Part shown: one piece after another, positions 1 through 64,000 of the stretch
How the letters are laid out: each line of letters starts with the position of its first letter
Numbering within the stretch: position 1 is the first letter of the stretch
Source: Longimicrobiaceae bacterium
Lineage (GTDB): Bacteria; Gemmatimonadota; Gemmatimonadetes; Longimicrobiales; Longimicrobiaceae
Assembly (NCBI GenBank): GCA_036389055.1
Contig: DASVQR010000021.1
Coordinates: 20,750 to 84,749 of the forward strand
Length of the DNA: 64,000 nucleotides
Direction of reading: 5' to 3'
Program-made: the position numbers and the translations under genes
Notes under the pieces: model-generated
What the model was told of the DNA's origin: nothing
Database searches by the model: none
The model's input: only the letters and a program-made list of their open reading frames with translations

Positions 1-525
1 CGAGCGCCCCGCCCCGGTCACCCCGGAGGCCGCGTTGACGATCGCCGGCCCGGCGAGCAGCCCGGCCCGCAGCAGCGGCGCCAGCGCCAGGATCGCGGCC
101 GTCGGGTAGCAGCCGGGGTTCGCCACCAGCCGCGCCCCCGCGATGCACCCCCGGTGCAGCTCCGGGAGCCCGTAGACCGCGCCCCGCGCCCACTCGGGCG
201 TCGCCGCGCCCTGCACCCGCAGGTCGGCGGACAGGTCCACCACCCGGGCCCCCGCGGCCAGCGCCCGCTCCGCCCACGCCGCCGACTCGCCGTGCGGCAG
301 GCACGAGAGGACCACGTCGCACCCGGCCAGGTCGGCGTCCTCGGCGCGCACCAGCGCCGTGTCCGGCGCCGCGCGGTCCAGGGAGCGCAGGGGGCGGCCA
401 GCCTCGCTCTGCGAGGTGGCGAAGGCGATCTCCACCCGGGGGTGGCGGGCAAGAAGGCGGACGGCCTCGCGCCCGGTGTAACCGTTGGCTCCGAGTACGC
501 CCGCCCTCACGGTGCGGCTATTCAT
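1..525 (-). CDS. argC: N-acetyl-gamma-glutamyl-phosphate reductase, N-terminal part (open at left edge)
   Basis: Own translation of the minus strand from the ATG (complement of 523-525): MNSRTVRAGVLGANGYTGREAVRLLARHPRVEIAFATSQSE...LVANPGCYPTAAILALAPLL. It shows the GxxGYxG NAD-binding start and the PGCYPT active-site Cys motif of ArgC. It is absent from the ORF track because it is open-ended. Confidence 0.85.
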   Translation of the reverse strand, partial: MNSRTVRAGVLGANGYTGREAVRLLARHPRVEIAFATSQSEAGRPLRSLDRAAPDTALVRAEDADLAGCDVVLSCLPHGESAAWAERALAAGARVVDLSADLRVQGAATPEWARGAVYGLPELHRGCIAGARLVANPGCYPTAAILALAPLLRAGLLAGPAIVNAASGVTGAGRS

Positions 526-680
526 GCGGTTGAATTTATATCCATAAAGCGGATTGTCAACCGGCCGGATGCATTTTTATCCACTTTCGTCCGCTTCGGC
601 TCGTTGCCCGTCCGGAGGCACGGGCATAGAATGCGCGGACACCCGGGGCACGCGGCGGACACCGGAAAACGGAGAGGACG

Positions 681-1487
681 ATGGCGGGCGGCGACGGCGG
701 GGCGTGGGAGTACGCGGGAAAGTGGGCGCTGGTGACGGGCGCGTCCTCCGGCATCGGGGAGGCGCTCGCGCGCGCGCTCGCGGCGCGGGGGATGAACGTG
801 GCGCTCGCCGCGCGCCGGGAGGAGCTGCTGCGGCGGCTGGCGGAGGAGCTGCGGCGTGAATACCTGGTGCAGGCGGAGGTGCTCCCGGCGGACCTGGGGA
901 AGCCGGCGGCGGCGGGGGTGCTCTGGATCGAGGCGACGGACGGGCGGGAGGTCCACCTGCTGGTCAACAACGCCGGCTTCGGGCTCAAGGGGCGCTTCGA
1001 CGCGCTCCCGCTGGAGCGGCAGGCGGAGATGGTGCGCCTCAACTGCACGGCGCTGATGGAGCTGACGCACCTGGCGCTCCCGGCCATGCGGGAGCGGCGC
1101 GCCGGCGGCATCGTCAACGTGGCCTCCGTCGCCGCCTTCCAGCCCATCCCCGACCTTGCGGTCTACGCGGCGAGCAAGGCGTTCGTGCTTTCGCTCACCC
1201 AGGCGGTGGCGGAGGAGTGCCGCGGCAGCGGCGTGCGCGTGCTGGCGCTCTGCCCCGGCCCGGTCGCCACGGGGTTCCAGGACGTGGCGGGGACGCAGGT
1301 GTCGCAGCGCACCCCGGGGATCATGACCGCGGAGGAGGTGGTGGAGGCGACGCTGCGGGCGCTGGAGGCGGGGGAGAACACCGTGGTCCCCGGCGCGCTC
1401 AACCGCCTGGGCACCATCGCCGGGCGGATGTTCCCGCGCTCGCTGGTGGTGCGCGCGGCGAAGACGGTGATGAAGCGGATGCGGTAG
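681..1487 (+). CDS. short-chain dehydrogenase/reductase (SDR) family oxidoreductase
   Basis: 268-aa ORF with the classical SDR motifs LVTGASSGIGEA (cofactor), NNAG and YAASKAF (catalytic Tyr/Lys). Confidence 0.9.
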   Translation: MAGGDGGAWEYAGKWALVTGASSGIGEALARALAARGMNVALAARREELLRRLAEELRREYLVQAEVLPADLGKPAAAGVLWIEATDGREVHLLVNNAGFGLKGRFDALPLERQAEMVRLNCTALMELTHLALPAMRERRAGGIVNVASVAAFQPIPDLAVYAASKAFVLSLTQAVAEECRGSGVRVLALCPGPVATGFQDVAGTQVSQRTPGIMTAEEVVEATLRALEAGENTVVPGALNRLGTIAGRMFPRSLVVRAAKTVMKRMR

Positions 1488-1490
1488 CTG

Positions 1491-2467
1491 GTGACTATGA
1501 CCCTCTACACAATTGCGAACCCCCGCGGCAGCGTCCTGGCGTACTTGTCAGCCATTCAAGAGCCTGACCCCGTCAAACGAGAAAGCCAGTTCATCGCCTG
1601 GGCTTCCGACCAAGATCCTTCCAAGACCTTCGATTCTGAACAGATCTTCGCAGACGTCAACGGAGAACTGGAATTTGACTTGGAATTTTTGGCTTTAATC
1701 TTCACGAAGCTGGGATGGATGCCTCAGTACGTTTGTGGGCTCCTCATTGAAACGGCGCAAGAACTTGAGGCGAACAAACTGGTTCGATCAACAAACGGAA
1801 CTGGTTTCTCCATCTCTGAGCTCGGCTTGGAACTCTATGGTTCCGGCTTCTACCCACGCTATCTGAAAGCACTCTCGGCCAAGGCCGAGTACTGGAAAGA
1901 CCGAAACGTAAAAATCTGCGGCGAGGCCAACATCGGGTCTGGCTTCTTTGCTTCCAAGAACGCAATCGTCACCTGCAAGCACGTCGTATCGGATCTAGAT
2001 TATTGCTTCAACCTTCTGGGAGAAGATGGAAAGACCTATTCAGTCGCAGGATCGAAACGCATCCGACACTAGATCTCGCCATAATAAGAACAGGGGAGTC
2101 GTTTGAGCGAATCCCGATGCAGATTGAAGCGGATGTCTCGATTGCGGAAAGGGCGCTCGTGTACGGCTACCCGCCAGTTCCCCTCACGAGGGATGCCTTT
2201 CTCGTGTGCAGCGTTGGTGAGATCAGTAGCAAAGTGGTCACTTATTTCGACAGCACAGAGTACCTAGTGCTCTCCTGCCTTATTCGGCCAGGCAATAGTG
2301 GTGGTCCCGTTCTCAACGAAAATGGGGCGGTAGTGGGAGTAATCACTCAAAACTTCCTCAACCAGCTACCCTCCGAAGGGATGCCTGGCGCAGGTAGTGT
2401 CGATCTGCACAAGGGACTAGGATTCGCGGCGGCAATTCCAGCAAAGCACTTGCTTTCGTTCGTGTAG
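1491..2467 (+). pseudogene. trypsin-like (S1) serine protease with a roughly 140-aa N-terminal domain, interrupted by a frameshift
   Basis: Two overlapping ORFs (1491-2072 and 2003-2467) jointly encode one protease. The His is in IVTCKHVV (first ORF). The Asp in HPTLDLAII and the Ser in RPGNSGGPV are in the second ORF. The frame switch is near 2045-2060. The segment is about 47-57% G+C in lines I counted, against over 70% in the flanks. Confidence 0.7.
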
Positions 2468-2556
2468 GTCTCGATTGGGGAGAATACGGCCTGCCAGGTA
2501 GCCAAGCTCTGGGCTTTCGAACGTGGACAGCTATCGACCACTCGCGGGAGTATAGC

Positions 2557-4221
2557 ATGGCCTTCCTCCAGGACGCGCCGCGGCTCGGCAACCAGTACGA
2601 CGAGGACCGCGCCTTCCGCTCGCTCCTCGCCCGCGTGCTCCCGCCGGAGGTGCTGCGCGACGTGGAGCCGTCGCTCCGGGAGATGGGCCGCATCTCGGCC
2701 GAGCTGTACCCGGCGCAGCTCGCCGACCGCCTCAACGAGCCGCGCCTCGTGCAGTACAGCGCCTGGGGCGAGCGCATCGACGCCATCGAGCCGACGCCGC
2801 TCTGGCGCGAGGCGGAGCGGATCGCCGCGGAGCACGGCGTGGTGGCGACCGCCTACGAGCGGGCGCACGGCCGCTGGTCGCGCGTGCACCAGTTCGCGCT
2901 GGCCTACCTCTTCACCCCGTCCACCGACATCTACTCCTGCCCGCTTGCGATGACGGACGGCGCCGCGCGCACCCTGATGGCCTCCGGCAACCGGGAGCTG
3001 GCGGAGCGCGCCGTGCCCCGCCTGACCACGCGCGACCCGGCGCGGTTCTGGACCAGCGGGCAGTGGATGACGGAGACCACGGGCGGCTCCGACGTGGGCC
3101 GCTCGGAGACCGTCGCGCGGCGGGACGCGGACGGGACGTGGCGATTGTACGGGCGGAAGTGGTTCACCTCGGCCGCCGCGTCGCAGGTGGCGCTGACGCT
3201 GGCGCGGCCGGAGGGGAACGGGCCGGGCGGCAGGGGGCTGGCGCTGTTCTACGTGGAGACGCGCGACGCGGAGGGGCGGCTGCGGGGGATCCGCGTGGAC
3301 CGGCTCAAGGACAAGCTGGGGACGCGCAAGCTCCCCACCGCCGAGCTGACGCTGGACGGGACCCCCGCCATCCCCGTCGGCGGGCTGGACAACGGGGTGC
3401 GGAGCATCGCGCCGATGCTGAACGTGACCCGCGCCTGGAACGCGGTGAGCGCCGTGGCGCTGATGCGGCGCGGCATCGCCCTGGCGCGCGACTACGCCCG
3501 GCGGCGCATGGCGTTCGGCGCGCCGCTGGCGGAGCAGCCGCTGCACGTGGACACGCTGGCCGGGCTCCAGGCGGAATTCGAGGGCGCGCTGCACCTCACC
3601 TTCCGCACCGTGGAGCTGCTGGGCGCGGCGGAGGCGGGCGAGGCGTCGGACGACGAGCTGCGGCTGCTGCGCGTGCTCACGCCGCTCGCCAAGCTGACCA
3701 CCGCGCGCCAGTCGGTGGCCGTGGCCAGCGAGGTGGTGGAGGCGTTCGGGGGCGCGGGGTACGTGGAGGACACCGGCATCCCCGTGCTGCTGCGCGACTC
3801 GCAGGTGCTCTCCATCTGGGAGGGGACCACCAACGTGCTGTCGCTGGACGCGCTGCGGGCCCTGGAGTCCGCCGGCGGCGTGGCACCGGTGCGCGCCGAG
3901 CTGGAGCGCTGCGCCGCCGCCGTCCGCGACCCGGGGCTCTCCGCCGTGGCGGGGCAGGCGCTCGCCGCCGCCGGCCGCGCCGCGGAGTGGCTGGCGCATG
4001 CGTCCGGCGCCGGGCGGGAGCCCGTCGAGGCCGGGGCGCGCCGCTTCGCCCTGACGCTGGGGCGCGCGCTGGAGGCCGCGCTCCTCGCCCGCCACGCGCA
4101 GTGGGCCGCGGACGCCGGGGGCGGACGCGCCGAAGCGGCCGCGGCCCGCCGGCTGTCCGCGAACGGCCTGGACCTTCTCGCCGCCGTGGACCCGGCGGAC
4201 TCGCACGCGCTGCTGGAGTAG
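2557..4221 (+). CDS. AidB-like acyl-CoA dehydrogenase family protein
   Basis: 554-aa ORF with DAPRLGNQYDEDRAF at the N-terminus, plus WMTETTGGSDVG and KWFTSAA motifs typical of the AidB/acyl-CoA dehydrogenase family. Confidence 0.85.
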   Translation: MAFLQDAPRLGNQYDEDRAFRSLLARVLPPEVLRDVEPSLREMGRISAELYPAQLADRLNEPRLVQYSAWGERIDAIEPTPLWREAERIAAEHGVVATAYERAHGRWSRVHQFALAYLFTPSTDIYSCPLAMTDGAARTLMASGNRELAERAVPRLTTRDPARFWTSGQWMTETTGGSDVGRSETVARRDADGTWRLYGRKWFTSAAASQVALTLARPEGNGPGGRGLALFYVETRDAEGRLRGIRVDRLKDKLGTRKLPTAELTLDGTPAIPVGGLDNGVRSIAPMLNVTRAWNAVSAVALMRRGIALARDYARRRMAFGAPLAEQPLHVDTLAGLQAEFEGALHLTFRTVELLGAAEAGEASDDELRLLRVLTPLAKLTTARQSVAVASEVVEAFGGAGYVEDTGIPVLLRDSQVLSIWEGTTNVLSLDALRALESAGGVAPVRAELERCAAAVRDPGLSAVAGQALAAAGRAAEWLAHASGAGREPVEAGARRFALTLGRALEAALLARHAQWAADAGGGRAEAAAARRLSANGLDLLAAVDPADSHALLE

Positions 4222-4314
4222 CCGGCGCCGGCGCTTGCCGTCCACGGATCTTCGGTGTATGTTCGCCCCGCCGCACCCTCCCGTTGGTCTTCACCCTTTG
4301 CAGTGGAGGTCCCC

Positions 4315-4803
4315 ATGGCATCCGAGGCACCCGCTTCCGCCGCCCCCGTCATCACCCCCGAGGCGCTGCTGAAGCACTGGCAGGGCCACCGGGCGCTCAC
4401 CCGCCGCGTGATCGAGGCGTTCCCCGAGGACCAGCTCTTCAGCTTCTCCATCGGCGGGATGCGCACCTTCGGCGATCTCGCCTGGGAGTTCTTCCAGGTG
4501 GGCCTCCCCACCCTCCGCGGCGTGGTCACGGGCGAGTGGACCTCCCCCGAGGCGGAGAAGCCCACCACCAGGGCCGAGCTGCTCCGCCTGTGGGACGCGG
4601 ACACCGCGGAGATCGACCGGCTCTGGGCCCAGATCCCGCCGGGCCGCTTCCAGGAGACCGACACCGCGTTCGGCCAGTGGACGATGCCGGTGCACGACCT
4701 GCTCCTCTACGGCATCGACAACGAGATCCACCACCGCGGCCAGGGCTACGTGTACCTGCGCGCCCTGGGCGTGGAGCCGCCGCCCTTCTACGAGCGGGGC
4801 TGA
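4315..4803 (+). CDS. DinB family protein
   Basis: Tail of ORF 4255-4803. I chose ATG 4315 because GGAGG lies 5 nt upstream. The DinB-like helical bundle has the C-terminal IHHRGQGYVYLRALG His motif. Confidence 0.8.
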   Translation: MASEAPASAAPVITPEALLKHWQGHRALTRRVIEAFPEDQLFSFSIGGMRTFGDLAWEFFQVGLPTLRGVVTGEWTSPEAEKPTTRAELLRLWDADTAEIDRLWAQIPPGRFQETDTAFGQWTMPVHDLLLYGIDNEIHHRGQGYVYLRALGVEPPPFYERG

Positions 4804-4847
4804 CGCCGCCGGGATCCCGGATCCCGTTCCGACCGAGAAGCCGCACC

Positions 4848-4879
4848 GCACCGGCCGACGGATCCCCGTCGGCCGGTGC
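4848..4879 (+). terminator. perfect 14-bp stem hairpin downstream of the DinB gene
   Basis: GCACCGGCCGACGG-atcc-CCGTCGGCCGGTGC, 45 nt after the stop. There is no U-tract, which is common in high-GC genomes. Confidence 0.5.
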
Positions 4880-4966
4880 GCTCGTACAGGGGGTCAGCAC
4901 GGCGGCGGCGCGCGGCTTGCGCCCGGAGATCGCGACCCCGACCCACCGCCACCCGAGCCCAGAGCG

Positions 4967-5461
4967 ATGTCCATCCACCGAGTGGAGCCCGGCCCCGGGC
5001 AGGAGTCCGTGTGGGACTACCCGCGCCCGCCCCGCATCGAGCCCGCCGCCCGCCGGCTGCGCGTGGTGCTGGGCGGCGTCGTGATCGCGGAGACGCACCG
5101 GGGGATCCGGGTGCTGGAGACCTCTCACCCGCCCGTCTACTACTTCCCGCCCGAGGACGTGCTCCCCGGGGCGCTCCGCGAGGCGCGGGGGAGCTCGCTG
5201 TGCGAGTGGAAGGGGCTGGCCCGCTACTGGGACGTGGAGGGCGGCGGCGTGCTGCGGCCGCGCGGGGCCTGGAGCTACCCGGCCCCGCTCCCGGAGTACG
5301 AGCTGCTCCGCGACCACGTCGCCTTCTATCCCGCGGCGATGGACGAGTGCACGGTGGACGGCGAGCGCGCGCTGCCGCAGCCGGGCGGCTTCTACGGCGG
5401 GTGGATCACCTCGCGCGTGGCGGGGCCGTTCAAGGGGGAGCCCGGCAGCGAGGGGTGGTGA
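4967..5461 (+). CDS. DUF427 domain-containing protein
   Basis: 164-aa ORF. WDYPRPPRIEP, ETSHPPVYYFP, CEWKGLARYW and AFYP match the DUF427 pattern as I remember it. Confidence 0.8.
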   Translation: MSIHRVEPGPGQESVWDYPRPPRIEPAARRLRVVLGGVVIAETHRGIRVLETSHPPVYYFPPEDVLPGALREARGSSLCEWKGLARYWDVEGGGVLRPRGAWSYPAPLPEYELLRDHVAFYPAAMDECTVDGERALPQPGGFYGGWITSRVAGPFKGEPGSEGW

Positions 5462-5696
5462 CCGTGGACGGCGGCCGGGCCCGGCGGGATCCGTGCGCGC
5501 GCGCCGAACTCCCGTGCCCGCCGGACGTTGCTTTGCCGGCACCCCCGGGGTAAGTTTCCAGGTTCCGGAACCATGCGGGGGAATGGATGTTGCGGCCGGT
5601 GAGCCGGATTCATCGGCACGCCCCTGCCGCTCCGGAGCGAAGCTGCGCCTAACTGGACACGGGGGACGGGTCCGGCCCTCCCCGGGAAGAAGGGAT

Positions 5697-6833
5697 ATGA
5701 GCGAAAGCTCCACGCAGGACGGGGCCGCCACCTACGGGTACGCGCCGGGCGGCAAGGACAACGGAGTCGTCAAGAGCAAGGGCAAGCCCACCCTCCACCT
5801 GGCCGACGGGAGCGAGGGGATCCCCATCCGCGCCCGCAAGCCCGAGTGGCTCAAGGTCAGGGCGCCGGGCGGGCCCAACTACCTGCGCCTCCAGAAGCTG
5901 ATGCGCGAGCAGCGGCTGCACACGGTGTGCGAGGAGGCCCACTGCCCCAACATCGGCGAGTGCTGGGAGAGCGGCACCGCCACCTTCATCATCCTGGGCG
6001 ACGTGTGCACCCGCGCCTGCAAGTACTGCGCGGTCGCCCACGGCATGCCCACCGAGCTGGACTGGGACGAGCCGCGCCGGGTCACCGACAGCGTGGAGAC
6101 CATGGGGCTGGAGCACGTGGTGATCACCTCGGTGAACCGCGACGAGCTGGCCGACGGCGGCGCCGCCATCTACGCCGAGACCATCCGCCAGATCCGCGAG
6201 CGGGTGCCGGGGTGCTCCATCGAGGTGCTGATCCCCGACTTCCGCGGCCGCGAGGACGCCATCCGCACCGTGGTGGAGTCGCGCCCGGAGATCCTGGCCC
6301 ACAACATCGACACGGTGGAGCGGCTGATGCGCGCCCTCCGCCCGGGCGGCAAGTACTGGCGCTCCATCTCGCTGCTGGGGGCGGTCAAGCGGATGAACCC
6401 CGACCAGCTCACCAAGAGCGCCATCATCCTGGGGATGGGGGAGACGGAGGAGGAGATCTACACCTCCATGAAGGACCTGCGCGAGGCCGCGGTGGACATC
6501 CTGACGCTGGGGCAGTACCTGCGCCCCTCGCAGCACCACGTGCCGCTGGACCGCTGGGTGACGCCCGAGGAGTTCCGCCGCTGGAAGGAGATCGGCGAGA
6601 GCGAGCTGGGCTTCCGCCACGTGGAGGCGGGCCCGCTGGTGCGCTCCTCGTACCACGCCAAGGAGCAGGCGCGCGAGGTGGAGGCCGGCGGCCCCGGCAG
6701 CATCACCCAGATCCTGGACGCGGACCTGGACCCCGAGGTCCGCATCGACGCCGGGGAGGCCGCCGCGCGCGCCGCCCTGGTGGCGATGCCCCCCGTGCAG
6801 CCGAAGCAGCTGGTGCAGATCGGGAGCCTGTAG
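5697..6833 (+). CDS. lipA: lipoyl synthase
   Basis: Carries the CPNIGECW and CTRACKYC Cys clusters. ATG 5697 is preceded by GAAGAAGGGA. The upstream part of ORF 5493-6833 is Arg/Pro-rich and was not accepted. There is a roughly 60-aa C-terminal extension. Confidence 0.95.
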   Translation: MSESSTQDGAATYGYAPGGKDNGVVKSKGKPTLHLADGSEGIPIRARKPEWLKVRAPGGPNYLRLQKLMREQRLHTVCEEAHCPNIGECWESGTATFIILGDVCTRACKYCAVAHGMPTELDWDEPRRVTDSVETMGLEHVVITSVNRDELADGGAAIYAETIRQIRERVPGCSIEVLIPDFRGREDAIRTVVESRPEILAHNIDTVERLMRALRPGGKYWRSISLLGAVKRMNPDQLTKSAIILGMGETEEEIYTSMKDLREAAVDILTLGQYLRPSQHHVPLDRWVTPEEFRRWKEIGESELGFRHVEAGPLVRSSYHAKEQAREVEAGGPGSITQILDADLDPEVRIDAGEAAARAALVAMPPVQPKQLVQIGSL

Positions 6834-6853
6834 ACCACGGGAGCGCCGCGGCC

Positions 6854-7447
6854 ATGACCACCACGTACACGCCGACCCTGCCGCCGGAGGAGTACCTCGT
6901 CCGGGAGCGCGCCGCGGAGTACCGGAGCGAATTCCTGGCCGGCGGCGTCCGGGCCATGACGGGGGCGAGCCGGAGGCACAACCGGATCGCCATGAACGTC
7001 GGGGTGCTGCTGCACGCGCAGCTCCGCGGCGGGCCGTGCGAGCCGTTCATGAGCGACATGCGGGTGAAGGTGGAGCGCACCGGGGCGTACTTCTACCCGG
7101 ACGTGGTGGTGGCCTGCGGGGACTCGCGCCTGGAGGACGAGCACGAGGACACGCTGCTGAACCCGGTGCTGATCGTGGAGGTGCTGTCCCCCTCCACGGC
7201 GGACTACGACCACACCGCCAAGTGGGAGCACTACCGTCGCATCCCGACGCTGCTGGACTACCTGCTCCTGAGCCAGGACGAGCCGCGCGTGGAGCGCTAC
7301 GCGCGCCAGTCGGAGGGGCTCTGGCTGTTCAGCGAAACGAACGGGCTGGACGGAATACTGCAGCTGGAGTCCATCGGCTGCACGCTCGCCCTGAGCGAGG
7401 CTTACGAACGGGTGCTCCCCAGCGGAGCGTCCGTTCACCCTGAATAG
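6854..7447 (+). CDS. Uma2 (DUF820) family endonuclease
   Basis: C-terminal 197 aa of ORF 5846-7447, starting at MTTTYTPTLPPEEYL. It has the YRSEF, PDVVV and EVLSPST restriction-endonuclease-like motifs. Confidence 0.8.
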   Translation: MTTTYTPTLPPEEYLVRERAAEYRSEFLAGGVRAMTGASRRHNRIAMNVGVLLHAQLRGGPCEPFMSDMRVKVERTGAYFYPDVVVACGDSRLEDEHEDTLLNPVLIVEVLSPSTADYDHTAKWEHYRRIPTLLDYLLLSQDEPRVERYARQSEGLWLFSETNGLDGILQLESIGCTLALSEAYERVLPSGASVHPE

Positions 7448-7472
7448 ATTCGCCAACGTCCGGACCAACACG

Positions 7473-8648
7473 ATGGCAGAGACCAAGACCAAGAAGAGCG
7501 AGGCCCGGCCCGAGCCGCGGGAAGACCACGCGCAGCCCGAGGAGGGCGAGGTCGGCAGCGGCGGCGGCGGAGAGGGCCCCGACCGCAGCTGGCAGCAGGC
7601 GGAAAAGGACGACTCCGCCGACGCCGAGCTGCTGCGCACGCTCCCGAAGGAGCAGCTGCGGCGGATGATGTACGACATGCTCCTGGCGCGCCGCTTCGAG
7701 GAAAAGGCGGCCGAGGCGTACGCCCTGGGCAAGATCGGCGGCTTCTGCCACCTGTACATCGGGCAGGAGGCGGTGGCGGTGGGCGCGATCCACGCGCTGA
7801 ACCCCGAGGACTACGTGATGACGGCGTACCGCGAGCACGTGCACGCGATCCAGAAGGGGATCGAGCCCGGGCCGGTGATGGCCGAGCTGTACGGCCGCCG
7901 CGACGGGTGCTCCGCCGGCAAGGGCGGCTCCATGCACATGTTCTCGGCCGAGCACAACTACATGGGCGGCCACGGCATCGTCGGCGGGCAGATCCCGCTG
8001 GCGCTGGGGATCGCCTGGGCGATCAAGTACCGCGGCGAGAAGCGGGTGATGCAGGTGTACTGCGGCGAGGCCGCGGTGAACCAGGGCGCCTTCCACGAGT
8101 CGCTGAACATGGCGGCGCTCTGGAAGCTGCCGCTGGTGCTGATCGTGGAGAACAACCGCTTCGGCATGGGCACCGCCTGGGAGCGCGCCTCGTCGCTGTA
8201 CGACATCTCGCAGAAGGCCAGCGCCTACGCCATGCCCGCCGCCATCGCGGACGGCATGGACGTGCTGGACATGTACCGCGTGATGAACGAGGCCGCCGAG
8301 CGCGCCCGCTCCGGCGAGGGCCCCACGCTGATCGAGGCGCGCACCTACCGCTTCGTCGGCCACTCCATGTCCGACCCGGTCTCCGGCGTGTACCGCACCA
8401 AGGAGGACGTGGAGCGCGAGAAGCAGAAGGACCCCATCCGCATCTTCGCCGACCTGCTGGCCCGCGAGAACATCCTCTCGCAGGAGGAGCTGGAGAAGAT
8501 GGACGAGGAGGTCAAGCGCGTCTCCGAGGAAGCCGCCGACTTCGCCGACAAGTCGCCGGAGCCCGACCTGGACCAGTTGTACACGGACATCTACTCCACG
8601 GAAGACGTGGCCGGGCGGCTGTACTTCGACGGACGAGGGAACAGGTAA
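7473..8648 (+). CDS. pdhA: pyruvate dehydrogenase E1 component, alpha subunit
   Basis: 391-aa ORF with YREH, GGHGIVGGQIPLALG and VNQGAFHESLNMAALWKLPLVLIVENNRFGMGT (ThDP-binding E1-alpha). It has a roughly 55-aa low-complexity N-terminal extension. Confidence 0.95.
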   Translation: MAETKTKKSEARPEPREDHAQPEEGEVGSGGGGEGPDRSWQQAEKDDSADAELLRTLPKEQLRRMMYDMLLARRFEEKAAEAYALGKIGGFCHLYIGQEAVAVGAIHALNPEDYVMTAYREHVHAIQKGIEPGPVMAELYGRRDGCSAGKGGSMHMFSAEHNYMGGHGIVGGQIPLALGIAWAIKYRGEKRVMQVYCGEAAVNQGAFHESLNMAALWKLPLVLIVENNRFGMGTAWERASSLYDISQKASAYAMPAAIADGMDVLDMYRVMNEAAERARSGEGPTLIEARTYRFVGHSMSDPVSGVYRTKEDVEREKQKDPIRIFADLLARENILSQEELEKMDEEVKRVSEEAADFADKSPEPDLDQLYTDIYSTEDVAGRLYFDGRGNR

Positions 8649-8830
8649 CAGGGAACAGGGAACAGCCTGCAACTGCGGGCACCCTGCCGGTGGATCGTCG
8701 TTGAGTTAGGGATCGTAACCCGAAGGGCGGAGACCCGCGGGGCAGTTTCCGCGGGGCTCCGTTCTGCTGGACACGGTAGTTTCGTGTCCAGCAGAATAGA
8801 GCCCGACCCGGCCGCAGGCCGGGGAACTCC
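8637..8830. repeat. composite intergenic repeat: (GGGRACA)x4 tract + GCCTGCAAC box + multi-hairpin family-B element (8704-8830)
   Basis: The heptamers GGGAACA/GGTAACA/GGGAACA/GGGAACA at 8637-8664 contain the pdhA TAA stop. The downstream element aligns with the copies at 11414, 13985, 18877 and 39735. Confidence 0.8.
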
Positions 8831-8845
8831 CAAATACAGATCGAA

Positions 8846-9826
8846 ATGGCCGTCATCACGTACCGCGAGGCCCTGAACGCTGCCCTCGCCGAGGAGATGG
8901 AAAGGGACCCCGACGTCTTCCTGATGGGCGAGGAGGTGGGGGTCTACAACGGGGCGTACAAGGTGTCCAAGGGGCTCCTGGACCGCTTCGGGGAGATGCG
9001 GGTGGTGGACACCCCCATCACCGAGCTGGGCTTCGCGGGGCTGGGGACCGGCGCCGCGATGGTGGGGCTGCGCCCGGTGATCGAGTTCATGACCTGGAAC
9101 TTCGCCATCCTGGCGTTCGACCAGATCTTCAACTCGGCCGCCAAGATGAGGTCCATGAGCGGCGGGCAGTTCCGCATGCCCGTCACCTTCCGCGGGCCCA
9201 CGGGCGCGGCGCTGCAGCTGGCGGCGCAGCACTCGCAGGCGCTGGAGTCGCAGGTGGCGCACTACCCGGGGGTCAAGGTGGTGGTGCCCGGCACCCCGGC
9301 CGACGCCAAGGGGCTGCTCAAGGCGGCCATCCGCGACGACGACCCGGTGGCGGTGTTCGAGGGCGAGATGCTGTACAACCTCAAGGGCGAGGTCCCCGAG
9401 GACGACGACTACGTGATCCCGCTGGGGGTGGCGGACCTGAAGCGGCAGGGCTCGGACGTGTCCATCATCACGCACGGCAAGATGATCCACGTGGCGCTGC
9501 AGGCCGCGGCGCAGCTGGAAAAGGACGGGGTGAGCGCCGAGGTGCTGGACCTGCGCTCGCTGCGCCCGCTGGACACCGAGGCCATCCTGAACACCGTGGC
9601 CAAGACCAACCGGGTGGTGCTGCTGGAGGAGGGGTGGCCCTTCGGCGGGATCACGGCCACCGTGGCGGCGCTGATCCAGGAGGAGGCGTTCGACGAGCTG
9701 GACGCCCCGGTGCTGCGCGTGACCCAGGCGGACGTGCCCATGCCCTACGCCAAGGGGCTGGAGAAGTCCGCCAAGCCCAGCGCGGAGCTGGTGGTGGAGA
9801 AGGTGAACCGCGTCCTGTACCGCTGA
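8846..9826 (+). CDS. pdhB: pyruvate dehydrogenase E1 component, beta subunit
   Basis: 326-aa ORF. MAVITYREALNAALAEEMERDPDVFLMGEEVG and the transketolase-like Pyr and C-terminal domains are clearly recognisable. Confidence 0.95.
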   Translation: MAVITYREALNAALAEEMERDPDVFLMGEEVGVYNGAYKVSKGLLDRFGEMRVVDTPITELGFAGLGTGAAMVGLRPVIEFMTWNFAILAFDQIFNSAAKMRSMSGGQFRMPVTFRGPTGAALQLAAQHSQALESQVAHYPGVKVVVPGTPADAKGLLKAAIRDDDPVAVFEGEMLYNLKGEVPEDDDYVIPLGVADLKRQGSDVSIITHGKMIHVALQAAAQLEKDGVSAEVLDLRSLRPLDTEAILNTVAKTNRVVLLEEGWPFGGITATVAALIQEEAFDELDAPVLRVTQADVPMPYAKGLEKSAKPSAELVVEKVNRVLYR

Positions 9827-9842
9827 GCCGAGGAGACGACAC

Positions 9843-11321
9843 GTGGCAACCAAGGTCTACATGGAGGCGCTCTCCCCCACCATGGAGGAAGGGCGGCTCG
9901 TCACCTGGCTCAAGAACGAGGGCGACGAGGTCAGGGAGGGCGACGTCCTGGCCGAGGTGGAGACGGACAAGGCGACCATGGAGCTGGTGGCGCGCGGCTC
10001 GGGCGTGCTGCGCAAGCGCATGATCGGCGAGGGCGACACCTCCAACGTGGGGACGATCATCGCGGTGATCGCCGGCGCGGACGAGGACGTCTCGGCGCTC
10101 ACGGGCGGGGCGGAGGCCGTGGCCTCGCAGGCGCCCTCCACGACGGAGGCCCCCGCGGCGGGGCGCGCGGAGGCGGTGGCGGCCGGCGGCGACGTGGGCC
10201 GCGGAGCCGCGGCGCTGGCCGCGGCCGGGCAGACGGAGGAGGACCAGGCGGAGCGCGGCACCCCGGCGCAGGACACCCCGGCGGGCGCGGCGCCCACGCC
10301 GGTCCCCGGCCAGGGGGCGGCCGCGGGGACGCGGGAGGGGCAGCCCTCCATCGTGCCCACCGGCGGCGGCGACAACGGGCAGCAGGCGGGCGGGCGCGTC
10401 AAGGCGTCGCCGCTGGCCCGGAGGCTGGCCACCGAGGCGGGGGTGGAGATCTCCGGCGTGCAGGGGAGCGGCCCCGGCGGGCGCATCGTGAAGCGCGACG
10501 TCGAGCAGGCGGCGCAGGGCGGCGGCGCGCAGCGCCCGGCGGCGGAGGCGGCGGCCCCGGCACCGGCGGCGCAGGCTCCCGCGGCGGAGGCCCCGCAGGC
10601 GGCGGCTCCGGCGCCCGTGCCCGCGGCGGCCGCGGCGGCGCACGACCACCCGCTCTCGCAGATGCGGAAGACCATCGCCAAGCGGCTGGCGCTCTCCTCG
10701 GGCCCGGTCCCCCACTTCTACCTCACGGTGGAGATCGACATGGGGGCGGCCATGGCGCTGCGCAAGCGCATCAACGAGCGCTATGCCGACCAGGGGGTCA
10801 AGGTCTCGCCCAACGACCTGATCATCAAGGCGGCCGCCTCGGCGCTGCGGCGGCACCCGTTCGTGAACGCGTCCTGGACGGGCGAGGCCATCCGCCTGTA
10901 CGACGTGGTGCACATCGGCGTGGCGGTGGCGGTGGAGGAGGGGCTCATCACCCCGGTGGTGCGCGACGCGGACCGCAAGGGCGTCGGCGAGATCTCGCAG
11001 GAGGTCAAGGAGCTGGCCGCGCGGGGCCGCGAGAAGAAGCTGAAGCCGGAGGAGTACAGCGGCTCCACCTTCTCCATCTCCAACCTGGGGATGTTCGGGA
11101 TCGAGCAGTTCACCGCCGTCATCAACCCGCCCGAGGCGGCGATCCTGGCCGTGGGGGCCGTGGAAGACAAGGTGGTGGTGGTGAACGGCGAGATGGCGGT
11201 GCGCCAGCGGATGCACGTCACGCTCACCTGCGACCACCGGGTGATCGACGGGGCCACGGGGGCGCAGTTCCTCCAGACGCTCAAGCGGTACCTGGAAGAC
11301 CCGATGATGATGATCGCCTGA
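9843..11321 (+). CDS. pdhC: dihydrolipoamide acetyltransferase (E2)
   Basis: GTG start after GAGGAG. It has a lipoyl domain (ETDKATMEL), Ala/Pro linkers, a subunit-binding domain (ASPLARRLA) and the catalytic DHRVIDG. Confidence 0.95.
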   Translation: MATKVYMEALSPTMEEGRLVTWLKNEGDEVREGDVLAEVETDKATMELVARGSGVLRKRMIGEGDTSNVGTIIAVIAGADEDVSALTGGAEAVASQAPSTTEAPAAGRAEAVAAGGDVGRGAAALAAAGQTEEDQAERGTPAQDTPAGAAPTPVPGQGAAAGTREGQPSIVPTGGGDNGQQAGGRVKASPLARRLATEAGVEISGVQGSGPGGRIVKRDVEQAAQGGGAQRPAAEAAAPAPAAQAPAAEAPQAAAPAPVPAAAAAAHDHPLSQMRKTIAKRLALSSGPVPHFYLTVEIDMGAAMALRKRINERYADQGVKVSPNDLIIKAAASALRRHPFVNASWTGEAIRLYDVVHIGVAVAVEEGLITPVVRDADRKGVGEISQEVKELAARGREKKLKPEEYSGSTFSISNLGMFGIEQFTAVINPPEAAILAVGAVEDKVVVVNGEMAVRQRMHVTLTCDHRVIDGATGAQFLQTLKRYLEDPMMMIA

Positions 11322-11351
11322 TCGTCTCGTCTTTTTCGGGAATGGAGTTCG

Positions 11352-11392
11352 GAAGCCCCCGGCCGGGATCTGGTCGGGGGCTTCTGGTTTTC
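11352..11392 (+). terminator. rho-independent terminator of the pdh operon
   Basis: GAAGCCCCCG-loop-CGGGGGCTTC followed by TGGTTTTCT, 30 nt after the pdhC stop. Confidence 0.7.
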
Positions 11393-11413
11393 TGGACAGC
11401 TTCGGACTGCGGA

Positions 11414-11742
11414 TTCGGGCGTGCCCCCGGCTGGCGCCGGGGTCGGGCTGCGGCTCCGTAGCGGACGAAACGACCGTCCGCAACGGAGTCGAGCCCCGGC
11501 GGAAACTGCCCCGCCGGGTCTCGCCCCTTCGGGCCGACATCCCTCACGCGGGGCTGGCGCTGGCGTCCTCCGGGGCCCCCACCCGGCTCGCTTGAGGCTC
11601 GCCACCCTCCCCCGTGCCGGGGGAGGGCTGCCCGGGGTTCACGTCCGTCGTGCTCCCCCTCTCCCCTGGTGGGAGAGGGGGCCGGGGGGTGAGGGGTAGC
11701 CTCGCGCCGGAGCCGGCGCTCCCGGGCAGATCTCGCTTCGCC
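11414..11742. repeat. family-B multi-hairpin element (inverted, 11414-11547) plus GGGAGAGGG-type hairpin modules
   Basis: Aligns in reverse complement with 39735-39863. The following modules, CCCTCCCCCGtgcCGGGGGAGGG and CCCCCTCTCCCctggtGGGAGAGGGGG, recur at 27612-27735 and 19040-19145. Confidence 0.8.
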
Positions 11743-13893
11743 TCAGGGCCGCGGGGACGTCCACACCACCACCGCGCCGCACGCCGGGCCCGGCGTGCGG
11801 AAGCGCGGCGGCAGCTCGGTGTGGTCGCGGTACACCTCCACGGCGGCGAGCGGAGCGTCCAGGAGCGCGGCCGTCTCCTCCTGGGTCACCGGCCGCCCGT
11901 CCACGAACACGGGGAGGGGGCACGGCCCGTCGCTGCCCACGGCGCGCGGCGCGAAGGCGACGAAGCCGCGCGCCACGAGCCGCACCTGCATCCCGGCGCT
12001 CCGGATCACCTCCGGCAGGTCCCTGCCCTCCAGCTCCCGGCCGGCGAAGAACGCCCCCGCGGCCATGCGCCGGCGGTCGTAGAACCCGGCGCTTTCAAGC
12101 GCGCGCTCCCGGCGCGCGGCGACCACCGTCACCCCCTCCAGCGCGACGGGCTCCGCGGCGACGCGGGCCGAGGCGTCCAGGTCTAGCCTGCGGATCTCGC
12201 CGGGGGCAAGGCGGACGGTCTCGGGCCGGCCCTTGGCGCCGGCGTGCTCCACCGCCACGCGCAGCGTCGCGTCGGCGGGGACGCCGCACACCCGGTACCG
12301 GTCGCGCTCGTCCAGCTCGGAGGCCGCCCGGGTGCGCTGCTGCTGCACGACGGTCATCCCGGAGCCGCTCACCCTGCCCATCCCCTGGTACATGGCGTCG
12401 CTCACGTCCCAGCGGCTCCATTCCACCGCCACCGTGGTCCCCTGCACCGCCCCCGCGGCGCTGCGCACGGTGCCCAGCAGCACCCCCTGCTTCGCGGTGA
12501 TCCCCTCGGGGCACAGGCCGGCGAGGATCTCCCGCCTGGACGGCGTCGCCATCTCCAGCCGGGCCTCCGCGTCGCGCTTCAGCTCCACCTCCCAGCCGGG
12601 GGCGGAGACCGGCAGCGAGTCCAGGTGGGGATGGTCCAGCTCCACCCGGTAGCGCCCCTCGGGGAGGTCCGCCATGCGGAACCGCCCCTCCGCGTCGGTG
12701 CGGACCGCGTACGGAGTGCCCGCCAGCCGCACGGCGGCGCCCGCGAGCGGACCCGCGCCGACGCCGTCGCGCACCACCCCCGCGAGCCGCGCCCGCCCCC
12801 CGGCGCGCACCAGCTCGCCCGCCGGCGTGCGCACCTCCAGGATCTCCCCGCCCTCCTCGCGGATGGACAGCACCCGGTTGTGGACGGCGCTCACGCCGCC
12901 CAGGCGGGTCGTGAGCTGCGCCACACGCGGCATGCGGATGTGCCAGCGCCGCACCACCCAGGCCCCGCCCGGCAGGGGCTCGAACTCCACGCGCCCGCCC
13001 AGCTGCTCCGTGGGGCCGTCCAGCTCCGGCGCCGGGTAGCGGAAGTCCAGGTGGCGGAGCTCGGCCGTGCGGCGGTCCACCCACAGCACCCCGCGGATCC
13101 CCCGGTCCCCCGCCGTGCGCGTCGGCTCGAAGGCCAGCCCCACCAGCTCCGGCTCCGCCGGGCCGCCCGGCTGCAGCCGGAAGCAGTGGGCGTCCAGGAA
13201 CTCGTCCGAGAGGAGGACCCCCGCGTCCGGAGCGAAGTACACGGTGGTGTCCGCCCGGGTCTGCACGTAGCCCCGCTCCGCGAGCTCCTCCGGCGGGCGG
13301 GTCTGGTAGGGGTTCGCCGCCACCCCCGACAGGTACCGCGTCGCTTCCCTGCGGACCGCGAGCGAGGCGGGGTCCAGCTCCCGCTCGTGCTGCGCCAGGC
13401 GAAAGGAAAAGGCGCGCTGGCGCTCGGTCCAGGCGGCCACGCCCAGCGCCTTGCGCACCTCGGTCCAGACGGTCGCCGCCCCCTCCCCCGCCTGCGGCAG
13501 GGCGCGGCACCGCTTGCGCTCGCGGCGCACCACCAGCCCCTCCAGCGCGAACGCGGCGGCGGCGGGCGCGGCGAGGCGCACGTCCAGCGTCTGCCCCGCG
13601 GCCAGCTCCACCCCCCGCGACGCGGCGCCCCGCACCCCGATCCGCTCCGCCCGCAGCTGGAACCGCCCCGCGGCGGGAGCACGCACGAGGAAGGCGCCGT
13701 CCGCGCCGGAGAGCGCGCCGGCCACCTGGTTCCCGGCCGCGTCCAGCAGCACCACCAGGGTGCCCGGGACGGGGCTCCCGCTCCCCTCCTCCACCAGCGT
13801 GCCGCGCACCGCCTGGGCGGGGAGCGCCCGGCAAGCGACCGCGAGGAGCAGGGACACGAAGGGGAGCGTGCAGTACGATCGGATGGAGATCAT
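11743..13893 (-). CDS. exported CarboxypepD_reg-repeat protein with C-terminal TonB-receptor Plug-like domain (paralog 1)
   Basis: Start chosen at MISIRSYCTLPFVSLLLAVACRALPAQA (signal peptide). It has three CarboxypepD_reg-like segments and a conserved middle region (LLSDEFLDAHCFR, GGRVEFEPLPGG). The C-terminus ends VEVYRD...CGAVVVWT. It is a clear paralog of 14141-16246 and 24242-26365. Confidence 0.75.
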   Translation of the reverse strand: MISIRSYCTLPFVSLLLAVACRALPAQAVRGTLVEEGSGSPVPGTLVVLLDAAGNQVAGALSGADGAFLVRAPAAGRFQLRAERIGVRGAASRGVELAAGQTLDVRLAAPAAAAFALEGLVVRRERKRCRALPQAGEGAATVWTEVRKALGVAAWTERQRAFSFRLAQHERELDPASLAVRREATRYLSGVAANPYQTRPPEELAERGYVQTRADTTVYFAPDAGVLLSDEFLDAHCFRLQPGGPAEPELVGLAFEPTRTAGDRGIRGVLWVDRRTAELRHLDFRYPAPELDGPTEQLGGRVEFEPLPGGAWVVRRWHIRMPRVAQLTTRLGGVSAVHNRVLSIREEGGEILEVRTPAGELVRAGGRARLAGVVRDGVGAGPLAGAAVRLAGTPYAVRTDAEGRFRMADLPEGRYRVELDHPHLDSLPVSAPGWEVELKRDAEARLEMATPSRREILAGLCPEGITAKQGVLLGTVRSAAGAVQGTTVAVEWSRWDVSDAMYQGMGRVSGSGMTVVQQQRTRAASELDERDRYRVCGVPADATLRVAVEHAGAKGRPETVRLAPGEIRRLDLDASARVAAEPVALEGVTVVAARRERALESAGFYDRRRMAAGAFFAGRELEGRDLPEVIRSAGMQVRLVARGFVAFAPRAVGSDGPCPLPVFVDGRPVTQEETAALLDAPLAAVEVYRDHTELPPRFRTPGPACGAVVVWTSPRP

Positions 13894-13920
13894 GGACTTC
13901 GGAGAAGGAGGAGCCGCGGG

Positions 13921-14116
13921 CGCCCCGGACGTCCGGGGCAGTTCCGTCCGGCGTGCCGGTCTCCAGGCATGCCGGGCCACCCGCGTGAGGGATGCGCGCC
14001 CGGAGGGCCGAGACCCGCCGGCGGTTTGGCGGGGCTCGGCGGAGTTACGCACGGTCGGTATCGTGCGTTACTCCGCGCGCAGCCCGACCCGAGCGTCAGC
14101 GAGGGGCACGCCCGAC
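13921..14116. repeat. family-B multi-hairpin element (13985-14116) with an extra upstream hairpin unit
   Basis: GTGAGGGAT...GAGACCCGCCGGCGGTTTGGCGGGGCTCG...GGAGTTACGCAC/GTGCGTTACTCC...GCACGCCCGAC aligns with the other four copies. Confidence 0.8.
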
Positions 14117-14140
14117 ACAGCCGTTCAAAAAAGCCGTTCC

Positions 14141-16246
14141 TTATGACCCCGGACGCCGCGCGTGCGGCCCCTTGCCGGCGGTGTAGATCACCAGCGCCCC
14201 GCCGCGGGCCGCGGTCCCGTAGCGCCCCATCGCGGCGACGGAGGGGATGAACTGGACGCTCTCGATCTCGCTGAGCGGGCGGGAGATCAGCTCGCGCATC
14301 CCCTCCACCACCTCCACGTCGTCGATGATCACCGCCGCGCACGGGTTGCCCAGCATCTTGCGGCGCTCCACCACGCACACCCCCTGCACGATCCCCGCGC
14401 CGCTGTTGGCGTAGTCCTCCTGCACGGCCACGCCGGGGAAGCGCCGCACCAGGTCGCCGACGTGGCCGGCCACCGAGCGCAGCGCTTCGATCTCCGAGCG
14501 GAGGACCAGGTCCGTGCGGGTGCCGCCGGCGCGGACGGCACGCCCCTCCGGCGCGGGCGCGGTCACCGCCAGCCCCTCCAGCACCACCGCGCGCGGCGCC
14601 GGGAGCGCCAGGTCGTGGAGCGTGGGGCGGTCGGCGGCGGCCCGCACCTCGGCGGCCACGCTCCCGGCCGGGCCGGCCCGCGCCTGCACCGCCACCCCGG
14701 GGGGCACCGCGCAGGCCACGTAGCGGCCGCCCGCGTCCGTCCACGCCAGCGCGCGCCCCGCCGGCGCCGTCCCTGCCGCGGCCCAGGTGAGCAGCACGGG
14801 GGTCCCCGGCGGGGGGACCGCCCCCTCCTGCCGCACCGTCCCGGCGACCACCCCGGTCCCCGCGCGGCGCTCCGCGGGGGAGCAGCGCCCCGCCAGCACC
14901 ACGGCCAGCGGGGGGACGGCGAGCCGCACCTGGTTGTCGGCGCCGCGGCGCAGCTCCACCGCGACGGGCCGGCCGGCGTACTCCAGCGAGTCGGCGCGCG
15001 GGTGGGTGAACACCACGCTGAAGCGCCCCTCCGACACGTCGGCGATGCGGAAGCGCCCCTCGGCGTCGGTCTCCGCCTCCACGGCGGTGCCGGCGAGCCG
15101 CACGCGCGCCCCCGCCAGCGGCGCCGCGCGCGTGCTGTCCCACACCACGCCGGCGAGCGACGCGCGCGCCGTGGAGCGGATCAGCTCGCCCGAGGGCGAG
15201 CGCACCTCCAGCACCTCGCCCGCCGCCTCGCGGATCCCGGCGATCCGCCGCCGCTCGAACTGGTTGGCCGCCACCCGCAGGGTATCCGTCCCCACCACGG
15301 GGACGCGGATGCGCCAGCGCGGGACGATCCACTCCCCGCCGGGGAGCCGCTCGAACTCCACCCGCCCGCCCAGCCGGTCCGTGGCGCCGCGCAGCTCCAG
15401 CCCCGTGTACTGGAACTCCAGGTGGCGCAATTCCGCGCTCCGCGGGTCGATCCACAGGGCGCCGCGCACGTCCGCCAGCCTGCGCCCGCGCACCGGCTCG
15501 AACGCCAGCCCCACCATCCCCCGCGTCTCCCCCTCGCCCTGCTGCACCCGGAAGCAGTGCGTGTCCAGGAACTCGTCCGAGAGCAGCACCGCCGCGTCCG
15601 GACCGTAGTACACGGTGGAGTCGCCCTCCTGGCGGGTGAAGCCCTCCCGCGCCAGCCGCTCCGCCGGCGCCGCCACGAAGGGGCTCCCCGCGTACCCGAC
15701 CAGCCGCCGCCCCTGCTCCGACTGCACCCGGAGCGCCACGTCCATCACCCGCTCGTGCTGCTGGATGGAGTAGCGGAAGCGCCGGCGCGACTCCGTCCAG
15801 GCCGCGGCGCCCAGCGCCTTGCGGGCCTCCTCCCAGAGCGCCGCCGTCTGCTCGCCCGCCTCCGGGAGCGCCGCGCAGCGCCGCTTCTCCGCCTGCACCA
15901 CCAGCCCTTCCAGCTGCACCGCCGCGCCGCTCGTCTCCAGCCCGTACGCCAGCGTCTGCCCGGCGGCCAGCCGCAGCGCCGGCGAGCGCGCCGCCGCGTA
16001 GCCCACCCGCTCCGCCCGCAGCGTGTAGCTCCCCGGCGCGGGCGCCTGCACCAGGAAGCCGCCCGCCGCGTCGGTGAAGCCGCCCCCCACCTGCTTCCCC
16101 GCCGCGTCCAGCAGCACCACGAACGCCCCCGCCACCGGGCGCCCGCTCGCCCCCTCCACCAGTTCCCCGCGCACCGCCTGCGCGTCCAGCGAGCGCGCCC
16201 CCGCGAGGGCGCAGACCACCGCCAGCAGCCGTTTCCAGCGAGCCAT
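14141..16246 (-). CDS. exported CarboxypepD_reg-repeat protein with C-terminal Plug-like domain (paralog 2)
   Basis: Start at MARWKRLLAVVCALAGARSLDAQA (signal peptide). It is collinear with paralogs 1 and 3 (AQAVRGELVEG..., LLSDEFLDTHCFR, GGRVEFERLPGG). The C-terminus is Plug-like (SEIESVQFIP...RGGALVIYT). Confidence 0.75.
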   Translation of the reverse strand: MARWKRLLAVVCALAGARSLDAQAVRGELVEGASGRPVAGAFVVLLDAAGKQVGGGFTDAAGGFLVQAPAPGSYTLRAERVGYAAARSPALRLAAGQTLAYGLETSGAAVQLEGLVVQAEKRRCAALPEAGEQTAALWEEARKALGAAAWTESRRRFRYSIQQHERVMDVALRVQSEQGRRLVGYAGSPFVAAPAERLAREGFTRQEGDSTVYYGPDAAVLLSDEFLDTHCFRVQQGEGETRGMVGLAFEPVRGRRLADVRGALWIDPRSAELRHLEFQYTGLELRGATDRLGGRVEFERLPGGEWIVPRWRIRVPVVGTDTLRVAANQFERRRIAGIREAAGEVLEVRSPSGELIRSTARASLAGVVWDSTRAAPLAGARVRLAGTAVEAETDAEGRFRIADVSEGRFSVVFTHPRADSLEYAGRPVAVELRRGADNQVRLAVPPLAVVLAGRCSPAERRAGTGVVAGTVRQEGAVPPPGTPVLLTWAAAGTAPAGRALAWTDAGGRYVACAVPPGVAVQARAGPAGSVAAEVRAAADRPTLHDLALPAPRAVVLEGLAVTAPAPEGRAVRAGGTRTDLVLRSEIEALRSVAGHVGDLVRRFPGVAVQEDYANSGAGIVQGVCVVERRKMLGNPCAAVIIDDVEVVEGMRELISRPLSEIESVQFIPSVAAMGRYGTAARGGALVIYTAGKGPHARRPGS

Positions 16247-16416
16247 GGGAGGGAGGGGTGAGGGACCGGGAGGGAGGAGCGCCCCGCGCGAGGGCGCCTT
16301 CAGGCCGCAGACACCAAGATGCACCCGGGAATCACCGGACGGAATACCGCACGACCGCGACAAAAACCGGGGAGCCCCTCCCGCCTCCGGAGAAGCCCCC
16401 CGCCGCTCACCCGCCG

Positions 16417-16465
16417 TTCACTTTCGCACTCCCGCACTCACGCACTTTCGCACTTCCCTTCACTG
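16417..16465. repeat. 8-nt periodic micro-tandem array (GCACTYNC x about 6)
   Basis: TTCACTTTC GCACTCCC GCACTCAC GCACTTTC GCACTTCC CTTCACTG. The last unit contains the stop of gene 16460-17233. It is related to the array at 29680-29727. Confidence 0.75.
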
Positions 16466-17233
16466 CGGCCGCGTCCACACCGCGATCACCCCGCACGCCG
16501 AGGTGCGGCGGTTGAACTCCGGCGGCACCTGCGAGGCCCCGCGGTAGATCTCCAGCCCCTCCACGTCGCCGGCCGCGATCTCGTCGATGTTGAAGCCGGG
16601 GCCGATCAGCTGGCCGTCCACGAAGTACTGCACCGGGCAGGGCCGGGCCCCCGCGCGCGACATGGTCACGTACGCGTCGCCGCGCATCCCGTTGGGCGCG
16701 AAGCTCAGCCCGGACACCGTGCGCAGCGCGTCGCTGAGGTACTGCGGGCGGCGCCGCTCGATGTCGGCGCGGGTGAGGAAGGCGCCGAGCCCGTTCCTGC
16801 GGCGCCGGTCGAAGCCGGCGCGCTCCAGGTACTCGGCCCCCCAGTTGCGCCGCTTTGCGTCCACCCGGATCGCCGCCACCGGGATCGCCTCGATCTCCAG
16901 CTCGAAGGCGAGCTGCGTGGACTGCCCGGCCTTGAGGTCCGCCAGCTTGAGGCGGGTGGAGTAGCCCAGGCGCCGCACCTCCACCGTCTGCACCCCGGCC
17001 GGCACCCCGGCCAGGCGCAGCCGGCCGCCGGCGTCGGTGACCGCCGCGATCCCGGTGCCCACCACGGAGACCCGCGCCCCCATCACCGGCTGCCCCGATT
17101 CCTTGGAGACGACCGACACCACCAGCGCGGAGGAGCCGGTCTGGGCGCGCGCCTCCCCGGCCGCGAGCGAGCAGAGGGCCAGGAGGCCGGCCGCGAGGCG
17201 CCGGAGCGGTGGGGCGAGGTGGAGCGCGGTCAT
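16460..17233 (-). CDS. exported CarboxypepD_reg + Plug-like protein (short paralog, no barrel)
   Basis: Start at MTALHLAPPLRRLAAGLLALCSLAAGEARA. It has one CarboxypepD_reg domain and then a Plug-like domain ending GDVEGLEIYRGASQVPPEF...CGVIAVWTRP. Confidence 0.7.
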   Translation of the reverse strand: MTALHLAPPLRRLAAGLLALCSLAAGEARAQTGSSALVVSVVSKESGQPVMGARVSVVGTGIAAVTDAGGRLRLAGVPAGVQTVEVRRLGYSTRLKLADLKAGQSTQLAFELEIEAIPVAAIRVDAKRRNWGAEYLERAGFDRRRRNGLGAFLTRADIERRRPQYLSDALRTVSGLSFAPNGMRGDAYVTMSRAGARPCPVQYFVDGQLIGPGFNIDEIAAGDVEGLEIYRGASQVPPEFNRRTSACGVIAVWTRPQ

Positions 17234-17302
17234 GGCGGGGCGGGGTGCGGGGGTGAGCATCGCTGCGCGCACATGGAAGGATGCGGGGGAAACCCACCCG
17301 GG

Positions 17303-18004
17303 TCAAGCGTTTGAAGGCTCGCGCGGGCGCTCCTCCCCCGCCCTTCTGCGCAGGTCGTTGACCAGCTGGTGGCTGCGCCGCGTCGTCTCCGGCTCGCGGA
17401 AGCGCGGGCTCACGCGCAGCACGATTTCCACCGCCGTGGGCAGGTCCATGAGGTGCCCCGGCGACACGTACACCGGCTTCACCCCCGTGCGCGTCCTCAC
17501 GGCCATCCCCACCGTCTCGCCGCGGTGCACCAGCGGCGCGGTGGAGCCCCGCTCCTCCCCCAGCGGCCCGTGCGTCCCCACCAGGATCGACTTGGCGCAC
17601 CCGATGGAGGGGACGTCCAGCAGCATCCCGCCGTGGCACGCCACGCCGAAGCGGCGCGGGTGCGCCGTCCCCTGCCCGTCGAACACCAGCACGTCCGGCC
17701 GGCGCTCCAGCCGCTCCCACGCCGCCGCGATGGGCGGCAGCTCGCGGAAGGAAAGGAAGCCCGGCACGTAGGGAAAGAGCAGCTCCGCCTCGGCGCTCGC
17801 CTCCGCCACCGTGTCCATGGAGTCCAGCGCCAGCACCACCACCCCGGCGTACCCGCGGGTGGCGAAGCGCTCGAACGACATGTCCGCGCCGCCCGCCAGC
17901 CGCGGCGCGAACCCCGGCGGCGGCTCCAGGACCAGCCGCTCGCGCAGTGCCTCCTGGATGCGCTTCGCCTCCTGCGGCGTCACGTCCCACCGGTGCTCCG
18001 CCAT
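17303..18004 (-). CDS. nfi: endonuclease V
   Basis: Start at MAEHRWDV. It has the GGADMSF, YVPGFLSFRE, FDGQGTAHPRRFGVACHGG and IGCAKS motifs. Confidence 0.9.
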   Translation of the reverse strand: MAEHRWDVTPQEAKRIQEALRERLVLEPPPGFAPRLAGGADMSFERFATRGYAGVVVLALDSMDTVAEASAEAELLFPYVPGFLSFRELPPIAAAWERLERRPDVLVFDGQGTAHPRRFGVACHGGMLLDVPSIGCAKSILVGTHGPLGEERGSTAPLVHRGETVGMAVRTRTGVKPVYVSPGHLMDLPTAVEIVLRVSPRFREPETTRRSHQLVNDLRRRAGEERPREPSNA

Positions 18005-18162
18005 CCCCACCTCCTCCTCATCACAGGGTCCCCCGCCCGGTCGCGCCCCGCACCGGCCGCAAGCCGCGCGCCGCGCCCCTGGCAGGCTCCGCGGGCGGCC
18101 TGTAGTTTCCGGCACGCCGCGCCTCAGGATCCCCCTCCGCCCCACGCTCCGGAGGTCCCCGC

Positions 18163-18858
18163 ATGACGCCCGACGCACCCGCCGAGCCCCTCCCCCGCGA
18201 GCAGGCCGAAGGCTCCCGCGCCCGCGAGCGGCCGCGCGTGAGCCTCCCCGGACCGGCGTACCGGGTGCACACCCCGCGGCTGGTGGTGCGCTGCTGGGAG
18301 CCGCGCGACGCGCCGCTGCTGTCGGCGGCGGTGGAGGCCAGCCTGGAGCACCTGCGCGCCTGGATGCCCTGGGCCGCCGCCGAGCCCAAGGACGTGGACG
18401 CGCGCATTGAGGACCTGCGCCGCTTCCGGGGCAACTTCGACCTGGGCGTGGACCTGATGTACGGGATCTTCGACCGGCCCGAGGCGCGGGTGCTGGGCGG
18501 GACGGGGCTGCACACGCGCGCCGGGGAGCGGCGGGAGGTGGGCTACTGGATCCACGCCGACCACGTCGGGCGCGGGCTGGCCACCGAGGCCGCGGCCGCG
18601 CTCACGCGGGTGGCGTTCGAGGTGGAGCGGGTGCGCCGGCTGGAGATCCGCTGCGACCCGCTGAACACGCGCAGCGCGGCGATCCCGGCCAAGCTGGGCT
18701 TCCGGCACGAGGCCACCCTGCGCGGCGACGCCCTGGCGCTGGACGGCGGCCCCCGCGACACCATGGTCTGGGGGCTTCTCGCCGACGAGTACCCGGAGTC
18801 GCCCGCCCTCGCCTCCATCGTCGAGGCGTTCGACGCGGTGGGGCGGCGGATCATCTGA
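18163..18858 (+). CDS. GNAT family N-acetyltransferase (RimJ/RimL-like)
   Basis: 231-aa ORF with RLVVRCWEPRDAPLL, GYWIHADHVGRGLATEAAAAL and NTRSAAIPAKLGF. Confidence 0.8.
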   Translation: MTPDAPAEPLPREQAEGSRARERPRVSLPGPAYRVHTPRLVVRCWEPRDAPLLSAAVEASLEHLRAWMPWAAAEPKDVDARIEDLRRFRGNFDLGVDLMYGIFDRPEARVLGGTGLHTRAGERREVGYWIHADHVGRGLATEAAAALTRVAFEVERVRRLEIRCDPLNTRSAAIPAKLGFRHEATLRGDALALDGGPRDTMVWGLLADEYPESPALASIVEAFDAVGRRII

Positions 18859-18876
18859 ACATTTTCTACGGCGAGG

Positions 18877-19215
18877 TTCGGGCGTGCCCCCGGCTGCGCC
18901 GGGGTCGGGCTGCGGCTCCGTAACGCACGGTACAACTGTGCGTAACGGAGGCGAACCCCAACGGTACTGCTGTTGGGTTTCGCCGCTTCGCGCTCGCATC
19001 CCTCACGCGGGGCTCGCGCTGGCGTCCGCCGGGGCCCCCTCCCGCGGCCCCTCCCCCGCAAGCGGGAGAGGGGAGAACTGCTTGCCACACCTCGATATCC
19101 AGCCGTTGTCCCCTCTCCCAGAATTGGGAGAGGGTGGCGAGCCTCAAGCGAGCCGGGTGAGGGCCGCCGTTGCAGGCTGTCCCCTGTAACCTGTCCCCTG
19201 TAACCTCCTGTCCCC
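18877..19215. repeat. family-B element (inverted, 18877-19006) + GGGAGAGGG hairpin modules + inverted GCCTGCAAC box and (GGGGACA/GGTTACA) heptamers
   Basis: It shares the ATCCCTCACGCGGGGCTSGCGCTGGCGTCC junction with 11539-11570. The heptamer tract at 19177-19215 is the reverse complement of the type seen at 8637-8678. Confidence 0.8.
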
Positions 19216-19222
19216 AGCCGTC

Positions 19223-19585
19223 ATGCAGCGTACGAGGTTCATCGAGCACCGCGGCCAGCGCATCCTGCTGCTGGACTACTCCGGCATCCGCGATGCGGCG
19301 GAGGCGCTGCGGGAGATCGAAGCGTCCAGGGAGGTGGTGCGCGCGCAGGCGCCGGGCTCCCTGCTCACCCTCACGCACGTGCGCGACGCCCGCTACAACG
19401 CGGAGGTGATCCAGGCGCTCAAGGCGCTGGCGGAGCACAACCGGCCCTTCGTGCGGGCCGGCGCGGTGGCGGGGATGTCGGGCCTCCACCGCGCGGTGTT
19501 CAGCACCATCCTGCTCTTCACCCGGCGGGCGCTCAGGGCGTTCGACGACGTGGAGGCGGCCAAGGACTGGCTGGCCGAGCAGTAG
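19223..19585 (+). CDS. hypothetical protein, STAS/SpoIIAA-like fold suspected
   Basis: 120-aa ORF with normal composition. The fold assignment rests on overall resemblance only. Confidence 0.55.
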   Translation: MQRTRFIEHRGQRILLLDYSGIRDAAEALREIEASREVVRAQAPGSLLTLTHVRDARYNAEVIQALKALAEHNRPFVRAGAVAGMSGLHRAVFSTILLFTRRALRAFDDVEAAKDWLAEQ

Positions 19586-19605
19586 ACCCCAGGCATTGAT
19601 CCAAA

Positions 19606-19649
19606 ACACGCGCGGAGCGGGGCGCCCGGTGGCGCCCCGCTCCGCGTGT
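19606..19649. terminator. bidirectional terminator hairpin between convergent genes
   Basis: ACACGCGCGGAGCGGGGCGCC-cggt-GGCGCCCCGCTCCGCGTGT, a stem of about 19 bp. It is flanked by AAAA on the plus strand, which reads TTTT after the hairpin on the minus strand. Confidence 0.7.
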
Positions 19650-19682
19650 CCGACGAGGTCGGGGGACCCAGTGCGTGGTGGA

Positions 19683-19946
19683 TCAGTTGGCGATGGTGTC
19701 TCCGGACTCGATCGGCTCCTGACCGCCGCAGGAACACACCGGCTTGTTCGCCCAGAACGAACAGGTGCAGGTGCAGTTCCCCGTTGCCGTGCACGAGCCG
19801 CCCGGGCAGGTGACCGAGCAGCGGTTCTCGGTGAACGCGTACGCACGCTGGACGAGGTTCGGCGAGAAGAACAGCCCGGCTCCTGCGACGAAGGTCAGGA
19901 GGGCGAGCCTGAAGGTGATGGCCCTGCGGCGAGTGGTGGCTGTCAT
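19683..19946 (-). CDS. exported cysteine-rich small peptide (87-aa precursor, about 50-aa mature part, 8 Cys)
   Basis: The sequence is MTATTRRRAITFRLALLTFVAGAGLFFSPNLVQRAYA/FTENRCSVTCPGGSCTATGNCTCTCSFWANKPVCSCGGQEPIESGDTIAN. GGAGG lies 5 nt before the ATG. The signal has an RRR n-region and an AYA cleavage site. It is the last gene before a strong terminator. Confidence 0.6.
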   Translation of the reverse strand: MTATTRRRAITFRLALLTFVAGAGLFFSPNLVQRAYAFTENRCSVTCPGGSCTATGNCTCTCSFWANKPVCSCGGQEPIESGDTIAN

Positions 19947-20013
19947 GGGACCTCCGGTGGATGAATGTTTGAGGTGGGTTCTGCCCGACGGTGGATCCCC
20001 CGATCCCTGCGGC

Positions 20014-20598
20014 TCAGCGCTCCCCGGCCCCGGCCGGCGAGCGGTGGAGCCACTCCAGAATGTCCTGCTTTGCCAGCGCGTTCAGCGGGCCCGCGTAGAC
20101 CCGCCGGACCGCCCCGCCCTCCACCAGCAGGGTGGCGGGCGTGGCTTCCACCCGCAGGCGGTTGCTCATCGTCGCGGAGTCCACGGCCACCACCTCCACG
20201 CGCGCGTCGAGCCCACGCCAGAAGCCCGCGGCCCCCGGGATCCCGTCCAGCGTCACGGCGAGGGCACGGACCCGCCGCCCCTCGGCCGAACCGAGCAGGT
20301 CCACCCAGTTCCACAAGTTGCCGCGGGTGGGCTCGCATGCCGGATCGAACACGAACAACACGGCGCGCTCCAGGCCGCCCAGCTCCACCGCCGCGCCGCC
20401 GTCCAGCGGCCGGGCCACCGCGTCCTTCAGCGGGCGCCTCGTCGATACCGATTCCGTGGGCTCGCCTCGGTAGCGCATGGCCGCGCCCAGCTCGCGGACG
20501 GCCGTCCCACCCCGCCACACCAGCATCGCCGCGAGGAGGACCAGCGCCGCGGCGGCCGCCTTCCACCTCCTCCCCGGGGATCGGACGTCCGCTGTCAT
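20014..20598 (-). CDS. membrane-anchored thioredoxin-fold (TlpA/redoxin-like) protein lacking a canonical CxxC
   Basis: Start at MTADVRSPGRRWKAAAAALVLLAAMLVW (N-terminal TM). VLFVFDPACEPTRGNLWNW sits at the position of the redoxin active site (CEPT). The ATGA start/stop overlaps the upstream gene. Confidence 0.55.
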   Translation of the reverse strand: MTADVRSPGRRWKAAAAALVLLAAMLVWRGGTAVRELGAAMRYRGEPTESVSTRRPLKDAVARPLDGGAAVELGGLERAVLFVFDPACEPTRGNLWNWVDLLGSAEGRRVRALAVTLDGIPGAAGFWRGLDARVEVVAVDSATMSNRLRVEATPATLLVEGGAVRRVYAGPLNALAKQDILEWLHRSPAGAGER

Positions 20599-21854
20599 CG
20601 GCGGTATACCTCCAGGTGGTCGACGGCCATGTCGTCGCGGCGGACGCCGTAGATCCGGCCGTGTCTCGCGAGCAGGGGCTCGAAGCCCTCGGGGTAGCGG
20701 AGGCTGCCGCGCGGCGTACCGGCCGGCTCGTACTCGTCCCAGGTGCGGGAGCGTCCCTCCCACTGGTCGTCCACGCTGAAGCGGCGCGCCGCCACGCCCC
20801 CATCCTCCAGCGCCAGGGCGCCGGTGAGCGCCGGGCGCGTCGCGGCGAAGTACTCCCGGTTGATGGCCTCCAGCAGCATCATCGGAATCTTCCGGCTGTA
20901 CATCCCGCGCTCCTGCGACTCGCGCAGGTTGATCAACCGCTCCCGCCGCGTGACCGATTCGTGCTTCCAGGGGCGCGTCACCCGCCGGACGGCGCGGTCC
21001 GCGCCCACGCGGTACACCTCGTACGGCCCGCCCGGGACGAACGCCACGGAGCCGTCGGGGAATGCGTCCCAGGCGGGCGCCGGGGTGAACGAGGGCGGGG
21101 CCGACCAGTGGTAGCTGGTGCTGGTCGTCCCGTAGGTGCGCTGCTCCGCCTCGATGGTGGGGATGGCGAAGTCGAGCACCGTGTCGCGGGCCTGTCCCAG
21201 CGTGTCCAGCCGCACCAGGTAGCCGCGCTGCCGCGACGGGGGGACGGTCAGGGGATCGCTGCGCACCTCGATGACGAAGCCGTCCCGGTACGCCCGCAGC
21301 CGCTGCCCGGTGCGCACCACGCCCTGCTTCCCTTCCGGGAGCGGGCGCAGCGTCTCCACCACCTTGCCCTCCGGCGTCAGGACGGTGAGGCGCTGCTGCT
21401 CGTAGTCCCACACCGCCAGGCGACCGTTCCAGGGGAGCGTCACCAGGCTGGAGGGCGACTGGTACTCCCCCGGTCCGTCCCCGCCCCGGCCGAAGTCGAA
21501 GAGGAACTCGCCCGCCGCGTCGAACGCCTTGATCCGGCGCTCCATGCGGTCCAGCACGTACACGGTGTCGCCGCCCGCGCTGGTCGTCACGTCGGCGACC
21601 TGGCCGAACAGGTAGCGCTCGTCGCCGTCCGCGGCGCCCACGGAAAACACGCGGCGCGCGGCGGGGAGCTCCGGCGCGCGCTCCGCGGGGAGCGCTTCGC
21701 CCGCGTCCACGCTGGCGACGGGACTGGCGGCGACGGGGTTCGCGTACAGCGGGGAGGCGAGCTCGGCCTCCATCTTCTCGTTGCCGCACCCGGCGAGCGC
21801 CGCGGCCATGCCGAGCGCGAGCAGGGAGGGCGAAGCTTTCCTGAGGGCGATCAT
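20595..21854 (-). CDS. lipoprotein, 6-bladed beta-propeller (BF3164/DUF5128-like)
   Basis: Start at MIALRKASPSLLALGMAAALAGC (lipobox LAGC). It has repeated blade-like segments and the FGRGGDGPGEY motif I associate with this family. ATGA overlaps occur at both ends. Confidence 0.6.
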   Translation of the reverse strand: MIALRKASPSLLALGMAAALAGCGNEKMEAELASPLYANPVAASPVASVDAGEALPAERAPELPAARRVFSVGAADGDERYLFGQVADVTTSAGGDTVYVLDRMERRIKAFDAAGEFLFDFGRGGDGPGEYQSPSSLVTLPWNGRLAVWDYEQQRLTVLTPEGKVVETLRPLPEGKQGVVRTGQRLRAYRDGFVIEVRSDPLTVPPSRQRGYLVRLDTLGQARDTVLDFAIPTIEAEQRTYGTTSTSYHWSAPPSFTPAPAWDAFPDGSVAFVPGGPYEVYRVGADRAVRRVTRPWKHESVTRRERLINLRESQERGMYSRKIPMMLLEAINREYFAATRPALTGALALEDGGVAARRFSVDDQWEGRSRTWDEYEPAGTPRGSLRYPEGFEPLLARHGRIYGVRRDDMAVDHLEVYRR

Positions 21855-22429
21855 CGGAGTGCTGCGGTGGTCGGGAGGGTGGGAGGTGCGAAGGTCGCGG
21901 CGATCCGGCGGGCCTCCGCCGGGGTGGGCAGCTCGCGCAGGCTGTGCAGCGCCACGGAGTCGCCCTCCACGAGGATCCAGCGGGCGGCGTGAAGCCCCGC
22001 CCCCTTGCCGGGGGTGGCGACCGACACCCGCGCGGCCGCGGCTCCACGCGCGCAGCCGGCGATCTCGGGCGAGAGCGAGTACCAGCGGACGCCCCCCGAC
22101 GCGCCGAGGGCGGCGCACAGCCGCGCTTCTTCCGCGGCCGGAACGGAGTCGGCGCGCACCAGCACGGCGAGGCCGCCGGCCGGCAGCGCCATGTGAGGCG
22201 AGACCGCCAGCGGCTGGCGGAACAGCAGCGGCGACCACGCGCGCGCCTTCTGCTCCATCTGCACGCGGCGGGGGCGGAACTCGGCGTGCGACTCGATCCC
22301 CTTCACGCCCATCCACAGCCCGGCCGCGAGGATGCCGAGCACCAGGACGGCGAAGCGCGCGCCGTCGAGCGCGCCGAGGTCGGGAAGCGTGAACAGCAGG
22401 GCGAGCCTGCGGCGGAGTGCCTGCGGCAT
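21851..22429 (-). CDS. membrane-anchored hypothetical protein (possibly a degenerate thioredoxin-like fold)
   Basis: 192-aa ORF with one TM (FAVLVLGILAAGLWMGV). Its layout resembles the 20014-20598 product, but it has no CxxC. It is the first gene of the coupled operon. Confidence 0.5.
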   Translation of the reverse strand: MPQALRRRLALLFTLPDLGALDGARFAVLVLGILAAGLWMGVKGIESHAEFRPRRVQMEQKARAWSPLLFRQPLAVSPHMALPAGGLAVLVRADSVPAAEEARLCAALGASGGVRWYSLSPEIAGCARGAAAARVSVATPGKGAGLHAARWILVEGDSVALHSLRELPTPAEARRIAATFAPPTLPTTAALR

Positions 22430-22598
22430 GGGGGGTACCGGGAAGCGGCGGGGACGATCGGAAGGGGCGGAGCGGGACGCCGGGACGGACCCGGCGCGGC
22501 GAAAAACATATGGAGGAGGCGCGGCGCGCGCAAGGGTTGTCTGGAAAGGTATGCTGCGTAGATCCGAAGCGGCCAGGGGCGAACACGAAAGCGCCCCT

Positions 22599-24209
22599 TC
22601 AGCGACCCGGTCGGCCCGGAATCGCGGGATCCAGCCTCGCCACCAGCCACCCGGTGAGCGCGCCGGTCACCTCCGGGGCGACCCGCGTGCGGTACAGGTA
22701 CATCTCCCGCCCGGGGGCGCCGTCCGGGTCCCGCAGCAGCGAGTGGGCGATGCCCGGGAGCAGGCGCACCGTCACGTCCGGGTTCCCCGCGGCCCGCAGC
22801 GCGGCGCCCAGCCTCCGGGCGTCGGCGGGGTCCACGCTGCGGTCGCGCGCGCCGTGCAGCACCAGCGCCGGAGCGCGCACCCGGCGCGCCGCCGCCACCG
22901 GGTCGTGCCGCAGGAACGAGGCGATCCACGGGTCCCGGGCCGCCCGCGCCTCCCACTCGCGCAGTTGCGCGGCCGCGGCGGAGTCCCTCACCGCCGGCGC
23001 GACCGCCGGGTCCGCCTCCACCCGGGCGCGCGTCTGGTAGCGGGCGACCGCGCGCCCCGAGTCGCCCGGGCTCGCCAGCAGCGCGACGCCGCGGAGCCGG
23101 GCATCGCCGGCCGCCAGCAACGCCGCGACCGCCCCGCCCTCGCTCCACCCCACCAGCGCCACCCGCTCCGGGTCCACCTCCCGCTGCGCGCGCAGCCAGG
23201 CCAGCGCCGCGCGGGCGTCGTCCGCCCGCTCCCCGAAGGTGGAGCCCTCGAAGCGGCCGGTGCTCGCGCCCACGCCGCGGTCGTCCAGGCGCAGCACGGC
23301 GATCCCCAGCCGTCCCAGCGTGTCGGCGATCTCCCGGAACGGGCGGTACGGCGAAGCGCCCCCGGAGCCGTCGCGGTCCTGGGGGCTGGAGCCGGAAAGC
23401 AGGAGCACGGCGGGGGCGGGGCGGCGGGCGCCGTGGGGGAGGGTGAGCGTCCCCGCCAGGACGTGGCCGCCCGGGGCGGGCACGCGCGCCTCCCGGGCGG
23501 CGTAGGGGGCGCCTGCCGGGGGGCCGTACGGGTCGCCGGGCGGCGGGGCGAGCCGCGGCGGCGGAAGGGAGAGCGCGGCCTCCGGCAGCTCCGCCACGCG
23601 GCGGACAGTCCACCCGCGGGTCGCGTTGCGGCCGCCCAGCACCCGCCCCTCCGCGTCGGTCGCCAGCCGCCACTCGTTCCCCTCCACGGTCAGCCGCACG
23701 GAGTCGCGGCCCAGCCGCTCCACGGCGACGCGGACCGGGGCGCCGGCGGGGAGGAGGAGGAGCCGCACCCCGCCGCCGCGGCGCGCGGCGGGGCTCCGCA
23801 GCGCGCGCTCCAGCAGCGCCACCGAGGGGCCCAGGTACGGCAGCGTCCCGGGGGCGGCCCGCGCCTCGCGGACCCGCGTCTCCGCGCCCCGGCGCAGCTC
23901 CGCGCGGGCCGTGCCGCCGGAGACGGCGGCCGCCAGGCGCAGCGGCGCCGGCCCCGCCGGCGCCCCGGCCGGCGCCAGCGCCGCCTCCAGGCGCGCGCCG
24001 CCGCTGCCCTCGCGCAGCGTCCAGCGCACCCGCGCCACCTCGCCGATGCGCATCTCCCCCTCCACGGGGTCGCCCGCCGCGACGCGCTCCACCAGCACGG
24101 TGTCGGCGCCGTGCGTCACCACCCACCCCTCCGCGTCCGGGGCCGGCCGGCCCGCGCACCCGGCGGCGAGGAGCGCGATCCCCGCCGCCGTCCAGGCACG
24201 CCGCGCCAC
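22599..24209 (-). CDS. alpha/beta hydrolase (S9/dienelactone-hydrolase-like) lipoprotein
   Basis: C-terminal part of ORF 22599-25967. The GTG start gives VARRAWTAAGIALLAAGC (lipobox). It has the nucleophile elbow GWSEGG and then LHGARD...GIAHS. Confidence 0.75.
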   Translation of the reverse strand: MARRAWTAAGIALLAAGCAGRPAPDAEGWVVTHGADTVLVERVAAGDPVEGEMRIGEVARVRWTLREGSGGARLEAALAPAGAPAGPAPLRLAAAVSGGTARAELRRGAETRVREARAAPGTLPYLGPSVALLERALRSPAARRGGGVRLLLLPAGAPVRVAVERLGRDSVRLTVEGNEWRLATDAEGRVLGGRNATRGWTVRRVAELPEAALSLPPPRLAPPPGDPYGPPAGAPYAAREARVPAPGGHVLAGTLTLPHGARRPAPAVLLLSGSSPQDRDGSGGASPYRPFREIADTLGRLGIAVLRLDDRGVGASTGRFEGSTFGERADDARAALAWLRAQREVDPERVALVGWSEGGAVAALLAAGDARLRGVALLASPGDSGRAVARYQTRARVEADPAVAPAVRDSAAAAQLREWEARAARDPWIASFLRHDPVAAARRVRAPALVLHGARDRSVDPADARRLGAALRAAGNPDVTVRLLPGIAHSLLRDPDGAPGREMYLYRTRVAPEVTGALTGWLVARLDPAIPGRPGR

Positions 24210-24241
24210 GGCCGGCCCCCGCGGACCGTCCGCCGCCCCCG

Positions 24242-26365
24242 CTACTTGCTGGTGATGACGATCGCGCCCTGGGAGTGGTTGGTGCCGTAGCGGATAGTGG
24301 CGGAGGGCGCGTCTAGGTAGACGATGGAGGAGATGGTGTTCGCCTGCAGCAGCCGGAGCTCGTCCAGACCCCCCAGGCGGTTGCCGTCCAGGTACACCAC
24401 GATCTCCGACTGGCCCATCCCGGACACGGCCTGCGCGGTCCCGGCCCTGGAACCGCTGTTCGCCCCCAGCGCAGTGCTGGTGACCACCCGCTCCCCCACG
24501 ATCTCGGTGGTCGTCACCATGCCGTCGCGCCCCTTGGTGCCCAGCGACATGGACTGGAGCCCGCGGATGCGGGACCAGTCCGGGCGCAGCCGCTCGATCG
24601 CTTCCGCGGCGCTCCCCACGCCGATCGCGGCGATCTCCTCCGCGCCGATGCGTGTCCGGTCGGCGGGGGCGGGGGTGCGGGAGCTCCCCGCCACGCGCAC
24701 CTCGGCCAGCGGCACCGGGCGGCCATCCGGCCCCAGGCGCACCGGGTCCCCGGCGCGGAGGTCCTGCACGACGAGCCCGGCGGAGGCGAGCCTGACCTGC
24801 GAGCGGACGGGGGCGAGCCGGTCCGAGCGGACCTCGGCCGCCACGGCGGCCCCGGCGGGGATGCCGCAGGCCCGGTAGGCGCCCCGGGCGTCGGTCGTCG
24901 CCTCGGCGCGGCCGCCCCGCGCCCACGTGAGCAGCACCCGCGCGCCCTGCACCGGCTCGCCCGCCGGGTCGCGGACGACGCCCGCCAGCGCCGCGCCCCC
25001 GCCCGGGCAGAGCGCCGCCGCCAGCGTCGCCGCGGAGGGGACGGCCAGCTCCAGCGCGGGCGGCTCGCCGCCGCGCAGCGTCACGCCGCGCACCGGGGGG
25101 GACACGCCCAGCGCCTCCAGCGACGGGTGCGAAAAGGACACCTGGTACTCCCCCTCGGGCACGTCCTCCACGCGGAAGCGGCCGTCCGCCCCGGCCGTGG
25201 CCCGGTGCACGGTGCCGGACAGGAACACCGACGCGCCCGCGAGCGGCGCCGCGCGCAGGCTGTCGTACACGCTCCCGGCCAGCGCCAGCCGCGCCGCCGC
25301 CGGGGCGCGCGACCCCGCCACCCGGACCTCCCCGCCGGTCTCCTGGATCCCCACCAGCCGCTCCCGCACGCGGGCGGCGCCGCCGGTGGAGCCGGTCGTC
25401 TCGCGCGTGCGCTCGGTCTCGCGGGCCAGGCGGGGCATGCGGATGGCCCAGCGGCTCACCAGCCAGGCGCCGGTGGGGAGCCGCTCGAACTCCACCCGCC
25501 CGCCCAGCTTCCCTTCCGGCAGCTCGCCGGGGAGGCCCACGTAGTCGTACTCCAGCCAGCGCAGCTCCGCGCTCCCGCGGTCCAGCCAGAACACCCCGCG
25601 CACCTCGGGGACGTCGCGCCCCCGCACCGGCTCGAAGGCGAGCCCCACCAGCCCCTCCGCGCCGCCCTCGGAGACGCGGAAGCAGTGGTCGTCCAGGAAG
25701 GTGTCGGAAAGCAGGACCAGGGCGTCCGGGGCGTAGTAGAAGGTCCCGGAGGGCCCCGTCTGCACGAAGCCGCGGCGGGACAGCGAGTCGGCGGGGATGC
25801 TGGCGAAGGGGTGGGTGGTCACCGCGGTGCCGGTGCGCCGGTCGTCGCGCAGCACCCGCAGCGAGCCGGGGTCCAGCTCCCGGTCGAACCGGACCACCTC
25901 GTAGGTGGACTGGCGGGCGTCGAGGGCCCACGCGGCGGCGTTCAGCGCCTTGCGCGCCTCGGTCCACAGGGTGGCGGCCGCCTCGCCCTCCTCGGGGCGG
26001 ACCTGGCAGCGCCGCCCGGCGCGCACCGAGATCCCCGCCAGCGCCACCGCCTGCGCGGGGGCCACCAGCCGCTGCTCCACCGTCTCGCCCGCCTTCAGCG
26101 ACAGCGTGGGGGACACGGCGCTCGCGTGCCCCACGCGCTCGGCGCGCACGACGTACGTCCCCGGCGCGGGGGCGGCCAGCGAGAAGCGGCCGTCGGCGCC
26201 GGTGAGCGCCCCGGCGCGCATCTTCCCGGAGGTGTCCAGCAGCAGCACCATCGCGCCGGGGACGGGGGCGCCGCCGGACTCGGCCACGACGGAGCCGCGC
26301 ACCGCCTGGGCCGCGAGGGGGAGGGGGGCGAGCAGGCAGGCGAGCAGGAGCGCCGGACGGAGCAT
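24242..26365 (-). CDS. exported CarboxypepD_reg-repeat protein with C-terminal Plug-like domain (paralog 3)
   Basis: 707-aa ORF starting MLRPALLLACLLAPLPLAAQA (signal). It is collinear with paralogs 1 and 2. The C-terminus is strongly Plug-like (IGAEEIAAIG...EIVVYLDGNRLG...IRYGTNHSQGAIVITSK). Confidence 0.75.
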   Translation of the reverse strand: MLRPALLLACLLAPLPLAAQAVRGSVVAESGGAPVPGAMVLLLDTSGKMRAGALTGADGRFSLAAPAPGTYVVRAERVGHASAVSPTLSLKAGETVEQRLVAPAQAVALAGISVRAGRRCQVRPEEGEAAATLWTEARKALNAAAWALDARQSTYEVVRFDRELDPGSLRVLRDDRRTGTAVTTHPFASIPADSLSRRGFVQTGPSGTFYYAPDALVLLSDTFLDDHCFRVSEGGAEGLVGLAFEPVRGRDVPEVRGVFWLDRGSAELRWLEYDYVGLPGELPEGKLGGRVEFERLPTGAWLVSRWAIRMPRLARETERTRETTGSTGGAARVRERLVGIQETGGEVRVAGSRAPAAARLALAGSVYDSLRAAPLAGASVFLSGTVHRATAGADGRFRVEDVPEGEYQVSFSHPSLEALGVSPPVRGVTLRGGEPPALELAVPSAATLAAALCPGGGAALAGVVRDPAGEPVQGARVLLTWARGGRAEATTDARGAYRACGIPAGAAVAAEVRSDRLAPVRSQVRLASAGLVVQDLRAGDPVRLGPDGRPVPLAEVRVAGSSRTPAPADRTRIGAEEIAAIGVGSAAEAIERLRPDWSRIRGLQSMSLGTKGRDGMVTTTEIVGERVVTSTALGANSGSRAGTAQAVSGMGQSEIVVYLDGNRLGGLDELRLLQANTISSIVYLDAPSATIRYGTNHSQGAIVITSK

Positions 26366-26579
26366 GGCGGGTCTCCGTGGAGGGGTGGGGCGCGCGGGGC
26401 GGACGCCGCCGCGCTCCTCCTACTCGTAGCGCAGCGACTCCACCGGGTCAAGGCTGGCGGCGTGGCGCGCGGGCTTCTGCGGGAGCCCGGGAGCCGGGCG
26501 ACGTGACGGAAACGTCCGGAGCGCATATGTTGGTCGGGAGAGCGGTACCGACGGGACACGCGCGACGCAGGAGGACGGG

Positions 26580-27440
26580 ATGGACGTGAGGATCCTGGCG
26601 GTGCCGTACGACTCCGGCCGCCGCGACTGGCGGATGGGCCGCGGGCCGGAGCGGCTGCTGCGCTCCGGGCTGGAGGACGCGCTGCGCGCCCGCGGCCACC
26701 GGGTGGAGGCGGAGCGCGTGGAGGCGGACGCCGACGTCGGCGAGGTGGCCGGCACCTTCCTGCTGGCGCGCACGCTGGCCGAGCGCGTGCGCGAGGCGGC
26801 GCCGGCCTTCCCGCTGGTGCTCTCCGGAAACTGCTCGGCGGCGCTGGGGGTGCTGGGCGGGGTGGGGCCGGCCGGGGTGCTGTGGCTGGACGCGCACGCC
26901 GACCTGAACACCCCGGAAAGCTCGCGCAGCGGCATGGTGGACGGGATGTCGCTGGCCGTGGCGACGGGCCGCTGCTGGACCGGGATCGCCGGCACCATCC
27001 GCGGCTTCCTCCCCGTCCCCGACGAGTTCGTGGTGCTGGCCGGCGCGCGCGACCTGGACCCCGGCGAGCGGGTGATCCTGGCCCGCTCCGGCATCGCCGG
27101 GGTGGACGTGCCGCGCCTGCGCGAGGAGGGGGTGGAGGCCGCCTTCGCCCCGGCGCTCGCCGCGCTGGCGGAGCGCGTGGACCGCCTGTACCTGCACGTG
27201 GACCTGGACGTGCTGGACCCCGCCGAGGTCCGCGCCAACGGGTTCGCCGCCCGCGGCGGCCTCACCCTGGACGAGGTGGAGGCCGCGGTGCGCCTGGCCG
27301 GCTCGCGCCTGGAGATCGCCGGCGCGACGCTCTCGGCGTACGACCCGGACGCGGACGCGGAGGGAAAGGTGCCGGCCGCGGCGGCCCGGATCGCGGCGGC
27401 GGTGGTGGAGAGTGCGGAACGGCAAGGGAACAGGGAATAG
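26580..27440 (+). CDS. arginase family protein (arginase/agmatinase/formimidoylglutamase)
   Basis: 286-aa ORF with the LWLDAHADLN, GMSLA and LHVDLDVLDP metal-binding motifs. Confidence 0.85.
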   Translation: MDVRILAVPYDSGRRDWRMGRGPERLLRSGLEDALRARGHRVEAERVEADADVGEVAGTFLLARTLAERVREAAPAFPLVLSGNCSAALGVLGGVGPAGVLWLDAHADLNTPESSRSGMVDGMSLAVATGRCWTGIAGTIRGFLPVPDEFVVLAGARDLDPGERVILARSGIAGVDVPRLREEGVEAAFAPALAALAERVDRLYLHVDLDVLDPAEVRANGFAARGGLTLDEVEAAVRLAGSRLEIAGATLSAYDPDADAEGKVPAAAARIAAAVVESAERQGNRE

Positions 27441-27998
27441 GGAACAGGGTTCGTCCGGTTCACGCGCAGCGTGAAGCGTCACAGCCTGCAACGGCGACGG
27501 CGGGCCCCCTCCCCAAACCCCTCCCCCGCAAGCGGGAGAGGGGCCTTTTCTCGTGCGTGACCCGAGGATGGAGTAGCGTCGGCGGGGAGGGCCCCCACCC
27601 GGCGGCCTGAGAGCCGCCACCCTCCCCCGTGCCGGGGGAGGGCTTCCCGGAGGTCGGCATCGAGCTTGACCGACACACCGTCGTGCTCCCCCTCTCCCCT
27701 TGTGGGAGAGGGGGCCGGGGGGTGAGGGGTAGCCCTTGCGCCGGAGCCCGCCCCACGCCGTGTCGTTCTCCCCTCCCCCTTGCGGGGAGGGGCCGGGGGA
27801 GGGGGTCGCCGTCGCAGTTCCGCTGTACCCCTGAAATCTTCTGCGGAGGGAGACAGCCGGGCAGTTTCGGCTGGCTCGCTCCGGCGGAGGGAGACCCCGC
27901 AGCGTCGGGCGCGGCTGTTTGCGCCCGACCGAGGAGGCTCCCGGAGCCCGCGGAGGAGACCGGACGGCAGTTTCGTCCGGGCTCCGCAGCGGCCCGCC
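27426..27998. repeat. 570-nt composite repeat array: heptamers over the stop codon, GCCTGCAAC box, four GGGAGAGGG-type hairpins, then three family-C hairpin units
   Basis: GGGAACA GGGAATA GGGAACA at 27426-27446 contains the arginase TAG. The modules at 27500-27835 match 11548-11740 and 19007-19165. Positions 27845-27998 are the reverse complement of the 28972-29120 and 33345-33490 type. Confidence 0.8.
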
Positions 27999-28012
27999 TC
28001 AGCGCAAAAAAG

Positions 28013-28888
28013 CTACTTCACCTGGTGCGTGCCCTTGTTCTTGTTGCCTTCCAGCGAGTGCTCCAGGTGCAGGTGCGGCTCGGGCGCACGGCGCAGCTCG
28101 TCCGGCACCTCGTCCCCCACCGGGCCCTTGGCGATGGTGGTGCCGCCGTCCACCAGCCAGAGCGCCCCGGTCACGTAGCTGGCCTCGTCGGAGGCGAGGA
28201 ACGCGTACACGTTGGCCACCTCCTCCGGGGTGCCGCGCCGGGCCAGTGGCGTCGCCTGGATCAGCGTCTTCTCCATCTTCTTGTCCATGGGCCCGGTCTC
28301 CTTGTGCGTCCAGGCCGTGTCGATGGGCCCCGGGCACACGCAGTTGGCGCGCACGCCGTACTTGGCCTGCTCCACCGCCACGCCGCGCATGAAGGCGTGC
28401 ATGAAGCCCTTGGTGCCGCCGTACGGCGAGTTCATCGCCAGCCCGATGAAGCCGGATTCGGAGCCCGCGGAGATGACGTTGCCGCGCGACTTCTGCAGGT
28501 GCGGCAGGGCGTACCTGGTCATCAGGAACGCCGAGCGCAGGTTCATGCGCACGGTGCGGTCGAAGTCCTCCAGCGGGTAGTCCTGCGTCTCGCCGGTCAC
28601 CAGGAACACGCCGGCGTTGTTCACCAGCACGTCCAGCCTGCCGTAGCCCTCCACCGCGGTGCGCACGCAGTCGCGGGCGTTGTCCTCCTCCGCCACGTCC
28701 CCGCCGAACGCCACGGCGGTGCCGCCCCACCCGCGGATCGCCTCCACCACCTCGGCGATGGGGTCGCTGGGCAGCCCGCACACCACCACCGTCGCGCCCT
28801 CCTTGGAGAACTTGTGCGCGATGGCCTCCCCGATCCCCGTCCCGGCCCCCGTCACGATGGCGACCTTTCCGTCCAGCCGTCCGGCCAT
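28013..28888 (-). CDS. SDR family oxidoreductase
   Basis: Start at MAGRLDGKVAIVTGAGTGIGEA. It also has NNAG and YGGTKGF. The upstream part of ORF 28013-29056 lies in repeats and was rejected. Confidence 0.9.
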   Translation of the reverse strand: MAGRLDGKVAIVTGAGTGIGEAIAHKFSKEGATVVVCGLPSDPIAEVVEAIRGWGGTAVAFGGDVAEEDNARDCVRTAVEGYGRLDVLVNNAGVFLVTGETQDYPLEDFDRTVRMNLRSAFLMTRYALPHLQKSRGNVISAGSESGFIGLAMNSPYGGTKGFMHAFMRGVAVEQAKYGVRANCVCPGPIDTAWTHKETGPMDKKMEKTLIQATPLARRGTPEEVANVYAFLASDEASYVTGALWLVDGGTTIAKGPVGDEVPDELRRAPEPHLHLEHSLEGNKNKGTHQVK

Positions 28889-28971
28889 GGCGTCCTCCTC
28901 TGATCCGTGATTCCTCGCTTCCGGAAGCGGCGGGGGTGGCGCAAAGCGTGTACCGGGGTCGTTCGGGGGTG

Positions 28972-29225
28972 CGTCTCCGACTGGCTTCGGCGGGCCGTTC
29001 CGGAGCCCGGCGGTACTGCTGCCGGTCTCCTCCACGGGCTCCGGGAACCCCGCCAAACCGCCGGCGGGTTTCCCTGCGCCGGAGGGAGCCTCGCCAAACT
29101 GCCGGCGAGTCTCCCTCCGAACAGATTCATATGGGTACGACGGAACGACAACGGCACCCTGCCTCGGCAGCGAGGTGGGGCGCCGTTCGCGTACTCCGGT
29201 TTCGGGCTGCGTACGCCGGCGTCCC
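28972..29225. repeat. family-C composite repeat (copy 2)
   Basis: About 250 nt collinear with 33345-33590, including CCGGCGGTACTGCTGCCGG and CTCGCCAAACTGCCGGCGAG hairpins nested in GGAGGGAG/CTCCCTCC outer stems. Confidence 0.8.
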
Positions 29226-29239
29226 GCGGGACCGCTCGG

Positions 29240-29626
29240 TCAGGGACCGACTCGTCGACCGGCGACGAAATCCTGGTATTCGTCCTGGATCAATCCTTCG
29301 TTGACGAAGCGGTCCGGTGAAGCGCCGTACAGCTTCGCGGCCAGGTCGAGAGCTTGCTCCAGGGTGTCGCAGCGGTGCTTCGCCGTGGGATCGTACAGCT
29401 TGTCCGGGTCGTCGTTCAGCGCGGTGAACTCGTAGATGTCACACCCCAGGTGGCCGTCGTCCAGCGCCTCGTGGAGCAGGACCGCGACGCCGCGCCCCTT
29501 GCGCCGCAGTGCCAGCCAGCGGACCGCCGGCCCCTGCTCGTGGAGGAAGCCCCCGAGGAACTGCTCCACCGCGTTGCCTCTCTGCACTGCGCCACGAAGA
29601 AAGTAGTCGGTGAGATAGCGAGCCAT
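29240..29626 (-). CDS. hypothetical protein (128 aa)
   Basis: Tail of ORF 29240-30256 from MARYLTDYFLRG. Its composition is normal and non-repetitive, and its GC is somewhat lower. I recognised no family. Confidence 0.45.
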   Translation of the reverse strand: MARYLTDYFLRGAVQRGNAVEQFLGGFLHEQGPAVRWLALRRKGRGVAVLLHEALDDGHLGCDIYEFTALNDDPDKLYDPTAKHRCDTLEQALDLAAKLYGASPDRFVNEGLIQDEYQDFVAGRRVGP

Positions 29627-29679
29627 CGCTAGGCTCCGTGGGTGAAGGGGAAGGGTCCGCCTGCCCGCGAGGAGGACAC

Positions 29680-29727
29680 GCACTCTTGCACTCTCGCACT
29701 CTCGCACTCTCGCACTCTCGCACTGCC
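29680..29727. repeat. 8-nt micro-tandem array (GCACTCTC x 6)
   Basis: GCACTCTT GCACTCTC GCACTCTC GCACTCTC GCACTCTC GCACTGCC. It lies between the stop of 29731-30282 and the start of 29240-29626, both on the minus strand. Confidence 0.85.
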
Positions 29728-29730
29728 GTC

Positions 29731-30282
29731 CTACATCGCCACGTCGCGCCACCACCGCACCGCGGCGGTCGCGAGCCCGATCGCGGCGCCCGTCCACACC
29801 GCCAGCAGCGCGCCGTAGACGAAGGGGATGCGCTCGGGCGTGGCGCGCTCGCCGCCGGCCAGGCGCAGCAGGCGCTCGGTGGCGAGCACGGCGATGCGCA
29901 GCAGCCACTGGAACAGGGCGCGCGGGGCGAGCAGGACGAGCCGGGCCAGCGCGATGGTGACCAGGCCGAGGCCCATGTAGAGGGGGATGCCCAGCAGCAG
30001 GCGGCGCACGCCGTAGACGGAGGCGCCGAGGAGGAGGAACAGGATCGCGCTGACCGCGGCGCCCATCACCAGCCCGGCGGCGCCCTCCTCCAGGTCGCGG
30101 AAGTAGGGGAGGAGCGGCTCCGGGGTGCCGCGCAGGCGGGCGCGGACCAGGGCGCCGCGCAGGCGGCGCCGGTCCACCATCAGCACGCGGTCGCGGATGC
30201 GGGGCGCCTCCAGCAGCGCCCCCAGGGCCAGAACGAGCAGCGCGGCGCCGAGCCACGCCGCCCAGTCCGGGACCGCGCTCAC
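29731..30282 (-). CDS. hypothetical integral membrane protein
   Basis: 183-aa ORF with at least four hydrophobic helices (WLGAALLVLALGALL, GAAVSAILFLLLGASV, IPLYMGLGLVTIALARLVLL, YGALLAVWTGAAIGLATAAV). Confidence 0.5.
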   Translation of the reverse strand: MSAVPDWAAWLGAALLVLALGALLEAPRIRDRVLMVDRRRLRGALVRARLRGTPEPLLPYFRDLEEGAAGLVMGAAVSAILFLLLGASVYGVRRLLLGIPLYMGLGLVTIALARLVLLAPRALFQWLLRIAVLATERLLRLAGGERATPERIPFVYGALLAVWTGAAIGLATAAVRWWRDVAM

Positions 30283-30298
30283 CCGGAGCCGCGCCGCG

Positions 30299-31264
30299 TC
30301 ACCGCTGCGCCGGGGGGAGCGGCGGCAGCTGCGCGGACGGGTTGTAGTGCCGGAACACCTCGCGCCCGATGCGGCCGATGAGCAGGTGCGCAGGGGCGTC
30401 CACGGCGTAGGTGGTCTCGGCGTTGTCGCGCGTCATCACGCACACCGCCACCGGCGCGTCCGGGCCGTAGATGATCCCGCAGTCGTTGCGGGCGCGGTCC
30501 ACGTCGCCGCTCTTGTGCGCCACGGGCACGTCCTCCGGGAGCCAGCGCACCAGCTTGGAGCCGTCCTGGTTGGCGCGCAGAATCCGCAGCGCCAGCGAGT
30601 CCAGCGCCGGCGACACGGCCCGGCCCTCGTGCAGCAGCGCGAACAGCCGGACCATCTCGTCCGGCACGGCCACGCCCAGTCCGTACTTGACCGACGAGTC
30701 GGGGGCCAGCGAGGTGGCGCGGATGAACGTCTTGGAGTGGATCTTGGTGTGGGGGAGCCCCAGCGAGTCCATCTTCTCCCACACCGTGCGGATGTTGAGC
30801 TTGTCCAGCAGCAGGTTGGTGGCCGTGTTGTCGGACAGCACGATCATCAGCCACGCCGCGTCGCCGAGCGTGAGCGGCAGGCCGGACTCCATGAACTGGA
30901 GCACCCCCGAGCCGCCCACCCGGTCCCGCGCGATCATCCCCATGCGCTCGTCCAGCCGCACGTTGCCGCGGCGGACCTGGTCCAGCAGCGCCACCAGCAC
31001 CGGCACCTTGACCAGCGACGCCGAGGGAAAGGTCTCGCCGCCGCGGATCGAGAGCTGCTCCCCCGTGCGCAGGTTGCGCACGCTGACCCCGGCGGTCCCG
31101 GCGTAGCCCTGCATCACCCCCTCCAGGGTGCGGCGCAGCGCCGCGGTGTCGGACGGGGCGGCGCGGGCGGGTGCGGACGCGGGGCGCGGGGCGGCGGCGC
31201 ACGCACCGGCGGACAGGAGCACCAGCAGCGAGGCGAGCAGGGCGGAGGCGAGGCGTCGGGTCAT
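30299..31264 (-). CDS. class A beta-lactamase-related serine hydrolase
   Basis: 321-aa ORF with a signal peptide, the SxxK motif (PSASLVKV), SDN (VLSDNTATN) and KSG (AHKSGD). Confidence 0.85.
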   Translation of the reverse strand: MTRRLASALLASLLVLLSAGACAAAPRPASAPARAAPSDTAALRRTLEGVMQGYAGTAGVSVRNLRTGEQLSIRGGETFPSASLVKVPVLVALLDQVRRGNVRLDERMGMIARDRVGGSGVLQFMESGLPLTLGDAAWLMIVLSDNTATNLLLDKLNIRTVWEKMDSLGLPHTKIHSKTFIRATSLAPDSSVKYGLGVAVPDEMVRLFALLHEGRAVSPALDSLALRILRANQDGSKLVRWLPEDVPVAHKSGDVDRARNDCGIIYGPDAPVAVCVMTRDNAETTYAVDAPAHLLIGRIGREVFRHYNPSAQLPPLPPAQR

Positions 31265-31508
31265 CGGTCGGGTGGGCGGAAGCGGTCAGGGGAAACTGCG
31301 CGAAAATCGCAAACGACTGCGGTGAAACGCACTGCGGGCCCGCGGACCCGCGGCGGCGGACGGGCGGGTTGCGGGGCGCTCCGGCCGGGCGTATGATGCC
31401 CGCACTCGCTCCAACCCCCGCAGGACCTCTCGCGCGGCGCCCCCGGCCTTCCTCCGGCCTCCACGCGCAGCACCGGCGCCGCTCTCCGTCCCCCGCACGT
31501 CCCGGCCC

Positions 31509-32048
31509 TTGATCCCTTCCAGGAACCGGCTCCTCGCGGCGCTCTTCTGCGCCTCCGTCCTCGCGGCGCCCGGCCGGTCCGCCGCGCAGCAGCCCGCCGC
31601 GGCCGCAACCGCCTCCCGCGCCGCGCCCGCCGCCGACAGCGGCTCCGTGGTGGCGCTGGCCCGCGCCCAGCTGGGGCGCCGCTACCTGTTCGGCGGCACG
31701 GACCCGGAGCGCGGCTTCGACTGCAGCGGGTTCACCCGCTACCTGATGCGCGCCCTGAACGTCCAGCTCCCCCGCACGGCCAGCGAGCAGGCCGCCGCCG
31801 GCCGCGAGGTGCCGCGCGACCCGGCCCGGCTGCGCGTGGGCGACCTGCTCACCTTCGGCAGGGGCGGCCGCATCACGCACGTGGGCGTGTACGTGGGCGG
31901 CGGGCGCTACATCCACGCCAGCAGCTACGCCGGGCGTATCGTGGAGAGCCGGCTGGACCGCCGCGAGTCGTCGCTGGTCCGCGCCTGGATGGGCGTCCGC
32001 CGCCTGGTCGCCGAGGGCGACAGCGCCGCCGCCCTGGCCGCCCGCTAG
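31509..32048 (+). CDS. C40 family (NlpC/P60) peptidase
   Basis: 179-aa ORF with a TTG start in the track. It has a signal peptide, FDCSGFTRYL (catalytic Cys) and ITHVGVYVGGGRYIHAS (His). Confidence 0.85.
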   Translation: MIPSRNRLLAALFCASVLAAPGRSAAQQPAAAATASRAAPAADSGSVVALARAQLGRRYLFGGTDPERGFDCSGFTRYLMRALNVQLPRTASEQAAAGREVPRDPARLRVGDLLTFGRGGRITHVGVYVGGGRYIHASSYAGRIVESRLDRRESSLVRAWMGVRRLVAEGDSAAALAAR

Positions 32049-33310
32049 TCCTCTCCCCCGCCCTTGCGCACCGGCCGCGGCCGCCGCGCCGTCTCCCCCG
32101 CACCGCCGGCCGCCGGCGGCGCGCCCGGGACGCGGATGGCTCCGTCCGGGTCCACCCGCGCCCCCGTCGCCGGGAAGTCCAGCCGCGACAGCGAGTCCGT
32201 GAGCGCCGCCGCGCGCGCCGCGGGGTCCGCGCGCAGCAGCCCCGGGGGTACCTGCCGCGTGGAGCGCAGCTGCGCCTCCACCACCCGCCCCGTGGAGTCC
32301 AGGACGGCGCAGGCCACCGCCCCGCGGTTCAGCGGCTCGCCCAGGTTGAAGGGCCCGTAGGTGAGCAGGTTCCCCAGCGAGTACAGCACCAGCGTCTGTC
32401 CCCGCCACTCCGCCGCGCGCATCACGTGCGGCCCGTGCCCCACCACCAGGTCCGCCCCCGCGTCGGCCGCCGCCCGCGCGAACGCCACCGGGTTGCCGCG
32501 GTTCTCCCCGTAAAAGGTCTCGCGCGCGTCCGGCGTGCGCTGCGCGGCGCGCCCCTCGGCGCCCATGTGCACCGTCACCACCACGCGCGGCCAGCGCTCC
32601 GCAGCGCGCCCCACGATGCGGCGCACCGCGGCGAGGTCGCGCGCGTCCGGCCCGATCCACACGCTGAAGCCCAGGAACGCCACCGTGTCCCCCCGCGCCG
32701 TGGCGACCAGAGTGGGGACGCTGTCCGCCCCCGTGACCTTCACCCCCGCCTCCTCCAGCCGGCGCGCGGTCTCGCGCCACCCGGGCCGGCCGGCGTCGCC
32801 CGCGTGGTTGTTGGCCACGTTCCCCACCACCGCCGCGCTGTCCGCGTCCACCACGCGCCGCAGCGCGGGCGCGGTGCCCGGCGGCATGCGGAAGGCGAAG
32901 CAGGCCGTGGAGCCCGGGGCGCACTTCCGCCGCGCCGGCACGCCCTCGCCGATGGCGCCCTCCACGTTGAGCAGCACCACGTCCGCGTCGGCCACCAGCG
33001 GGCGCAGCGGGGCGAGCAGCGAGTCGGGGTCCGGGAAGGGGTCCACGCGCATCCCGTACTTTCTCGACGCCGACTGCGCCCAGCTCGGGTCCAGGTTGGT
33101 CCCCATCGTCACGTCGCCGCCCGCGCACACCCGCACCGTGTTCCTGTTGCTCGTGGTGTCCGGGCGCAGGGTGTCGCGGGCGATCGGGTCCTGGGATCTC
33201 GCGTGCGCAGCCGTGGTCGCGAGCGCGAGGAGCGCCAGGGTGCCGCGGAGCAGGGGTTTCAGCACGGGGTCGGGCGGATTCGGGTTCGCTGGGGTCTTCC
33301 GGGGCACCAA
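32045..33310 (-). CDS. CapA family (PGA_cap metallophosphatase-like) protein
   Basis: 421-aa ORF with VCAGGDVTMG, LNVEGAI, VANNHAGDAG, VTVHMGAEG, GHGPHV and LYSLGNL. The exact start (TTG 33310 or GTG 33307) is uncertain. Confidence 0.8.
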   Translation of the reverse strand: MVPRKTPANPNPPDPVLKPLLRGTLALLALATTAAHARSQDPIARDTLRPDTTSNRNTVRVCAGGDVTMGTNLDPSWAQSASRKYGMRVDPFPDPDSLLAPLRPLVADADVVLLNVEGAIGEGVPARRKCAPGSTACFAFRMPPGTAPALRRVVDADSAAVVGNVANNHAGDAGRPGWRETARRLEEAGVKVTGADSVPTLVATARGDTVAFLGFSVWIGPDARDLAAVRRIVGRAAERWPRVVVTVHMGAEGRAAQRTPDARETFYGENRGNPVAFARAAADAGADLVVGHGPHVMRAAEWRGQTLVLYSLGNLLTYGPFNLGEPLNRGAVACAVLDSTGRVVEAQLRSTRQVPPGLLRADPAARAAALTDSLSRLDFPATGARVDPDGAIRVPGAPPAAGGAGETARRPRPVRKGGGED

Positions 33311-33344
33311 TATACGGGCTCTTGCCCGGTCGCGCTTCGTCGGG

Positions 33345-33582
33345 CTCTGGCGGGCCGCTACGGAGCCCGGACGGTACTGCTGTCCGGTCTCCTCCGCGGG
33401 CTCCGGGAGCCAGCCGAAACGGCCCGGCTGTCTCCCTGCGCCGGAGTGAGCCTCGCCAAACTGCCGGCGAGTCTCCCTCCGAACGGACGCATGTGGATAC
33501 CGCGGAACCGCAACGGCGCCCGCGCCTCAGCATCGAGGTGGGGGCGCCGGTCACGTACTGCGTACTTCGTACTCCGTACTGC
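33345..33582. repeat. family-C composite repeat (copy 3) ending in a 7-nt tandem tract (CGTACTN x 4)
   Basis: Collinear with 28972-29225 and showing compensatory stem changes, for example CCGGACGGTACTGCTGTCCGG here against CCGGCGGTACTGCTGCCGG there. The CGTACTG CGTACTT CGTACTC CGTACTG tract lies at 33554-33582. Confidence 0.8.
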
Positions 33583-33585
33583 CGT

Positions 33586-34017
33586 TCACTTCGCCTCCGC
33601 CGGCAGCCGCTCGCGGATCAGGCCGTTGATCCTGGCGGCCTCCCCGGTCGTGTAGCCCTCCAGCGCCAGGTGCAGGGCCGGGCCGCCGTCGCGCGGGTGG
33701 AGCACCCAGCGGTCGCCGCCGGCGAAGGTGTGGCGCGCGTCGGCGATCTCCCCCCAGGGCAGGGTCTGCGCGCCGTGGCGGCTGCTCACGGTGAGCGCCT
33801 CGTCGGTGATCTCCACCGCCTGCAGGCCGCGCAGGCGGGTGCGGAGCGCGTACAGCGCGCAGGCGGCGGCGCCCACCACCAGCGCGGCCCACAGCGAATC
33901 GGGGCGCTGCATGCCGCGGAAGCTGGCCACCACGTAGGTGAGCACGGCCGCGGCGACGCCGACGGCCAGGGTCTCCGCGGCGTTGCCGGCGCGCGGGACG
34001 AAGCGGTGCACGCTCAT
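33586..34017 (-). CDS. hypothetical membrane protein with a PH-like C-terminal region
   Basis: Start at MSVHRFVPRAG, with GAGG upstream. Two TM helices are followed by a soluble domain. The PH-like assignment is tentative. Confidence 0.45.
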   Translation of the reverse strand: MSVHRFVPRAGNAAETLAVGVAAAVLTYVVASFRGMQRPDSLWAALVVGAAACALYALRTRLRGLQAVEITDEALTVSSRHGAQTLPWGEIADARHTFAGGDRWVLHPRDGGPALHLALEGYTTGEAARINGLIRERLPAEAK

Positions 34018-34129
34018 CGCTGCCTCGGAGGGTGCCGGTGAAGGAGGAGCCACGGGCGGCAAGATAACGCCGGCGCCGGGCGGGGGAAGTCGCCCCCCGC
34101 CCCCGGGCGCGTCCGGGCCGGCCGCGGGC

Positions 34130-34939
34130 TCACGCGCCGGCCAGGCGCGCCACGTAGGCGCGCTCGTCGGGGCCCAGCCAGGGCGGACTGCCGGCCGCGG
34201 CGTTGTCGGCCATGTGGCGCGGGCTGGAGGTGGCGGGGATGGCCACGTGGCAGCGCGGGTCGCTCAGGATCCACTTGAGCAGCGCCTGCGCCCAGCTGTT
34301 CACCCCGAACGGGCGCAGCGGCTCCAGCGCCGCGTCCGCGGGGGCGCGGCGCAGCAGGCCGCCCTCGCCGAAGGGCCGCATCACCACCACGCCCAGCCCC
34401 AGCTCCTCCGCCAGCGGCAGGATGGCGCGCTCCACCTCGCGCTCCAGCGGGTTGTAGGGCACCTGCACGGCGCCGATGCGCCCGGTCTCCATCACCGCGC
34501 GCAGCTCGCCGAAGGCGGAGGCGGCGTAGTGCGTCGCCCCGATGGCGGCGACCCGCCCCTCGCCGCGCAGGCGCTCCAGCGTGTCCAGGTGCTCGCGCCA
34601 GCTCACCAGGTTGTGCACCTGGTACAGCTCCACCCGCCCGCCGTACCAGCGCAGCGCCCGCTCCGCCTGGGCGCGCCCCTCCTCCGCGCTGCGGGTCCAC
34701 ACCTTGGTGGCGACCTGCGCGTCGCCGCGCCGCCCCTCCAGCGCGCGGCCCAGCACCCGCTCCGCCTCGCCGTACATGGGCGACGAGTCGAAGAACCCGG
34801 CGCCGCCCTCCAGCGCCGCGTCCACCACGGCGCGGGCGCCCGCCTCCGCGGCCGGGCCGCGCACGTCCAGGGTCTGCCAGGTCCCCATCCCCACCACGGG
34901 CACCACGAGCCCCGTGCTCCCCAGCGTCCGCGTCTCCAT
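34130..34939 (-). CDS. aldo/keto reductase
   Basis: Start at METRTLGSTGLVVPVVGMGTW. It also has FFDSSPMYGEAE, ATKVW, LYQVHN and AIGATHY. Confidence 0.9.
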   Translation of the reverse strand: METRTLGSTGLVVPVVGMGTWQTLDVRGPAAEAGARAVVDAALEGGAGFFDSSPMYGEAERVLGRALEGRRGDAQVATKVWTRSAEEGRAQAERALRWYGGRVELYQVHNLVSWREHLDTLERLRGEGRVAAIGATHYAASAFGELRAVMETGRIGAVQVPYNPLEREVERAILPLAEELGLGVVVMRPFGEGGLLRRAPADAALEPLRPFGVNSWAQALLKWILSDPRCHVAIPATSSPRHMADNAAAGSPPWLGPDERAYVARLAGA

Positions 34940-35078
34940 CCTCGCCCTCCCGGTGTCTCCGCCGCCGCGCTCCCCCTCCGCGTGTCGGGTGGGGACGGCA
35001 GGAGGGGTGCCAGAACGCGTCGGGGCCCCCGGACGTGCTCCGGGGGCCCCGCTCCACGCGCCCGCCGACGGCCGCGGC

Positions 35079-35726
35079 CTAGCGGAACGCCAGCTCCAGC
35101 CCGGCCCGCACGCCGGTGCCGTCCAGCCACACGGTCTGCTCCTCCAGCGAGATCCGCCGGTACACGCGGCCGTCCCGCCACTCGGCGGTGCCCAGCGTCC
35201 GCTCCACGAGGTACCAATTCCGCTCCACGTCCACGGCAAGGCGGACCCGGCCGCCCAGCCGCACGCCCGCCGCGCCCACCAGGTACGGCACGCCGGTGGG
35301 GCGGAGCCAGCCGGCGCCGCCGGACACCACCAAGGGCATCGCGCGCGTCCCGCCGACGCGCAGACGCAGGTCGGCGTTGAGGTGCTCGTCGTCGCCGCGG
35401 AACGGGTACGTGGTGTAGGTGTGGATGCCGTCCGCGGGAGGCGGCGCCGGGTACGGGTCCGCGACCGCGTCCAGGCAGACCACGCCCGTGAACTGGGCCA
35501 TGGCCCCCAGGTGCGCCTCCAGCGCCAGGGCGCCGCGCGCGACGCCGAGCCGGGCCTCGGCCGTGGTGCGGCCGCCGGGCTGGCACTGCTGGAACTGTGT
35601 GGGGATCGACGAGCGCCCCAGGGTGACGCCCGCGTAGGGGACGAACCGGCCGCCTTCCTGCGCGCGTGCCAGGGCGGGCGCGGCGAGGAGGAGGCAGAGC
35701 GGAAGGAGTGCGGCGAGACGTCTCAT
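35079..35726 (-). CDS. hypothetical exported protein, outer-membrane beta-barrel-like
   Basis: Start at MRRLAALLPLCLLLAAPALARAQ (signal). Alternating hydrophobic beta-strand patterns continue to the C-terminal GLELAFR. Confidence 0.5.
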   Translation of the reverse strand: MRRLAALLPLCLLLAAPALARAQEGGRFVPYAGVTLGRSSIPTQFQQCQPGGRTTAEARLGVARGALALEAHLGAMAQFTGVVCLDAVADPYPAPPPADGIHTYTTYPFRGDDEHLNADLRLRVGGTRAMPLVVSGGAGWLRPTGVPYLVGAAGVRLGGRVRLAVDVERNWYLVERTLGTAEWRDGRVYRRISLEEQTVWLDGTGVRAGLELAFR

Positions 35727-36329
35727 GGTCGTGAGCGGCGGAGAGTGGACGCGCCGGGCAGACCGGCCTCGCAGCGGAGTGACGGAGCCGCGATGGCGGC
35801 GGTCACGGGGTGCGTGCGACGAAGTCCGAGAAGATCCCCCCGGACTTCGAGCTTCAACCCGGGTCATTCTCATGGGAGACAGCACTGGCCTGTCTCTGCT
35901 CAACGATTTCCCGGTCGATCAGATGCGTGGACGCGGGCGGGGCCGCCCGGCCCCGCTCGTGAAAAAATGGGTCAACCGAACCATGGGGACGGGGTGGACG
36001 CACCGTATCCTTTACCTCGCGCGGCGGGACGGACACCCCGCGCCACCAGAACGGCCCCCCTTGCAGGAGATGGATCCATGAGCCGAATCATTTCCACCCG
36101 CGCCGGCCGCTTCGCGCTGGCCACCGTGATCGGCCTCGCCATCGGCGCGTACACGGACGAGCCGCTGGCGGCGGACCTCGCGAACGCCTCCGCTCCCGCG
36201 CAGGCGCTGCCGGACGGCGGCGTGGAGCCGCCGGTGGCCGCCCAGCCGGGCATCCAACCGGCGGTGACCCCGGCCGGCGCCTGACGCCGGGCCGGCCGGC
36301 CCCCGCGGCGCGCGGGGTCCGGACGCGCT

Positions 36330-36635
36330 TCAGCCCTCGTCGTCCAGGAACGGCGAGGGCTTTCGCGCGCGCTGCTCGGTGAGCTTGAGGGCGGACTGGA
36401 GGTGGCGGGCGGCCTCGCGGCCGTCGTCGTCGCGGCGGAGCACGCGCTCCGCGTCGGCGAGCGCGGCGCGCACGCGGGTGCGCGCCTCCTCGGGGGCGTC
36501 GGAGCCGGCGACGGCGCGGGCCAGGTCGGCCAGCTTGTCGGCGAGCTGGTCGGCGCGGAGGGGGCTGTCGCCCACGCGGAGGGCCTCCTCGTGGGCGGCG
36601 GAGAGCCTGCGGGCCAGGTCTTGGGCAAACGGCAC
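36330..36635 (-). CDS. hypothetical helical protein (101 aa)
   Basis: GTG start preceded by GGGAGG 5 nt upstream. The protein begins VPFAQDLARRLSAAHEEALRVG. I recognised no family. Confidence 0.4.
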   Translation of the reverse strand: MPFAQDLARRLSAAHEEALRVGDSPLRADQLADKLADLARAVAGSDAPEEARTRVRAALADAERVLRRDDDGREAARHLQSALKLTEQRARKPSPFLDDEG

Positions 36636-36693
36636 GGCGCCTCCCGGGTGCGGGTCCACACGCAACGTGTTCTCCCTCCGCCCGCGGCGCAAC

Positions 36694-37557
36694 TCAGGTG
36701 CCGTCGCTCCACCACCCCACGTGCGCGGGGTTCCCCGCCACGTACGGCGTCCGCAGCGTGGCTTCGCCGGGGGCGGGCACCTCCAGCTCCACCGCGTCCG
36801 CCACCACGTAAAAGGCCTCCGCCAGCGGCGAGCCCGCCTCCGTCCACACCACGACGGCGAAGCTGTCCGGCCCCCAGGCGGCCGCGCGGCGCAGCTCCCC
36901 CTCCCCCGCGCGGGGGACCAGCTGGAACTCGGGGTGGTGGAAGTAGCGGGGACAGGTGTTGTGGCGCACGCCGCGGAAGCGCAGCCGGGCGAGGTGGTAG
37001 TAGTCCAGGTCGGTGCTCCCCACCACCGCCAGCACGGCGTCCGGGCCCGCCTCGCCCGGCGGCGGCGCCTCGATCCACACCCAGTCCCAGATGCGCAGCT
37101 CCGAGGCCGCGCGCAGCGTCCGCCCGGCGTCGGCGCGCGGCAGCCCACGCCGGATCCGGTCCATCGCCGCGTCCAGGCGGCGCCGCACCGGTTCGGGGGC
37201 CTGGTCCACCGGCCCCGGATCGGCGGCCACGGCGTACAGCGCCTCGATCTCGCCGGGGGCGGGGACGCGCCTGCCCGCCGCCTTCGCCGCGCGGCGCTGC
37301 CGGGCCAGGTCCTCGACGCCGTGCAGGAAGCGCTCGCGGGCGGCGACCAGCGTCCGCAGCGCGCCCTCCAGCTGCGCCGCGTCGAGCCGGTCCGCGGGGC
37401 CGAAGCCGTGCGTCCGGCCAAGGCTCGCGAACGTCTCGTGGAAGCTGCCGCGGGTGAGCCAGGCGTACCGCTCCACGCACCACTGCAGCGCCCGGAAGCG
37501 GCGGGGGAGCGGGAGCCCGGCGTCCATCGCGCGGCGGGCCGCGACGGTGAAGCCCAT
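36694..37557 (-). CDS. hypothetical protein (287 aa)
   Basis: Start at MGFTVAARRAMDAG, overlapping the upstream stop as ATGA. The C-terminal half has ordinary composition (IWDWVWIEAPPPG, DLDYYHLARLRFRGVRHNTCPRYFHHPEF). I recognised no family. Confidence 0.5.
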   Translation of the reverse strand: MGFTVAARRAMDAGLPLPRRFRALQWCVERYAWLTRGSFHETFASLGRTHGFGPADRLDAAQLEGALRTLVAARERFLHGVEDLARQRRAAKAAGRRVPAPGEIEALYAVAADPGPVDQAPEPVRRRLDAAMDRIRRGLPRADAGRTLRAASELRIWDWVWIEAPPPGEAGPDAVLAVVGSTDLDYYHLARLRFRGVRHNTCPRYFHHPEFQLVPRAGEGELRRAAAWGPDSFAVVVWTEAGSPLAEAFYVVADAVELEVPAPGEATLRTPYVAGNPAHVGWWSDGT

Positions 37558-37847
37558 CAGCCGGGGGGCGGGGCGCCGTCCCGCGGCGGGATGCGGGCCA
37601 GGAGCTGCGCCACGTTCTCCGGGGTGATCATGGCGCCCACCAGCCGGAAGCGCACCCGCTCGCCGTCGGCGAGGGCGAGCGTGGGGATGCCGCGGATGCG
37701 GCGCGCCTCGGATTCGGCGCGGCCGGCGTCGTCCTCCACGTCGAACGTCTCCAGCGGCAGCCCGTGCGCGCGGGCGATCTCCTCGGCGACGGGGCGCTTC
37801 TGGTGGCACACGCTGCACCAGTCGGCGCGGAAGTAGAGCAGCTTCAC
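37557..37847 (-). CDS. thioredoxin family protein
   Basis: GTG start giving VKLLYFRADWCSVCHQKRPV (WCxxC active site) and IRGIPTL (cis-Pro loop). It has 4-nt overlaps with both neighbours. Confidence 0.7.
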   Translation of the reverse strand: MKLLYFRADWCSVCHQKRPVAEEIARAHGLPLETFDVEDDAGRAESEARRIRGIPTLALADGERVRFRLVGAMITPENVAQLLARIPPRDGAPPPG

Positions 37848-38085
37848 GGCGGGTCTCCGGTGGGCGGGTCCTCGGCGGCGCACGCGGTGCACTCCAGCGT
37901 CCGCCCCAGGAAGCCGGCGCGCCCCTCGGCGGTGAGCACCCAGGGGCGCACCTGCCAGGGCGGGTCGTGGCGGACGTGCTGCGTGTGGCCGCACTCCAGG
38001 TCGGCTACCCAGTGGCCGTCGCCGTCCCGGTGGAAGCCGGCGATGCGGCGCGGGACGGCGGGCCCGGCGCGGGGGTCGCGGCGCA
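37844..38085 (-). CDS. DUF3565 domain-containing protein
   Basis: GTG start. IAGFHRDGDGHWVADLECGHTQHVRHDPPW...LECTAC matches the DUF3565 Cys/His pattern as I remember it. Confidence 0.6.
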
Positions 38086-38094
38086 CGGCGCGGC

Positions 38095-38613
38095 TCAGCG
38101 GAGGACGACGGCGACGCTCGCCCCGCCCCCGGGCGCGACGTACGGGCGGATGGCGGTGCCCCCCACCGGGCGCCAGCGCTCGCGGCCCAGCGCCAGCCCG
38201 ATCCCCAGCCCCGCCAGCGCCCCCACGGGCGCTCCCTCCACCAGGGCGGCCACGCCGTTGAACTCGTCGTTGTCGTAGCGCGCGTCCGCGTACGACTTGT
38301 ACACGGCGAACCCGAGGACGGCCCCGATCGCCATCCCCTTCAGGGCGGAGCCGAAGGTGCGGCGGCCGCGGCTCACCTCGATCAGCTCCACGCGGTCCCA
38401 GGGGAGCGACCGGCCGGAGGGGCCCGACGCGACCTCCAGGCGCGCGGAGTCGGCGCGCACCACGGTGCCCGCGAAGCGGCGCCCCCCGGCGCCGGCCTCC
38501 AGCACGCGCACCCGCGCGCCGGGGACCACCTGCCGCGGGAAGGGTCCCTCCGACTGGGCGCGGAGCGGCGCGGCGGCGAGCAGGACGAGCGCGAGCAGGG
38601 GGAGGAAACGCAT
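38095..38613 (-). CDS. hypothetical exported protein with a C-terminal glycine-zipper membrane segment
   Basis: Start at MRFLPLLALVLLAAAPLRAQ (signal). The C-terminal part is Gly-rich and hydrophobic (GMAIGAVLGFAV, GAPVGALAGLGIGLALG). Confidence 0.5.
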   Translation of the reverse strand: MRFLPLLALVLLAAAPLRAQSEGPFPRQVVPGARVRVLEAGAGGRRFAGTVVRADSARLEVASGPSGRSLPWDRVELIEVSRGRRTFGSALKGMAIGAVLGFAVYKSYADARYDNDEFNGVAALVEGAPVGALAGLGIGLALGRERWRPVGGTAIRPYVAPGGGASVAVVLR

Positions 38614-38769
38614 GGGGAGATCCCGGGATGGTTGAAAAGCGTGGACGGGAGCGGACACCCGGTGTGCTTCTTGCTTGTGCCGTGGTGAACCCGCTGGATC
38701 TTCGCGCCCCCCGCCGTGGTATCCCGGGGTGCCCCTGGAACGCGCCGCGCCCCGCACCCGAGCAGGCAG

Positions 38770-39174
38770 ATGAGCAAGCAGCCCACCATCCTCGTCGTGG
38801 ACGACGAGCCCGAGATGCGCGACGTGTGCCGCGCGGCGCTCGCCAAGGAAGGCTACCTGGTGATCCAGGCCGGGGACGGCCTGGAGGCGCTGGAGATCCT
38901 GGACCGCCCCGGCGGCGGCGTGGACCTGGTGGTCTCCGACGCCGTGATGCCGCGCATGGGAGGCCGCGAGCTGCTCTGGGAGATGTCCCGCCGCCACCCC
39001 GGGATCCCGGTGCTGCTGGCCTCGGGGATCCTGCACGACCCGGACGCCTCGTACGGGCTGGAGGTGGCGCCGGCCGCCTTCGTCCCCAAGCCCTTCGACC
39101 CGCGCCAGCTGGTGCAGACGGTGCGCGACACGCTGGGCGGCACCGTGGAGCTGGGCGGCGGGAGCGCGGCCTGA
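38770..39174 (+). CDS. stand-alone response regulator receiver protein (CheY-like)
   Basis: Start at MSKQPTILVVDDEPEMR. The phospho-acceptor is in DLVVSDAVMP. It also has LLASG and FVPKPF. Confidence 0.85.
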   Translation: MSKQPTILVVDDEPEMRDVCRAALAKEGYLVIQAGDGLEALEILDRPGGGVDLVVSDAVMPRMGGRELLWEMSRRHPGIPVLLASGILHDPDASYGLEVAPAAFVPKPFDPRQLVQTVRDTLGGTVELGGGSAA

Positions 39175-39180
39175 GCCGGC

Positions 39181-39618
39181 TCAGCGCACGTACACCCCGT
39201 ACCCGTAGTGGACGGTGTCGCCCGCGAGCAGGGCCGTCCACGGCCGGTCCGCCGTGACGAACTTCCCCGGGTACAGGTCCAGCACCAGCCGCCCGCCCGG
39301 CTCCCTCTCCACCGCGAAGTCCCCGCTCTCCTCCCGGGTCCGCCCCCGCGCCTCCCCGCCCGCCACCACCACCTCCTCGGTGCGCACGCTCCAGCGCCCC
39401 CCTTCCAGCACGAAGCTCCCCCCCAGCACCCGCAGGCTGTCCGCCGTCACCCCGACGGCGTGCGTCGCCGGCACCGCCAGCTCCACGCCGTCCCCCGGCC
39501 GCACCGCCCGCAGCACGAAGGTGCCCGAAGCAGCGTCGTCCGGTCCGGTCGCCCCGCCGGCGCAGCCGGCGAGGAGCACGAGCGCGAGGGAGCGGCCAAG
39601 CCTGACGTGCGGATGCAT
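39181..39618 (-). CDS. hypothetical lipoprotein
   Basis: 145-aa ORF with the lipobox LLAGC near the N-terminus. Confidence 0.5.
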   Translation of the reverse strand: MHPHVRLGRSLALVLLAGCAGGATGPDDAASGTFVLRAVRPGDGVELAVPATHAVGVTADSLRVLGGSFVLEGGRWSVRTEEVVVAGGEARGRTREESGDFAVEREPGGRLVLDLYPGKFVTADRPWTALLAGDTVHYGYGVYVR

Positions 39619-39734
39619 GAGATCTCCAGGTCGAGGGAGCGGTGCCGGAAGCGGGCGCCCAGCGCCCCGCCGTTGACGACGCCACCCGCCCCGATGTCAC
39701 GCACCCGATCCAGCGGACCCCGGCACCACCCCGC

Positions 39735-39863
39735 GTGAGGGATTTCGGCCCGAAGGGGCGAGACCCGGCGGCAGTTTGCCGGGGCTCGACTCCGTCAGGC
39801 AGCGTTGTTTGCTGCCTTACGGAGCCGAAGCCCGACCCGGCGCCAGCCGGGGCACGCCCGAAC
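39735..39863. repeat. family-B multi-hairpin element (best-preserved copy)
   Basis: GTGAGGGAT-TTCGGCCCGAAGGGGCGAGAC-CCGGCggcagtttGCCGG-GGCTCGA-CTCCGTCAGGCAGCgttgtttGCTGCCTTACGGAG-CCGAAGCCCGA-CCCGGCgccaGCCGGG-GCACGCCCGAAC. Confidence 0.85.
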
Positions 39864-39870
39864 CGCTCTT

Positions 39871-40218
39871 CTAAATAAGCTTGTGCTGCTCCGCCAGGTC
39901 CCGCGGCACCGGAACTCGCAGCAGGTCCGGCGCCTGGTTGGGAGCCGCCTCCGCCCGCGTGGAAAGCACGCACCGCCCGTCGGAGTCGTACACCATGACG
40001 TACAGCTCCGGCAGCGACCCGCCGATCCGGTCGTCCACGTCCATGAACTGCTCCTCCGTGAAGCGGAAGACCACCTCGCCGTACACGTCGGTCACGTCGG
40101 TGCCCAGGTGGTCGTCGCGCGAGACCCGGTCGCGGTCGTACAGGCAGACGATGGCGCCGGAGATCCACTCGGTGGGAGCGTCGGCGACGAACAGCTTGAC
40201 GCGGGTCTGGTACTCCAA
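39871..40218 (-). CDS. hypothetical protein (115 aa), transthyretin/Ig-like beta-sandwich suspected
   Basis: ORF with ordinary composition (KLFVADAPTEWISGAIVCLYDRD..., PELYVMVYDSDG). The fold guess is tentative. Confidence 0.45.
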   Translation of the reverse strand: MEYQTRVKLFVADAPTEWISGAIVCLYDRDRVSRDDHLGTDVTDVYGEVVFRFTEEQFMDVDDRIGGSLPELYVMVYDSDGRCVLSTRAEAAPNQAPDLLRVPVPRDLAEQHKLI

Positions 40219-40396
40219 GCGAGCCTCGCGGCGGCCGGCGGTGGACGGGCGGGACGGACCCGCGCCGCCCCGGGGCTTCGGCGCGGCGCCCCAAGTGTCG
40301 GCCCGCCGGGCACGGAGCGCAAGCCTCCGCGTGGACGAAAAAGGAGCGGCGGGAGGCGTGGACCGCCCCCCGCCGCCGCGCTTCCGTCCGCGCCGC

Positions 40397-40825
40397 CTAG
40401 CGGCCGATCGCGAACGGAGCGGACGCCAGCTCGACCTGCGGCAGGCCGGTGGCCAGGAGCTCCACGCGGGTGCGCAGCCGGTACACCCCGGCCTCCAGCC
40501 CCGCGGAGAGCGCGCGGCGGTAGGGGACGCTCCCGCCCGGCTCCAGGGTGCGCAGGTCGGCGGTGCAGAGCACCAGCGGCTCGTCGACCACGATCCACCC
40601 CGCGCCCTCCCGCCGCTCCAGCGAGGCGAGGCACAGGTTGTAGCCCACCGCCAGGTCGGACTCGTTCACCAGGCGCGCGGCCACGGTGTCGCCCGGGGCG
40701 TAGGCGGCGCGCTCCACGGCGAGGGAGACGCCGTCCACGCGCGGGTCGGGATCGAGGAGCGAGGTGCAGGCGGCGAGCGCCATCGTGCCCAGCGCGAGCA
40801 TCGTCCGACGAAGTGCAGCGGCCAT
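40397..40825 (-). CDS. hypothetical lipoprotein
   Basis: Start at MAAALRRTMLALGTMALAAC (lipobox). Confidence 0.5.
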   Translation of the reverse strand: MAAALRRTMLALGTMALAACTSLLDPDPRVDGVSLAVERAAYAPGDTVAARLVNESDLAVGYNLCLASLERREGAGWIVVDEPLVLCTADLRTLEPGGSVPYRRALSAGLEAGVYRLRTRVELLATGLPQVELASAPFAIGR

Positions 40826-40903
40826 GGCAGCCTCCGGAGATCGGGGTGGGAGTGACGACCTGCTTCGCACTGACGCGCCCCCGCGCGCCCGGGTCACGGC
40901 GCG

Positions 40904-41290
40904 CTAGCGGATCTCCACCCGCAGCCGGAATTCGGCGTTGCCGCGGGTGCCGCCCACCACGACGCGGTAGTCGCCGGAGCGCGGCAGCACGCCGCTCCAG
41001 GCCGTGGCGTCGTCCGTCTCGTCGGCGCCGGGGAGCGTGCCGCCCCGGCCGGGGCCGCGCAGCTGGAAGACGGCGTTGTCCTCGGGCGACGTGACCTGCA
41101 CGCGCATCCGCTGGCCGGCCCGCGCCCACACCAGGTACACGGCGCGCTCGCCGCGGAGCACGGCGCCGTCCACCACGGCGGAGGTGGCCCCGCGGGCGAA
41201 GCGGATGCGCCGCGGCGCGTCCTGGGCGACGAATGCGCCGAGCAGGAGCGCCAGGAGGAGGGGGAGCAGGGCGGGTCGGAAGGCTCGCAT
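40904..41290 (-). CDS. hypothetical exported protein (128 aa)
   Basis: It has a signal peptide (MRAFRPALLPLLLALLLGAFVAQ) and is beta-rich, ending RGNAEFRLRVEIR. Confidence 0.5.
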   Translation of the reverse strand: MRAFRPALLPLLLALLLGAFVAQDAPRRIRFARGATSAVVDGAVLRGERAVYLVWARAGQRMRVQVTSPEDNAVFQLRGPGRGGTLPGADETDDATAWSGVLPRSGDYRVVVGGTRGNAEFRLRVEIR

Positions 41291-41502
41291 CGGGGGGCTC
41301 GGCCGGGTGGAGGGGGAGGAACCGCCGACCGCAACCTACGCCGCTCGGGGAGGGCCGGCGACCGCGCCCGGCGCTCGGGGCGGTCAGGAGCCGACAGCGT
41401 TCAGCCGGGCGGCGTCCGGGACCCCGGAAAAATCGAAGCCGCAGGCGCCTCTTCTGGGCACCTGCGGCTTCGGCAACCGCGGGACCGGTGCCGCCGGGGC
41501 TG

Positions 41503-42501
41503 CTACTCCGGCCGGGCAGCGGCCAGGCGCTCCAGCCGCGCCTCCAGCTTGGCGAGGCGGGCGGCCTGCGCCGCCTGCGCGGCGCGCAGCTCCGTGTTCT
41601 CCCGCTCCAGCGCCCCGATGCGCTCGCCCTGCTCCGCGGTGCGGCGCTCCAGCGCCTGCGCGGCGGCCAGGTTGACGCCGTCGAAGTCGCCGGAGTTGAT
41701 GGTGAGCGAGTCGCCGCTCAGCCCGAAGGCGCGGTGCCAGTCCTGCGCCATGGGCCCCACGTGCCGCGTCCCGCGCCCCTGGGCGACGTAGTTCCAGCTG
41801 GTCACCGGCACGCCGCGCAGCCGCAGCAGCAGCTCCTCGCCGTCCAGGGCGAGGAAGTTCTCCTTGCGGCGGCGGTCGGAGACCACGTCCCAGCTGCTGC
41901 CGTTGGCGGCGATGGTCACGCCCGAGAGCAGGTTGGCGTTGGTGTAGATGCGGAAGCCGCCGGCCACCCGGAAGGTGGCCTGGTTGTTGGCGGCGGAGCG
42001 GATGGAGTCGGGGGTGGAGAAGTCACCGAAGACGAAGCTCCCCGGCTTGGCGTTGCTGTGCGCGTGGTAGCCCAGCGTGACGGAGGCGTAGCTGTTGGAG
42101 GTGTTGTTCTCGCCGATGGCGACCGCCGAGCCCTGGGTGGCCGAGCTCCCCGGCCCCACGGCGAAGGTGTTGTCGCCGTTCGCGCGGGAGTTGAAGCCCA
42201 GGGCGACGGAGTACATCCCCACGTTGGGGTCGTTCCACTGCGTGCCGTTCACCCGCCCGGCGCGGAAGGCGCCCTTGCCGGGATACCACATCAGCCGCGT
42301 CCCCGTCCCCTCCATGGGGATGGGGCCCACGAAGTCGTCGCCGCGGGAAGCGAGCCCGCCGTCCTTGCGGACGAAGAACACCAGCCCGTTCTCGTCGTTG
42401 CGGACCACCACCTGGGTGTCCGGCACCTGGGCGAGCGCGGGGGACGCGGCGCCCAGGAGCAGGGCGCCCAGCAGGAGCACGGTGCGGCGCGCGGAGGTCA
42501 T
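41503..42501 (-). CDS. exported tail-fibre-like protein with a C-terminal Peptidase_S74 (intramolecular chaperone) domain and coiled coil
   Basis: 332-aa ORF with a signal peptide and YadA/Hep_Hag-like head repeats (SVALGFNSRANGDNTFAVG, AVAIGENNTS, VTLGYHAHSN). These are followed by SDRRRKENF...HVGPMAQDW and a coiled coil. Confidence 0.75.
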   Translation of the reverse strand: MTSARRTVLLLGALLLGAASPALAQVPDTQVVVRNDENGLVFFVRKDGGLASRGDDFVGPIPMEGTGTRLMWYPGKGAFRAGRVNGTQWNDPNVGMYSVALGFNSRANGDNTFAVGPGSSATQGSAVAIGENNTSNSYASVTLGYHAHSNAKPGSFVFGDFSTPDSIRSAANNQATFRVAGGFRIYTNANLLSGVTIAANGSSWDVVSDRRRKENFLALDGEELLLRLRGVPVTSWNYVAQGRGTRHVGPMAQDWHRAFGLSGDSLTINSGDFDGVNLAAAQALERRTAEQGERIGALERENTELRAAQAAQAARLAKLEARLERLAAARPE

Positions 42502-42687
42502 GGCGGTCGGGGAGCGGGGAAGCGTCGGGGTGCGCGGCGGACCGGCGGACGGCCCGGCGTGAGCCGGCGCCGTCGTGCATGGTTTGTGGCCGCGGGGCTG
42601 TGGGTTTGGGGCGAAAAGATAAACGATCGGGCCGGCCCGTCGCCAGGCCGGCCCGATGGAGGGGAGCGGAAGGAGGCTCGACCCGGA

Positions 42688-43764
42688 CTACCGCCGGGGC
42701 GCCGCGGCGGCGGCGAGCGCCGCCTCGATGCGGTCCAGCCGCTCCTTCAGCGCGGCGTTCTCCTCGCGGAGCCCACGGATCTCCTCGGCCTGCGCGGCGG
42801 TGCGGCGCTCCAGCGCCTGCGCGGCCGCCAGCGCCACGCCGTCGGCGTCCACCGTGGCGATGGTCTTCTCGTCGCGGCCCAGGCCGAAGGCGGCGCGGAA
42901 GTCCTGCGCGGTGGGGCCCAGGTGGCGGACGGCGTCCTCCTCCACCCGGTAGCTCCACGAGGTGATGGGCATCGCCCGGAGCCGCAGCAGCACGTCCTCC
43001 CCCGTGACCCGCTCGAACAGGTGCTTGCGGTTGACGTCCGAGGCGTTGGTCCAGGTGCCGCCGGAGGAGAGGTACGCCCCGGTGCTGGTGGCGATCATCG
43101 TCCCGCTCTGCCCGAAGTGGTCGGTGGGGCAGGTGGTGCCCAGGTTGGACACCGACGCCCCGCCGAACGCCACGCCCGTGCTGAGGTTGCTGCTGGTGAA
43201 GATGCGGAAGCCGCACGCCACCCGGAACGTGGCCTGGTGGGCGTGGCCCGCGCGGGTCGAGTCCGCCGAGGAGCGGTCGGAGAACACGAAGCTCCCCTGC
43301 TTGGTGTTGGTGTGCGCGTGGTAGCCCAGCGCCACGGACGCCGCGCCGGAGGCCGTGTTGTCCTCGCCGATGGCGACGCTGGACACGTTGGCCGCGGTGC
43401 TGCGCACCCCGAGCGCCACCCCGTTGTCGCCGCTGGCGCGCACGTTCTCGCCGAGAGCCACCGAGTAGTTGCCGATGTTGGCGTCGTCCCACTGGGTGCC
43501 GTTGATGTAGCCGGCGCGGAAGGCGGCCTTGCCGGGATACCACATCAGCCGCGTCCCCGAGCCCTCCGCGGGGATGCGGGAGCCGAACCCGCCGTCGTAG
43601 TCGCCGCCCAGGAGCGTGCCCCCGTCGACGTTGACGCGGAACAGGCTCTTGCCGCTCCAGCTGGCGGCGATCACGGAGTCGGGCGTCTGCGCGCGCAGGC
43701 CGGGAACGGTGCCCAGGAACATGGCGCCCAGCAGGAGCGCCACGCGGCGTGTCGAGTTTGTCAT
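42688..43764 (-). CDS. exported tail-fibre-like protein with a C-terminal Peptidase_S74 domain and coiled coil (paralog)
   Basis: Start at MTNSTRRVALLLGAMFLG. It has the same architecture as its neighbour (SVALGENVRASGDNGVALG, VAIGEDNTASG, SDVNRKHLF...HLGPTAQDF, coiled coil). Confidence 0.75.
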   Translation of the reverse strand: MTNSTRRVALLLGAMFLGTVPGLRAQTPDSVIAASWSGKSLFRVNVDGGTLLGGDYDGGFGSRIPAEGSGTRLMWYPGKAAFRAGYINGTQWDDANIGNYSVALGENVRASGDNGVALGVRSTAANVSSVAIGEDNTASGAASVALGYHAHTNTKQGSFVFSDRSSADSTRAGHAHQATFRVACGFRIFTSSNLSTGVAFGGASVSNLGTTCPTDHFGQSGTMIATSTGAYLSSGGTWTNASDVNRKHLFERVTGEDVLLRLRAMPITSWSYRVEEDAVRHLGPTAQDFRAAFGLGRDEKTIATVDADGVALAAAQALERRTAAQAEEIRGLREENAALKERLDRIEAALAAAAAPRR

Positions 43765-43927
43765 GTGGGGGAAGCCGGGAGAACGGACGGTGAGAGGGAG
43801 CGCGGACCCGGAGGGACCGGGGTGCGGCTGCGCCGCCGGGCGGGGATGCATTCCCGCCGAGATCGGGAGGTGTGGAGCCTGAAGATAAGCGGGGGCCGGC
43901 GATCGCGGAAGGGCCGGCCCCGCCGGC

Positions 43928-44617
43928 TCAGCGGAAGAAGGCGATGGGCATCTGGACCAGCACGGGGACCGGCTCGCCCTCGATCTTCGCCGGGTCGAAC
44001 CGCATGGTCCCGGCGACGTCCAGCGCCGCCGCGTCCACCGCCGCCACGCCGGAAGACAGCTCCACCCGGGCGTCCTCCGTGCGGCCGTCCCTCGTCACCA
44101 CGAACTTGACCATCACGCCCTTGGGGCCGTCCGCGAGCAGGGCGGAGTTCCGGCGCGCAAACACGCTCACCGCCCGCTCGACGGCCCGGGCGTTGAGGAG
44201 GACCGGCTTCTGCTCCTCCGGCCCGGACAGGGAGACGCGCTTCCCCGTGCGGAGGGCCAGCGACGTCCAGCGGAGGAGCGTGTCCGCCGGCTGCGTGCGC
44301 GCCGACGCCCGGATGGCCGCCTCCAGTGCCGGCAGGTGCTCGGGCGCGACCCGGTCCCCGGTGCGCACCGCCACGGAATCGACCTGGCCCGACGCGGAGA
44401 ACTTGACGTGCACGAGGGCGCGCTTCCCGGTGGGCGGCTCGGGCAGCTCCCGGAGGCGCGCCACGAGCCCGGCGGAATCGAGCGCCTCCGAGACGGAGAC
44501 GTGCCTGTACCGGGCCCACAGCAGCGAGTCGGCGGGGTGCTGCGCGTGCAGGCCGGGCGCGGCGGCGAGGAGGAAGGCCGCCGCGAGGAGCAGGCGGCGC
44601 GCGGAGTGCATCGACAT
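43928..44617 (-). CDS. exported protein with a TonB C-terminal-like domain
   Basis: 229-aa ORF with a signal peptide. The C-terminus reads VMVKFVVTRDGRTEDARVELSSGVAAVDAAALDVAGTMRFDPAKIEGEPVPVLVQMPIAFF (TonB_C pattern). Confidence 0.6.
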   Translation of the reverse strand: MSMHSARRLLLAAAFLLAAAPGLHAQHPADSLLWARYRHVSVSEALDSAGLVARLRELPEPPTGKRALVHVKFSASGQVDSVAVRTGDRVAPEHLPALEAAIRASARTQPADTLLRWTSLALRTGKRVSLSGPEEQKPVLLNARAVERAVSVFARRNSALLADGPKGVMVKFVVTRDGRTEDARVELSSGVAAVDAAALDVAGTMRFDPAKIEGEPVPVLVQMPIAFFR

Positions 44618-44705
44618 GTGTGTCTCGAAGTGGGAGCGTGGACGGGGGGACCGTCCGACGGCGTGGAGGGCGGCGCGCCGCCCTCCACGCCTCCGTCCGG
44701 GCCGT

Positions 44706-45293
44706 CTACCCGCGCTGGCGCTCCAGCAGGAGCATCATCAGCACGCTGAGCACGGCCAGCGTCTCGTCGCCGGGGCTCAGCTCGCCCTCGCGCTCGATGC
44801 TGTAGCGCCCCTCGAACAGCGCGGGCCGCTTGACGGCGCGCAGCACCGGCACGTCGTCGGCGGCGCGGGCCACCACGTACGCCGGGTGGAAGAAGTAGCC
44901 GGTGAACAGCCCGAGCACCGGCACCTCGCCGAGCAGGCCGTCCACCACCTTGACCCAGGGGTTCGCCTCGCGGATGGTGAGGACGGGCCCGCCGCCGCGG
45001 TGCACCTCGTAGTGCGCCTTCCACAGCGAGCGCATGCCGCGGCGCTGCACGACGCCCAGGTCGCCGCCGCCCTCCTGCGTGATGTGGTACTGCGCGGAGA
45101 TGTCGAGCACGCGGTCGGCGGCGATGCGGTACAGGGGCCGGGTCTGCTCCGCGTCCCCGAAGACCGTGACGGCTTCCTTGAGCTTGAACGCCTTCTGCTT
45201 GACGTAGAAGAGCAGGCGCCCGGCCGAGTCGGTGACGGAGATCTGCGGCGAGATGGCGACGGTCTTGAACTTGAGCTGGAGCGGGAAGTCCAT
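44706..45293 (-). CDS. LURP-one-related / scramblase-like (DUF567, tubby-C-like) protein
   Basis: Tail of ORF 44706-47429 from MDFPLQLKFKTVAISPQISVTD. Short beta-hairpin repeats are followed by a C-terminal hydrophobic helix (LAVLSVLMMLLL). Confidence 0.55.
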   Translation of the reverse strand: MDFPLQLKFKTVAISPQISVTDSAGRLLFYVKQKAFKLKEAVTVFGDAEQTRPLYRIAADRVLDISAQYHITQEGGGDLGVVQRRGMRSLWKAHYEVHRGGGPVLTIREANPWVKVVDGLLGEVPVLGLFTGYFFHPAYVVARAADDVPVLRAVKRPALFEGRYSIEREGELSPGDETLAVLSVLMMLLLERQRG

Positions 45294-45412
45294 TCCGGTA
45301 GCGGGATCCGGGTGGGAGATCGGGCACCGGGTGGGCTCGGTGCGGGTGGAGGGCGGCAAAGTAGCGGGCGGGCAAACATCCGGCAATCGGGCCGCCCCGG
45401 ACGACACCGTCG

Positions 45413-46378
45413 TCAGGGCGCCCGCGGGAGCTCCTCCACCCGCACCTCCGCCGCCCACCGCTCCACCGCCGCGGGGGTCGCCCCCGCCTCCGGGGCGCGG
45501 GTGAGCGCGTCCAGCGAGAACGCCGTCGCCAGGCGCGCCACCTCCGCCAGCGGGAGCCGGCGCAGCCGCCCCGCCACGATCCCAGCCACCATGGCGTCGC
45601 CCGCGCCCACGGTGCTGCGCACCTCCACGCGCGGCGGCACGGCGAGCACCGCCTCCCCCACCGCCGCGAAGAGCGCGCCCTCCTCGCCCATGGACACCAC
45701 GGCCAGCTCCACCCCGCGCGCCAGCAGCCCCCGCGCCGCCCGCAGGACGGCCGCCGCGTCCGGCAGCGGCTCGCCCAGCAGCGCCTCCAGCTCGTGCACG
45801 TTGGGCTTCACCACGGCGGGCGCCGCGTCCAGCGCGTGCCGCAGCGGCTCGCCGCCGGCGTCCACCACCACCGGGCACCCGGCCGCACGCAGCGCGAGCG
45901 CCAGCTCGCGGTACAGCCCGGGGTCCACGCCGGGCGGCAGGCTCCCGGCCAGCACGAACCAGGGCCGCGGCTCCCCCGCCGCCAGCTCCGCCACCGTCTC
46001 CAGCAGCGCCCGGGTCGCCTCCGGCCCCGGCGCCAGGCCGGGGAAGTTGAGGTCGGTGGTCTGCTGGCCGGCGGGGTCGGCCACCTTGATCCCCACCCGC
46101 GTCGCCCCGGCCACGCGGACGAACGCGTCCCGGATGCCGGCGCGCGCGAACAGCGCCTCGAAGGGCGCCGCGTTGTCGCGCCCCAGGAAGCCGGTGGCGG
46201 CCGCGCGCACGCCGTGCCCGGCCAGCGCGGCGGCCACGTTGACGCCCTTGCCCGCCGCGCGCGAGTGCTCCGCCCGCACCCGGTTGACCCGTCCGGCGGC
46301 GAAGCCGGGGACCTCCAGCGTCCAGTCGATCGCCGGATTGGGGGTGACGGCGACCACCTGCACGGGGGGCCCGGTCAT
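45413..46378 (-). CDS. fruK: 1-phosphofructokinase
   Basis: 321-aa ORF in the PfkB family with TPNPAIDW, AGKGVNVA and GAGDAMVAG. Confidence 0.9.
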   Translation of the reverse strand: MTGPPVQVVAVTPNPAIDWTLEVPGFAAGRVNRVRAEHSRAAGKGVNVAAALAGHGVRAAATGFLGRDNAAPFEALFARAGIRDAFVRVAGATRVGIKVADPAGQQTTDLNFPGLAPGPEATRALLETVAELAAGEPRPWFVLAGSLPPGVDPGLYRELALALRAAGCPVVVDAGGEPLRHALDAAPAVVKPNVHELEALLGEPLPDAAAVLRAARGLLARGVELAVVSMGEEGALFAAVGEAVLAVPPRVEVRSTVGAGDAMVAGIVAGRLRRLPLAEVARLATAFSLDALTRAPEAGATPAAVERWAAEVRVEELPRAP

Positions 46379-46393
46379 GCGCGCGGCCCCGCG

Positions 46394-48856
46394 TCAGGCC
46401 GGCGCGAGGGCGCGCACCTCGCCCGCGGTGGCGCAGGCCAGCGCCCGCCGGGCCAGCGCCCGCGCCCGGGCCAGCGACGCGCCGCGCAGCGCCGCCTTGA
46501 CCGGCGCGATGCTGGGGAGGTCCATGCTCAGCTCGGCCACGCCCAGCCCCACGAGGATTAGCGCGCCCAGCGGGTCGCCGGCCACCCCGCCGCACACCCC
46601 CACCCACTTCCCCGCCCCGTCGGCCGCCTTCACCGTCATCTCGATCATCCGGAGCACCGCCGGGTGCAGCCCGTCCACCTGGCCGCCCAGCGTGGGGTGC
46701 ATGCGGTCGATCGCCAGCACGTACTGCGTCAGGTCGTTGGTGCCGATGGAGAAGAAGTCCACCTCGCGGGCCAGCGCGTCGGCGATCAGCACGGCGGAGG
46801 GCACCTCGATCATGATGCCGATCTCCACCGGCGCCGCGCCCAGCTCCGCCCTCACGGCTTCCGCCATCTCGCGGCCTGCGCGCAGGTCCTCCAGCGTCGC
46901 CACCATGGGGAACATGATGCGGACGGGCCCCGTGGCCGCCGCCCGGTAGACGGCGCGCAGCTGCGGCACGAACAGCTCCGGCCGGCGCAGGCAGAGGCGG
47001 ATGCCGCGCACCCCCAGGAAGGGGTTCTCCTCGTGGGGCTGGGCCAGGTACGGCAGCACCTTGTCGCCGCCGATGTCCAGCGTGCGCACGATCAGCGGGA
47101 GCCCGCCCAGCGCGCGCGTCATCTCGCTGTACGCCGCGAATTGCTCGTCCTCGGTGGGCGCGGCGTCGCGGCCCAGGAACAGGAACTCGGTCCGCATCAG
47201 CCCCACCCCCTCGGCGCCCGCCTCCACGGCGGCCGCGGCCTCGGCCGCCGTGCCGATGTTGGCGGCCACCTCCACCCGGTGTCCGTCCGTGAGGATCGCC
47301 GGCTGGTAGCGCGTCCCCAGCTCCCGGTCGCGCCGGCCGCGGAGGTCGGTCTGGAAGCCGCGCGCCGATTCCAGGTCGGCCGGGGTGGGCTCCGGGTACA
47401 GCCGCCCGCCGGTGCCGTCCAGGATGCACGCCCCGCCTTCGGCCGTCTCAAGCACCCCGGGCCCGGCGCCCACCACCGCGGGGATGGCCAGCGAGCGCGC
47501 GATGATGGCCGTGTGCGAGGTGGGGCCGCCGGAGGCGGTGCACAGCCCCAGGATGCGCCGCGGGTCCAGCCGCGCCGTGTCGGAGGGGGCGAGGTCGTCG
47601 GCCACCAGGATCACCGGCTCGTCGGGAAAGCGCGGCGCGCCGTGGCGGGTCCCCACCAGCGCGCGCAGCACCCGCTGCCCCACGTCGTGCAGGTCGGCGG
47701 CGCGGGCGGCGAGACGCTCGTCCTCCACCTCCGCCACCTCGGCCACGCGGCGGTCCACGGCCCGCTGCCACGCCCAGGCCGCGCCGTGCCCCGCGTCCAC
47801 CAGGGCGGCGACCTCGGCCCGGAGCTCCTCGTCGGCGAGGAGCGCCTGGTGCGCGCGGAAGATCATCGCCTCACCGCGGCCGGAGCGCTCCCTGACCTCC
47901 TCGAACAGCGTGCCCAGCTGCTCGCGCGCCGTCTCCACCGCCTCCGCCAGCCGCCGCCGCTCGGCCGCGGGATCGCCCGCCGGCTCGTCGGCGACCTCGA
48001 TCCGGGTGGGCTGGAACTGGAAGAGCGGCCCGATCGCCACCCCCGGCGACGCCGCCACCCCGATCACGGTCCGCCCCTCCGAGACCGGGGTCCAGGCGAG
48101 CCCCCGCACCGGCGCCTCGTGCGCCTCCTCCTCGCCCAGCCCGCCCTCCACCGCCTCCCTCAGCGCCTCCAGCGCGGCGTCCGCGTCCGGACCGGCGGCC
48201 ACGATCCTGAGTGTTTCGCCGCCCAGTGCGCCCAGCTTGAGCAGGGAGGCCAGCGCCTTGCCGTTCGCCTCCCTGCCGCCGTAGCGGACGCGGACCTCGG
48301 ACGCGAAGCCGGTGGCGACGTCCACCAGCCAGGTGGCCGGGCGGGCGTGCAGCCCCGGCCCGGGCGGCAGCGCCACGTCCACGTGCCGGGCGCCCTCCAG
48401 CCCCTCCTCCGCCGGCGCGGACGCGCCCCCGCCGCGAGTCAGCCCGGCGACGATCTCCTCCGGGTCGGCGGTGGCGGCCAGCCGCTCGGCCAGCTCCGGG
48501 TCGTCCAGCACGTCGGTGAGCGCGGCCAGCACGCCCAGGTGCTCGTCGCTCTTGGCGGCGATCCCCACCACCAGCCGCACGGGCTGCCCCGGGCTCCACT
48601 CCACCTCGCGCGCCAGCTGCACCACGCACACGCCGGTGCGCAGGATCAGCTCGCGGTGCTCGCCCATCCCGTGCGGGATGGCGATCCCCTTTCCCAGGTA
48701 GGTATTCGCCTGCGCCTCGCGCCCCAGCATGCTCGCCACGTAGCCGTGCGCGATGTAGCCGCGCTCCACCAGCACGCCGCCGGCGGCGCGGATCGCGTCT
48801 TCCTTGTCGCGGGCGAGGGCGCCCAGCCGCACGTCGGCGGCGGTGAGCTGGATCAT
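46394..48856 (-). CDS. fruB: PTS multiphosphoryl transfer protein: EIIA(Fru)-HPr-Enzyme I fusion
   Basis: 820-aa ORF. The EIIA segment has GIAIPHG, the HPr-like segment has GLHARPA, and the Enzyme I segment has GGPTSHTAIIARS and IGTNDLTQY. Confidence 0.9.
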   Translation of the reverse strand: MIQLTAADVRLGALARDKEDAIRAAGGVLVERGYIAHGYVASMLGREAQANTYLGKGIAIPHGMGEHRELILRTGVCVVQLAREVEWSPGQPVRLVVGIAAKSDEHLGVLAALTDVLDDPELAERLAATADPEEIVAGLTRGGGASAPAEEGLEGARHVDVALPPGPGLHARPATWLVDVATGFASEVRVRYGGREANGKALASLLKLGALGGETLRIVAAGPDADAALEALREAVEGGLGEEEAHEAPVRGLAWTPVSEGRTVIGVAASPGVAIGPLFQFQPTRIEVADEPAGDPAAERRRLAEAVETAREQLGTLFEEVRERSGRGEAMIFRAHQALLADEELRAEVAALVDAGHGAAWAWQRAVDRRVAEVAEVEDERLAARAADLHDVGQRVLRALVGTRHGAPRFPDEPVILVADDLAPSDTARLDPRRILGLCTASGGPTSHTAIIARSLAIPAVVGAGPGVLETAEGGACILDGTGGRLYPEPTPADLESARGFQTDLRGRRDRELGTRYQPAILTDGHRVEVAANIGTAAEAAAAVEAGAEGVGLMRTEFLFLGRDAAPTEDEQFAAYSEMTRALGGLPLIVRTLDIGGDKVLPYLAQPHEENPFLGVRGIRLCLRRPELFVPQLRAVYRAAATGPVRIMFPMVATLEDLRAGREMAEAVRAELGAAPVEIGIMIEVPSAVLIADALAREVDFFSIGTNDLTQYVLAIDRMHPTLGGQVDGLHPAVLRMIEMTVKAADGAGKWVGVCGGVAGDPLGALILVGLGVAELSMDLPSIAPVKAALRGASLARARALARRALACATAGEVRALAPA

Positions 48857-48869
48857 CGGGGGCCCCGTG

Positions 48870-50705
48870 TCAGGCGGCGTCCGGCGCGGCGGCCGGATCG
48901 GCGGCGGGCACGCGGCGCTTCAGCACGAAGAGCGCCGCCGCGGTGACCGCCGTGCCCGCGGCGATGGCTCCCAGGTACGCGGCCAGGTGCGTGACCGCGC
49001 CGGGAATCAGCGCCGCGAAGATGCCGCCGTGCGGCACCAGCAGCCGCGCCCCCGCGGCCATGGAGAGCGCCCCGGCCGTGGCGGAGCCCGCCACCAGCGC
49101 CGGGATGACGCGCAGCGGGTCCTTTGCCGCGAACGGGATCGCGCCCTCGGTGATGAAGGCCAGCCCCAGCACGAACGCCGGTCCGCCGGCCCGGCGCTCG
49201 TCGGCGTCGAACCTGCCGCGGAACAGGTACGCCGCCACCGCCAGCCCCAGCGGCGGGGTCATCCCGGCGGCCATCACCGCGGCCATGGGCGCATCGACCT
49301 TGCTCGCCAGCAGCCCCACCCCGAAGGTGTACGCGGCCTTGTTGAGCGGCCCGCCCATGTCCACCGCCATCATCGCCCCCAGGACCAGCCCCAGCAGCGC
49401 GGCGTTGGCGCCGCGCATCCCCAGCAGCCAGCCGTTCATGGCCCCGTTGAGCGCCTGGGTGGGCGGGGCGATGACGTAGATCATCATGAGCCCCACGGTG
49501 AGCGTGGCGAGGAGCGGGAGGACGAGCACGGGCTTGAGGCCCTCCAGCGTGGCGGGGAGGCGGATGTTGTTCGCCAGGAAGCGGGTCAGGTAGCCGGCCA
49601 GGAAGCCGGAGGCGATGCCGCCCAGGAAGCCGGCGCCCAGCTCCTGCGCCAGCAGCCCGCCCACCAGCCCCGGCGCCAGTCCCGGCCGGTCCGCGATGGA
49701 ATACGCGATGTAGCCGGAGAACACCGCCACGAACAGCCGGAACGCGGCGCCGCCCACCTGGTTGAGCGCGTACGCCAGGGTGCCCTCGCGCTCCCCGGCG
49801 TAGATCCCGCCCAGCGCGAACGCCAGCGCGATGCACAGCCCGCCCGCGATCACCACCGGCAGCATGTACGACACGCCGGTCATCAGGTGCTTGTACGCGC
49901 CGGTGCGCTCCCTCTTCGCGTCCGCCGCGGCGGCTCCGCCTGCTGCGTCGCCCGACGCGCCGGGTCCGGCCGCGGGGCCGGCTCCGGCGGGCGTCACGAG
50001 CGCCGTGCCGACCACCTCCTGCCCGGCCCGGATCGCCTGCTTGGTGCTGGTGACGTACACCGGCTTCCCCGCGAAGCGCGCGGTGTCCACCTGCGTGTCG
50101 GCGGCGATGACCACCGCGTCGGCGGCGGCGATGTCGTCGGCCGTCAGCTGGTTCTTGGCGCCCACCGAGCCCTGCGTCTCCACCTTGATGTCGTGGCCCA
50201 TCGCCCGCGCCGCCTTCTGGAGCGCCTCGGCGGCCATGAAGGTGTGCGCGATGCCCGTGGGACACGCCGTGATCCCGACGATGCGCTTGCCGGCTGCGGG
50301 AGCGGCGGTGTGGGGCTCTGCTGTCGCAGCGGGAACAGAAGCCTGAACAGGAGTGACGGCGGTGGCGGGCTCCGGCGGCTCGACGGCGGGCGCCGCGACG
50401 AGGGCGAGCGCCGCGTCCAGCACGGCGCGGGTGTGGCGGATGGCGTCGGCCACGCGCACCTCGTGCACGGGCTTTCCGGCGAAGCGCGCGCCGTCCGTCC
50501 GCGCGTCCGTCGCGAGGATCACCACGTCGGCCGCCGCGATCTCCGCGTCCGACAGGGGCTCCGCGGTTCCACCGGGATCCTGCGTCTCGACGCGGATCCC
50601 GTGGCCCATCACCTCCGCCGTCTTCCGCAGCGCTTCCGCTGCCATGAGCGAGAGCGCGGGACTGGCGGAGGAGGACGCGACTGCGACGATCTTCATGCGC
50701 GCCAT
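48870..50705 (-). CDS. fruA: PTS fructose transporter subunit IIB'-IIB-IIC
   Basis: Two IIB-like modules (KIVAVAS...MAAEAL, IVGITACPTGIAHTFMAAEAL) are followed by a polytopic IIC. The start could be 50705 (MARMKIV) or 50696 (MKIV). Confidence 0.9.
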   Translation of the reverse strand: MARMKIVAVASSSASPALSLMAAEALRKTAEVMGHGIRVETQDPGGTAEPLSDAEIAAADVVILATDARTDGARFAGKPVHEVRVADAIRHTRAVLDAALALVAAPAVEPPEPATAVTPVQASVPAATAEPHTAAPAAGKRIVGITACPTGIAHTFMAAEALQKAARAMGHDIKVETQGSVGAKNQLTADDIAAADAVVIAADTQVDTARFAGKPVYVTSTKQAIRAGQEVVGTALVTPAGAGPAAGPGASGDAAGGAAAADAKRERTGAYKHLMTGVSYMLPVVIAGGLCIALAFALGGIYAGEREGTLAYALNQVGGAAFRLFVAVFSGYIAYSIADRPGLAPGLVGGLLAQELGAGFLGGIASGFLAGYLTRFLANNIRLPATLEGLKPVLVLPLLATLTVGLMMIYVIAPPTQALNGAMNGWLLGMRGANAALLGLVLGAMMAVDMGGPLNKAAYTFGVGLLASKVDAPMAAVMAAGMTPPLGLAVAAYLFRGRFDADERRAGGPAFVLGLAFITEGAIPFAAKDPLRVIPALVAGSATAGALSMAAGARLLVPHGGIFAALIPGAVTHLAAYLGAIAAGTAVTAAALFVLKRRVPAADPAAAPDAA

Positions 50706-50954
50706 GCGTTTCGGGTGCAGACGACCGCTCGTTGACCCACTGGTGGAGGACGGCATTTTTCCGGCCGTCGCACTCCGCGCCGGGCCGCGGAAGGCCGAAG
50801 CGTCCGCGGAGGAAGGGCGCCGGATGGCGCATCCGGCGGCTGCGCGGTCCCATCACGGCCGATCGTCTCTATGGTGCCCGGGGGAGCGACAGGGCATCTT
50901 CGAGGCGCGGGAGCATCCCGCACGCGTGTGTCCACTTTGCCAAGGGACGACATC

Positions 50955-52547
50955 ATGAGCCTCTCCATCCAGCTCCACTCCGTCATGTGCCTCAGGGAAA
51001 GCAGCGAGTGGTCGGACTCCGACGAGCCCTACGTGCTCGTGACCACGGTACGGTTCATCCCCCTGGGTACACTCGGAGCACTCGGAGAAGCCAGGACCTC
51101 GCTCTATGGCCCCTGGGAGATGGACGACGGCGACGTGGTCACCATCCAGACCGAGCCCCCTTTCTGGGGAATCGAGTCGCTTCCCGCCGACATCAACGAC
51201 GTCGCCGGGGTCGCCTTCGTGGTCACCATCATGGAGAACGACCAGGGCTCTCCCACCGGCCTCCGCAGCCTCGTCCAGAGCTCGGCGGCCGGCTCTCTGC
51301 TCGCGTCGCTGCCCCGGCCCAGGAACGTACGGGTGCAGCGGCTGGTCCGGGACGTCGGCGACACCGCCGGCGGCATCCCCGTGCCGCTCTTCGGCGACGA
51401 CCACGTCGGCACCGCCGAGCTTCGGCTGGACAGCTCGGACCTGATCGCTTCCGGAACCAAGGACAAGGTCGTGACCATCCGGGGCGACGAGGGAAGCTAT
51501 GAGCTGACCTTTCGCATCACCCGCCACCAGCGGGTGGTGTTCACCCCGGGGGCGCACCTGGCGGCGATCTCCCGGCGCGAAGACCACATGGAGATCTGGA
51601 CGGTGGGAAAGGACGGCATCGTCACCGGCAACTGGTTCGACGGCAGCCGGTGGCGCGGCTGGTACCGCCTGCCGGGAGCGGAGTTCGTGGAGGGATCCCA
51701 CCTCGCGGCCGTCTCGCGCGGCACGGACCTCATGGAGGTCTGGGGCGTGGACGGAAACGGCGTGCTGCGCGGTAACTGGTTCGAGGGTGGCCGGTGGCAC
51801 GGCTGGTACGGCCTTCCGGGCGCGGAGTTCGACCCCGGGGTGCCGCTCGCCGCGGTGTCCAGGCAGGCCGACCTCATGGAGGTGTGGGGCGTCGACAGGC
51901 ACGGGGCGCTGCGCGGCATCTGGTTCGAGGGCAGCCGGTGGAGGGACTGGTACGAGCTTGCCGGAGAGCGGTTCCCATCCGGTACCCATGTCGCGGCCGC
52001 CTCCCGCTCCCCGGAGCACATGGAGGTCTGGGCGCTGGGCGACGACGGGGTGGTACGCGGCATCTGGTTCGTCGCCCCGTCGTGGAGGAAGTGGTACCGG
52101 CTCGACGGCGCGCAGTTCGGCCCGGGAGCGCACCTGGTGGCGCTCGCCCGGGAGAGCCAGATGGACGTGTGGGGCACCGCCCGGAGCGGCGTCGTCACCG
52201 GTGCCTGGTTCGACGGCCGGCAGTGGCGGGGATGGTTCGGCCTGGGAGGAGGAAAGTTCGCTCCGGGAACCCCGCTGGCGGCGGTCTCGCGGACCCCTGA
52301 CCGCGCCGAGCTGTGGGCCGTCGGGCAGGACGGAGTCATCCGCGGCGACTGGTTCGAGTCCGGCCAGTGGCAGGGCTGGTACGCCCTGGAGGGGGCGCAG
52401 TTCGATCCGGGAGTCCACATCGCCGCGGTCTCCCGTCAGCCGGGCCGCATGGAGGTCTGGGCCGTTGGACAGGACGGCATGGTCCGCGGCAACTGGTTCG
52501 AGGGCGGCGAGTGGCGAGGATGGTACTCCCTGGTCTGGACCCAGTGA
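50955..52547 (+). CDS. cytoplasmic(?) protein: roughly 195-aa unknown N-terminal domain + seven-bladed fucose-lectin-like (PLL/RSL/AAL-type) beta-propeller
   Basis: Start at MSLSIQLHSV with no signal peptide. Seven consecutive 47-48-aa repeats have the form F.PG.HLAAVSR..D.MEVWGV..DG.LRG.WF.G..W.GWY.L.GA, spanning nt 51540-52544. Confidence 0.75.
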   Translation: MSLSIQLHSVMCLRESSEWSDSDEPYVLVTTVRFIPLGTLGALGEARTSLYGPWEMDDGDVVTIQTEPPFWGIESLPADINDVAGVAFVVTIMENDQGSPTGLRSLVQSSAAGSLLASLPRPRNVRVQRLVRDVGDTAGGIPVPLFGDDHVGTAELRLDSSDLIASGTKDKVVTIRGDEGSYELTFRITRHQRVVFTPGAHLAAISRREDHMEIWTVGKDGIVTGNWFDGSRWRGWYRLPGAEFVEGSHLAAVSRGTDLMEVWGVDGNGVLRGNWFEGGRWHGWYGLPGAEFDPGVPLAAVSRQADLMEVWGVDRHGALRGIWFEGSRWRDWYELAGERFPSGTHVAAASRSPEHMEVWALGDDGVVRGIWFVAPSWRKWYRLDGAQFGPGAHLVALARESQMDVWGTARSGVVTGAWFDGRQWRGWFGLGGGKFAPGTPLAAVSRTPDRAELWAVGQDGVIRGDWFESGQWQGWYALEGAQFDPGVHIAAVSRQPGRMEVWAVGQDGMVRGNWFEGGEWRGWYSLVWTQ

Positions 52548-52606
52548 CGCAGCGGGCAACGTCGGGATCCCGCCCGACACGAGGATGCCCGCGGGATGAA
52601 GCGCGC

Positions 52607-52717
52607 TCCGGAACACGAAGCGGGAAGGTGCCGTCCGGCGCCCTCCCCCGCTCGTCCAGCCCACTCCGTGGAGCTTTACGCCCGCACCAGCTTGCGGTAC
52701 TTGATCCGGTGCGGCTG
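52607..52717 (-). repeat. duplicated ettA 3' end (last 42 nt incl. stop) + degenerate terminator hairpin, copy 1
   Basis: TTACGCCCGCACCAGCTTGCGGTACTTGATCCGGTGCGGCTG matches 57183-57224 at 40 of 42 positions (one difference at the stop codon, one internal). The upstream CCGGAACACGAAG + hairpin matches copy 2. The fragment translates to ...[11 protein letters not shown]. Confidence 0.85.
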
Positions 52718-52855
52718 TGGGGTAACGATCTTCGACATCGGCGGCAACAAGTACGGCTGTCTGTGACGATGCGCTACGACATGCAGCGGGTCTACATCCG
52801 GCACGTGATGACGCACAAGGAGTACGACCGGAGAACGAAGGACGGGACCCTCTGA
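52718..52855 (+). pseudogene. higB: HigB (RelE-like) toxin remnant: N-terminally truncated and frameshifted
   Basis: It reads VTIFDIGGNKYgcl* in one frame and RLSVTMRYDMQRVYIRHVMTHKEYDRRTKDGTL in the next. Together these are the C-terminal half of a HigB_toxin-type protein with a 1-nt deletion after AAGTAC. It abuts ettA fragment copy 1 directly. Confidence 0.7.
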
Positions 52856-52898
52856 AATCGGCACTGGCACCAAACTAACAGGCAGGAGGACTTCACAG

Positions 52899-53279
52899 AT
52901 GCGCACGGTCATCGACATTCAGACTCCCCACATCCTCCGCACTCCGGAGGAGTGCGCGGCCGCGGGTGTGGAGATCGACCGCCTGCTGGATCTTGACCCG
53001 CAGCCGTACAGCGCAGATTTCGATCGGCTGGAGATGCTTTCGCTCCTCGTGGAGGACTACGACTCTCGCAACAACCCGATCGACGACTCCGAGCTTTCCC
53101 CACGGGCCGTCGTGGACTTCATGCTCGATCAGAAGGGAATGAACCGCACCGACCTCGCGGAGATCATGGGCGGACGAAGCCGCGTGTCCGACTTCTTCAG
53201 CGGCAAGCGCGAGCTGTCGAAGGGCCAGATCGCTGCGCTGCGAACCCTGCTCGGCATCCCTGCCGACCTACTGCTGTAG
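52899..53279 (+). CDS. higA: HigA-type antitoxin (HTH, COG5499-like)
   Basis: 126-aa ORF. The C-terminal HTH reads MNRTDLAEIMGGRSRVSDFFSGKRELSKGQIAALRTLLGIPADLLL. It lies immediately downstream of the higB remnant. Confidence 0.8.
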   Translation: MRTVIDIQTPHILRTPEECAAAGVEIDRLLDLDPQPYSADFDRLEMLSLLVEDYDSRNNPIDDSELSPRAVVDFMLDQKGMNRTDLAEIMGGRSRVSDFFSGKRELSKGQIAALRTLLGIPADLLL

Positions 53280-53296
53280 ACCCGGTTCCTGTTCAC

Positions 53297-53507
53297 CGAC
53301 CCGGAACACGAAGTGGGGGAGGGCGCCGGCCGGCGCCCTCCCCCGCTCTGCATCCGCCCGTAAGCGAGCTTATGCCCGCACCAACTTGCGGTACTGATCC
53401 GGTGCGGCTGGTCGGCCTCGGCGCCCAGGCGCTTCTTGCGGCCGGCCTCGTACTCCTGACAGTCGCCCTCGGAGAAGCGGACCTCGCTCGCCCCCCGAAC
53501 GCCAGGA
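53297..53507 (-). repeat. duplicated ettA 3' end (about 138 nt, with an indel) + terminator hairpin, copy 2
   Basis: Positions 53370-53507 align with 57183-57320 (TTATGCCCGCACCAACTTGCGGTAC-TGATCCGGTGCGGCTGGTCGGCCTCGGCGCCCAGGCGCTTCTTGCGG...). A perfect palindromic hairpin, GGGGGAGGGCGCCGG/CCGGCGCCCTCCCCC, lies at 53315-53344. Confidence 0.85.
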
Positions 53508-53584
53508 GGTACCTGGCGATGCGGTCCGGCGCCCCCGGTCGTGCGAGGTTCCCTTCAGAGGCGCTCCGCCGTCCCTGCCGTCCC

Positions 53585-55051
53585 CTACGGCTCCGCCGCG
53601 GCGGCGGTCTCGGCCGCGGCCATGAGCCCGTCGAGCGCCGCGCGGTCGAGCAGCCGCCCGCCGAGCAGCACCGCGCGGATCCGGGCGGTGCTGCGCACGT
53701 CCGCGAGAGGATCGGCGTCGAGCAGGACCAGGTCCGCAATCTTCCCGGCCTGCACGGTGCCGAAGTCCGCCGTGCGCCCCAGGAACTCGGCGCCGCTCAG
53801 CGTCGCCGCCCGCAGCGCCTCTGCCGGGGTCAGCCCGGCGGCGACCAGCTCGGCCAGCTCGTCGTGCAGGCTGGAGCCCGGGTAGACGAAGCTGTCGCCG
53901 GCGTCCGTCCCGGCGAGCACGCGCACCCCGGCGCGGTGCGCGTCGCCGGTGGCCCGCAGCCCCGCCAGGTAGAAGTCCATCCGCGTCCGCCGCCCCTCCG
54001 CACTCGAATCCGCGGCGTCGGTGCGGTCCATGTCCGCCTCCCACGCGGCCCACTGCGCCCGCGGCACCCAGCGGCGGCGCAGGTCACGGCGCAGGGCCGC
54101 GTCGGCGGCGTGCGCCTCGGTCTTCCGGGTGAGGTGCGTGGGCACGAACCAGGTGCCGTTCCGCACGAACGCGGCGAACACGTCGCCGCAGACCTCCGGG
54201 TCGTAGTCGTCCACCATTCGCCGCCGCAGCGCGGTCCCGGAGAGCCCGGGAGTGCCCGCCCTCCAGTACTCCGCCGCGCCGCCCCAGCAGTGGAAGAGGA
54301 AGACGCGCGCGTGCTCCACGCTGCGCATGCCTGCATCGGAAAGCTCCAGCGCGCTCACGCCCTGCGGCTCGTGCCCCGCCACGAGGATGCCAAGCTTCCG
54401 CGCCTCTTCCACCAGCCCCAGGAACCCTGCGCGGGGGACGCCCCCGAACACCTTGACGAAGTCCACGCCGCGCTCCGCGAAGTGGCGCGCGAGCCGCCGC
54501 CCGTCTTCCGCCGTCGCCGCGCCGTAGAAGCCGGGGAGCGAGTCCGGGAGCCCGGCCGGCCCGTTCACGCCCCAGCTCGACAGCGCGAGCAGCCGCGGGC
54601 CGAGCAGCTCCCCCGCGTCTACCCGCCGCTGGCGGTCCCGCATCTCCGGCAGGCACACGGGCCCCTGCTCGGGCACCAGGCAGTCCGAGCCCATGTCGCG
54701 CACCCCCGTGACCCCGTGCGCCACGAAGAGCGGCATGTCGATGCGCTCCGCGGCGGGAGAGCGCAGGTGCACGTGCATGTCCCAGAGCCCCGGGACCAGG
54801 TACCCGCCGCGGCCGTCCACCACCCGCGTCCCCGCGGCGACCCTCACGCTGTCCGACGGGGCGACCCGCGCGATGCGGTCGCCCGCCACAAGGACCGTCC
54901 GGTCGGGGAGCAGGGCCCCCCGCTCCACGTCCACGACCGTGACGTGGGTGATGGCGAGGTCGGCGGGTCCAGGAGCAGGCGTGGGGAAGCGGCCCCCGGC
55001 CGGAGTGCATCCGGCGAGGAGGAGAAACGGAACGAGGGGCGAGTATCTCAC
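53585..55051 (-). CDS. amidohydrolase family lipoprotein
   Basis: 488-aa ORF with the lipobox LLAGC, ITHVTVVD, LVPGLWDMHVHL (metal-binding HxH) and GTDAGD. Confidence 0.85.
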   Translation of the reverse strand: MRYSPLVPFLLLAGCTPAGGRFPTPAPGPADLAITHVTVVDVERGALLPDRTVLVAGDRIARVAPSDSVRVAAGTRVVDGRGGYLVPGLWDMHVHLRSPAAERIDMPLFVAHGVTGVRDMGSDCLVPEQGPVCLPEMRDRQRRVDAGELLGPRLLALSSWGVNGPAGLPDSLPGFYGAATAEDGRRLARHFAERGVDFVKVFGGVPRAGFLGLVEEARKLGILVAGHEPQGVSALELSDAGMRSVEHARVFLFHCWGGAAEYWRAGTPGLSGTALRRRMVDDYDPEVCGDVFAAFVRNGTWFVPTHLTRKTEAHAADAALRRDLRRRWVPRAQWAAWEADMDRTDAADSSAEGRRTRMDFYLAGLRATGDAHRAGVRVLAGTDAGDSFVYPGSSLHDELAELVAAGLTPAEALRAATLSGAEFLGRTADFGTVQAGKIADLVLLDADPLADVRSTARIRAVLLGGRLLDRAALDGLMAAAETAAAAEP

Positions 55052-55140
55052 GAGCAGCCTGCGGTGGCGGGACGGAAGCGCCGGAGGAACGACAGCGGCA
55101 CGACAGGTCGGACACCTCCCGTGCGCGTTGGGTTGGAAAC

Positions 55141-55178
55141 GGAGGGGGGAGGGCGCCGTCCGGCACCCTCCCCCCTCC
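55141..55178 (-). terminator. terminator hairpin after the GH8 gene (member of the GGGGAGGGCGCC...CCCTCCCC hairpin family)
   Basis: Perfect 13-bp stem: GGAGGGGGGAGGG-cgccgtccggca-CCCTCCCCCCTCC. It starts 17 nt downstream of the minus-strand stop at 55195 and is followed on the minus strand by GTTTCC. Confidence 0.6.
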
Positions 55179-55194
55179 TACGCCTGGACCCGCC

Positions 55195-56970
55195 TCACGA
55201 CGGGATGAGCTCGATCGCGTCGATCTCGAAGCTCCCACGCCCGCCCACCGGCGTGAGCTGGAGCGTGCGGACGTTGCTCAGCGTCAGCCCGTTGTTCGGC
55301 ACCCCCGCCGGCTGCCAGCCGGCGCGCGGGAAGCCGGTGGTGCTCAGGGGGATGCTGGCGAACCTCCAGTCGGTGAAGTCGTCCAGGATGCGGTGCTCGA
55401 ACAGCTCGCCGTCCGCGTCCTCGATCTGCACCCGGATAGTGTTTCCCGAGCCGCTCCCCCGGATCCAGAACTCCATGGCCCGGTAGCCGCTCCAGCTGGC
55501 GGCCACGTCCCGGCCCACGCCGCCCCAGCCGCTGATGGCATAGCCCACCTTCATCCCGTGGCCCACACCCGCGGGGGTGATCCGCTGCCGCGTGACCGTG
55601 TCCGCGGCGCCGCCGTACGGCCACCACTTCTGGGCCAGGTTGTCGCGCTCGAAGTCGTCGACACGCCGGCGCAGCTCGCCGCCCAGCGGATCCTCCATGT
55701 TGCCGCTGGCCAGCAGCATGCTCATCAGGCGCAGTTCCGCGGCGTAGTAGGCGGTGTCCTGCTGGGGCGCGCCCGGCCAGGTGCGCAGCGTTCCCAGCTC
55801 CACCGTGCGGTTCCACATCGCCGTCCGGTAGGTGGCGTTGGTGGAGGTGAGCGCCGCCGCCGTCAGCGGGCCCACGAACGTGGCTTCGTTCTGGTGGCTC
55901 TCGACCACGGTCCCGTTCAGCGCGTACCCGGTCCGGATGTCGCTGGCTCCTCCGACCTGGAAGAACGCGTTCATCCTGTCCAGCCGCCCCTTCGCGCGCG
56001 CGTCGCAGCTCCAGGCCGCGTCCCTGGCCAGCCGCCACGGCGCCCGGATCGCGTTCCAGCTGAAACGGTAGCTGCCGCTGGCGACCGAGTCGCCCGTGAC
56101 CTGAGCCCGGTCGGGGACCAGCCCCGTCATGGAGTTGTCGCTGCCGTTGGCCGCGCTGCGCGCGTCCACGTTGGCGAGGATCTGGTACGACCTGTCGGAG
56201 ACGTTGTGCCAGAACGGATCCCCCAGGTAGAGCGCGAACGCTTTGTAGTAGGAGGGGTCCAGGTAGCCGGGGTGCACCCGGGTGGAGCTGGAGCCCGACC
56301 AGTCGCCCGACTTGAGCACGTAGGTGGCGGGGTCCACCACGTGCTGCTTCATGCTCCCCACCAGCGCCGCGAGGTCGTTCCAGTACCCGCCCCATTTCTT
56401 GTCGGCCACGAGGAGCGCGAAGGCCATGTCCTCGTCCCCGTCGGTCGCCGCGTTGACGTCCAGCGCGTTGCCGTTCTGGTCGACCGCCCACTTCATCAGG
56501 CCACGTGTGTTGTGGTAGGCCTTGGAGTACTTCCACAGGCCGTCGAACGTCGCCTTGTCGCCCATGTACACGGCCAGCAGCATCCCGTAGCCCTGCCCCT
56601 CGGAAAGGGTGGCGTAGGGCGCGGGCTGGGCGCCCGTCCCGATGTCGAACACGAACCCCGGCCCGGTGGTGACGCGGAGCCCGCCCGGCACCTGCACGGC
56701 GCCCTGGGTCCAGACGCGGTGCGAGCGCCACTTCTCGTAATCGGCGCGGATCCGGGTGTTGGCGGCCGCCTGGTCCGGTACCAGGCTGGTGCCGCAGAAG
56801 TACTCGTACGGCGCCGCGCCCGCCGTGGAGACCGCGAAGCGCGGTCCGGCGCCCGCCAGCTCCGGAGCGCCCGCGCCCGGTCCCGTCGGCTCGTCGTCGC
56901 ACGCCGCCAGCCCGACGACCGCAAGGGCCACGGCGAGCACCCTGCCGCGCCCCCCTCTGTTCGTCCTCAT
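55195..56970 (-). CDS. glycoside hydrolase family 8 enzyme with a C-terminal carbohydrate-binding (CBM11/CIA30-like) domain
   Basis: Start at MRTNRGGRGRVLAVALAVVGLAAC (lipobox). It has SEGQGYGML and the GH8 signature ATDGDEDMAFALLVADKKW. The C-terminal roughly 130 aa are beta-sandwich-like (MEFWIRGSGSGNTIRVQIED). Confidence 0.85.
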   Translation of the reverse strand: MRTNRGGRGRVLAVALAVVGLAACDDEPTGPGAGAPELAGAGPRFAVSTAGAAPYEYFCGTSLVPDQAAANTRIRADYEKWRSHRVWTQGAVQVPGGLRVTTGPGFVFDIGTGAQPAPYATLSEGQGYGMLLAVYMGDKATFDGLWKYSKAYHNTRGLMKWAVDQNGNALDVNAATDGDEDMAFALLVADKKWGGYWNDLAALVGSMKQHVVDPATYVLKSGDWSGSSSTRVHPGYLDPSYYKAFALYLGDPFWHNVSDRSYQILANVDARSAANGSDNSMTGLVPDRAQVTGDSVASGSYRFSWNAIRAPWRLARDAAWSCDARAKGRLDRMNAFFQVGGASDIRTGYALNGTVVESHQNEATFVGPLTAAALTSTNATYRTAMWNRTVELGTLRTWPGAPQQDTAYYAAELRLMSMLLASGNMEDPLGGELRRRVDDFERDNLAQKWWPYGGAADTVTRQRITPAGVGHGMKVGYAISGWGGVGRDVAASWSGYRAMEFWIRGSGSGNTIRVQIEDADGELFEHRILDDFTDWRFASIPLSTTGFPRAGWQPAGVPNNGLTLSNVRTLQLTPVGGRGSFEIDAIELIPS

Positions 56971-57124
56971 GCTCCCTCCATGTGTTCGGATTCCCGCCCC
57001 GGCCGGGGGAGGCCGACAAGCAACATGCGTTCCCATGGCGACGAAAAACGACAACGTGGACAGAGGGGCCGGCTCCGGACCGCCGACCGATCGCCACGGA
57101 CTCCGTGGCATGCCGACGCAGAAA

Positions 57125-57152
57125 GGGGAGGGCGCCGTCCGGCACCCTCCCC
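57125..57152 (-). terminator. ettA terminator hairpin
   Basis: GGGGAGGG-cgccgtccggca-CCCTCCCC. It starts 31 nt downstream of the ettA stop on the minus strand and is followed there by TTTC. Confidence 0.6.
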
Positions 57153-57182
57153 CGCTTCGTGCATCCCGACCGCTGCCGACGA

Positions 57183-58865
57183 CTACGCCCGCACCAGCTT
57201 CCGGTACTTGATCCGGTGCGGCTGGTCGGCCTCGGCGCCCAGGCGCTTCTTGCGGTCGGCCTCGTACTCCTGGTAGTTGCCCTCGAAGAAGCGGACCTCG
57301 CTCTCCCCCTCGAACGCCAGGATGTGGGTGCAGATGCGGTCCAGGAACCACCGGTCGTGCGAGATCACCACCGCGCAGCCGGCGAACTCCAGCAGCGCGT
57401 CCTCCAGCGCCCGCAGCGTGTCCACGTCCAGGTCGTTGGAAGGCTCGTCCAGCAGGATCAGGTTGCCGCCCTTCTGGAGCACCTTGGCCATGTGGACGCG
57501 GTTGCGCTCGCCGCCCGACAGGTGCTTCACCAGCTTCTGCTGGTCGCTGCCCTTGAAGCCGAACCACGAGCAGTAGGCCCGGGCGTTCACCTCGCCGCGG
57601 CCCAGTTTGATGACGTCGGCGCCGCCGGAGATCTCCTGGTACACGGTCTTCTCGCCGTCCAGGGTGTCGCGGCTCTGGTCCACGTACGCCAGCTCCACCG
57701 TGGAGCCCACCTTGAGCGCGCCGCCGTCCGGCGTATCCTGGCCGGTGATCATGCGGAACAGCGTGGTCTTGCCCGCGCCGTTGGGGCCCACCACGCCCAC
57801 GATGCCGCCGCGCGGCAGGCGGAAGGTCAGCCCGTCGATCAGCAGCCGGTCGCCGAAGCCCTTGACCAGGCCGTCGGCCACCACCACCTCGTCGCCCAGG
57901 CGCGGCCCGTTGGGGATGACGATCTCGGCGCGGTTCAGCTTCTCGCGCGGGTCCTCGCCCAGCATCTGCTCGTAGGCGCCGATGCGCGCCTTGCTCTTTG
58001 CCTGGCGGGCGCGGGGCGCCATGCGCACCCACTCCAGCTCGCGCTCCAGGGTGCGCTGGCGGGAGGACGCCTGCTTCTCCTCCTTGCGCATCCGCTCCTG
58101 CTTCTGCTCCAGCCAGGAGGTGTAGTTGCCCTTCCAGGGGATCCCCTCGCCGCGGTCCAGCTCCAGGATCCACTGCGCCACGTTGTCCAGGAAGTAGCGG
58201 TCGTGGGTGATGGCGACGATGGTGCCCTTGAACTCGGCCAGGTGGTGCTCCAGCCACGCCACGGACTCGGCGTCCAGGTGGTTGGTGGGCTCGTCCAGCA
58301 GGAGCATGTCGGGCTCCTCCAGCAGCACCCGGCAGAGCGCCACGCGGCGCTTCTCGCCGCCCGACAGCTTCTCCACCGGCGCGTCCGGCGGCGGGAGCCG
58401 CAGCGCGTCCATGGCGATCTCGATCTTGCGGTCCAGGTCCCACAGGTTGCCGGCGTCGATCTGGTCCTGCACGCGCGCCTGCTCGTCGATCAGGGCCGTC
58501 ATCTCGTCGTCCGACATCGGCTCGGCGAACTTCATGTTGATCTCGTCGAAGCGCCTGAGCAGGTCGCGCTGGCTCTTGACCGCCTCCTCGACGTTGCCGC
58601 GCACGTCCAGCGCGGGGTCCAGCTCCGGCTCCTGCGACAGGTAGCCGATGCGGGTCCCCTCGGCGGGCCACGCCTCGCCGTTGAAGTCCTTGTCGACGCC
58701 CGCCATGATGCGCAGCAGCGACGACTTGCCGGAGCCGTTGGGGCCCACGACGCCGATCTTGGCGCCCGGGTAGAACGAGAGCCAGATCCCCTTGAGGATC
58801 TCGCGGTTGGGGGGGACCACCTTGCGGAGGTCCTTCATCACGTAGATGAATTCCGGTCCGGCCAT
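57183..58865 (-). CDS. ettA: energy-dependent translational throttle protein EttA (ABC-F)
   Basis: 560-aa ORF with two ABC cassettes ([46 protein letters not shown]). The N-terminus [16 protein letters not shown] and the overall collinearity are typical of EttA. Confidence 0.95.
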
Positions 58866-59109
58866 GTCGTTGAGCCTCGCGGGATTGCGCCGGGCGCGGT
58901 CGCCCTGGCGGTTGCGTTTGCACGATCGTCGGCGGCAGCCTGCCGCCCGAGACGCAACAACATATCAGCCCGCGGGTTCCGCCGGGAGGTGCGGGTCGAG
59001 TGACGCGGTCGCCAGCTGACCTACGCCACCCGGGCCGAACTGGCAAGGCGAGCGAGTCCCGCGGGAAGCTATATTCCGGGAACCCTCCTGTCTCCATCTG
59101 GGGAGAGCC

Positions 59110-59325
59110 ATGACCGACCCGTTGAGCCGCATCACGATCAACCCCGCCCAGTGTGGGGGGAGGCCCTGCATCCGGGGCATGCGCATTCGGGTGACGGACG
59201 TACTGGATCTGCTGGCTGCAGGCCGGACCTCCCAGCAGGTACTCGACGAGCTTTCGGACCTCAATCCCGAGGACATCACCGCGGCTCTACAGTTCGCCTC
59301 TCGCCGGGTGGACGGTCCGTCCTGA
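59110..59325 (+). CDS. DUF433 domain-containing protein (antitoxin-like), apparently orphan
   Basis: 71-aa ORF. ITINPAQCGGRPCIRGMRIRVTDVLDLLAAG is the DUF433 core. Confidence 0.8.
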   Translation: MTDPLSRITINPAQCGGRPCIRGMRIRVTDVLDLLAAGRTSQQVLDELSDLNPEDITAALQFASRRVDGPS

Positions 59326-59427
59326 CGAGTCGTTACGCATCCAGGTGCCGCCGGGCTGGCAGTCCGTTTGCGGGCAGCCGCTATACGGATCCGCCCCATC
59401 ATCACCTCTCGCCGCAAGAGCGCACGC

Positions 59428-59625
59428 ATGACACGCATCCGTACCTTCGCGCTGCTCGCCTTCGCCGCCGTCCTGGCCGCCTGCTCGCAGCCCGGGCCGA
59501 CCTCCGTCGCCGCGCCGGACGAAGCGACCTACGCCGAGACGGAGACCTGCCGCGGGGGCTGGATCACCTCCTCGGGGCGCTGGGTGTGCCCGGGCGATCC
59601 GGAGGAAGAGACGGGCGAGCAGTAG
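59428..59625 (+). CDS. hypothetical small lipoprotein (65 aa)
   Basis: Begins MTRIRTFALLAFAAVLAACSQ (lipobox) and has two further Cys. Short, so low confidence. Confidence 0.35.
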   Translation: MTRIRTFALLAFAAVLAACSQPGPTSVAAPDEATYAETETCRGGWITSSGRWVCPGDPEEETGEQ

Positions 59626-59845
59626 CTCCGCCCTCCAGACGAGGCGTCCGCCTGCTGCGGAACCGCACCACCTGTGACCCGCCGGCGACGATGGAACGCC
59701 GCCGCTGCCCGCGAAGATGCTCGCGGCGCAACGGCGGCTATGTCGGTAAACGGGGGCATGGAGAATGCTGCGCCGCGCGGTGCTGTACTCCCTGCCTACC
59801 CGGCCGCGGGTCCTCGCGGTCGCCTCCCTCCCGGAGGAGGTTCGT

Positions 59846-60391
59846 ATGCGTCTGCTCTCCGTTTCCACCGCGCTCCTGCTGTCCGCACTCGTCGCCGGCT
59901 GCGCCCCGGAGATCCCGACCGAGGCGTCGCCGCTGGAGATCCCCGTGGTCTTCAGCCGGAGCGCGTCCACCAACTTCGGCGCGAACCTGTCCGGCGACGA
60001 GGAGGTCCCCCCCAACGACAGCAAGGGCCGCGGGCACGCGCAGTTCTGGCTGAGCAAGGACGGCACCTCGCTCCAGTACAAGCTGATCGTCGCCAACATC
60101 GAGAACGTCACGCAGGCCCACATCCACATCGCTCCCGAGGGCGTGAACGGGCCGGTGGTCACCTTCCTGTTCGGGTTCGTGGCCGGCGGCGTGACCCAGA
60201 ACGGCGTGCTGGCCGAGGGGACGATCACGCAGGCCAACCTGATCGCCCGCCCGGCCATCGGCTTCACCGCGACCATGGCGTCCCTGCTCGCCGCCATGCG
60301 CAGCGGCAACGCCTACGTCAACGTGCACACGGTACAGCTCCCCGCCGGCGAGATCCGCGGCCAGGTCCACGAGCACGGCCCGACGAAGTAG
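59846..60391 (+). CDS. CHRD domain-containing lipoprotein
   Basis: ATG after GGAGGAGG, with the lipobox VAGC. LSGDEEVPP, AHIHIAPEGVNGPVV and NAYVNVHTVQLPAGEIRGQV fit the CHRD pattern. Confidence 0.85.
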   Translation: MRLLSVSTALLLSALVAGCAPEIPTEASPLEIPVVFSRSASTNFGANLSGDEEVPPNDSKGRGHAQFWLSKDGTSLQYKLIVANIENVTQAHIHIAPEGVNGPVVTFLFGFVAGGVTQNGVLAEGTITQANLIARPAIGFTATMASLLAAMRSGNAYVNVHTVQLPAGEIRGQVHEHGPTK

Positions 60392-60424
60392 CCGCCGACG
60401 GGTCGGCACGACGGGCGAGAGAGA

Positions 60425-60452
60425 GGGGGTCCGGCCGCGGCGGCCGGCCCCC
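60425..60452. terminator. bidirectional hairpin between convergent CHRD and thrC genes
   Basis: GGGGGtCCGGCCG-cgg-CGGCCGGCCCCC. Confidence 0.45.
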
Positions 60453-60495
60453 CTCCCGTTCAGGGCCGTTCGTTGGCGAAGGACCGGATTCCCGC

Positions 60496-61785
60496 CTACG
60501 CTCTCGCGGCGGAGGCGGCCTCGGCCTCCGTGCTCACCGGGCGGTTGGCGAACGTCGGGCGGATCCCCTCCAGCTCGCCCCGGTGGTAGCGGACCACCGC
60601 GTCCGGGTCCTTGAGCAGGTGGCCGGTGAGGACGGCGCACACCCGCTCGTCCGGGCGGATGACGCCGGCGGCCGTCAGCCTGCGGATCCCCGCCACCGAG
60701 GCGCACGACGCCGGCTCCGCGCCGATCCCGGCCGCGTCCACGTGCGCCTTGGCGTCCATGATCTCCTGGTCGGTGACCCGCTCCACCGCGCCGCCGGTGG
60801 CCAGGATCCCGCGCAGGCTCTTGCGCCACGACACCGGGCTGCCGATGCGGATCGCCGTCGCCAGGGTCTCGGGGCGCTCCGCGGGCACCAGCTCGGCGCC
60901 CGTGCGCCAGGCGTCGTACAGGGGGCTGGCGCCCTCCGCCTGCACCACGGCGATGCGCGGCAGCCGGCCGATCACGCCCAGGGCGTGCAGCTCCCGCATC
61001 CCCTTCCAGAGCGCGGAGCTGTTCCCCAGGTTGCCGCCGGGGAGGACGATCCAGTCCGGCACCTCCCACTCCAGGTCCTGGAGCAGCTCGAAGCCGATCG
61101 CCTTCTGCCCCTCGATGCGGAACGGGTTCACCGAGTTGAGCAGGTAGATCCCCCGGTCGGCGCAGACGGCCTCCACCCGGCGCATGGCGTCGTCGAAGCT
61201 CCCGGACACCTGCACCACGCGGGCGCCGTAGGCCACCGCCTGCGCCAGCTTGCTGTACGAGATCTTCCCCTCGGGGATGTAGACCAGCGCCTCCATCCCC
61301 GCCGCGGCGGCGTACGCGGCCATGGACGCCGAGGTGTTGCCGGTGGAGGCGCACGCCACCCGCGTCATCCCCAGCCGCCGCGCGATGCTCACCCCCGCCG
61401 TCATCCCCCGGTCCTTGAAGGAGCCGGTGGGGTTCTCCCCCTCGTGCTTGAGCCGCAGCGCGTCCAGCCCGGCGTAGGCGGCCACGCGGGGCGCGTCGTA
61501 CAGCGGCGTGCCGCCCTCCTGCCGCGTGGCGACGAACTCCCGCTCCAGCGGCAGCACCAGTTCGCGGAAGCGCCACACCCCGGAGCGGTCCAGCGGGTCG
61601 CGCGACCCCAGCCGCCGCTCCCACAGCTCGCGCAGCTCCGCGCCGCGCAGGGCGGGCGGCCGGTGCTCCACGTCCAGCGTGCCGCCGCAGACGCAGCGGT
61701 GGCGCGGCTCCAGGCCGGGGAAGTCCGCCCCGCACTCCACGCAGCGCAGCGTCCAGGGCACCTCGCGGCTCGCGGCCCCGCTCAT
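60496..61785 (-). CDS. thrC: threonine synthase
   Basis: Start at MSGAASREVPW. It has the PLP-binding site NPTGSFKDRG and ASTGNTSAS. Confidence 0.95.
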   Translation of the reverse strand: MSGAASREVPWTLRCVECGADFPGLEPRHRCVCGGTLDVEHRPPALRGAELRELWERRLGSRDPLDRSGVWRFRELVLPLEREFVATRQEGGTPLYDAPRVAAYAGLDALRLKHEGENPTGSFKDRGMTAGVSIARRLGMTRVACASTGNTSASMAAYAAAAGMEALVYIPEGKISYSKLAQAVAYGARVVQVSGSFDDAMRRVEAVCADRGIYLLNSVNPFRIEGQKAIGFELLQDLEWEVPDWIVLPGGNLGNSSALWKGMRELHALGVIGRLPRIAVVQAEGASPLYDAWRTGAELVPAERPETLATAIRIGSPVSWRKSLRGILATGGAVERVTDQEIMDAKAHVDAAGIGAEPASCASVAGIRRLTAAGVIRPDERVCAVLTGHLLKDPDAVVRYHRGELEGIRPTFANRPVSTEAEAASAARA

Positions 61786-62723
61786 ACGCGCCTCGCTCCC
61801 GGACAGTCCGCCGGGGAGATCAGGTAGGTGGACTCCAGCCCGCCCGCGTCCCGGAACGCCGCCGTCATCGCCCGGGCGATCGCCTCGGCGCGGCGGGGGG
61901 AGTGGGAGAGCGCGAACACCGAGGGGCCGGAGCCGCTGATGGAGCTCCCCACCGCCCCGGCGGCCATCGCCGCGGCCATCACCGCCTCGCACCCGGGGAT
62001 CAGCCGGGCGCGCACCGGGGTGACCGTCCGGTCGGTCGCGCCCAGCCCGAACAGGGCGGCGTCGCCCGCGTAGCAGGCGGCCACCAGCGTGGCGATGCCG
62101 GCGGTGTTGCGCACCATCTCCCCCAGCGGGACCTCGCGGGGGAGCGCCTCGCGCGCCAGGCGGGTGGAAAGCTCGAACGCCGGAGTGACCACCACCACCA
62201 TCATCCCCTCGGGGACGGGGAGCCGGACCAGCTCCGCCGGGCTCGCCGAGCGGACCAGCACCAGCCCGCCCAGCAGCGCCGGGGCCACGTTGTCGGCGTG
62301 GCGGCCGGCCACCGCGCCCTCGGCCTCCACGCAGGGGCCCACCAGCTCCGCCTTGCGCAGCGGCGAGCCCACCAGGAGGTTGACCGCGAGCGCGGCGGCC
62401 GCGGCGCTCGCGGCCGAGCTCCCCAGCCCGGTCCCCACCGGCATCCCCTTGTGCACCTCCAGCTCCACCCCCACGTCGATCCCCGCCCGGCGCAGCGTGG
62501 CCGCCGCGGCGATCCCGGCGGTGTTCCGGGCGGCCTCGCGGGGAAGCGCGCCGCCGTCGCCCTCGATGCGGGCGATCCTCACCCCCACGCCCGGCACGCG
62601 GCGGGCCACCACCGTGTCGCCCGGGGCGCGCACCGCCAGCCCCAGCACGTCGAAGCCGGAGCCCAGGTTGGACACCGTGGCCGGCGCGAACACCCGGACC
62701 TCCTCCCGGTAGGGTCCCCTCAT
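61782..62723 (-). CDS. thrB: homoserine kinase
   Basis: Start at MRGPYREEVRVFAPATVSNLGSGFD, with the GHMP motif PVGTGLGSSAASAAA. ATGA overlaps occur with both neighbours. Confidence 0.9.
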   Translation of the reverse strand: MRGPYREEVRVFAPATVSNLGSGFDVLGLAVRAPGDTVVARRVPGVGVRIARIEGDGGALPREAARNTAGIAAAATLRRAGIDVGVELEVHKGMPVGTGLGSSAASAAAAALAVNLLVGSPLRKAELVGPCVEAEGAVAGRHADNVAPALLGGLVLVRSASPAELVRLPVPEGMMVVVVTPAFELSTRLAREALPREVPLGEMVRNTAGIATLVAACYAGDAALFGLGATDRTVTPVRARLIPGCEAVMAAAMAAGAVGSSISGSGPSVFALSHSPRRAEAIARAMTAAFRDAGGLESTYLISPADCPGARRV

Positions 62724-64000
62724 GACGGCCTCCGTTCCGCGGCGATGCGCATGATGTCCGCCAGCACTCCCATGGCCGTCACCTCCACCCCGGCCCCCGG
62801 CCCGGTCACCACCAGCGGGCGCGCGGCGTAGCGCTCGGAGCGGAACAGGATCAGGTTGTCGGTGCCCCGCAGCGCGCCCGGCGGCGAGTCGGCGGGGACC
62901 GCGGCGAGCCCCACCTCCAGCGAGTCCGGCGCCACGCGGGCCAGGTAGCGCAGCACCCGCCCCTCGCGGCGGGCGGCGTCCACCCGCTCCTGCATGGGGG
63001 CGTCCAGGTCGCGCAGCCGCGCCAGCAGGGCGTCCGGCTCCATCCCCGCCAGCCCCGGGTCCACCAGCCCCGCCAGGCGCAGGGGGACGTCCGCCCTCAC
63101 CAGCCCGGAGAGCCGCCCCAGGATGGTCGCCTTGCGGGCCACGTCCACCCCGGACAGGTCCACCACCGGGTCGGGCTCGGTGAAGCCGCGCCGCATGGCC
63201 TGCTCCACCGCTTCCGAGAGGAGCGCCCCCTCCTCCAGCAGCGTCATCACGAAGCCCAGCGTCCCGGAGAGCGCCCCCTCCACCTCCAGCAGCCGGTCGC
63301 CGGTGGCGAGCAGCATCTCCAGCGTGTCCATCACCGGCAGGCCGGCGCCCACCGTGGCCTCGGCGCGCAGGATGCGGCCCCGCTCCTCGGCCTCGCCCAG
63401 CAGCGACAGGTAGCCTTCCAGCGGCCCGGCCAGCGGCGTCTTGTTGGCGGTGACCACGTCGCACCCCTGGCGCAGCGCCTCGCGGAAGATCTCCGCCGAG
63501 TCCGGGTACGCCGAGGTGTCCACCAGCACCGGGCGGGCCAGCCGGTAGCGCAGCGCGTCGCGCACCATCACCGCGGCGTGCCCGGGGGCGCCGCCCAGCG
63601 AGGCGAGCGTGCGCCCGGCGGCCTTCGCCTCCACGGCGGCGCCCAGGCGCTCCGGGGCGATGCCGGCCGGGTCCAGCAGGTAGCCGCTGCGGTCGGCCAC
63701 GGCAACCACCCGCGCCCGCAGCCCGAAGCGGCGGAACAGGTGGGCGCTCCTCTCCAGCAGCAGCCCCACCAGCGCCCGGCCCACGCTGCCGGGGCCCATC
63801 AGCAGCAGGTCGATGCGCTCGCCGCCGTCCTCGCCGGTGTCCAGCCGGTGCAGGCCGAAGGCGTCGTGCAGCGCGCGGATCGCCTCCGGCGCGGCCCGCT
63901 CGTCCACCGCGAAGGAGATGTTCAGCTCGGAGGCGCCCTGGGCGATGGCGTGCACGCTGATCCTGCGCCGCGCCAGCGCGCCGAACACCCGCGCCGCGAC
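62720..64000 (-). CDS. thrA: bifunctional aspartokinase / homoserine dehydrogenase, C-terminal part (open at right edge)
   Basis: The frame stays open to nt 64000. An ACT-like segment (FGALARRRISVHAIAQGASELNISFAV) precedes a homoserine dehydrogenase (LLLMGPGSVGRAL, VVTANK, GAGLPV). Confidence 0.8.
   Translation of the reverse strand, partial: VAARVFGALARRRISVHAIAQGASELNISFAVDERAAPEAIRALHDAFGLHRLDTGEDGGERIDLLLMGPGSVGRALVGLLLERSAHLFRRFGLRARVVAVADRSGYLLDPAGIAPERLGAAVEAKAAGRTLASLGGAPGHAAVMVRDALRYRLARPVLVDTSAYPDSAEIFREALRQGCDVVTANKTPLAGPLEGYLSLLGEAEERGRILRAEATVGAGLPVMDTLEMLLATGDRLLEVEGALSGTLGFVMTLLEEGALLSEAVEQAMRRGFTEPDPVVDLSGVDVARKATILGRLSGLVRADVPLRLAGLVDPGLAGMEPDALLARLRDLDAPMQERVDAARREGRVLRYLARVAPDSLEVGLAAVPADSPPGALRGTDNLILFRSERYAARPLVVTGPGAGVEVTAMGVLADIMRIAAERRPS

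What the first reader, a model, noticed from the sequence alone, without database searches (positions are those of the whole stretch)
19606..22429. Translationally coupled four-gene operon ending in an exported 8-Cys mini-protein: candidate disulfide-rich peptide (bacteriocin/RiPP-like) production locus
Seen in sequence:
- Four minus-strand genes sit head to tail: a TM-anchored 192-aa protein, a 6-bladed-propeller lipoprotein, a TM-anchored thioredoxin-fold protein and an 87-aa peptide.
- The first three are joined by ATGA stop/start overlaps at 21851-21854 and 20595-20598.
- The peptide gene has its own GGAGG RBS. It is followed by the strongest terminator in the window, a stem of about 19 bp plus TTTT.
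- The peptide has an RRR-containing signal ending AYA. Its roughly 50-aa mature part is ENRC-SVTC-PGGSC-TATGNC-TC-TC-SFWANKPVC-SC, with 8 Cys in CxxxC and CxC spacing. The gene is locally lower in GC than its neighbours.
- The redoxin-like protein carries CEPT instead of CxxC, so it has a single active-site Cys.

Inference: the two membrane-anchored redoxin-like proteins and the propeller lipoprotein may fold, modify or provide immunity to the exported Cys-rich peptide. I do not know a described system with this composition. No radical-SAM, LanM, YcaO or ABC exporter is present.
Basis: partly seen in the sequence, partly recalled or inferred. Interest (0 to 1): 0.7.

Follow-up and report, generated by a model that had tools for sequence, protein, structure and literature searches.

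The report
Periplasmic thioredoxin–propeller module with Cys-rich miniprotein
A soil bacterium of the family Longimicrobiaceae carries a conserved four-gene operon of unknown function: an exported 8-cysteine miniprotein, a membrane-anchored thioredoxin-type enzyme that probably handles its disulfide bonds, an NHL beta-propeller and a small 2-cysteine membrane protein.

Summary
Four minus-strand genes (A 192 aa, B 419 aa, C 194 aa, D 87 aa) form one unit. It runs from a conserved promoter-like site (about 22533-22505) to the strongest terminator in the window (19646-19603), with ATGA overlaps at A/B and B/C.

- **D** is a real gene. It has a Sec-type signal ending AYA and a 50-aa mature part whose 8 Cys are invariant in its 21 closest clusters. 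About 45 clusters at 50% identity exist; four of the five that carry a name are Longimicrobiaceae or Longimicrobium, one is Bacteroidota. No Pfam or NCBIfam family matches.
- **C** belongs to a ResA/TlpA-like thioredoxin-fold family. Orthologues in other clades keep CxxC. The window clade keeps only the nucleophilic Cys (CEPT).
- **B** is an NHL/DUF5128 six-bladed propeller with no Cys beyond the lipobox and no invariant His.
- **A** has one TM helix and two invariant Cys. No fold could be assigned, so "redoxin-like" is unsupported for A.

The cassette accompanies D in all 13 distinct loci with enough flank, in two different flanking contexts; one locus has three propellers and three peptides.

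No RiPP enzyme, exporter, protease or defence hit was found, so the bacteriocin/RiPP label is not supported. My best reading is a split NHLRC2/SOQ1-like (Trx + NHL) thiol-disulfide exchange module with its own Cys-rich client or small subunit, similar in logic to MauD and MauA.

The parts
22505..22533 (-). Promoter-like site of the operon: -35 TTGCGC (22533-22528), 17-nt spacer, -10 TATGTT (22510-22505)
   Evidence: In an alignment of six orthologous upstream regions the TTG and TA..TT columns are invariant, and the block just upstream is conserved. The generic sigma-70 scan did not call it, so it is a conserved candidate, not a proven promoter.
21851..22429 (-). Gene A: 192-aa single-pass membrane protein with a periplasmic domain carrying two invariant Cys (C105, C126)
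   Evidence: ORF and translation. The hydrophobic segment is residues 26-40. The Cys pair, the VR.DS motif and the ARW motif are invariant in 9 orthologues. No Pfam, NCBIfam or PDB homology was found. The AF2 single-sequence model is unusable, pLDDT 45.6.
20595..21854 (-). Gene B: 419-aa lipoprotein (lipobox LAGC, C23) with an NHL/DUF5128 six-bladed beta-propeller. Its start overlaps the stop of A (ATGA 21854-21851).
   Evidence: Pfam DUF5128 at E 4.5e-6, above the cut-off. The family profile hits NHL domains of TRIM3, TRIM2, TRIM71, Thin and Brat at E down to 6e-26, and the PAL domain of PAM at 5e-8. There is no Cys beyond the lipobox and no invariant His.
20014..20598 (-). Gene C: 194-aa membrane-anchored ResA/TlpA-like thioredoxin-fold protein. 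The active site is CEPT (codons 20337-20326) with a single Cys, C88. Its start overlaps the stop of B (ATGA 20598-20595).
   Evidence: The family profile hits ResA at E 3.8e-4, and C88 aligns with the first Cys of the ResA CEPC motif. Among the 9 orthologues, Thioredoxin_2 is hit by 4, AhpC-TSA by 3 and Redoxin by 2. NCBIfam ResA and TrbB are also hit. Orthologues in other clades carry CQVC, CSVC, CAVC or CGPC. The TP of the cis-Pro loop is invariant.
19951..19955 (-). GGAGG ribosome-binding site of D
   Evidence: Read directly from the sequence, 4 nt upstream of the ATG at 19946.
19683..19946 (-). Gene D: 87-aa precursor. The Sec-type signal peptide is residues 1-37 (19946-19836). The 50-aa mature 8-Cys miniprotein is encoded at 19835-19686.
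   Evidence: 21 homologous clusters have all 8 Cys invariant. An exhaustive profile search finds about 45 clusters at 50% identity. AF2 with a 45-sequence alignment gives pLDDT 71, an N-terminal helix 3-27 and four beta strands (42-47, 50-55, 58-63, 68-73) that carry all the Cys. No PDB fold or sequence match was found.
19603..19646 (-). Intrinsic terminator: a 16-bp GC stem at 19646-19611, then CGTG and TTTT at 19606-19603. It is shared with the convergent 120-aa gene at 19223-19585.

Best explanation
This is a Longimicrobiaceae-specific periplasmic module built around thiol-disulfide exchange on a dedicated client.

Shown:
- D has a Sec-type signal peptide and a predicted four-stranded beta miniprotein with 8 Cys.
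- C is a membrane-anchored ResA/TlpA-type thioredoxin-fold protein.
- C is made in translational coupling with an NHL six-bladed propeller (B) and a single-pass 2-Cys membrane protein (A).

Inferred:
- The only family-wide invariant Cys of C is the N-terminal nucleophile. I take this to mean that C attacks disulfides of D, by isomerisation, reduction or covalent holding, rather than oxidising D de novo.
- The Cys-free propeller probably acts as the binding platform, and perhaps the final partner, for D.
- The Cys pair of A is a candidate redox partner. It could resolve the mixed disulfide in the clade where C has lost its second Cys.

In logic this is a split version of the fused Trx-like + NHL proteins NHLRC2 and SOQ1. 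It also parallels MauD acting on the Cys-rich small subunit MauA, which docks on the propeller subunit of methylamine dehydrogenase. The physiological output is unknown.
For: - Linkage: the cassette accompanies D in all 13 distinct loci with enough flank. These are the window, L001, L002, L003, L004, L006, L010, L011, L012, L018, L021, L022, L024 and L025. L021 has A-C-D plus a second propeller instead of B. Propeller identity falls to 44% and peptide identity to about 45%.
- Independent contexts: the cassette sits next to EndoV and an acetyltransferase in the window clade, next to EndoV in L010 and L025, and between HtrA and tig-clpP-clpX in L012 and L024 (L006, L021 and L022 also have HtrA upstream).
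- Coupling: the 4-nt B/C overlap is conserved in all nine loci with called genes that carry B. The A/B overlap is conserved in most.
- Only possible client: in the window, B has no Cys apart from the lipobox Cys, A has 2, C has 1 and D has 8.
- C is ResA-like. The first Cys and the cis-Pro TP are invariant, while the second Cys is present in only about half of the loci.
- B is an NHL propeller without invariant His or Cys.
- L011 has three propellers and three peptides but one A and one C.
- A Trx-like domain facing the cup of an NHL propeller is an established architecture. In SOQ1 it is membrane-anchored in an oxidising compartment, with a beta-stranded Cys-pair domain as proposed exchange partner (PMC6107167; 10.1101/2021.03.16.435614).
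Against: - There is no direct evidence that C touches D or that D binds B. Co-amplification is seen at one locus only.
- The fold of A is unknown.
- The window's C lacks a resolving Cys. No CcdA/DsbD electron donor lies in the 64-kb window. One CcdA gene lies about 1.1 kb downstream of the cluster in L021 only.
- By sequence, C is closer to ResA than to the DipZ/NHLRC2 Trx domain. Neither the B nor the C profile retrieved NHLRC2 or SOQ1 chains from the PDB.
- A general DsbA could in principle oxidise D without help.
- Expression evidence is limited to two contigs of relatives in soil metatranscriptomes.
Confidence: 0.45

Rival explanations
1. D is a secreted antimicrobial or signalling peptide, bacteriocin-like and disulfide-rich. 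A and C fold it, and the propeller lipoprotein gives immunity or acts as its receptor.
For: D is a small, exported, disulfide-rich peptide with an invariant Cys scaffold and fast-evolving loops; dN/dS of the mature part reaches 0.9 in some pairs. D has its own strong RBS and terminator. Peptides and propellers are amplified together in L011.
Against: - No ABC/PCAT exporter, GG leader, protease or modifying enzyme is present in any locus.
- Gemmatimonadota are diderms, so Sec export ends in the periplasm.
- The cassette sits at conserved chromosomal positions across lineages with dS 0.2-0.9, which fits vertical inheritance.
- Overall dN/dS of D is no higher than that of A or C.
- There is no PADLOC hit.
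Confidence: 0.15
2. D is a periplasmic, metallothionein-like metal-binding peptide that binds, for example, Cu(I). Its thiols are kept reduced by the ResA/TlpA-type reductase C, much as TlpA prepares ScoI and CoxB for copper insertion.
For: D has CxC and CxxxC motifs, with 8 Cys in 31 residues. The family of C is of the reductive ResA/TlpA type. A CcdA/DsbD_TM gene lies close to the cluster in L021. Sec-exported Cys-rich copper-binding peptides, the bufferins, set a precedent (PMC11626156).
Against: - No copper or other metal homeostasis genes occur next to any locus.
- The window clade's C has a single Cys and no nearby electron donor.
- AF2 predicts an ordered four-stranded sheet with Cys on every strand, as expected for disulfide stapling.
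- The bufferin enzymes MNIO (DUF692) and DUF2063 are absent.
Confidence: 0.12
3. B and D form a two-subunit periplasmic enzyme like methylamine dehydrogenase or quinohemoprotein amine dehydrogenase. D would carry a Cys- or Trp-derived cofactor, and A and C would be maturation factors.
For: The gene logic resembles mauB-E-D-A: a propeller, a membrane protein, a membrane-anchored Trx-like protein and a Cys-rich small subunit with a signal peptide (10.64898/2026.03.05.709764). Trp65 is invariant in the closest 21 clusters.
Against: - The Trp is not conserved across the wider family, where F, L or I take its place.
- No MauG, QhpD or QhpG-like maturase is present.
- B has no invariant His or Cys and belongs to the NHL class, which is mostly binding modules.
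- No NCBIfam MauD hit was obtained.
- L021 lacks B.
Confidence: 0.08
4. The genes are neighbours only through inherited synteny and have unrelated functions.
For: Most loci come from one bacterial family, and part of the flanking synteny (EndoV) is also conserved.
Against: The cassette is intact in two different flanking contexts. Translational coupling is conserved. D is the only Cys-rich product next to a dedicated thiol-disulfide protein. The rearranged loci L011 and L021 keep A, C, D and a propeller together.
Confidence: 0.05

Closest known systems
NHLRC2 / SOQ1 (fused thioredoxin-like + six-bladed NHL propeller + beta-stranded C-terminal domain)
   Same: Both pair a TlpA-type thioredoxin-fold domain with an NHL six-bladed propeller. 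In SOQ1 the pair is membrane-anchored and sits in an oxidising extracytoplasmic compartment, with a small beta-stranded Cys-pair domain as proposed disulfide-exchange partner (PMC6107167; 10.1101/2021.03.16.435614).
   Different: Here the parts are separate, translationally coupled polypeptides. The active site is CxxC or CxPT, not CCINC. By sequence C is nearest to ResA and B to generic NHL repeats, and neither profile retrieved NHLRC2 or SOQ1 chains. An 8-Cys secreted miniprotein and a 2-Cys membrane protein are encoded alongside.
Methylamine dehydrogenase maturation (mauB-mauE-mauD-mauA)
   Same: In both, a propeller subunit, a membrane protein, a membrane-anchored thioredoxin-like protein and a small, signal-peptide-bearing, disulfide-rich subunit are encoded together. 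MauD is needed for the small subunit's disulfides (10.64898/2026.03.05.709764).
   Different: The MADH propeller has 7 blades (from memory), whereas B is a 6-bladed NHL type. MauE is polytopic with a CXC site, whereas A is single-pass. There is no MauG or TTQ, the Trp of D is not conserved family-wide, and no MauD model was hit.
ResA / TlpA / CcmG membrane-anchored periplasmic thiol-disulfide oxidoreductases
   Same: C shares the fold family, the N-terminal membrane anchor, the position of the active-site Cys (the ResA motif is CEPC, the window has CEPT) and the cis-Pro loop.
   Different: The window protein is monothiol. The presumed client is a dedicated miniprotein rather than apocytochrome c, ScoI or CoxB. 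No CcdA lies nearby in the window.
Bufferins (Sec-exported Cys-containing periplasmic RiPPs)
   Same: Both are small precursors with Sec signal peptides and conserved Cys that act in the periplasm (PMC11626156, PMC12452194).
   Different: Bufferins are defined by the MNIO (DUF692) and DUF2063 modifying enzymes. Neither is present here.
Aryl-sulfate sulfotransferase with DsbL/DsbI (from memory, not tested)
   Same: Both combine a periplasmic six-bladed propeller with a dedicated thiol-disulfide pair encoded in the same operon.
   Different: There the Dsb pair oxidises the propeller enzyme itself. Here the propeller has no Cys apart from the lipobox Cys.

Membership tests
Thioredoxin-fold, TlpA/ResA-like thiol-disulfide oxidoreductase (protein C) | Thioredoxin fold detectable by profile | tested here: met
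   The family profile hits ResA at E 3.8e-4 over about 110 residues. Pfam Thioredoxin_2, AhpC-TSA and Redoxin are hit by 4, 3 and 2 of 9 orthologues, and NCBIfam ResA at 6.6e-5. The window protein alone gives no hit.
Thioredoxin-fold, TlpA/ResA-like thiol-disulfide oxidoreductase (protein C) | CxxC active site at the N-terminus of helix 1 | tested here: not met
   The window has CEPT. Its clade has CxPT, and L010 and L011 have CRPG. Orthologues in seven distinct other loci (L004, L006, L012, L021, L022, L024, L025) have CQVC, CSVC, CAVC or CGPC. Only the first Cys is invariant.
Thioredoxin-fold, TlpA/ResA-like thiol-disulfide oxidoreductase (protein C) | cis-Pro loop and N-terminal membrane anchor | tested here: met
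   T153 and P154 are invariant and align with the ResA Pro loop. The hydrophobic segment is residues 14-28.
NHL / DUF5128 six-bladed beta-propeller (protein B) | Match to the NHL/DUF5128 profile | tested here: met
   Pfam DUF5128 scores 26.5 bits against a 22.9-bit cut-off. The profile hits NHL domains in PDB down to E 6e-26. The number of blades was not verified by a structure model.
Peptidyl-alpha-hydroxyglycine lyase (PAL)-type catalytic propeller (protein B) | Zn-binding His triad (from memory) | tested here: not met
   No His is invariant among 15 orthologues. The PAL match covers NHL blades only.
Thioredoxin fold (protein A) | Any profile or fold match to a thioredoxin-like model | tested here: inconclusive
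   There is no PDB hit. One of 9 orthologues hits Redoxin at E 0.14. hhalign against C gives probability 0.3%. The AF2 single-sequence model has pLDDT 45.6.
RiPP biosynthetic cluster | A recognised modifying enzyme (rSAM, LanB/M, YcaO, MNIO and similar) plus a leader peptide | tested here: not met
   Pfam and NCBIfam scans of all four products and the gene tables of 13 loci show none. The N-terminus of D is a Sec-type signal, not a leader.
Bacteriocin or microcin locus | Dedicated exporter and immunity gene, with patchy mobile distribution | tested here: not met
   No exporter is present in any locus, and the chromosomal synteny is conserved. An immunity function cannot be tested with these tools.
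Methylamine dehydrogenase (mau) system | MauD, MauA and MauB family matches, and a conserved Trp pair for TTQ | tested here: not met
   No NCBIfam mau model is hit. The single Trp is not conserved family-wide.
Tat substrate (peptide D) | Invariant twin arginine in an S/T-R-R-x-F-L-K-like motif | tested here: not met
   Orthologues have QR, HR, RK or SR at this position.
NHLRC2/SOQ1 family | Fused Trx-NHL-CTD architecture with a CCINC motif | tested here: not met
   The genes are separate, the motif is different, and neither profile retrieved NHLRC2 or SOQ1 chains from the PDB. The resemblance is one of function and architecture only.

The most novel reading that the evidence does not exclude
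The operon may be a naturally split Trx-NHL machine of the NHLRC2/SOQ1 type that encodes its own client. That would give the first genetically defined substrate for this widespread but mechanistically obscure architecture. The monothiol CxPT clade would serve as a built-in trap for the mixed-disulfide intermediate. Alternatively, the 8-Cys beta miniprotein family, which has no Pfam or NCBIfam model and no PDB fold match, may be a new class of periplasmic disulfide-rich effector with its own folding catalysts.
Probability: 0.3. Interest if true: 0.75.

Novelty: new variant of a known kind. Interest (0 to 1): 0.58.

Why it matters
Trx-like + NHL propeller proteins are conserved from bacteria to humans. 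NHLRC2 is essential and mutated in FINCA disease, and SOQ1 controls photoprotection in plants, yet what these proteins act on is poorly known. This operon places the two parts next to an obvious Cys-rich candidate client, in a form that can be expressed and trapped biochemically, so the question becomes directly testable. It also defines an unannotated family of exported 8-Cys miniproteins, with about 45 clusters at 50% identity, in Longimicrobiaceae, an abundant but almost uncultured dry-soil and biocrust lineage. Finally, it adds an example of client-specific disulfide catalysts in a phylum whose oxidative folding pathways are uncharted.

Tried and rejected
- **Tat export:** the twin arginine is not conserved.
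- **TTQ/CTQ-type cofactor subunit:** the Trp is not conserved in the wider family, and no maturase is present.
- **PAL-like amidation by B:** some distant peptides end in Gly, but the near clade ends in TIAN and B has no invariant His.
- **Lanthipeptide reading of the Ser/Thr/Cys-rich core:** no dehydratase or cyclase is present.
- **Anti-phage defence:** no PADLOC hit.
- **A as a diverged paralogue of C:** hhalign probability is 0.3%.
- **AF2 of A from a single sequence:** pLDDT 45.6, unusable.
- **Foldseek of the D model against the PDB:** nothing below E 5. The sequence profile of D against the PDB gave only chance hits.
- **Context of distant peptide subfamilies (P0104-P0124):**
  - The alignment was too divergent for the locus finder.
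  - A 3-sequence alignment found nothing in the metagenomes.
  - The second metagenome scan gave one more Longimicrobium-type locus only.
- **Distant DUF5128 paralogue arrays (L013-L016):** they carry no Trx-like gene or Cys-rich peptide.
- **Literature:** no paper mentions DUF5128 or NVEALA.
- **P0097 (1520 aa):** a false positive of the peptide profile.

Full report
**1. Observation**

The region holds four minus-strand genes:
- A, 21851..22429, 192 aa
- B, 20595..21854, 419 aa
- C, 20014..20598, 194 aa
- D, 19683..19946, 87 aa

The long overlapping ORFs on both strands are artefacts of the roughly 74% GC content.

A/B and B/C overlap by ATGA, at 21854-21851 and 20598-20595. D follows a 67-nt spacer and has a GGAGG 4 nt before its ATG.

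The hairpin after D has a 16-bp, 15-GC perfect stem at 19646-19611, followed by CGTG and TTTT. The 101-nt region folds at -61.6 kcal/mol with z = -6.5. In my own scan of both strands it is the strongest hairpin-plus-TTTT in the window, -43.3 against -35.4 kcal/mol for the next.

GC dips to 66-68% over D, against 72-76% over A-C. The Cys/Thr/Ser/Asn-rich composition of D may account for the dip; I did not test this.

Upstream of A, six orthologous loci share a conserved block whose invariant columns spell TTG, 20 nt, then TA..TT. This corresponds to TTGCGC at 22533-22528, a 17-nt spacer and TATGTT at 22510-22505. I take it as a candidate promoter. With the terminator it would make the four genes one transcription unit.

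**2. The four products**

*D, the peptide.*
- It has a positively charged N-terminus, a hydrophobic core at residues 14-28 and AYA at 35-37.
- The RR is replaced by QR, HR, RK or SR in orthologues, so a Sec signal is more likely than Tat.
- The mature 50-aa part (5109.6 Da reduced, pI 4.4) carries Cys at residues 43, 47, 52, 58, 60, 62, 71 and 73.
- AF2 with a 45-sequence alignment gives mean pLDDT 71, and about 80 over the core. It predicts a helix at 3-27 and four beta strands (42-47, 50-55, 58-63, 68-73), so every strand carries Cys.
- Foldseek found no related fold in the PDB. Pfam, NCBIfam and PDB sequence searches found nothing.

*C, the thioredoxin-fold protein.*
- It has an N-terminal hydrophobic anchor at residues 14-28 and a single Cys, C88.
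- The window protein alone matches no model. A profile of nine orthologues hits B. subtilis ResA at E 3.8e-4 over about 110 residues, and C88 aligns with the first Cys of the ResA CEPC motif.
- Of the nine orthologues, four hit Pfam Thioredoxin_2, three hit AhpC-TSA and two hit Redoxin. NCBIfam gives ResA and TrbB, not MauD.
- The first Cys and the TP of the cis-Pro loop are invariant.
- The second Cys is present as CQVC, CSVC, CAVC or CGPC in L004, L006, L012, L021, L022, L024 and L025.
- It is replaced by CxPT in the window clade and by CRPG in L010 and L011.

*B, the propeller.*
- It has a lipobox (LAGC) and a Pfam DUF5128 match above the cut-off.
- A profile of 15 orthologues hits NHL-repeat domains of TRIM3, TRIM2, TRIM71, Thin and Brat down to E 6e-26, and the PAL domain of PAM at 5e-8.
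- It has no Cys apart from the lipobox Cys, and no invariant His. That argues against a PAL-type Zn site and means B is not itself a client of a disulfide catalyst.

*A, the 2-Cys membrane protein.*
- It has one hydrophobic helix at residues 26-40 and two invariant Cys, C105 and C126.
- No homology was found in Pfam, NCBIfam or PDB. There was none to C by hhalign either.
- The only structure prediction allowed was single-sequence, and it failed with pLDDT 45.6.
- Calling A redoxin-like is therefore unsupported.

**3. Conservation and linkage**

The peptide has 21 close clusters with all 8 Cys invariant. An exhaustive profile search of 1.84 billion representatives found 46 clusters at 50% identity, one of them a false positive. 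Of the five that carry a name, four are from Longimicrobiaceae or Longimicrobium. A few 150-170-aa forms carry the Cys-rich domain followed by a roughly 100-aa extension; the one that carries a name (P0127) is from Bacteroidota. Across this wider family the eight Cys stay at 90% or more, but the Trp does not.

Pairwise dN/dS of D is 0.2-0.65. That overlaps the range for A and C; B is lower, 0.17-0.50. Within D the Cys scaffold is fixed and the loops vary.

Wherever a contig with D extends far enough, the cassette is there. A-B-C-D is found in the window, L001 (=L017), L002, L003, L004, L006, L010 (=L020), L012, L018, L022, L024 and L025. Short contigs L005, L007, L008, L009 and L019 show C directly upstream of D.

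Three arrangements are informative:
- **L021** has A-C-D followed by a second-type propeller and lacks B.
- **The Longimicrobium clade** (L004, L006, L012, L019, L021, L022, L024) adds that second propeller lipoprotein, B2, right after D. Where the contig extends upstream (L006, L012, L021, L022, L024) an HtrA-like protease lies directly before A.
- **L011** reads A-D'-B-C-D-B-B-D, with three peptides and three propellers but one A and one C.

Flanking genes differ between clades. The window clade has EndoV and an acetyltransferase, and L010 and L025 have EndoV. L012 and L024 lie between HtrA and tig-clpP-clpX. Upstream of the cassette, L011 has EAL, response-regulator and DUF2059 genes. The cassette is therefore kept as a unit, not merely carried along by synteny.

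Distant DUF5128 paralogues at about 28% identity form arrays without any Trx-like gene or Cys-rich peptide. The module is thus a specialised offshoot of that propeller family.

The window comes from a biocrust metagenome. A 289-nt contig about 88% identical to D, and a 415-nt contig about 90% identical to B, occur in two soil metatranscriptome runs. This is weak evidence of expression in relatives, because DNA carry-over cannot be excluded.

**4. Mechanism**

What is shown:
- The four gene products carry export or membrane-anchor signals that would put them in the periplasm.
- They are encoded in one conserved, translationally coupled unit.
- One is a ResA/TlpA-type thioredoxin-fold protein and one is an NHL propeller.
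- D is the only Cys-rich product.

What is inferred:
- Only the nucleophilic Cys of C is universally kept, so the essential chemistry is probably attack on a disulfide. That means isomerisation, reduction or covalent holding, not de novo oxidation.
- An 8-Cys peptide with a CxCxC strand has 105 possible four-disulfide isomers. That is a plausible reason for a dedicated catalyst.
- The Cys-free propeller is most simply a binding platform or partner for D. Its co-amplification with D in L011 fits this.
- The invariant Cys pair of A could resolve the mixed disulfide in the monothiol clade.

Two characterised systems supply the logic.
- **NHLRC2 and SOQ1.** They fuse a TlpA/DipZ-like Trx domain to a six-bladed NHL propeller, with the active site facing the propeller cup. 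SOQ1 is membrane-anchored in the oxidising thylakoid lumen. It has a beta-stranded C-terminal domain whose Cys pair is proposed to exchange disulfides with the Trx domain (PMC6107167; 10.1101/2021.03.16.435614).
- **The mau cluster.** The membrane-anchored thioredoxin-like MauD is needed for the six disulfides of the small subunit that pairs with the propeller subunit of methylamine dehydrogenase (10.64898/2026.03.05.709764).

These are resemblances in how the system works, not memberships. Neither the B nor the C profile retrieved NHLRC2 or SOQ1 chains, and no mau model was hit.

**5. Rivals**

- **Bacteriocin or RiPP.** There is no modifying enzyme, leader, protease or exporter. The cell is a diderm. 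Inheritance looks vertical, and there is no PADLOC hit. I give this 0.15.
- **Metal-binding thiolate peptide kept reduced by C.** The CxC motifs, the reductive family of C and a CcdA/DsbD_TM gene about 1.1 kb downstream of the cluster in L021 speak for it. Against it, no metal genes flank any locus, the window has no CcdA, the window's C is monothiol, and the model of D looks like a disulfide-stapled sheet. I give this 0.12.
- **Quinoprotein-like two-subunit enzyme.** The Trp is not conserved family-wide and no maturase is present. I give this 0.08.
- **Mere synteny.** I give this 0.05.

**6. Novelty and verdict**

I found no Pfam, NCBIfam or PDB entry for the peptide family. I found no paper for DUF5128-type propellers, and none describing this combination.

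The components belong to known kinds: a ResA/TlpA-like protein, an NHL propeller and a disulfide-rich miniprotein. The pairing of Trx with NHL is also known, in fused form. The split, operon-encoded arrangement with its own Cys-rich candidate client and a 2-Cys membrane partner appears undescribed, so I rate it a new variant of a known kind.

**7. Limits**

- The genomic context of the distant peptide subfamilies could not be fetched.
- No complex prediction was possible.

Noticed in passing
window 22505-22560 (minus strand): A conserved non-coding block lies upstream of gene A: GCATACCTTTCCAGACAACCC, then TTGCGC, 17 nt and TATGTT. The TTG and TA..TT columns are invariant in six loci. It is a candidate promoter with a possible regulator site, and the generic sigma-70 scan did not call it.
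   Followed up: partly
L006, L012, L021, L022, L024 (upstream of A); L004, L006, L012, L019, L021, L022, L024 (downstream of D): In the Longimicrobium clade an HtrA/DegP-like protease (Trypsin_2 + PDZ) sits directly upstream of A. A second, distantly related NHL/SGL propeller lipoprotein (B2, about 400 aa) directly follows D. Neither is present anywhere in the 64-kb window.
   Followed up: partly
L021:6619-7536: A CcdA/DsbD_TM membrane electron-transporter gene lies about 1.1 kb downstream of the cluster in the one locus that lacks propeller B. It could be the electron donor for the ResA-like protein, or it could be unrelated.
   Followed up: no
L011:4363-10502: This locus has an expanded cassette, A-D'-B-C-D-B-B-D, with three divergent peptides (8-9 core Cys) and three propellers but a single A and a single C.
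   Followed up: partly
proteins P0122, P0125, P0127, P0128, P0129: These are 150-170-aa relatives of the peptide. The same Cys-rich domain is followed by a roughly 100-aa extension with no Pfam match. One comes from a Bacteroidota MAG. Their genomic context could not be retrieved.
   Followed up: partly
proteins P0104-P0124 (for example P0105, P0111/P0130): A second peptide subfamily from Longimicrobiaceae and Longimicrobium has an acidic insert (…SADPExGExCTC…). Many of its members end in Gly. Its context is unknown.
   Followed up: no
window 19223-19585 (+): A convergent 120-aa gene with no Pfam match shares the bidirectional terminator with D. A 120-aa gene at the same position in L003 and a 127-aa one in L010 are probably counterparts; their sequences were not compared.
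   Followed up: no
L013-L016: Other metagenome and MAG contigs (taxon not given) carry tandem arrays of 3-5 distant DUF5128 propeller paralogues with no Trx-like gene or Cys-rich peptide. In L013 and L014 they lie next to transposase (rve) genes.
   Followed up: partly
window 16460-17272 and 24242-26365 (minus strand): CarboxypepD_reg + Plug (TonB-dependent-receptor-like) proteins flank the region, and the same families flank the orthologous loci. An alpha/beta hydrolase (S15/S33/S9-like) ends at 22599, just upstream of the operon.
   Followed up: partly
runs X25, X26 laid on window 19300-22700: Soil metatranscriptome assemblies contain contigs 88-90% identical to D (19717-19960) and to B (21103-21514). 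This suggests that relatives transcribe these genes.
   Followed up: partly
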